A stretch of 25,826 nucleotides of DNA from Thermoleophilaceae bacterium (GCA_036258995.1 DATACN010000243.1:1-25826), one strand, 5' to 3'; counted from the stretch's first letter, positions 1-25,826 are shown. Numbers and translations are program-made. The notes: a model not told the origin generated them from the letters alone.

Positions 1-615
1 GCGCAGCTGCTCGAGCCGTTCCCTCCGCTCCAGCGGCGTGGGCTCGAGCGACCGGAACCCGAGCAGGCCCTCGCGCGTGAACGCGTAGATCCCGAGGTGG
101 TGCAGCGACGAGTGATCGCTGCCGGCCGGGTGCGGGATGGGGCTGCGCGAGAAGTACAGGGCGTTGCCGCCGGCGTCGCAGACCACCTTGACCACGTTCG
201 GATCTTGCAGGAGGCGGCGGTCGTCGAGCGGGCAGGCGACCGTTGTCATGGGCGGCGATTCGCCCGCCCGGTAGGGCTCGACCGCCGCGCCCAGCACGTC
301 CTCGCCGGCGAACGGAAGGTCGCCCTGGAGGTTGACGACCACGTCGAAGTCGGGGCGTGCCTCGGCCACCTCGGCCACCCGGTCCGTGCCCGTCCGGTGC
401 TCGGGGCTCGTCAGCTGCGCCTGGCCGCCGAAGCCCGCGACGCAATCGGCGATCTCGTCCGAGTCCGTGGCCACCACCACCTCGTCGAAGGACCTGCACG
501 CGCGCCCCGCCTCGTACACCCACCGAACCAGCGGTTTTCCGCCCAGGTCGGCCAGCGGCTTGCGCGGCAGGCGGGCCGCCTCCAGGCGCACGGGGACCAC
601 GGCGAGGATCTTCAT
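1..615 (-). CDS. kdsB: 3-deoxy-manno-octulosonate cytidylyltransferase (CMP-Kdo synthetase), 3'-truncated by window edge
   Basis: Hand-translated reverse strand from ATG at 615 (not in ORF track): MKILAVVPVRLEAARLPRKPLADLGGKPLVRWVYE...VVVATD...HRTGTDRVAEVA...VVNLQGDLP...DPNVVKVV...ALYFSRSPIP...HHLGIYAF...LERREGLEQLR. These are the diagnostic KdsB/KpsU motifs (RLPxKPL, TGTDR, NxQGDxP, YFSRSxIP, LEQLR). Confidence 0.93.
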   Translation of the reverse strand, partial: MKILAVVPVRLEAARLPRKPLADLGGKPLVRWVYEAGRACRSFDEVVVATDSDEIADCVAGFGGQAQLTSPEHRTGTDRVAEVAEARPDFDVVVNLQGDLPFAGEDVLGAAVEPYRAGESPPMTTVACPLDDRRLLQDPNVVKVVCDAGGNALYFSRSPIPHPAGSDHSSLHHLGIYAFTREGLLGFRSLEPTPLERRERLEQLR

Positions 616-628
616 TCTGCCAGGGCGC

Positions 629-638
629 ACTGTACGGT
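629..638. promoter_or_regulatory. Symmetric bidirectional -10 box (ACTGTACGGT) between divergent kdsB and wzx
   Basis: TACAGT on - strand (629-634) and TACGGT on + strand (633-638) share the central TA; 13 nt to kdsB ATG, 9 nt to TTG at 648; no Shine-Dalgarno on either side. Confidence 0.45.
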
Positions 639-647
639 CCTCGTACC

Positions 648-2153
648 TTGACTGCGGGTGAGAAGGCTCGCGCTCCCGGAGGTGAGAAGCCTCGCGGGCC
701 GGCTCAGGAGGACGTGCTCTCCACCCCGGCCGCGGGACCGATGGCGATCCGCGGCGGCATGCTCAGAACAGCCGGCTACGGGGCCAACCTGCTGCTCTCG
801 CTCGCCGCCGCGCCGCTGCTGCTGCGCCACCTCGGGGTGGTCGACTTCGGCGGCTACGTGACGGTCGTGTCGCTCGTCGCCGTCGCCGGCATCGTCGCCG
901 ACGCCGGGCTGACCGTGGTGGCGGTGCGCGAGTACGCGATCCGCGACGCCGAGAGCCGGCGCCGGCTGATGGCCAACGTCACGTCGCTGCGGGTGCTTAT
1001 CGCGCTTGCCGGGGCCGCGCTCGCCGTGCTGTTTGCGCTGGCCGCCGGCTACCGGTCGGAGCTCGTGCTCGGAACGGCCTTCGCCGGCATCGGGCTGGTC
1101 CTGATCATCACCCAGCAGACCTTCACGGTGCCGCTCCAGGCGCGGCTGCGCGTCGGGGCGATCACCCTGCTCGAGGTGCTCAAGCAGAGCATGACGGTGG
1201 CGCTGATCGTCGTGCTGATCCTGCTGGGCGCCACGGTCACGGCCTTCCTGGCGATCTCGATCCCGGTCGGAGCCGTAGCCGCCGTCCTGACGCTGATCGT
1301 GGTGCGGCGCACGGTCTCGATGGGGCCGCTGGCGGGCCGCGACGAATGGCGCTACCTGGTCAGGGGCGCGCTTCCGGTCGCCGCGGCCTCCATCCTCGGC
1401 GCCCTCTTCTACAAGTCCGGCGTGATCGTCATGTCGCTGGTGGCGAGCGCCCAGGAGACGGGGCTGTTCAGCGCCTCGTTGCGGGTCACCGAGGCGGTCG
1501 TGCCCGTGCCGTCACTGATCGCGTCGACGGCGTTCCCGATCCTGGTGAAAGCAGCCGAGGACTCGGGCGGGCGGCTGGCCTATGCGCTCCAGCGCCTGTT
1601 CGAGGCCGGCCTGATCCTGGGCGCCTTCTCCGCGCTCTTCCTGGTCCTCGGCGCCGAGCCCCTGATCGACTTCGTCGGCGGCGAGGAGTTCGAGGATGCC
1701 GTTCCGGTGCTGCGCGCACACGGCATCGCGACCGCGGCCACCTTCCTGATCGCTCCCTGGGCCGCGGGGCTGTGGGCCATCCATGCACAGCGCTCGCTGG
1801 TGGTCGCCAGCGCCGTGGGGCTGGCGTGCCTGGTGGCCCTGACCCTGATACTGGCGAGCGAAGAGGGGGCCATCGGCGCCGCGATCGCGATGACGGTCTC
1901 GGAGGTGCTGCTCGCGCTCCTCGCGGGCGCGCTGCTGATGCGGCGCCGCCCCGACCTGCGCGTCAAGCTCGGCGTCGTGCCGAAGGTGCTGGTGGCCGCG
2001 GCCGCCGCGGCCGCGCTCGCGCTGCTCGGCCTCCCGCCGCTCGTGCTGGTGGCGCTCGCGAGCGTCGTCTACTTCGGGCTGCTGCTGGCCCTGCGCGGGA
2101 TCCCGGGCGACGTGTGGATGGCCCTCCGAGGCCGCGTGGCCGAAGGCCCCTAG
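648..2153 (+). CDS. wzx: Wzx-type oligosaccharide/polysaccharide flippase (MOP superfamily)
   Basis: Real part of ORF 357..2153; start TTG 648 (or ATG 741). Many hydrophobic segments; LLRHLGVVDFGGY..., DAGLT...VRE, ETGLFSASLRV...FPIL motifs typical of Wzx/RfbX. Confidence 0.85.
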   Translation: MTAGEKARAPGGEKPRGPAQEDVLSTPAAGPMAIRGGMLRTAGYGANLLLSLAAAPLLLRHLGVVDFGGYVTVVSLVAVAGIVADAGLTVVAVREYAIRDAESRRRLMANVTSLRVLIALAGAALAVLFALAAGYRSELVLGTAFAGIGLVLIITQQTFTVPLQARLRVGAITLLEVLKQSMTVALIVVLILLGATVTAFLAISIPVGAVAAVLTLIVVRRTVSMGPLAGRDEWRYLVRGALPVAAASILGALFYKSGVIVMSLVASAQETGLFSASLRVTEAVVPVPSLIASTAFPILVKAAEDSGGRLAYALQRLFEAGLILGAFSALFLVLGAEPLIDFVGGEEFEDAVPVLRAHGIATAATFLIAPWAAGLWAIHAQRSLVVASAVGLACLVALTLILASEEGAIGAAIAMTVSEVLLALLAGALLMRRRPDLRVKLGVVPKVLVAAAAAAALALLGLPPLVLVALASVVYFGLLLALRGIPGDVWMALRGRVAEGP

Positions 2154-2155
2154 CT

Positions 2156-2989
2156 TCAGCTGACCAGGCCGAGACCGCGGCTGTGCAGCCCCTTGTCGTG
2201 GCGCAGGTAGGCGCCCAGCGGCGTGGTGGGCAGCACCTCCTCGGCGCCGACGGTGCGCCTGGCGATGTCGCGCGCCGGCGGGGCCCCGGGGCGCGACAGG
2301 TGGAGGTCCAGCGTGATGCAGTCGTCCCAGCGCGGGTAGTCGAGGAAGGCGCGCGACATGTAGTGCTCCTTCATCGCCTCGATCAGCTCCCGCACGCCCG
2401 GTACCGCCAGGTCGTATCCGACCAGGCCGGTCTCGGAATGCCGGCGCCTGGCCTTCATGTGCACGACCCCGGCCCCGCGGAAGGCGCGCTCGATCTCGGC
2501 CAGCGGGAGGGGCGCCGTGCTCACGCAGTCGCAGTCCATCCAGAACAGCACGTCATTCCAGTCGCGGACGGCGTGATCGAGCGCGACGATCTTGCGAAAC
2601 CAGCGGAACATGTGCTTGCGGAACCACACGTCGCCGGTCTGCGGGCCTTCGCCGGGGAACGCCTCGGGCGGAGCGTCGCCGCCGAGCTCCGCCGGGATCA
2701 CGTCACGGGCCACCTCCAGGAAGTGCCCGAGCAGCGGGAGCTGGTCGAGGCGCACGGCGCCGGCGCCGAGGGCGCGCACCTCCTTTTCCAGCGCCGCCGG
2801 CGAGGCGGGCTCCTTCGCCTCCACGTAGGCGCGGATCTCGTAGCACGGGTTGTGCCGGCGGAAGGTCTCGACGCAGCGCCTGCCGCTGGCCTCGAACAGC
2901 ACGTCGTCGAACGAGGTGACGAAGCGGACCGGGCGGTCGGCGGGCCATGCCGGTGCTCGCCGGCCGAGCAGCCGCTCGCGCAGGCTCAC
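2156..2989 (-). CDS. Uncharacterised GT-A-like (DxD) nucleotide-sugar transferase-like protein, 277 aa
   Basis: C-terminal part of ORF 2156..3841; GTG start at 2989 overlaps TGA of the upstream gene (GTGA). Contains FVTSF, FRKIVALDHA, LFWMDCDC (DxD), HSETGLVGYDL, WDDCITLD, LRHDKG. Confidence 0.7.
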   Translation of the reverse strand: MSLRERLLGRRAPAWPADRPVRFVTSFDDVLFEASGRRCVETFRRHNPCYEIRAYVEAKEPASPAALEKEVRALGAGAVRLDQLPLLGHFLEVARDVIPAELGGDAPPEAFPGEGPQTGDVWFRKHMFRWFRKIVALDHAVRDWNDVLFWMDCDCVSTAPLPLAEIERAFRGAGVVHMKARRRHSETGLVGYDLAVPGVRELIEAMKEHYMSRAFLDYPRWDDCITLDLHLSRPGAPPARDIARRTVGAEEVLPTTPLGAYLRHDKGLHSRGLGLVS

Positions 2990-3627
2990 GGCGAGGGGGT
3001 CACCCGGGCGATCTGTATCGGGCCGATCTCGGGAATCTCGTCGCGCTCGGGAAGCAGCTCCACCTGCCAGGAGGCATCGCCCCGCAGGCGCTCGAGCAGC
3101 GAGTTGCAGCCGAACTCCTTGGCCAGCTCCTCGTTGCCGTAGTAGTCGTCGAGGAACACCGCCCCGCGCCGCGACAGCAGGGGGTGCGTGTGCTCCCAGT
3201 CGTTCTCGATCGTCTCGATCTTGTGGCCGCCGTCGATGAACACGAAATCGGCCTCGAAGCCGGCGCTCCGCTCGCGAAAGGCGCGGAGCGTCTCGCGCGT
3301 GTCCCCGGGATGCAGCTGGAACTCGAACGAGCGCCGGCGCGACGGCAGGAGTCGCCCCCGCCGCGCGACCTTGTCCTGGAAGGCGCGGAGGCGGTCCTCC
3401 ACCTCGGCCCGCGGCGGCGGCCGCTTGCTCAGCTCGGCCTCGAGCTGCTCGTCGGTGAGCTCCTCGAACAGGTCGAAGCCGTGGTAGGTGACGGCGCCGT
3501 TGCGGCGCAGCGCCGCATTCGCGAGCTCGATCGCCCGCAGGCCGTTCCACGTCCCGACCTCGACCAGGTTGCGGCAGGTCATGCCGGCAAGCGCATCGGT
3601 GAGCTGCCGGTAGCGCCTGAGCTTCAC
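2986..3627 (-). CDS. Class I SAM-dependent methyltransferase (Methyltransf_24-like)
   Basis: LVEVGTWNG (motif I), YHGFDLFE, GDTRETL, DFVFIDGGH, VFLDDY: the typical Methyltransf_24 pattern. Confidence 0.85.
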   Translation of the reverse strand: MKLRRYRQLTDALAGMTCRNLVEVGTWNGLRAIELANAALRRNGAVTYHGFDLFEELTDEQLEAELSKRPPPRAEVEDRLRAFQDKVARRGRLLPSRRRSFEFQLHPGDTRETLRAFRERSAGFEADFVFIDGGHKIETIENDWEHTHPLLSRRGAVFLDDYYGNEELAKEFGCNSLLERLRGDASWQVELLPERDEIPEIGPIQIARVTPSP

Positions 3628-3636
3628 GCGCGTGGG

Positions 3637-4620
3637 CTAGAGCCCGATCCGCACCAGGTCGTGCAGGCGCACCAGCCCGACGCAGCGGTCCCCCTCGACG
3701 ACCGGGAGCACGGCGATCTGCGAGGGGCGGTCCTCCATCAGCCGGAGCGCGTCCCAGGCCATGGCGTCGGGGGCGATCACCACGGGGTCGCGCGTCATGA
3801 AGTCGGCGGCGCGCAGCGTCGTGAGGCCGCTGGCGTCGCAACGCTGCACGGTCCGGCGCACGTCGCCGTCGGTGATGATGCCCTCGAGCAGGTCTCCATC
3901 GCCGACGATCGTGACCGCGCCGAGGCCGCCGCTCGTCATCTCGCCGAGCACGTCGAGCAGCGGCGCGTCGGGGCCGACCGCGGGGCGCTCCGCGCCGGCG
4001 TGCATCACGTCGCGCACGCGCAGGGTCAGCCGGCGGCCAAGCCGGCCCGAGGGATGGTTCGCGGCGAAGCCCTCCGGCGTCACGCCCTTCATCTCCATCA
4101 CGCTCAGCGCCAGGGCGTCGCCGATGGCGAGCGCGACCGCGGCGCTGGCCGTGGGCACGAGGTCGAAGGCTCCCGCCTCGCGCTCGACGAACGCCTCGAG
4201 CGCGATCGAGGCCTGCCGGGCGAGGCCCGAGTCGAGCTTGCCGACGATCGCGATCACCTGCACGTCGCGGCTGCGCAGATAGGGGAGTAGGACCGACACC
4301 TCCTCGGTCTCGCCGCTGTTCGAGACCGCGATGACGACGTCCTGGGAGGCGATCACGCCCAGGCCTCCGTGCAGGGCGTCCGAGGGATGCACGAAGACCG
4401 CCGGCGTGCCGGTGCTAGTCAGGGTCGCGGCGATCTTCTGGGCGACGATGCCGGAGGTGCCGGCCCCCACGGTGGCGACGTTGCCCGAGCAGCTGGCCAG
4501 GAGCTCGGCGGCGCGGGCGAAAGCGGCCTGATCGAGCCGGTCGGCGGCGGCGGAGATCGCAGCGGCCTCGTGGCGCAGGACGTCGGCGGCGGAGCTGAGG
4601 GCCTGCGGCGCCCTCGTCAT
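3637..4620 (-). CDS. kdsD: KpsF/GutQ/KdsD-family SIS + 2xCBS sugar-phosphate isomerase (arabinose-5-phosphate isomerase-like)
   Basis: ATG 4620 overlaps the upstream stop (ATGA). KIAATLTSTGTPAVFVHP..ALHG, VIAVSNSGETEE, PTASA...GDALA, HPSGRLG, then CBS pair (GIITDGDVRR, ADFMTRDP, VGLVRLHDL). GKSG and HGDLG motifs are altered (see findings). Confidence 0.85.
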   Translation of the reverse strand: MTRAPQALSSAADVLRHEAAAISAAADRLDQAAFARAAELLASCSGNVATVGAGTSGIVAQKIAATLTSTGTPAVFVHPSDALHGGLGVIASQDVVIAVSNSGETEEVSVLLPYLRSRDVQVIAIVGKLDSGLARQASIALEAFVEREAGAFDLVPTASAAVALAIGDALALSVMEMKGVTPEGFAANHPSGRLGRRLTLRVRDVMHAGAERPAVGPDAPLLDVLGEMTSGGLGAVTIVGDGDLLEGIITDGDVRRTVQRCDASGLTTLRAADFMTRDPVVIAPDAMAWDALRLMEDRPSQIAVLPVVEGDRCVGLVRLHDLVRIGL

Positions 4621-5336
4621 GCGCGCGCCCCCGCTCCGAGCAGCGCGGGGATCTCCGCCAGGTCGTCGACCACGTGCTCCGCCTCCGGACCGGGGCCCGC
4701 GTCGTCGTAGACCCGCCGGTAGCGAACCGCGGTCATCCCGATCGCCTGGGCACCCGCCACGTCGGTCCGGCGCCGGTCGCCCACGTGGGCGGACCGATCG
4801 GGCGCCGCCCCGCCCAGCTTGGCCAGCGCGTGCTCGAAGATGCGGCGATCGGGCTTGTAGTGGCCGACCTCGTCCGAGAAGGCGGTGTCGTCGAAGAGCT
4901 CGAGCAGGCCATAGCGGGCCAGCAGCTCGCGGACGACGTAGGCAGGCGTCAGGCCGATGTCGCACACGATCCCGAGCCGCGCCCCGCCCGCCTTGAGCTC
5001 CTCGAGGCAATCGCGGATCCCGTCGCTCGGGTGCACGGCCGCCCGGCGGCCCGCCTCGCAGAAGCCCTCGACCAGCACGGCGGGTGCGCCGCCGGACAGG
5101 CTCGGCAGCCTTTCCGAGATCAGCGCGGCCGCGTGCTCGACGGTGAACTGGCTCCCGGCCAGCCACGCCTGCTCGTAGGCGCGATGTGCTGCGTCATGCG
5201 CTTTCTCGAGGGCGACCTCGTCGATCCGGTCGCGACCGAGCAGCTCCGGCAAGACCTCGAGCCTGCGCTGTCTCAGCGACCCCGGCTCCTCCCACATGAC
5301 CGTGTTCCAGAAGTCGAAGGTCACGGCTTCGAGCAT
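4617..5336 (-). CDS. HAD-superfamily hydrolase (phosphatase-like)
   Basis: Motif I variant FDFWNT, motif II IVCD, motif III KPDRRIF, motif IV HVGDRRRTDVAGAQAIGM. Confidence 0.85.
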   Translation of the reverse strand: MLEAVTFDFWNTVMWEEPGSLRQRRLEVLPELLGRDRIDEVALEKAHDAAHRAYEQAWLAGSQFTVEHAAALISERLPSLSGGAPAVLVEGFCEAGRRAAVHPSDGIRDCLEELKAGGARLGIVCDIGLTPAYVVRELLARYGLLELFDDTAFSDEVGHYKPDRRIFEHALAKLGGAAPDRSAHVGDRRRTDVAGAQAIGMTAVRYRRVYDDAGPGPEAEHVVDDLAEIPALLGAGARA

Positions 5337-5343
5337 CGCGGCG

Positions 5344-5353
5344 ACGATAGCGT
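5344..5353. promoter_or_regulatory. Symmetric bidirectional -10 box (ACGATAGCGT) between HAD-kdsD operon and rmlC-gmd operon
   Basis: TATCGT (- strand) lies exactly 7 nt before ATG 5336 (leaderless geometry); TAGCGT (+) lies 9 nt before GTG 5363; intergenic gap is only 26 bp. Confidence 0.6.
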
Positions 5354-5362
5354 CCGCACCCC

Positions 5363-6941
<1,579 letters not shown>

Positions 6942-6949
6942 TACTGGCT

Positions 6950-8134
6950 GTGGCGCCCGTCCCGCCTCCGGAGGAGTGCGACCTCGCGGTCGTGGGCGGC
7001 GGGATCCTCGGCGTGGCGGTCGCGCGGGAGCTGACGGCGCGCCGGCCGGACCTGCGCGCGGTTGTGCTCGAGCGCGAGGAGGAGGTCGGGCGCCACCAGA
7101 CTTCCCACAACAGCGGGGTGATCCACGCCGGCATCTACTACGCGCCCGGGTCGCTCAAGGCGAAGCTGTGCGTGGAGGGCGCGGCCGAGCTCTACGCGCT
7201 CTGCGAGGAGCGCGGCATCCGGCACGAGCGCTGCGGCAAGGTCATCGTCGCGCGCGACGGTGGCGATCTGGCGGCCCTCGACGAGCTCGAGCGCCGCGGG
7301 CGGGCGAACGGCGTTCCAGATCTGCGGCGGCTGTCCGCGAGCGAGCTCGAGGAGATCGAGCCCCACTGTCGCGGAGTGGCCGCCCTGCACTCCCCCTTCA
7401 CCGGAATCGTGGACTTCGCGGAGGTGGCCCGCTCGCTGGCCGGCGATCTCGCGGAGCGGGGCGTGCCGGTCGCGACTAGCTGCGAGGTGGAAGCGGTCGG
7501 CCGCGGCGGCACGCGGCTCCTGATTCGCCACCGGAGCGGCGAGACGCACGCGCGCTTTGCCGTCTTCTGCGCGGGCACGCAGGCCGACCGGCTGGCCGTT
7601 CAGGACGGCGCTCCGGCCGATCCGCGCATCGTCCCGTTTCGCGGCAGCTACCTGCGCCTGCGGCCCGAGCGCCGTCTGCTCGTGCGCAACCTGATCTATC
7701 CGGTCCCGGACCCCTCGTTGCCTTTCCTCGGCGTCCACCTGAGCAGGCATCTCGACGGTGAGGTCTCCCTGGGGCCGACCGCGTTCCTCTCGCCGCGGGG
7801 GCTCCGGCACACGCTGTCGTGGCCCGGGACGTGGCGGATGGCCAGGCGCTGGTGGCGCACCGGCGTAGCCGAGCTGCGCAATCGCGTCAGCCGCCGCGCC
7901 CTCGCGCGTGCGGCCGCGGCCTACGTCCCCGAGCTCGAGCCCGCCGACTTCCTGCCCTACTTCAGCGGCGTGCGGGCGCAGGCGCTGGGCCGGGACGGCC
8001 GGCTGGTGGACGACTTCGTCGTGTCGCGAACCGAGCGGGCCCTCCACGTCCGCAACGCCCCGTCGCCGGCGGCCACGTCGTCGCTCGCCCTCGCACGGCT
8101 CATCGCGGACCAGGCCGAGCCGGGGCTGGCCTGA
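6950..8134 (+). CDS. lhgO: L-2-hydroxyglutarate oxidase (LhgO)-like FAD-dependent oxidoreductase
   Basis: Real part of ORF 6218..8134 from GTG 6950: VVGGGILG, HQTSHNSGVIHAGIYYAPGSLKA, GKVIVA, IVPFRGSY, IYPVPDPSLPFLGVH, GVRAQA, NAPSPAATSSL. Confidence 0.85.
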   Translation: MAPVPPPEECDLAVVGGGILGVAVARELTARRPDLRAVVLEREEEVGRHQTSHNSGVIHAGIYYAPGSLKAKLCVEGAAELYALCEERGIRHERCGKVIVARDGGDLAALDELERRGRANGVPDLRRLSASELEEIEPHCRGVAALHSPFTGIVDFAEVARSLAGDLAERGVPVATSCEVEAVGRGGTRLLIRHRSGETHARFAVFCAGTQADRLAVQDGAPADPRIVPFRGSYLRLRPERRLLVRNLIYPVPDPSLPFLGVHLSRHLDGEVSLGPTAFLSPRGLRHTLSWPGTWRMARRWWRTGVAELRNRVSRRALARAAAAYVPELEPADFLPYFSGVRAQALGRDGRLVDDFVVSRTERALHVRNAPSPAATSSLALARLIADQAEPGLA

Positions 8135-9662
8135 GCCGGCCCAGTCCCCTGACGAGCTCGCGCTCGTCCCGCCGCAGCCAGACCAGGTAGAAGGCGATCC
8201 AGTACGCGAGCAGGCCGCACGCCGCGGCGGCGAGCACGGCCCCCAGCGAGTCGGGTTCGGCCGCCAGCCGGAGCGCGACGAGGCCGGCGGCCAGCACGGC
8301 GCCGGTTGTGTAGGCCGGAAACCAGGCCTGCCGCGCAAGCTCTCCGAGCGACAGTCCGGAGACGCCGAGCGCCAGACGCAGAAGCAGCGGGAAGGCCAGG
8401 GCGAACGGGATCGCCGTGCCGAGCGCCGGCCCCTCGAGCCCGAGCTCGGGCGTGAGCGCCAGCGTCAGCGCGAGATTGGCGACCGCGACGACCGCCACCA
8501 CCCTCGCCAGCTCCCGGGCCCGGCCGGCACCGACCAGGAAGCCGGGCGTGACGAGCAGCGCCGCATACAGCAGCCAGTACGACGAGAGGATCGAGAGCGC
8601 GCCGGCCCCGGCGCCGTAGCGCTCGCCCAGCCAGACCTCGAGGATCGGCTCCGCCAGCGCGATCAGCACGACGCAAACCGGCACGATCAGCGCCAGCGTG
8701 TAGCGGCTGCCGCGCAGGGCGAGCTCGCGCAGCCGGTGGCGGTCACCCGTCGCCGTGTAGCGCGAGGCCGTCGGCACGGTCGGCACGGCCAGCGCTCCGA
8801 CGAGCGCGTAGAGCAGGTTGTGCGCCCGGACCGGCCCCTCGTAGCGCCCCACCGTGGCGGGGCTATGCAACGCGCCGAGGATGATCCGGCCAAAGGCGTA
8901 GATCACCAGGTTCGACAGCTCGACGACCATGAGCCACCCGGCGACCGGCGCGAGCTGGCGCATGCGCTCGCCCGTGACCGCGGAACGGTCGAAGGAGAAC
9001 GGCAGCCGCAGCCGCACCACCGTGAGCGCGGAGAGCAGGCCGCTCATCAGCGGCATGCCGCCGCTCAGCGCGATGATCGCGCCGAGCGACGCGTCGGAGA
9101 GGATCAGGGCGAGCATCACGCCGAGGTGAAGCGCCACGCCGGCGATCTCCAGCGCCGGCGCGCGCACCAGCATCCGCTCGGCTCGGAGGGCGTCGAGGTA
9201 GACCGTGGACGCCAGCCCCGCCGCCATGATCGCGCCGAGCCCGACCGCGCCGATGCGGGACTCGCGCGCGAGGTCGCCGGAGAGGATGCCGCCCGCGATC
9301 GCCAGGCCGGCGAGGACGATCAGGAGGCCGGTCACGAGGCCGACCGCCGCGTACATGGCCGCCGCGGCCGAGAACATGCGGCCACGCTCCCCGGGGTCGA
9401 CGGCCGCGGCCATGGCGCGCACCGCGGAGCTCGAGACGCTGTTGCGGAACACGAGCAGGTAGCCCGCCAGCGAGGCCACGAGGCCGTAGGCGCCGAGCTC
9501 GGGCACCGACAGCCGGCGAGCGAGCAGCGTGACCACCACGAGCAGGACGCCGAGGCCGCTGCCCTGCGCAACCTGCTGCAGGAGCGCGCCTCTGGCGAGC
9601 AGGCGCGCCTCGCCGGGGCCCGGCGGTCGTCCCTCCGGCTCCGCAACCCCGGGGCCAGGCAT
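8100..9662 (-). CDS. wzx: Second Wzx-type oligosaccharide flippase
   Basis: About 12 hydrophobic segments; LARRLSVPELGAYGLV, IILGAL..PATVGRY, PTASRY, ILEVWLG; in-frame TAG at 9675-9677 fixes the upstream limit. Confidence 0.8.
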   Translation of the reverse strand: MPGPGVAEPEGRPPGPGEARLLARGALLQQVAQGSGLGVLLVVVTLLARRLSVPELGAYGLVASLAGYLLVFRNSVSSSAVRAMAAAVDPGERGRMFSAAAAMYAAVGLVTGLLIVLAGLAIAGGILSGDLARESRIGAVGLGAIMAAGLASTVYLDALRAERMLVRAPALEIAGVALHLGVMLALILSDASLGAIIALSGGMPLMSGLLSALTVVRLRLPFSFDRSAVTGERMRQLAPVAGWLMVVELSNLVIYAFGRIILGALHSPATVGRYEGPVRAHNLLYALVGALAVPTVPTASRYTATGDRHRLRELALRGSRYTLALIVPVCVVLIALAEPILEVWLGERYGAGAGALSILSSYWLLYAALLVTPGFLVGAGRARELARVVAVVAVANLALTLALTPELGLEGPALGTAIPFALAFPLLLRLALGVSGLSLGELARQAWFPAYTTGAVLAAGLVALRLAAEPDSLGAVLAAAACGLLAYWIAFYLVWLRRDERELVRGLGRLRPAPARPGPR

Positions 9663-9671
9663 GGTTTGGAC

Positions 9672-9701
9672 AGGCTAGTCGCCCATGGTGGTGGCTAGAC
9701 T
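9672..9701. promoter_or_regulatory. Divergent -10 boxes: TAGCCT (-, 9672-9677) and TAGACT (+, 9696-9701)
   Basis: TANNNT hexamers in the 60-bp divergent gap; TAGCCT is 9 nt before the wzx ATG. Confidence 0.4.
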
Positions 9702-9722
9702 GCGCGCCGCAGGGGCACCGCT

Positions 9723-10559
9723 TTGACCATCGACCCCGCCCACCCTCGGAAAGCCGTTCCAGAGGGCGATCGCCTTCCGCTGACCGCTGTCCCGGTCCGG
9801 ACGCGGGAGCTGGCCGGGATCCCCATCGCCGTCACCGACTACGACGAGGTGATGGACGTGATGGACGGCATGGTCGAGACCCGCGAGCGGGGCTACTTCT
9901 GCGCCGCGCCGGTCCACGCCCTGATGGTGGCGCGCAACGACCCCGCCATGCACGAGGCGCTCGTTCGCTCGACGATGGTGCTGCCCGACGGCATGCCGCT
10001 CGTGTGGGCCGTCAACCTGCTCGGGGAGCGGCTGCGCGACCGCGTCTACGGACCCGAGCTGATGCTCCGCTACAGCCGCCGCTGCGCCGAGAGGGGGCAC
10101 CGCGTGTGGCTCTATGGCGGCCGCGACCAGGGGTCGCTCGCGCAGCTCGCGCTGAGCATGCGCCATCGCGATCCCGGCATCCACGTCGTGGGTGGTTACT
10201 CGCCGCCGTTCCGGCCGCTCACACCTGCCGAGGAGGACGCCGTCGTCGAGCAGATCAACGAGGCGCGGCCCGACGTGCTGTGGGTCGGCATCGGGGTGCC
10301 CAAGCAGGAGAAATGGATGGCGCGCATGCGCGACCGGCTCGAGGTGCCCGTGATGTGCGGCGTCGGGGCCGCCTTCGACTTCCACTCGGGGCGGATCTCG
10401 CAGGCCCCGTCATGGATGCAGGAGCGCGGGCTCGAGTGGATCTACCGCATCGCCCAGGAGCCCCGCCGGCTGCTGCCGCGCTATCTCTGGTTCAACCCGC
10501 TGTTCGTGACCGTCTTCGCCCGCCAGCTGCTTGCCGAGCGGGCCCGCCGCCGGGCGTAG
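9723..10559 (+). CDS. WecB/TagA/CpsF-family glycosyltransferase (GT26; ManNAc/ManNAcA transferase-like)
   Basis: PDGMPLVW, RVYGPELM, VWLYGG, GGYSPPFRPL, DVLWVGIGVPKQEKW, GVGAAFDFHSG, QAPSWMQERGLEWIYRIAQEPRRLLPRY. Confidence 0.93.
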   Translation: MTIDPAHPRKAVPEGDRLPLTAVPVRTRELAGIPIAVTDYDEVMDVMDGMVETRERGYFCAAPVHALMVARNDPAMHEALVRSTMVLPDGMPLVWAVNLLGERLRDRVYGPELMLRYSRRCAERGHRVWLYGGRDQGSLAQLALSMRHRDPGIHVVGGYSPPFRPLTPAEEDAVVEQINEARPDVLWVGIGVPKQEKWMARMRDRLEVPVMCGVGAAFDFHSGRISQAPSWMQERGLEWIYRIAQEPRRLLPRYLWFNPLFVTVFARQLLAERARRRA

Positions 10560-10569
10560 ACTCGGGCCA

Positions 10570-11802
10570 ATGGAGCAGAGCGTCGCCGTCGTCGGCCTCG
10601 GGCGGGTCGGCCTGCCGCTCGCCCTGTCGTTCGCGGACCGCGGCCTTTCGGTAATCGGAGTGGACCGCGACGAGGGCGTGCTGCGCTCGCTGGAGGCGGG
10701 CAAGATGCCGTTCTCGGAGACGGGCACCCAGGAGCTGCTCGAGCGGGTGCTTCGGCGCGGCGGCTTCGAGCGCACGACACGAGTGACTGATGCCGCGCGT
10801 GCCGACCACATCGTGCTCACGCTCGGCACGCCCGCGCACGTTCACCTCGAGATCGACGTCTCCCAGATCCGGGGCGTACTCGACGACCTGCTGCCGGTGC
10901 TGCGCGAGGGCCATTCGCTCGTGCTGCGCTCGACCGTCGCGCCCGGCACCACCGAGTGGGTGGCCGGGTACGTGGAGCAGCGGCGCGACTTCCGCGTCGG
11001 CGAAGACCTGTTCGTGGCCCACGTGCCCGAGCGGATAGCGGAGAACCACTTCCTCGAGGAGATCGGCACGCTGCCGACGATCGTGGGCGGCGTCGGCGAG
11101 GGCTCGGGCGCGCGGGCGGCCGAGCTGTTCGAGGCGTTCGGCTCGCAGATCGTGCAGACCACCCCGGTGCAGGCCGAGCTGGCCAAGATCTGGACCAACA
11201 TCCTGCGCTACGCGCAGTTCGCCCTGCCCAACCTGCTGATGATGAACTGCGAGCAGTACGGGGCCAACGTCTTCGAGGTGATCGAGCTGATCAACCGCGA
11301 CTACCCGCGCGGCGGCATGGCCCGCCCCGGCCTGACTTCGGGCACCTGCCTGCGCAAGGACTTCGCCTTCTCGGAGGAGCGCTCCTCGGCGCCGGGAACG
11401 CTGCTGGCCGTCTCGCGCGTGCACGAGACCGTGCCGCTGTTCCTGGTCGAGGGGCTCAAGCGGCGGCTGAACGGCACCCTGCGCGACCGCAAGGTGGCGG
11501 TGCTGGGGCTCACCTTCAAGCGCGACTCCGACGACCCGCGCGACTCGCTCTCCTTCAAGCTCGTTCGCCTGCTCGAGCGCGAGCTCGCGCACGTCGCCCG
11601 CCACGATCCCCACCTGCCGGCCGAGTCCGACCCGCTCGATTCCGCGCTCGAGGGCGCCGACGCCGTGATCGTCGCCACCGACCACACCGAGTTCGAGGGG
11701 CTCGCTCGCAGGCTGCCCGCCGGCGCGCTGCTCGTCGACCCGTGGAACGTGACCGGGGTGGGCCGCGTCTTCGCCACCCAGGACGAGCTGGTCACCACGT
11801 GA
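10570..11802 (+). CDS. UDP-glucose/GDP-mannose dehydrogenase family nucleotide-sugar dehydrogenase (WecC-like)
   Basis: ATG 10570; VVGLGRVGLPLA, LRSTVAPGTT, PERIAE, AELAKIWTNILRY, catalytic Cys in PGLTSGTCLRKD, LGLTFKRDSDDPRDS. Confidence 0.92.
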   Translation: MEQSVAVVGLGRVGLPLALSFADRGLSVIGVDRDEGVLRSLEAGKMPFSETGTQELLERVLRRGGFERTTRVTDAARADHIVLTLGTPAHVHLEIDVSQIRGVLDDLLPVLREGHSLVLRSTVAPGTTEWVAGYVEQRRDFRVGEDLFVAHVPERIAENHFLEEIGTLPTIVGGVGEGSGARAAELFEAFGSQIVQTTPVQAELAKIWTNILRYAQFALPNLLMMNCEQYGANVFEVIELINRDYPRGGMARPGLTSGTCLRKDFAFSEERSSAPGTLLAVSRVHETVPLFLVEGLKRRLNGTLRDRKVAVLGLTFKRDSDDPRDSLSFKLVRLLERELAHVARHDPHLPAESDPLDSALEGADAVIVATDHTEFEGLARRLPAGALLVDPWNVTGVGRVFATQDELVTT

Positions 11803-12761
11803 GGCGCGTGCTGGTCACGGGCGGCGCCGGCACGATCGGCGCGGCCCTCGTCCGGCGCCTGGTGCGCGACCCCGAGTTCGAGGTGCGCGTCTCCGACCAG
11901 CGCCCGGCGCCCGGCTGGATGCGCGAGTCCTGCGAGGTGCACACCGGGGACCTGCGCGACCTCGACGACGCGCGCGAGGCTGCACACGGATGCACCCACG
12001 TGATCCACCTGGCGGCGATCGTCGGCGGCATTGCCAATTTCCATCGGCTGCCGCACACGCTGCTCGAGGTCAACAACGCGCTCTACAACGCGGTCTTCAG
12101 GGCGGCTCTCGAGGAGCGCGTCGAGCGGCTCGTGTACGTGTCGTCGTCGATGGTCTTCGAGCGCGCCACCGAGTTCCCGACCACCGAGGCGCACCTGCAC
12201 GACTGCCCCGCGCCTCGCTCCGCGTACGGGTTCTCGAAGCTCGCCGGCGAGGTCTACTGCCGCGCGCTTCACGACGAGCACGGCCTGCCGTTCGCCATCT
12301 GCCGCCCGTTCAACGCCTACGGCCCCGGCGAGCTGCCGGACGCCGAGCCGGGGATCGCGCACGCGGTGCCCGACCTGATCCGCAAGGCGCTGGCCGGCCA
12401 GCGGCCGCTCGAGATCTTCGGCTCGGGCGAGCAGACGCGCACGCTCACGCACGTGGACGACATCGCCGACGGGATCGCCACCACGGCGGTGCACCCAGCC
12501 GCGGCGAACGAGGACTTCAACGTCTCGGCCTCGCGCGAGCTGTCCGTGGCCGAGATCGCCCGGATCGTGTGGGAGGCCTGCGGCAACGACCCGGCCGACT
12601 TCGAGCTGCGCCACCTGCCGAGCTTCGAGGTCGACGTGCAGCGCCGCTGGCCGTCGGTGGACAAGGCCCGCCGGCTGCTCGGCTGGGAGGCCCGGATCGA
12701 GGTCGAGGAGGGCATCGCCTCCACCGTCGAGTGGCTGCGCGAGCAGGAGCTCGTGAGCTGA
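11799..12761 (+). CDS. NAD-dependent epimerase/dehydratase (extended SDR)
   Basis: GTG 11799 overlaps upstream TGA; VLVTGGAGTIG, HLAAIVGGI, YVSSSMV, AYGFSK (YxxxK), RPFNAYGPGE, GSGEQTRTLTHVDD. Confidence 0.92.
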   Translation: MRRVLVTGGAGTIGAALVRRLVRDPEFEVRVSDQRPAPGWMRESCEVHTGDLRDLDDAREAAHGCTHVIHLAAIVGGIANFHRLPHTLLEVNNALYNAVFRAALEERVERLVYVSSSMVFERATEFPTTEAHLHDCPAPRSAYGFSKLAGEVYCRALHDEHGLPFAICRPFNAYGPGELPDAEPGIAHAVPDLIRKALAGQRPLEIFGSGEQTRTLTHVDDIADGIATTAVHPAAANEDFNVSASRELSVAEIARIVWEACGNDPADFELRHLPSFEVDVQRRWPSVDKARRLLGWEARIEVEEGIASTVEWLREQELVS

Positions 12762-12768
12762 GCGGGCG

Positions 12769-13683
12769 GTGAGCGGCCAGGCGCTCGTCACGGGCGGCGG
12801 CGGGTTCGCGGGCCGGCACCTGGTGGAGGAGCTGCGCTCGCGCGGGGAGGATCCGGTCGCCCCGCCGCGGTCCGAGCTGGACCTGCTGGACGCCGACGCC
12901 GTGCGCGAGGCCGTGGCGAGGTTGCGGCCGCGGGCGGTCTTCCACCTGGCCGCGCACGCCTCGGTCCCCTACTCCTGGGCGCATCCGCGGCGCACCCTGC
13001 GAGAGAACTTCGAGATGACGCAGAACGTGCTCGAGGCCGTACAGCTCGAGGCGCCCGAGTCCGTGGTCGTGCTGGCCGGGTCGGGTGAGGTCTACGGGGC
13101 GCCGGAGCGGCTGCCCGTGGACGAGTCCGCCCCGCTGCGGCCGCGCAATCCCTACGCGCTCTCGAAGGCCGCGTGTGACCTGCTCGGCGCGCAGTTCGCG
13201 GACGTGCTCGGGCTGAACGTGGTGCGGATGCGCTCCTTCAACCAGGCCGGCCCGGGGCAGTCCGACGAGTACGTCCTGGGCACTCTCACCCGCCAGGTGG
13301 CCGAGGCGGAGGCGGCCGGCGAGCAGGCCGCGGTCATCCGCCTCGGCAACCTGGACTCGGCGCGCGACTTCACCGACGTCCGCGACGTGTCCCGCGCCTA
13401 CGCGGACGCGGTGTCGGTCCCCGCCGGGACCTACAACGTGTGCAGCGGGCGCTCGGTGTCGGTGCGCGAGCTGCTCGAGCTGCTGCGAGCAGCGGCCCGG
13501 ATCGAGACGAGGCACGAGGTCGCCCAGGAGCGCCTGCGCGCCGGCGACGTGCCGGACATCCGCGGCTCGGCGGAGCGGTTCGCGCGGGCCTCGGGCTGGC
13601 AGCCGCGGATCCCGCTGGAGCAGACGGTGGCCGATGCGCTGGATTGGTGGCGAGGGGTGCGGGACGAAAGACGGGCTGGGTAG
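12769..13683 (+). CDS. GDP-4-keto-6-deoxy-D-mannose reductase (Rmd)-like SDR
   Basis: ALVTGGGGFAGRHL, FHLAAHASV, GSGEVYG, PRNPYALSK, RSFNQAGPGQS, LGNLDSARDFTDVRDV, PRIPLEQTVAD: Gmd/Rmd-like subfamily lacking the Gmd GQDG signature. Confidence 0.75.
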   Translation: MSGQALVTGGGGFAGRHLVEELRSRGEDPVAPPRSELDLLDADAVREAVARLRPRAVFHLAAHASVPYSWAHPRRTLRENFEMTQNVLEAVQLEAPESVVVLAGSGEVYGAPERLPVDESAPLRPRNPYALSKAACDLLGAQFADVLGLNVVRMRSFNQAGPGQSDEYVLGTLTRQVAEAEAAGEQAAVIRLGNLDSARDFTDVRDVSRAYADAVSVPAGTYNVCSGRSVSVRELLELLRAAARIETRHEVAQERLRAGDVPDIRGSAERFARASGWQPRIPLEQTVADALDWWRGVRDERRAG

Positions 13684-13689
13684 GGGTTT

Positions 13690-13740
13690 GGGGGTGAGGC
13701 GAGTTTCCGTCCATATGGAACGGAAAGTCGCCTAACCCCC
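13690..13740. repeat. 51-bp near-perfect palindrome (REP-like / bidirectional terminator hairpin)
   Basis: 5' arm GGGGGTGAGGCGAGTTTCCGT-CCAT versus reverse complement of 3' arm GGGGGTTAGGCGACTTTCCGTTCCAT (2 mismatches, 1 indel), centred on CCATATGG, between convergent genes. Confidence 0.85.
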
Positions 13741-13747
13741 GGCGTCA

Positions 13748-13770
13748 GGCAGGCCGCGCCCTTACCTGCC
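13748..13770. terminator. Second small hairpin GGCAGG-N11-CCTGCC just downstream of the GT4 double stop
   Basis: 6-bp GC stem at 13748-13753/13765-13770; no clear U-tract. Confidence 0.35.
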
Positions 13771-13773
13771 CTA

Positions 13774-14925
13774 TTACGCGCCCGAACCGACCCGCTCGTA
13801 CAGGTCGAGCAGGTGGCTGGTGAAGGGAGCCTGGGAGTGGCTCGCGCGGGCGCGCGCCAGCAGCTCCTCCCCGTCGGCGCGGCGGCGCTCGGGCGCCTCC
13901 CACAGCTCCCGCATACGGGCCGCGAGGGCCGCCGGATCGTTGATCGGCAGGCAGCGCTCCGGGCCGATCAGCTCCGGCAGGCCGCCCATTTGCGTGGCTA
14001 TCACGGGCAGGCCCGCGGCCATCGCCTCGAGCGCCGAGTAGGGCGAGAACTCGTGATAGCGGGAGGGCATCACGAGCATGGCCGCTCCCCTCACCAGCCC
14101 GTCCAGCTGCGGGCGGGCGAGCCGGCCCACGAGCTCGACCGGCGCGTCGAGCCGCCGGCCGAGCGCGGCGAGTTCCGCGGCGGCGGGCCCTTCGCCGGCG
14201 ATCCGCAGTGGAACGCCCGCCCGCCCCGCCGCCTCGATCGCCACGTCGAAGCCCTTCTCCTGCGACAGGCGCCCCGTCGCCAGCGCGTAGCCGCCGCGGT
14301 CGGCCGCCGAGCCGTCGGCGAACGCGCTCGCCGGCAGGTAGTGGGGCAGCACCTCGATCCGCTCCCGGGGCAGGCCGAGCAGCGCGAGCTGGCCTGCGGC
14401 GTAGCGGCTGGGGGCCACGAAGCGGTCCACGGCCTCGACCATGCTCGGCTGATAGAGCGACAGCGCGGCCGCGTAGACAGCGGCCTCCGGCAGCGAGCCG
14501 CGGCAGTTGAGCACCAAGCCGGGCAGGGTCAGACGCCCGTGGCAGCGGAAGCAGGGACCGCCGTCACGCGAGGCGACGCCGATGGCACAGAACAGGCGCA
14601 CGTTGTGAAGGTGCAGCACGACGCGGGCCCCGGCCTCGCGCGCGGCCGTCAGGCCGCGAGGACCGATCAGGGGGAGCGTGTTGTGGGCGTGGAGGACGGT
14701 CGCCCTCATCTCGCGCACGGCGGCGGCGATCTCCTCCGGCCGGTCGCCGCCCCCGAGGAGCGCGGCCGCCGCCCTCACCTTGCCGGCGTCCGCGGAGCTG
14801 CGCTGAAGAGCGCGGTGCTCGACCCCGGCGTTCTCGAGCGCCTCGAGCTGCAAGGCGACGGAGCGCTCCTCGCCGCCCTCGATCCGGTAGCGGTTGTGCA
14901 GCACGAGCACGCGTGGGGCGGCCAT
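13774..14925 (-). CDS. GT4 family (GT-B) glycosyltransferase
   Basis: VLVLHNRYRIEGGEE, VLHAHN, GRLSQEKG, PSRYHEFSPYSALEAMAAGLPVIATQMGGLPE (Ex7E); ends TAA TAG. Confidence 0.92.
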   Translation of the reverse strand: MAAPRVLVLHNRYRIEGGEERSVALQLEALENAGVEHRALQRSSADAGKVRAAAALLGGGDRPEEIAAAVREMRATVLHAHNTLPLIGPRGLTAAREAGARVVLHLHNVRLFCAIGVASRDGGPCFRCHGRLTLPGLVLNCRGSLPEAAVYAAALSLYQPSMVEAVDRFVAPSRYAAGQLALLGLPRERIEVLPHYLPASAFADGSAADRGGYALATGRLSQEKGFDVAIEAAGRAGVPLRIAGEGPAAAELAALGRRLDAPVELVGRLARPQLDGLVRGAAMLVMPSRYHEFSPYSALEAMAAGLPVIATQMGGLPELIGPERCLPINDPAALAARMRELWEAPERRRADGEELLARARASHSQAPFTSHLLDLYERVGSGA

Positions 14926-14935
14926 GGGGTCGGGC

Positions 14936-14942
14936 TAACCTA
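14936..14942. promoter_or_regulatory. Overlapping divergent -10 boxes TAACCT (+) / TAGGTT (-)
   Basis: 25-bp gap between ATG 14925 (-) and ATG 14951 (+) contains CTAACCTAAC; no SD on either side. Confidence 0.4.
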
Positions 14943-14950
14943 ACCGGCCC

Positions 14951-15793
14951 ATGGACGCGCCCGTGGTGTCAGTGGTGCTGCCCACGCGCGGGCGGGCCCG
15001 CTACCTCGAGGTCGCGCTCGACTCGCTCGACTCGCAGGACCTCGAGGAGCCCTGGGAGCTTCTGGTGGTCGACGACCGCTCGCAGGATGGAACCGCCGAC
15101 CTGCTGCGGCGCCGCGGCGTGCGCTCCCTACGCCTCGAGCCGCCCGGCGGGCTGAACGCGGCCCGCAACGCCGGCGTGCGCTCGACGAGCGGCGACCTGA
15201 TCGCGTTCACCGACGACGACGTGCGCGCGCCGTCCGGATGGCTGAGGGCGATCGTCGAGGGAGCCCGGCGACACCCCGAGGCCGATGCTTTCGGCGGCCC
15301 GATACGCGCCCGCTTCGAGGGACCTGCGCCGCGCGGCTGCGGCCGCGAGGACCCTCCGCTCACGACCCTCGACCTCGGCGAGGCGGACCGCCCGGCCGAG
15401 CTGGCCTGGGGAGCGAACATGGCCCTGCGCCGCGGCGCGTTCGCGCGGATAGGCCAGTTCGACGAGTCGATCCACGGCGGCGGTGACGAGCAGGAGTGGC
15501 TGGAGCGCCTGGCCGCCGACGGGGGGCGGCTGGTGTACCTGGCCGATGCCGCCCTGGAGCACCGCCGGGAGGGCGACGACGCCAGGCTCGTCCCGCTGGC
15601 CCGCGGGGCCTACGCCCGCGGACGCTCGATGCGCGCCTACGACAGCCGCCGCGGGCGCGCCCCCGGGGTGTCGCGAGAGCTGCGGGTGCTCGCGGGCTGC
15701 GGCTGGCACACGCTGCGCCGGGCGTGCCCGCAGGGGATCGTCATGGGCGCGCACGCGCTGGGCCGCACCGTCGAGGCGGTGCGGAAGCGGTGA
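14951..15793 (+). CDS. GT2 family glycosyltransferase
   Basis: VSVVLPTRGR, LLVVDDRSQDGT, NAARNAG, IAFTDDD (DxD), WGANMALRR, FDE..HGGGDEQEW. Confidence 0.92.
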   Translation: MDAPVVSVVLPTRGRARYLEVALDSLDSQDLEEPWELLVVDDRSQDGTADLLRRRGVRSLRLEPPGGLNAARNAGVRSTSGDLIAFTDDDVRAPSGWLRAIVEGARRHPEADAFGGPIRARFEGPAPRGCGREDPPLTTLDLGEADRPAELAWGANMALRRGAFARIGQFDESIHGGGDEQEWLERLAADGGRLVYLADAALEHRREGDDARLVPLARGAYARGRSMRAYDSRRGRAPGVSRELRVLAGCGWHTLRRACPQGIVMGAHALGRTVEAVRKR

Positions 15794-16674
15794 CCGCGGA
15801 GCCCCGGGCCGGCGAGCCGCCGCCACCCGAGCTCTTCCTCTCCGGCCGCGTGGGCTATACCGGCCGGCGGCGGGCGGTCGCGCTGCGCGCGGCGGACCGC
15901 GCACTCGACCTGTGGCTGCGGGCCCGCGGTGTGCCGCGCGAGCTCGACCGCCTCGCCGGGAGCGTCACGAGGCGCAAGGTGCTCGCGCTCTGCGTATACC
16001 GGCCCTCGGCGGAGCTCCTGCCCGCGATCGCCGGCGAACTGGAGGCGAGCCGCCACTCGCTGCGGCTCGCTCTCGGGTGCGTCGGCGACGCGCCACCGGA
16101 GTTGGCCGGGCGGACGGTCGCGGCCGGGCTGGACGGTGGCAAGTTCCAGAACCTCAACCGCCTACTGTCCGTCGCGGAGCCCGGCGAGCACGATTGGCTG
16201 CTGCTCGTGGACGACGACGTGGTGCTGCCAGGGCGCTTCGTCGACCGGCTGCTGGGCCTCTGCGAGGCGCTCGACCTGGCCCTCGCCCAGCCCGCTCAGA
16301 CACTGGCGAGCCACGGGGCCTGGCCCGTGACGCGCCGGCGCGCGCGGTCCTTGGCACGGGAGACCGGATTCGTCGAGATCGGACCCGTCACCGCGCTACG
16401 CCGGGACGCCTTCGCCGAGCTGACGCCGTTTCCGGACCTGCGCTACGGCTGGGGGCTCGACCTGCACTGGGCCGCCGTTGCCCGCGAGCGCGGCTGGCGG
16501 CTGGGCGTGCTGGACGCCCTGCCCGTGCGGCACGAGCAGGCGAGCGTCGCGGGGGAGTACGGCCACCAGGCCGCCGTCGACGAGGCCGCGGGCTTCCTCG
16601 CTTCGCGGCCGTTCGTTCCCGCGAAGGACGCGGCCCGGACGCTGGGCGTGCACCGGCGGTTGCCATGCGCGTAG
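15790..16674 (+). CDS. GT-A-fold glycosyltransferase-like protein, DUF707-like, 294 aa
   Basis: GTG 15790 overlaps upstream TGA; GKFQNLN, WLLLVDDDV (DxD), LAQPA, TGFVEIGPV, YGWGLD. Confidence 0.7.
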   Translation: MTAEPRAGEPPPPELFLSGRVGYTGRRRAVALRAADRALDLWLRARGVPRELDRLAGSVTRRKVLALCVYRPSAELLPAIAGELEASRHSLRLALGCVGDAPPELAGRTVAAGLDGGKFQNLNRLLSVAEPGEHDWLLLVDDDVVLPGRFVDRLLGLCEALDLALAQPAQTLASHGAWPVTRRRARSLARETGFVEIGPVTALRRDAFAELTPFPDLRYGWGLDLHWAAVARERGWRLGVLDALPVRHEQASVAGEYGHQAAVDEAAGFLASRPFVPAKDAARTLGVHRRLPCA

Positions 16675-17870
16675 CGGTGGTGGCCGAGTGGTACCCGTCG
16701 CCGGCCGATCCGGTCCTCGGCATCTGGGCTCATCGCCAGGCGGTCGCGGCCCGCGACGCCGGAGCCGACGTGCAGGTGCTCGCGATGCGGCGCCCCGTGC
16801 CTCCCCTCTCGGCCCTGCGCGCGCTCGCGGGCGGCCCGCCCGACGCGGCGCCGCTGCGGAGCTGGGCCACCGGAGTCGCCTCCACGCTCAGGTCCTGGGA
16901 GCTCGACGGCATCCCAGTACGGCCGGTGCCGTTCCTGAGCCCGCCGCGGCCGGGCTCCTACGGAAGCTGGGGCCACTGGATGGCGCCGCCGCTTGCGGTC
17001 GCGCTGGACCGGCTGCGGCGGACCTGGCCCTTCGATCTCGTGCACGCCCATTCGATCGTGCCCCCCGGCTACGCGGCTGCTCGCTGGACTCGGAACCCAC
17101 GGCGCCCGCCGCTCGTCGTGTCGGCGCACGGGCCCGACATGATCCACGTGCACAGGCGCAGCAGGCTCGCCGCGGCCGCGTCGCGGACCGCGCTGCGGGA
17201 GGCCGGCCTCGTGGTGGCCAACAGCCGCTGGGCAGAGGAGCGCTGCCGGGAGATCGCGGGCGCAGAGATCCGGTCGACGGTCGTGCACCTGGGCACCGAC
17301 GTCCCGCCGGGACCACCTCCGAAGCTCGAGCGGCCGACCCTGGTCACCGTCGCGCACCTCGTCGCCCGCAAGCGCCACTCCGTGGTGCTCCACGCCCTGG
17401 CCGAGCTGAGTCCGCGGCTCACGCCCGACTATCTGATCATCGGTGACGGCCCCGGCCGCCGGCCGCTCGAGCGGCTGGCCGGCGAGCTCGGCCTGGGCAG
17501 CCGGGTTCGCTTCGCGGGGCAGCTGGAGCACGAGCACGCGCTTGCGGAGGCGCGCCGCTGCCACCTGTTCGTCATGCCCGGCGTCGAGGAGCCGTTCGGC
17601 GTCGCGTTCGTCGAGGCCATGGCCGCGGGCCTGCCCGCCATCGGCGCCGTGGGCGAGGGCGGCCCCGAGGAGCTCGCAGCGGCGGGAGGCGGCATGCTGC
17701 TGGTCCCGCCCGACGACCACCGGGCGCTGGCCGCCGCCATCGACCGCGGGCTGTCGCAGTCGGAGGAGCTCGGTGAGGCTGCGCGCCAGAATGTGCGCGC
17801 CAGCTTCACCTGGGAGCGCTGCGGGCAGCGGACCATGGCCGCCTACCGGTCGGTGCTGGAGCGCGCGTGA
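16665..17870 (+). CDS. GT4 family glycosyltransferase (TuaC-like)
   Basis: ATG 16665: MRVAVVAEWYPS, DLVHAHS, VVSAHGPD, VAHLVARKRH, MPGVEEPFGVAFVEAMAAG. Confidence 0.9.
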   Translation: MRVAVVAEWYPSPADPVLGIWAHRQAVAARDAGADVQVLAMRRPVPPLSALRALAGGPPDAAPLRSWATGVASTLRSWELDGIPVRPVPFLSPPRPGSYGSWGHWMAPPLAVALDRLRRTWPFDLVHAHSIVPPGYAAARWTRNPRRPPLVVSAHGPDMIHVHRRSRLAAAASRTALREAGLVVANSRWAEERCREIAGAEIRSTVVHLGTDVPPGPPPKLERPTLVTVAHLVARKRHSVVLHALAELSPRLTPDYLIIGDGPGRRPLERLAGELGLGSRVRFAGQLEHEHALAEARRCHLFVMPGVEEPFGVAFVEAMAAGLPAIGAVGEGGPEELAAAGGGMLLVPPDDHRALAAAIDRGLSQSEELGEAARQNVRASFTWERCGQRTMAAYRSVLERA

Positions 17871-18916
17871 CCGACGTCCTCGTCGTATCGCTCGGGACGA
17901 CGCGTGGCCTGCGCGTCGCCGACTCGGCCTTCGCCGGCCAGGTCCGGGCCGCTGGGGCGAGCGTCGAGGTGATCGCCGTGCGCCAGGGGGCGCTCGGCCG
18001 CCTGCGCCGCGTCTACCCGGTCAACGACCTGGTCGAGGCCGCGGCCGCGCGCCGGGCCACGGCGAGCGCCGTTCGCAGGGTGCGGCCGCGCGCCGTGGTG
18101 TTCTCTTCGGTGACCTCGGCCATGATGGCGCCGCGCCTCGACGTGCCCTACGCGGTTCGGCTCGACTCGCCGGCCTCGCTCAACCGGCCGGGCCCGCAAA
18201 ACGCGGTGCTGCACGCGCTCGAGCGGCGGGCCCTGGCGGGCGCGCGGCTCGTGCTGCCGTGGAGTCGCGCCGCGCTCGCCGCCCTGCCCCCCGGCCTGCC
18301 GAGTGTGATCCTTCCGCCGCCGATCACGCCCTCCGGGGAGCACCCGTTCAAGCGCCGCCGGGCGGCCGCGGCATACGTGCCGGACCCGAAGGCGAAGGGA
18401 CTGGAGCTGCTGATCGCCGCCTGGTCCCACGCCGCGGCGGAGGACGCGGAGCTCGAGGTCTTCGGCATCGAGGCGGAGCGGGCCCGGGGTCACCTCGCGC
18501 GCACCGCCACGCAGGAGCCCGAAGGGGTGAGCTGGCGGGGCCTGACCCCGCCCGCCGAGTTCCGGGAGGCGCTCAGGAGCAGCCTGGTCTTCGCCTCGGC
18601 CGCGCGCTGGGAGGACTTCGGCCAGGCGCCCCTCGAGGCGCTCGCCGACGGCGCCCTGCTGGCGACGCTTCCCGCGGGCGGCGCGTACGAGGCGCTCGCC
18701 CTGGCGCGTGAGCTCGCGCCGGAGCTGGCCCCGGCCGACTTGACCCCCGAGGCCCTGGCGGGCGCCCTCGAGGCGGCATTCGCCATCAGCGCGGAGCGGG
18801 CCGCCGACTACCGCCAGCGGGCCGCCCGCGCCCTCGTCGCGTACAACCCGGCGAACCTCGAACGCACCGTGGCGGACGAAGTCCTCCCCGCGTTGCTCAG
18901 CGAGCGGTGGCCCTGA
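17867..18916 (+). CDS. Divergent GT4-like (GT-B) glycosyltransferase
   Basis: GTGA overlap with upstream gene; PDPKAKGLELLIAAW and ASAARWEDFGQAPLEALADG (Ex7E); atypical N-terminal domain. Confidence 0.75.
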   Translation: MTDVLVVSLGTTRGLRVADSAFAGQVRAAGASVEVIAVRQGALGRLRRVYPVNDLVEAAAARRATASAVRRVRPRAVVFSSVTSAMMAPRLDVPYAVRLDSPASLNRPGPQNAVLHALERRALAGARLVLPWSRAALAALPPGLPSVILPPPITPSGEHPFKRRRAAAAYVPDPKAKGLELLIAAWSHAAAEDAELEVFGIEAERARGHLARTATQEPEGVSWRGLTPPAEFREALRSSLVFASAARWEDFGQAPLEALADGALLATLPAGGAYEALALARELAPELAPADLTPEALAGALEAAFAISAERAADYRQRAARALVAYNPANLERTVADEVLPALLSERWP

Positions 18917-20012
18917 GCACCGCGCGCTCGAACGCCTCGGCGTCGGCGTCGGACGGATGGCGCTCGGTCACCGCCCGGCTGCCCGCGGCCAGCCGGGCAC
19001 GCAGCTCGCCGTCGCGCACGATCCGCCGCAGTGCGTCGGCGATCTGGCCCCTGTCGTGCGGGTCCACGAGCAAGGCGTTCTCGCCCTCGACGGCCACGTC
19101 GCCGACAGCGCCGGCCACCCGCGAGCAGATCAGCGGCAGCCCCGCCGCCGCGCCCTCCCGCATGGTCACGCCGAAGGGCTCGTAGGTGCTCACGAGCAGC
19201 AGCGCCCCCGCCTGCGCGTACAGCTCGGGGAGCTCGTCGGGCGACGCGTAGCCGTCGATCCGCACCGCAGCGCCCCGCTGCGCCGCCAGCTGCTTCAGCT
19301 CCTGCTCGAGCGGCCCGGTGCCCCTGAGCTCGAGCTCGGCCTCCCCCGGATCGAGCCCCGCGTCGGCGAACGCGTCGATCAGTGTGCCCAGGTTCTTGTC
19401 GGGCACGAGCCGGCCCACCGACAGCAGCTTCACCGGTCCGCCCTCCGGCGTGGAGCGCGACGCGGCCGCCCGCGCGAAGCGGTCGACGTCTGCGCTCTGG
19501 AGCGCCACCTCAACCCGGTCCGGCCCCACTCCCATCGCCTCCAGGCGCCGCCGGGCAGCCGAGCTGGCCACCACGAAGCCGGCCGCCCGCGAGGCCAGCA
19601 GGCCGTGGAGCCTGCGTCGTCGCGGCGACAGCTCGCGCTCGGCGTGCTCGGTGAGCTCGCTGAAGATCACCAGGGGCCGCCCTCGCAGGCGGCACCAGGC
19701 AAGCGCGCGGAGGGTCGCGGGGCCGTACTCCCAGCTCACAACGCAGTCCGGGCGGGCCGACCGCAAGGCGCCACCGAGCCCGCGCGGGACGATCATCGAG
19801 GAGCGGCCGGGCCTTCCCCGCTGCCAGGACCGGAGCGCCCGGGCCCTGTACCCGTGCTCGGCCGGAAACCACTCCGGCCGCTGGTCCCACCCCGGCTGGC
19901 CGCCGGCCTGGTAGATCACGATCGGCTCGATGCGGCCCCGCTCGGCCAGCCGCGCGAACAGCGGCTCCCGGTAGGGCACGGGGACCGGCGGGAGGATCGC
20001 GCAGCGCGGCAT
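18897..20012 (-). CDS. GT4 family glycosyltransferase
   Basis: Real part of ORF 18897..20933 from ATG 20012: PVPVPYREPLF, LLSVGRLVPDKN, STYEPFGVTMREGAAAGLPLICSRVAGA, EGENALLVDP. Confidence 0.9.
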   Translation of the reverse strand: MPRCAILPPVPVPYREPLFARLAERGRIEPIVIYQAGGQPGWDQRPEWFPAEHGYRARALRSWQRGRPGRSSMIVPRGLGGALRSARPDCVVSWEYGPATLRALAWCRLRGRPLVIFSELTEHAERELSPRRRRLHGLLASRAAGFVVASSAARRRLEAMGVGPDRVEVALQSADVDRFARAAASRSTPEGGPVKLLSVGRLVPDKNLGTLIDAFADAGLDPGEAELELRGTGPLEQELKQLAAQRGAAVRIDGYASPDELPELYAQAGALLLVSTYEPFGVTMREGAAAGLPLICSRVAGAVGDVAVEGENALLVDPHDRGQIADALRRIVRDGELRARLAAGSRAVTERHPSDADAEAFERAVLRATAR

Positions 20013-20090
20013 GGGCGCAACTTTCGCGCAAACCGGGGGATAAAGAAGCGAAGGCGAAATGGGGTCGGGAGACGGGACCGCCGCCGGGAT

Positions 20091-20099
20091 TGCTAGCCT
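20091..20099 (+). promoter_or_regulatory. Extended -10 promoter TGCTAGCCT
   Basis: TGnTAnnnT consensus; predicts a TSS near 20106, immediately before a long hairpin leader. Confidence 0.55.
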
Positions 20100-20108
20100 C
20101 ACGGCCGC

Positions 20109-20204
20109 GGCTGGGAGGCGCTGTTCCCGGGCTTTCGCGCGAGCGAAGGCCAATTCTCTGCGCGCCCGCCCAGCCTGATGTTCCCAGCACCAGGAGGAAC
20201 TTCC
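20109..20204 (+). promoter_or_regulatory. Structured 5' leader with GNRA-capped hairpin and Shine-Dalgarno AGGAGG (20192-20197)
   Basis: Outer stem GGCTGGG-A-GGCGC (20109-20121) pairs with GCGCC-CG-CCCAGCC (20162-20175); inner GGCTTTCGC-[GCGA]-GCGAAGGCC (20130-20151); SD 10 nt before GTG 20208. Confidence 0.55.
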
Positions 20205-20207
20205 ACA

Positions 20208-20822
20208 GTGAGTCGCGTTGCATACTTGTCGATCCTCGCGGCGGCGCTGATTGCGCTGGCCGTTCCGCCTGCCGTGCAGGCGTCCGGGTTCGACGTGATC
20301 CGCGATTGCGCCGAGGACAGCGACCTGGATCGCAAGTACTCGAACGGTGAGCTCAAGCAGGCCAGGGACAACCTGCCTTCCGACCTCGACGAGTACAGCG
20401 ACTGCCGCGAGGTGATCAACAGCGCCATCACGAGCGGCTCCGGCGGGAGTGGCGGCGGCGGCGACGGTGGGTCGGGCGGAGGCGGGGCCGGCGGAGGGTC
20501 CGGCGGCTCCGGACCGAAGGCCGAAGCCGCGCGTGCGCGCGACGAGGCCGCGCTCGACGCTCTCACCAACGGCGGCGGCAAGCCCGCGCTGAACGTGGCC
20601 GGCACCAGGGTCGAGCCCGGTGACAACGGCCTGTTCGACCTCGCGAGCGCCGCCAACGGGCTGCCGTTGCCGCTCCTGCTCGCTCTGATCGCCGTCCTGC
20701 TGGGCGCGGCGACCGCCGGGCTCGCCGCGCTGAGCCGCCGTTTCCCGGGGCTGGCCGAGCGCATACCCCTGCTGTCCAAGATAAGCCTGCCGCGTGTCCC
20801 GATCCCGGGTCTCCGCCGCTAG
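20208..20822 (+). CDS. Exported, C-terminally membrane-anchored protein with Cys pair and Gly/Ser linker, 204 aa
   Basis: GTG 20208 with strong SD; signal peptide ...LAAALIALAVPPAVQA; C-x31-C acidic helical domain; Gly/Ser linker; NGLPLP then hydrophobic helix then basic tail. Confidence 0.75.
   Translation: MSRVAYLSILAAALIALAVPPAVQASGFDVIRDCAEDSDLDRKYSNGELKQARDNLPSDLDEYSDCREVINSAITSGSGGSGGGGDGGSGGGGAGGGSGGSGPKAEAARARDEAALDALTNGGGKPALNVAGTRVEPGDNGLFDLASAANGLPLPLLLALIAVLLGAATAGLAALSRRFPGLAERIPLLSKISLPRVPIPGLRR
20433..20513 (+). repeat. Low-complexity Gly/Ser linker (27 codons: SGSGGSGGGGDGGSGGGGAGGGSGGSG)
   Basis: Read directly from the translation; codons are diversified (GGC/GGG/GGT/GGA), so this is protein-level rather than DNA tandem repetition. 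Confidence 0.85.
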
Positions 20823-22848
20823 CGCCATACTGCTCGGCGCCGCGCTCGCCGGCGTCGCCTTCGGAGCCGCCGGCGGAACCGTCCTGCACCGGACGGTCTG
20901 GGTAGAGATCCTGATCGTCCTTGCGGGCGGCACGGCCGTCGGGGTCGCTGTGCTGTACGCGCGCCGTGGGCCTCTCTACGGCGCCACCTCCCTCGTCGCC
21001 TTCGGCGTCCTCACCGCGGTGACGGCCCTCTCGGTCACCTGGTCGATCGTGCCCGAGCTGTCCTACGTGGAGGCCGGGCGGATGCTCGCCTATCTGGCCG
21101 CGTTCGCGGCGGCGGTCGCCGCTGCGCACCTCGCCCCGCCGGCCTCGCCGGTGGTCCTGCGGGGGGTGGCCCTCGGCGCACTCGCGGTCGTGATCTACGC
21201 ACTGGCATCGCGGGTCTGGCCCGGTGCGCTCGCCGAGAACGAGCTGTCCAACCGCATCGGCCAGCCGTACGGCTACTGGAACGCGGTCGGCACCACCGCG
21301 GCGCTCGCGGTCCCGGCCCTGCTCTGGCTCGGAGCGCGACGGGCCGGCAGCGTGGCGGGGCGGGCGCTCGCATATCCCGCGCTCGGCCTGTGCGTGGTTG
21401 CGATCCTGCTCACCCAGTCCCGCGGCGCGCTGGCGGCGGCCGTCATCGGTGCCGTGGCGTGGCTGGCGATCGTCCCGCTCAGGCTGCGAAGCGTGCCGGT
21501 GCTGGCGCTGCCGGCCCTGGCCGCCGCGCCCGTCGGAGCCTGGGCGCTGTCGAAGGACGCCTTCTCTGAGAGCCTCCAGCCCCTGGCCGTCAAGGAGAGC
21601 GTCGCGGGCGAGTTCGCCGGCCTGCTGGTGCTGATGGTCGCCGTGCTGCTCGTGGCAGGCCTGGCGGTCAACCTCGGGCTCGCCCGCGCCGCCCCGTCCG
21701 TGCGGATACGGCGCCGCGTCGGCGTCGTGGCGCTGGCGGCGGCCTGCGCGATCCCGCTCGCGCTCTTCACTTCCGTCGCGTTCAGCGACCGCGGTCTCGG
21801 CGGAACGATCGAGGACCGCGTCGACGAGCTGACGAGCGAGACGAACTCGGCCCCGGCCGAGGGCGGCGGGCGCCTGACCGCGGCCTCCTCCACGCGCGGC
21901 AAGTACTGGCGAGAAGCGGGGCGGATCTTCGACGACCGGCCGGGCCTCGGCGCCGGCTCCGGCACCTTCGGCGTCGCTCGCCTGCGCTACCGCAAGGACG
22001 AGCTCGTGTCGCGCCACGCCCACGGCTACGTGGCCCAGACGCTGGCCGACACCGGCCTGCTCGGGCTGGCGGCATCGCTGTTCCTCCTGATCGCCTGGCT
22101 GGCGGCAGCGGCGCGCACGACCGGCCTGTACCCGCGCTGGCGGCGCTTCGGCGCGAGGTTCCGGCGGCGCGACTGGGACGGCGAGCGCGTGGCGCTCGTC
22201 GCGCTCGCGCTCGTGGCGATCGTGTTCGGGCTCCAGTCCGTAATCGACTGGACCTGGTTCGTGCCCGGGCCGGCGGTCATGGCAGTCGTCGCCGCGGGCT
22301 TCGTGGTGGGCCGGGGGCCGGTCGGGCTCGCCGAGGCGCCGCGTCCCAACCTGACCGAGCTCCGGCAGCCGGAGCGAAAGCGGACTCTTGCCGCCGTGGG
22401 CGTCCTCGTCTGCGCGTTCCTCTTCGCCTGGGCCATATGGCAGCCGGAGGCGTCCGACAACGCCTCGGAGGAGGCCCTCCGCCTGAGCCAGTCCGGCCAG
22501 ACCGCAGCGGCGCTCGACGAGGCGCGCTCCGCCGCTGACGTCAATCCGCTCTCGCCCCGGCCGCTGCTGGTCGAGGCCGCCGTCCAGGCGCGCGCAGGCG
22601 ACGAGGGCGCAGCACGCCGGGCGCTCGAGCGGGCCGTGCTGCGCTTCCCGGGCGATCCTCAGACCTGGCTGCGTCTGGCGAGCTTCGAGCTCGGCACCCT
22701 CGAGCGGCCGCGCAAGGCCCTCGGGACGCTCGAGGCCGTGCTCTACCTGGATCCGTTCTCGAAGGCGGCGCGCGACCTCTACCTGCAGGCCCGCGCGGCC
22801 GAGCGAGCGCAGGCTCGAGCGTCCTCGCGTCCGGCGGCCCGCCGCTAG
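20794..22848 (+). CDS. O-antigen ligase/polymerase (Wzy_C) family membrane protein with C-terminal TPR-like domain
   Basis: About 12 TM helices; RIGQPYGYWNA, LLTQSRGA, STRGKYW...PGLGAGSGTF, HAHGYVAQTLADTGLLG; soluble helical repeat tail (AALDEARSAADVNP, RALERAVLRFP, EAVLYLDP). Confidence 0.85.
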   Translation: MSRSRVSAASAILLGAALAGVAFGAAGGTVLHRTVWVEILIVLAGGTAVGVAVLYARRGPLYGATSLVAFGVLTAVTALSVTWSIVPELSYVEAGRMLAYLAAFAAAVAAAHLAPPASPVVLRGVALGALAVVIYALASRVWPGALAENELSNRIGQPYGYWNAVGTTAALAVPALLWLGARRAGSVAGRALAYPALGLCVVAILLTQSRGALAAAVIGAVAWLAIVPLRLRSVPVLALPALAAAPVGAWALSKDAFSESLQPLAVKESVAGEFAGLLVLMVAVLLVAGLAVNLGLARAAPSVRIRRRVGVVALAAACAIPLALFTSVAFSDRGLGGTIEDRVDELTSETNSAPAEGGGRLTAASSTRGKYWREAGRIFDDRPGLGAGSGTFGVARLRYRKDELVSRHAHGYVAQTLADTGLLGLAASLFLLIAWLAAAARTTGLYPRWRRFGARFRRRDWDGERVALVALALVAIVFGLQSVIDWTWFVPGPAVMAVVAAGFVVGRGPVGLAEAPRPNLTELRQPERKRTLAAVGVLVCAFLFAWAIWQPEASDNASEEALRLSQSGQTAAALDEARSAADVNPLSPRPLLVEAAVQARAGDEGAARRALERAVLRFPGDPQTWLRLASFELGTLERPRKALGTLEAVLYLDPFSKAARDLYLQARAAERAQARASSRPAARR

Positions 22849-23426
22849 CGGCGGGCGAGCGCCAGCAGGCTGCCGCGCCGGCGGCGCAGCGACGCCACCT
22901 CGAAGCCAAGCTCCGACAGCAGCCGCCTCAGCGAGCGTCTTGTGAGGAAGCGGATGTGGGGCGAAAGCGGTGGGAACCGGCTCTCGAAGCCGCCGACCAG
23001 GATCGCGAGGCCGTCGAGCCTGCCGTGGGCAGGCGTCGTCAGCGCGAGTGTTCCCACCGGGCGCAGCACCCGCCTGATCTCGGACAGCAGCAGCTGCACG
23101 TCGCGCACGTGCTCGACCGTCTCTACGCAGAGGACGAGGTCGAACTCGCCGTCGCCGAACGGCAACGGCGAGTCGGGCTCGAGCTCGCACACGCGGGCTC
23201 CCGGAAGCCGCCGCCGGGCGCGCTCCAGCGCGACCGGTGACACGTCCGCCGCCGTCAGCTCGCCGGCGCCGAGCTCGGCCGTCAGGCGCCCGTCGCCGCA
23301 GCCGAGATCGAGCGCCCGCTCGGCCGGGCCGAGCGAGCGCACGAACTCGCGCAGGTGCTCGGGCGGCAGGTGCGCGTGCTCGCCCACGAGCTCCCAGAGC
23401 TCGTCGTCGTAGCGGCTGGGGGTCAC
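22845..23426 (-). CDS. Class I SAM-dependent methyltransferase (Methyltransf_11-like)
   Basis: ALDLGCGDG, AADVSPVAL, LPFGDGEFDLVLCVETVEH, RVLRPVG; GTGA-coupled to upstream methyltransferase. Confidence 0.9.
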   Translation of the reverse strand: MTPSRYDDELWELVGEHAHLPPEHLREFVRSLGPAERALDLGCGDGRLTAELGAGELTAADVSPVALERARRRLPGARVCELEPDSPLPFGDGEFDLVLCVETVEHVRDVQLLLSEIRRVLRPVGTLALTTPAHGRLDGLAILVGGFESRFPPLSPHIRFLTRRSLRRLLSELGFEVASLRRRRGSLLALARR

Positions 23427-24136
23427 GGCCGCCGCGCGATCAGCATGAGCGTGTGCCCGAACTGCGCCGCCCGCGGCCGCGAGCCGGCCGCGTCGAGTCG
23501 CTGCAGGCCACGCTGGACGATCGCCGGAAGCCTGCGCCAGCTGAAGGTGAGCGCGTGCAGCTCGGGCTCGAGCCCCGCCGTGCGGGACTCGCGCACGAGC
23601 GCGCGCGGCGAGAGCGGGATGTCGTCGGGAGTCCCGTGGACGAGCGTCCCGAGCCTCGCGCGGTTGGCGAGCGCGAGGGCCGCCCCGACGGGGTGCCAGA
23701 GGCCCGGCTCCACGGCAACCAGCGCGCCGCCGGGCCGGAGCAGCCGCCGTGCCTCCTCGAAGCAGGGCGCGAGCGGGCCCTGGTAGGCGATGTGGTGAAG
23801 GACCAGGCGGTAGAGGACCACGTCAAAGGACTCGTCGTCGAAGGGCAGCTCGCCGGCTCGGCCTGTCACGCCCTCGTCGATCTCGCCCGACTCGACCAGC
23901 GTCGCCACGACCCGGGAATCGAGCTCCACGCCGGTCATCCGGAAGGCCGGAGCGGGGAAGAGGTCCCGTCCCGGATGCCACCCGCAGCCGATCGACACGA
24001 CGTCTCCGCCCGCCAGCTCCAGGCGCCTGTGCACCAGCTCGCGCTCGCGCCGGCGTTCCTGCCGGTAATGCAGCTCGAGCGTCTGCGGCCGTGAGACGCG
24101 GTCGAGGACGTTGCGCGGTTGGTATGGCTCGCTCAG
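23423..24136 (-). CDS. Class I SAM-dependent methyltransferase; start probably upstream of ORF-track start (CTG 24136)
   Basis: VVSIGCG, GVELD, LPFDDESFDVVL..VLHH, LLRPGG. The frame stays open upstream of GTG 24034 (LSEPYQPRNVLDRVSRPQTLELHYRQERRRERELV); GTG 24034 would leave only ~10 residues before motif I. Confidence 0.8.
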   Translation of the reverse strand: MSEPYQPRNVLDRVSRPQTLELHYRQERRRERELVHRRLELAGGDVVSIGCGWHPGRDLFPAPAFRMTGVELDSRVVATLVESGEIDEGVTGRAGELPFDDESFDVVLYRLVLHHIAYQGPLAPCFEEARRLLRPGGALVAVEPGLWHPVGAALALANRARLGTLVHGTPDDIPLSPRALVRESRTAGLEPELHALTFSWRRLPAIVQRGLQRLDAAGSRPRAAQFGHTLMLIARRP

Positions 24137-24143
24137 GCCGGGG

Positions 24144-24153
24144 AGGTTAAAGT
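24144..24153. promoter_or_regulatory. Symmetric bidirectional -10 box (AGGTTAAAGT)
   Basis: TAAAGT (+, 24148-24153) is 6 nt before ATG 24160; TAACCT (-, 24144-24149) is 7 nt before CTG 24136. Confidence 0.65.
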
Positions 24154-24159
24154 GGCCCG

Positions 24160-24801
24160 ATGCGCCGACTGGCCCTGTTCATCGCGCTGGCGTTCGTCCT
24201 CGCCGCCCCCGCCTGGGGGTTCGTCGCGCCCATCACCCGCGACGCGAACCTCGACGGCGACCCGGGTACCGAGCGGATCCTGGTTCGCCCCCACCGCCCC
24301 ACCGACGCCCAGGACGACTTCGAGCGCACCCAGGTGCGCGTGCGCGACACCTGCCCGCCCGGGACGGTCGACCGCCGGATCGCTCCGATCCACGACAACC
24401 TCGAGCGGCTGCGCCTGCGCCGCGTCGACCGGCGGCCGGGGGCCGAGATCTTCCTCGTGCTGCGCGACGGCGCCCGCGGCGTGCTCGGCGAGGCGCGGCT
24501 GGTCGCCTGGCGCCCCGACCCCGCCGCCTGCCGCAGGGAGAAGGCGCTGTTCGTCTACGACAGCGACCGCCACACGGCCACGCCGCGGGGCGGAACCGGC
24601 GACATCTCGTTCTTCAACGCGCGCTTCACCGACCGCGAGGACCGCTTCGACGGACCGGAGATCCTCGTGGACGAGCGCTTCCTGCGCCGGGGCGATCCCC
24701 CCTTCGCGGGGTCGATCCGGAAGTTGACCTTCTGGCGATACCACCTCGGGCGCGACCGCTACGTGCGCTACGACGCGAGGGTCATTCGCTCCGGTCGCTG
24801 A
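24160..24801 (+). CDS. Hypothetical secreted protein with degenerate FG-GAP/VCBS-like DxDG..xEI repeats
   Basis: Signal peptide MRRLALFIALAFVLAAPAWG; repeats DANLDGDPGTERIL, RVDRRPGAEIFL, DRFDGPEILV; two Cys. Confidence 0.7.
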   Translation: MRRLALFIALAFVLAAPAWGFVAPITRDANLDGDPGTERILVRPHRPTDAQDDFERTQVRVRDTCPPGTVDRRIAPIHDNLERLRLRRVDRRPGAEIFLVLRDGARGVLGEARLVAWRPDPAACRREKALFVYDSDRHTATPRGGTGDISFFNARFTDREDRFDGPEILVDERFLRRGDPPFAGSIRKLTFWRYHLGRDRYVRYDARVIRSGR

Positions 24802-24811
24802 GCCTCGGGGA

Positions 24812-25519
24812 GTGCCCGAGCCGCCCACCCCGCGGGAGTCCGTCTACGGCGCCGCCCGGCAGGGCCTGCGCACCAGGCTGGCGGAGCGGTTCGCGCGGCG
24901 GGCCCGCGAGCGCCGCGCCGGGCTCTTTCGCCGGCTGATCGACCCCCGGCCGGGAGAGCGGATCGTCGACGTCGGCTGCGGAGAGGCCGGCCTGGCCGCG
25001 CATCTGGGCGGCAACGAGATCACGGGCGTGGACCTGGTCGAGCGGCCCGGCTACGCCGGCCCGAACCGGAGGTTCGTCCGCGCCGATGCGCGCGAGCTCC
25101 CCTTCGCCGACGGCGAGTTCGAGATCGCCTACTCCAACTCGCTGATCGAGCACGTCGGCGGCCCGCGGGACCGCGAGCGGGTCGCGGCCGAGCTGCGCCG
25201 CGTCGGCCGGCGCTACTTCGTGCAGACGCCGAACCGCTGGTTCCCTGTGGAGCCGCACTCCCTGCTGCCGCTCGTCCACCTGCTGCCGCGCCGGATGGGT
25301 CGGCGGCTGTGGCGCTTCGGGGTCTCGGACGACCCCTTCGAGGACACCTGGCTGCTCGTAGCGCGCGACCTGCGCAAGCTGTTCCCCGACGCCCTGATCG
25401 TGCGCGAGCGGGTCGGGCCGCTCACGAAATCTCTTGTGGCCGCCGGCCCGAAGGAGGCGCTGGCTACCAGGCGCCGCGCGCCCGGACCACGGCCGGGACC
25501 GTCTTCAGCAGGATCGTGA
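24812..25519 (+). CDS. Class I SAM-dependent methyltransferase
   Basis: IVDVGCG, ITGVDL, ADARELPFADGEFEIAYSNSLIEHVG, YFVQTPNRWFPVEPH. Confidence 0.9.
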   Translation: MPEPPTPRESVYGAARQGLRTRLAERFARRARERRAGLFRRLIDPRPGERIVDVGCGEAGLAAHLGGNEITGVDLVERPGYAGPNRRFVRADARELPFADGEFEIAYSNSLIEHVGGPRDRERVAAELRRVGRRYFVQTPNRWFPVEPHSLLPLVHLLPRRMGRRLWRFGVSDDPFEDTWLLVARDLRKLFPDALIVRERVGPLTKSLVAAGPKEALATRRRAPGPRPGPSSAGS

Positions 25520-25826
25520 GGTCGAGGAAGATCGACCAGCGCTCGAGGTAGAGGAAGTCCAGGCGCACCAGCTCGTCGAAGTCGAGCTCCGAGCGACCCG
25601 AGACCTGCCAGAGCCCCGTCATGCCGGGCATCACCAGATAGCGCTTGCGGTGCCAGTCCTCGAGGCGCTGGTAGTCGCGCTGCGGCAGCGGCCGCGGGCC
25701 CACAAGCGACATCTGGCCGCGCAGCACGTTGAACAGCTGCGGCAGCTCGTCGAGCGACCAGCGGCGCAGGAAGCGGCCCACGCTCGTGACGCGCGGGTCG
25801 GAGCGCATCTTGAACAGCGGCCCCGC
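25464..25826 (-). CDS. Polyprenyl-phosphate sugar phosphotransferase (Bac_transf; WcaJ/CpsE/RfbP family), 5'-truncated
   Basis: [46 protein letters not shown]...[13 protein letters not shown]...[21 protein letters not shown]. Confidence 0.95.

Follow-up and report, generated by a model that had tools for sequence, protein, structure and literature searches.

What does a small exported protein do when its gene runs into that of a polytopic Wzy_C-family enzyme in the middle of a glycan locus? The question is raised by a 25,826-nucleotide stretch of DNA from a Thermoleophilaceae bacterium, here called the window, whose genome we refer to as G000. A preliminary description of the window noted the gene pair and proposed en-bloc transfer of a lipid-linked glycan to the small protein. 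We followed up that proposal computationally, and all of the elements described for the two open reading frames are present at their positions. Here we ask how tightly the two genes are bound to each other, what kind of enzyme the larger one encodes, and whether the smaller protein is better understood as its substrate or as its subunit.

The gene pair lies in a Wzx-dependent glycan locus

The setting is that of a Wzx-dependent glycan locus, as had been proposed. The window encodes two Wzx-type flippases, RmlB, RmlC, WecG/TagA and a UDP-sugar dehydrogenase, together with five to six glycosyltransferases, methyltransferases and, at its end, a Bac_transf initiating transferase. Upstream of the pair, a glycosyltransferase block (13774..20033, mixed strands) is conserved by tblastn synteny in 10 related genomes and consists, by Pfam assignment, of GT4 (13774-14925, minus strand), GT2 (14951-15793, plus), DUF707-like (15790-16674, plus), GT4 (16599-17870, plus), GT1-like (17867-18916, plus) and GT4 (18897-20033, minus) genes. 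A methyltransferase gene (22845..23426, minus; Pfam Methyltransf_11) adjoins the pair and is syntenic in relatives. Also syntenic in relatives, near the pair, is the Bac_transf initiating phosphoglycosyl transferase gene (25464..25826, minus; Pfam 2.8e-43), which is cut by the window end and shares 75-84% identity with its counterparts.

The small gene and the enzyme gene form a conserved pair

The end of the small gene overlaps the start of the enzyme gene by 29 bp (20794..20822, plus), an arrangement indicative of translational coupling. Among 19 usable orthologue pairs other than the window's own, 14 overlap by 8-52 bp and the other five are separated by gaps of 49-100 bp. Synteny in relatives, on which the preliminary description had staked its proposal beforehand, holds very widely: the small gene lies directly upstream of the enzyme gene on the same strand at 77 of 80 species-representative loci, and the remaining three have no upstream DNA, so that the count is 77 of 77 testable loci. 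Within the order, 41 genomes were compared: the small gene accompanies the enzyme orthologue (E < 1e-85) in 27 of 28, the single exception sitting at a contig edge, and both are missing from 11 genomes that have only enzyme paralogues.

The association extends through the class Thermoleophilia, where an HMM of the small protein has matches in 98 of 151 genomes. Of 40 small-gene loci sampled there, 29 have a full-length Wzy_C-TPR gene within about 0.6 kb, and three gene orders occur: the small gene may precede the large one, follow it or diverge from it. Genome G039 carries a second, diverged pair, and tandem copies of the small protein occur adjoining one enzyme; fusions of the small protein to the enzyme were not found, which is weak evidence. 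Members of the small-protein family also adjoin a PMT_2 GT-C enzyme, Wzx flippases, a phosphoglycosyl transferase or GDP-sugar genes, and some are near flippase/sugar-nucleotide genes with no Wzy_C-TPR gene nearby.

The two genes are thus a dedicated, conserved pair and not a product of chance. That they are neighbours without any particular functional tie is strongly disfavoured: the sole support for this view is that envelope genes tend to crowd together in glycan loci, and it would have to accommodate the adjacency at every testable locus, the shared presence and absence across the order, the persistence as neighbours through rearrangements across the class, and a complex model that supports binding (see below).

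The enzyme model has a WaaL-like fold with an outward TPR domain

The enzyme (684 aa; 20794..22848, plus) matches Wzy_C (PF04932) at residues 281-427 (2.6e-11; 43.9 bits against a cut-off of 31.7), a match recovered by the whole-genome scan too, and TPR_14 at residues 591-630 (23.9 bits against a cut-off of 23.5). The preliminary description had looked to PglL_A and Wzy_C_2 for a comparison, and this yielded nothing: neither family matches the enzyme in a Pfam scan at E <= 0.01, which returned Wzy_C and TPR families alone. We count this against reading the pair as a transferase and its carrier. The same motifs are absent from TfpO and TfpM too (PMC12645811).

In the AF2 model (pLDDT 88, pTM 0.90), residues 1-513 (20794..22332, plus) form a 12-TM, WaaL-fold GT-C core, in agreement with the earlier description of a Wzy_C-family enzyme with a TPR-like tail. 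WaaL (7TPG, chain 7tpg_B) is the best structural match (VIA-align Z 21.3, rmsd 4.8, 384/403 residues, model residues 4-513; Foldseek E 3e-5 to the WaaL fold), although identity is only about 15-17% and phmmer gave no sequence-level match. Common to both enzymes are 12 TM helices and, in an outer loop, conserved His and Arg; the window enzyme has in addition a thirteenth TM helix and a TPR domain. TM13 (residues 528-550; 22375..22443, plus) is part of an AF2 helix at 528-566 and comes after the 12-TM core, and so places the C-terminal TPR domain outside the cell. That domain (residues 549-680; 22444..22836, plus) has three repeats, aligns to TPR domains at Z 17-18, and gives PDB profile matches to consensus TPR proteins. 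It contains a P619-x-x-P-E-T-W625-L-R-L motif specific to orthologues that have the small-protein partner; W625 and L628 are invariant among orthologues, but not in the G000 paralogues C18, C105 and C29.

An extracytoplasmic loop, R400..H408-A-H410-G..Q415..D419 (21991..22050, plus), is marked by invariant columns of the enzyme alignment and, with its invariant His and Arg, is a putative catalytic or diphosphate-binding site. Residues R210, R230, R360, R368, R400 and H410 are invariant among orthologues, and H410 is retained in the paralogues of G000. These may be the counterparts of the conserved Arg/Arg/His in the extracytoplasmic loops of E. coli WaaL (R215/R288/H338) and of PglL (R224/R298/H349; PMC3643930). 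We count the WaaL fold, the invariant His410 and Arg residues, the placing of the TPR outside the cell by TM13, and the Wzy_C-TPR combination reported for WsfB and PglL in favour of a ligase-like enzyme, and we infer that its role is that of a ligase rather than a polymerase.

The enzyme could instead be the Wzy-type polymerase of the Wzx-dependent polysaccharide, with the small protein as a minimal co-polymerase-like or primer cofactor. Genuine polymerases do fall within Pfam Wzy_C, and the window, with its two Wzx flippases, holds no other polytopic candidate, nor do the conserved 20-kb regions of relatives; both facts are also counted against the reading as a ligase with a carrier. Of the four TPR-type paralogues in G000, three (C18, C29 and C243) lie beside a Bac_transf gene, as would be expected if each locus had its own polymerase. 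We nevertheless consider a polymerase unlikely, given that the nearest solved fold is that of the ligase WaaL, with an invariant outer-loop His, and that the five to six glycosyltransferases and the methyltransferases could make an unpolymerised oligosaccharide. An outward-facing TPR domain that grips a protein domain is, to our knowledge, not a feature of Wzy enzymes. The window also has no Wzz/PCP gene. The two PCP genes of G000 lie away from it and adjoin different Wzy_C genes, which are shorter, score higher in Pfam and are the likelier polymerases of this genome. Wzy and Wzz do resemble the modelled window pair, in that a polytopic superfamily enzyme is complexed with a bitopic-type partner (PMC10030265); however, Wzz is an octamer-forming PF02706 protein with two TM helices, traits of which the small protein shows none, and the latter has a cleavable-looking signal peptide in place of the two-TM PCP topology.

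Architecture of the small protein

The small ORF (20208..20822, plus; 204 aa) encodes an exported bitopic protein and begins with GTG at 20208; an ATG at 20178 would give 214 aa, and both gene callers and the orthologue alignment prefer the 20208 start. It matches no Pfam or NCBIfam family, and every one of its 351 metagenomic homologues is annotated 'hypothetical'. A hydrophobic segment at residues 1-25 (20208..20282, plus) is a predicted signal peptide with an AxA cleavage motif (AVQA followed by S), in which A23 and A25 are nearly invariant. Two identities were tried and rejected: Wzz/PCP, for want of a PF02706, other Pfam or NCBIfam match and because of the AxA signal peptide, and type IV pilin, for want of a pilin family match and because of the Sec-type signal peptide and C-terminal TM helix.

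Residues 26-77 (20283..20438, plus) form a conserved three-helix domain in the AF2 model (helices 28-37, 46-55 and 61-77; pLDDT about 84). Its cysteines C34 and C66 are spaced C-x31-C by direct count, and this spacing is present in 118 of 119 close homologues. The class-wide signature of the domain comprises D33, [DN]37-G38, D41, Y44-[ST]45, A52, D59 and Y63; among diverse homologues D33 is present without exception (60 of 60) and Y63 almost so (58 of 59), a conservation that could reflect a purely folding or binding role. A structure search found no clear fold relative for the domain (best Z 5.6).

A Gly/Ser-rich linker follows (residues 78-102; 20439..20513, plus), predicted to be disordered (AF2 pLDDT <50), and then a module made of a helix (103-121) and a beta-hairpin (128-135) in the AF2 model (20514..20627, plus). 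This module carries a conserved P-x-v-x-v-g-G-x-x-v-x-P-G motif and is confined to the long form found in the window's order, the short forms being without it. The juxtamembrane motif L152-P153-L-P155 (within NGLPLP; 20661..20672, plus), whose P153 is invariant in the orthologue alignment, leads into a C-terminal TM helix supported by hydropathy and AF2 (residues 154-178, then SRR; 20667..20741, plus) and a basic cytoplasmic tail of 26 residues (20742..20819, plus). The last codons of the tail overlap the enzyme gene; its length differs among orthologues and is greater than is typical of sorting signals.

The Ser-containing Gly linker, a prominent feature of the preliminary description, does not hold up across the class. 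It varies in length and composition and in many class-level homologues shrinks to 3-8 residues, sometimes with no Ser or Thr, so it cannot be the universal acceptor. The only positionally conserved Ser/Thr of the small protein are S26, the first residue past the predicted signal-peptide cleavage, and S45 and S58, both helix N-caps. We count the scarcity of such residues, as well as the absence of the linker from many homologues, against a role as glycan carrier.

Predicted complex of the small protein and the enzyme

Modelling of the complex, envisaged in the preliminary description, supports physical binding of the small protein to the enzyme, with an ipSAE of 0.84 (0.79-0.85 across runs) against 0.00 for the best of three controls. 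Of 80 solved complexes, 58 come up to this ipSAE mark, as do 2 of 110 mismatched pairs; since the alignments were our own, the calibration applies only roughly here. Contacts agree between runs to 82% or more, and the pLDDT of the partner does not fall below 68. In the model, the TM helix of the small protein packs on enzyme TM3, TM4 and TM13, and its helical domain lies against the TPR domain. The lowest-error contacts link the TM helix to enzyme residues 71-101 and 540-547, and TM13 contacts the same helix through residues 539-550. With about 270-310 contacts, the interface is predicted to be very large; it takes in nearly the whole mature small protein except the Gly/Ser linker. Residues 53-65, the most conserved stretch, which includes Y63, fall entirely within it, as do one face of the helix-hairpin module and, on the enzyme side, the orthologue-specific TPR motif 619-628 and many other TPR residues. 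Loop residues 404-408 of the enzyme also contact the small protein.

An interface of this size, together with translational coupling, is more like that of a permanent subunit than that of a transient substrate. The small protein may accordingly be no substrate at all but a permanent accessory subunit that stabilises, activates or gates the enzyme or selects its acceptor, in which case the glycan would go elsewhere: to a glycolipid (as with TacL), to the cell wall or to proteins other than this one. RodA-PBP2, in which a polytopic glycosyltransferase is served by a bitopic partner, offers a parallel. The model fits such a subunit well, being extensive and high-scoring, with TM-TM packing as its most confident part. 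The overlapping stop and start of most orthologue pairs point to stoichiometric co-expression, the two genes co-occur strictly one to one, and the conserved residues are in the interface and not in the linker, which has no positionally conserved Ser or Thr. We still judge a non-substrate subunit to be possible but somewhat unlikely. It does not account for family members beside unrelated PMT_2 GT-C or flippase/sugar-nucleotide genes with no Wzy_C-TPR gene nearby, or for tandem paralogues beside one enzyme, and the failure to find fusions speaks weakly against it. Moreover, the sortase signals of sister families, described next, would cut the domain off from its TM helix, a poor fit with a permanent subunit docked through that helix.

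Sister families carry sortase signals

Homologues of the small protein in sister families are roughly 125 aa long and end in [LF]PFTG-TM-RR, a sortase signal, with LPFTG, FPFTG, LAFTG or LMFTG immediately before the TM helix. Fifteen of 53 class-level homologues are minimal, consisting of the signal peptide, the domain and then [LF][PAMS]FTG-TM-RR. These sortase-signal homologues are new here. A sortase is encoded in 5 of 5 genomes checked and in G000, which has one, and at least one G000 protein (C209) ends in LPFTG-TM-RRLIR.

The likeness of the window protein's C-terminus to a sorting signal, pointed out earlier, therefore stands in part. NGLPLP, the TM helix and SRR are all present, and LPLP occupies the position of [LF]PFTG in the sister families; however, the motif reads L-P-L-P-L, with the Thr-Gly of an LPXTG-type pentapeptide missing, and 26 residues continue past SRR where LPXTG substrates have a short basic terminal tail. 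The LPLP-TM-SRR tail is a decayed form of the sortase signal. Were it still active, a sortase or another enzyme would cleave the mature protein and link it to the wall. The alignment with [LF]PFTG, the sortase and C209 protein of G000, and the LPxT motifs and short tails kept by some orthologues (e.g., L027 and L030) are compatible with activity, which we consider quite improbable in view of the lost Thr-Gly, the 26 residues beyond the basic cluster, and the confidence of the predicted interface, which is highest at the TM helix. Nor did other xLPxP-TM-basic tails emerge as a group: a coding-frame scan of G000 gave eight loosely similar C-termini and no shared LPxP family.

Discussion

Our best reading of the pair, to which we assign a probability of about 0.42, is that of a ligase resembling O-oligosaccharyltransferases that has a carrier protein of its own. 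We regard the conservation of the pair, the fold and the topology as shown; binding is supported by the model. The glycan of the locus, linked to undecaprenyl diphosphate, would first be flipped across the membrane, and the WaaL-fold (GT-C) enzyme would perform the last step by moving it onto an acceptor. The small protein, held in the model both by its TM helix on TM3/TM4/TM13 and by its helical domain on the outward TPR, is the proposed acceptor. Its glycosylation would probably occur at a linker or juxtamembrane Ser/Thr or at the near-invariant Tyr63 and would yield a surface glycan anchored to protein. In sister families with [LF]PFTG-TM-RR a sortase would pass this product to the cell wall; in the window lineage, since LPLP is all that is left of the sorting motif, it would remain membrane-bound.

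In weighing this reading we counted for it the conservation of the pair, the binding model, the ligase-like enzyme, the minimal sortase-signal homologues, the varied glycan neighbours and the tandem copies beside one enzyme. A protein that is due to lose its TM helix and become attached to the wall is more readily understood as a substrate than as a lasting part of the enzyme. Precedents in which the acceptor gene adjoins that of the transferase (TfpO, TfpM and PglS; GspA-LcpA-SrtA) were counted likewise.

The acceptors of TfpO, TfpM and PglS are encoded beside their transferases (PMC3643930, PMC12645811). TfpO/PilO-PilA, PglS-ComP, TfpM and PglL are, like the window enzyme, Wzy_C/WaaL-like GT-C systems (PMC3643930, PMC12645811). 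The acceptor genes of TfpO, PglS and TfpM are adjacent and co-oriented, as is the candidate-acceptor gene here; in these systems the acceptor is a small, exported protein with a single TM helix in the membrane, and the Und-PP-linked donor comes from a Wzx-type locus, as is proposed for the window pair. The window differs in that the organism is a monoderm actinobacterium (Thermoleophilia, soil), that the partner is no pilin, belongs to no Pfam family and has a cleavable N-terminal signal and a C-terminal TM helix, and that the enzyme has a clear three-repeat TPR domain and neither PglL_A nor Wzy_C_2, unlike PglL and PglS. The acceptor role of the partner is a prediction from sequence and model.

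WsfB, a predicted O-oligosaccharyltransferase of the Paenibacillus alvei S-layer glycosylation locus, and PglL are likewise reported to combine Wzy_C with a C-terminal TPR (PMC2943079). WsfB and the likewise predicted WsaB+WsaA system of Geobacillus stearothermophilus belong to Gram-positive hosts and are likened to the window pair by architecture and setting. Like the window enzyme, they lie inside a glycan locus that includes rhamnose and ManNAc-type genes. The TPR is fused in WsfB, as here, whereas WsaA is a separate small TPR protein encoded just upstream of WsaB; the small protein encoded upstream in the window has no TPR and is predicted to be the ligand of one. The acceptor of WsfB/WsaB is a large S-layer protein, against a 20-kDa bitopic candidate here. 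SpaA of P. alvei is glycosylated on Tyr, and Tyr, Ser and Thr O-linkages are known (PMC2943079).

Glycan transfer to an adjacently encoded surface protein is not foreign to actinobacteria. In Actinomyces oris, LcpA transfers glycan from a polyprenyl-PP donor to GspA, a sortase substrate encoded next to it, ahead of wall anchoring (PMC6381275), which qualifies the earlier statement that such a mode is not established in this phylum, although LcpA is an LCP phosphotransferase and not a Wzy_C GT-C enzyme. In GspA-LcpA-SrtA, too, a small sortase-substrate protein is encoded beside its glycopolymer-loading enzyme, and the sister-family homologues share this logic of a sorting signal plus an adjacent glycan transferase. 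The window protein has lost the TG of the motif, and it is likened to GspA by arrangement.

For TacL we know of no dedicated small protein partner or TPR. TacL is reported to be a Wzy_C-family enzyme and the lipoteichoic-acid ligase of Streptococcus pneumoniae (PMC5727136), so non-LPS acceptors exist in a monoderm; the premise that a monoderm offers no acceptor for a WaaL was too strong. The TacL acceptor is a glycolipid, as opposed to the candidate protein acceptor here, and the two enzymes are likened by family.

If our reading of the pair is true, the surface sugar chain made by this locus would most likely be hung on a protein anchor and not on a lipid.

Conserved gene pair within a glycan biosynthesis locus

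The small protein and the Wzy_C-TPR enzyme are encoded in a high-GC (~72-77%) glycan biosynthesis locus, by an ORF with a GTG start at 20208-20822 (+; 204 aa, or 214 aa from an ATG at 20178) and an ORF at 20794-22848 (+; 684 aa), which overlap by 29 bp. The pairing remarked on in the preliminary description holds up in relatives: among the best 80 species-representative loci, collected with the enzyme alignment and all from Thermoleophilaceae or Solirubrobacterales MAGs, the small gene lies immediately upstream of the enzyme gene and on the same strand in 77, and the remaining three have no upstream DNA. Across 41 genomes of the order, the two orthologues are present or absent together (co-occurrence 27/28, the single exception being a contig edge), and the 11 genomes that carry only paralogues of the enzyme contain neither. 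The genes overlap by 8-52 bp in 14 of 19 usable orthologue pairs and are separated by 49-100 bp in the other five.

The pair sits in a conserved block of genes in the order GT4, GT2, DUF707-like, GT4, pair, methyltransferase and Bac_transf, of which the DUF707-like gene (15790-16674, +) is syntenic in 9/10 related genomes examined, at 45-61% identity. Downstream, between methyltransferase genes, a 213-aa ORF (24160-24801, +; GC3 0.94) encodes a hydrophobic segment resembling a signal at the N terminus and is unmatched in Pfam and NCBIfam. Some relatives encode a single-TM protein of 480-550 aa directly after the enzyme gene (L036:11633-13087, +, with a DUF3089 match; L040:11357-13021, +, with no match), a gene absent from the window. 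In a single-contig genome (G023:C1:1111033-1113061), the enzyme orthologue was matched as four consecutive pieces in different frames, pointing to a pseudogene with frameshifts or to errors in long reads; the upstream small gene is undisrupted.

Beyond the order, an HMM of the small protein matches 98 of the 151 genomes of the class. We examined 40 class-wide loci with 4-kb flanks, and in 29 a full-length Wzy_C-TPR gene lies within ~0.6 kb of the small gene, in three different arrangements, so that adjacency survives rearrangement. Among the ten remaining loci, the neighbours of the small gene are Wzx flippases, a phosphoglycosyl transferase or GDP-mannose dehydratase/epimerase genes in nine, and the tenth (L086) is ambiguous. 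In six loci (L069, L071, L073, L075, L085 and L094) the homologue is flanked by a malic-enzyme-like gene on one side and a GDP-mannose 4,6-dehydratase/epimerase pair on the other, and the surrounding 4 kb contain no Wzy_C-TPR gene. Fusions suggested by long open frames near class-level matches were dismissed as high-GC artefacts, the genes being separate and often divergent; a search for fused small protein-enzyme sequences returned one 589-aa match, which shares the helical domain only and has no Wzy_C.

A WaaL-like enzyme with a C-terminal TPR domain

Whether a WaaL-like (Wzy_C) enzyme is a ligase, a polymerase or a protein O-oligosaccharyltransferase is notoriously difficult to decide, and to our knowledge the acceptors of such enzymes are essentially unknown in monoderms outside Firmicutes. 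The enzyme matches Wzy_C above the gathering score as well as TPR_14, and its AF2 model, built from 20 orthologues, is confident (pLDDT 88, pTM 0.90). Its residues 4-513 take the fold of the O-antigen ligase WaaL (superposition on 7tpg_B: Z 21.3, rmsd 4.8, 384/403 residues; Foldseek E 3e-5), and a TPR of three repeats spans residues 549-680 (Z 17-18, with PDB profile matches). An extra modelled helix (528-566) following the 12-TM core should place this TPR outside the cell, which bears out the earlier reasoning about the domain. Sequence searches were less informative: the Pfam scan detected neither PglL_A nor Wzy_C_2 motifs, phmmer with the enzyme core found no WaaL match among PDB sequences, and a profile search against the PDB returned TPR proteins only. 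Invariant residues are grouped in the outer loops (PYGYWN 158-163; R360, R368 and R400; H408-A-H410-G; D485-W-x-W). It is well supported that the enzyme is a transferase of the WaaL fold bearing a protein-binding domain outside the cell.

The window's own genome (G000) has seven Wzy_C genes, the others lying at C330:2577-5691, C99:1914-6971, C18:9000-10979, C105:9279-11228, C29:2-1990 and C379:12481-13812. Four encode a C-terminal TPR (the window's own on C243, and those on C18, C105 and C29) and the C379 protein has none; no neighbour similar to the small protein was seen beside the C18, C105, C29 and C379 paralogues. The TPR motif P619-x-x-P-E-T-W625-L-R-L is invariant in partner-bearing orthologues and not in the TPR-bearing paralogues of this genome. 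Two shorter Wzy_C genes each lie 3-5 kb from a Wzz-type polysaccharide co-polymerase gene and probably encode true polymerases. That the window enzyme is itself the polymerase is compatible with the lack of any other Wzy candidate in the locus, but both co-polymerase genes of the genome accompany the shorter Wzy_C genes, and we consider this role improbable. A flippase or ABC exporter was sought within 20 kb in the conserved core of relatives and none was found, a result that does not discriminate between ligase and polymerase.

Anatomy and family of the small protein

The small protein begins with a signal peptide (AVQA/S) and two Cys separated by 31 residues; a Gly/Ser run, a helix with a hairpin and NGLPLP follow, after which a TM helix leads into SRR. 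This agrees with the preliminary description except at the C terminus, where a tail of 26 residues past SRR exceeds the motif-TM-basic ending given there. The protein has no Pfam or NCBIfam family match, an Atlas feature search retrieved unnamed actinobacterial clusters only, and a fold search with its model was uninformative, the top match (Z 5.6) covering a generic three-helix bundle.

In an alignment of 60 diverse homologues, the universal parts are the signal peptide, a helical domain of ~50 residues and, at the C terminus, a TM helix accompanied by basic residues. The helical domain conserves D33 (60/60), Y63 (58/59), Y44 and [DN]-G. Neither the Cys pair nor the linker is universal; in many homologues the latter shrinks to 3-8 residues, in some cases including neither Ser nor Thr, and the proposal that the Gly/Ser linker is the glycan acceptor is accordingly not supported. 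The conserved hydroxyl residues are S26 at the signal-peptide cleavage site, two helix N-caps and Y63/Y44, and no other stands out. Residues 33-48 (20283-20438) follow a class-wide motif, D-x-x-x-[DN]-G-x-[LI]-[DN]-G-x-[YW]-[ST]-x-x-[ED], loosely like a calcium-binding loop followed by a helix; an EF-hand-like reading of its first part (D-x-x-x-[DN]-G-x-[LI]-[DN]-G) was rejected, as the position-3 and position-12 ligands are missing and Pfam gives no match.

Tandem arrangements also occur (L058:1248-1895, -; L059:1277-2470; L060:957-2358): one homologue has two copies of the helical domain, and two loci have two small-protein genes beside one divergent Wzy_C-TPR gene. In genus g25, a short homologue (143 or 154 aa) with a signal peptide, Cys domain, Gly run and LPTP-TM-RRRR tail, and no helix or hairpin, is encoded 12-14 bp downstream of a PMT_2-family GT-C gene (product ~530 aa) and is followed by ispG (L046:7094-9143 in G026; L048:9038-~11100 in G031); within the same genome, the Wzy_C-TPR orthologue (L047:8605-10653) has no small neighbour.

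Sortase signals among small-protein homologues

The resemblance to a C-terminal sorting signal proved well founded. Among 53 class-level homologues, 15 are preproteins of ~125 aa whose C terminus consists of [LF][PAMS]FTG, then hydrophobic residues and a final RR, which is, judged by sequence, a canonical sortase sorting signal; the [LF]PFTG version is exemplified by loci L078, L089 and L094. A sortase is encoded in all five such genomes checked, and also in G000. That relatives of the small protein are destined for the cell wall is well supported, and L152-P153-L-P155, at the same position as [LF]PFTG, is most plausibly a sorting signal that has decayed. The search for further xLPxP-TM-basic tails proposed earlier yielded only eight loose matches in the coding frames of G000, with no shared signal, so a new lineage-wide LPxP sorting signal was rejected. 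PEP-CTERM/exosortase was likewise discarded, the only match being a weak one to TIGR03097 (26 bits vs a cut-off of 188). A 444-aa frame of the same genome (C209:2-1334, -) finishes with GGLPFTG-TM-RRLIR, a canonical sortase signal that shares LPFTG with sister-family small proteins; C279:1371-1733 (+) is grouped with this observation, and the genome has a single sortase gene.

Predicted complex of the two proteins

We modelled the mature small protein with the enzyme using paired alignments and three controls. The complex reached an ipSAE of 0.84 (0.79-0.85 across runs) vs 0.00 for the best control; 58 of 80 solved complexes and 2 of 110 mismatched pairs reach the same mark, counts that are only rough here because our own alignments were used. 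The runs shared at least 82% of contacts, with partner pLDDT of at least 68. The most confident contacts join the partner TM helix to enzyme TM3, TM4 and TM13, while the helical domain (especially 53-65), helix 108-121 and the hairpin are predicted to touch the TPR and outer loops 148-164, 404-408 and 486-490, leaving the Gly/Ser linker free. The model supports, and does not prove, binding of the small protein to the enzyme; a dedicated partnership, probably physical, is well supported.

Possible carrier protein or accessory subunit

We favour, at a probability of roughly 0.4, an O-oligosaccharyltransferase-like ligase acting with its own carrier protein, since sortase-substrate homologues could not stay TM-docked as subunits, the family accompanies different glycan enzymes, tandem small-protein copies occur and close precedents exist. 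TfpO, PglS and TfpM are encoded beside their acceptors (PMC3643930, PMC12645811), as the candidate acceptor is here; WsfB, whose host has the Tyr-glycosylated protein SpaA, and PglL combine Wzy_C with TPR (PMC2943079), as does the window enzyme; and in Actinomyces oris LcpA, encoded next to the sortase substrate GspA, glycosylates this protein prior to wall anchoring (PMC6381275), recalling the sister-family small proteins that have a sortase signal and a neighbouring glycan enzyme gene. GspA-LcpA also weakens the earlier premise that actinobacteria use PMT-type glycosylation only, and TacL, reported as the lipoteichoic-acid ligase of S. pneumoniae (PMC5727136), weakens the argument that a ligase would serve no purpose in a monoderm.

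The scarcity of conserved hydroxyls counts against a carrier. The very extensive predicted interface and the tight coupling of the genes make a permanent accessory subunit a serious rival, though a less likely one, and the sortase-substrate homologues, which could not remain TM-docked, oppose it.

The carrier reading extends to a fuller and less likely proposal. Thermoleophilia would anchor a surface glycan via a dedicated mini carrier protein, as diderms use lipid A-core; the external TPR of the WaaL-fold ligase would recognise the small helical domain of the carrier, to which the flipped glycan would be attached. The near-invariant Tyr63 may be the attachment site, which would represent tyrosine O-glycosylation outside Firmicutes. 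Anchoring would have switched in evolution between two modes: sortase would link the [LF]PFTG forms to the wall, and the LPLP forms, including that of the window, would stay permanently in the membrane within a stable enzyme-carrier complex.

An O-oligosaccharyltransferase or ligase with a dedicated partner is of a known kind; we found no description of this gene pair or small-protein family in the literature, homologue annotations or Atlas feature search, and no relevant literature on glycosylation in Thermoleophilia. The class-wide pair, the confident interface model and the evolutionary series from sortase-anchored to membrane-retained partner make a concrete candidate. Were the small protein a subunit instead, WaaL-fold enzymes would gain their first described accessory subunit. 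If the fuller proposal is true, Actinomycetota would have their first protein O-glycosylation system of the Wzy_C type, along with a new glycan carrier family. If the small protein is the acceptor, the pair would represent a new carrier-protein family with a new O-oligosaccharyltransferase class, offer a compact enzyme and sequon-domain pair for glycoengineering, and explain how surface glycans are attached in deep-branching soil actinobacteria.
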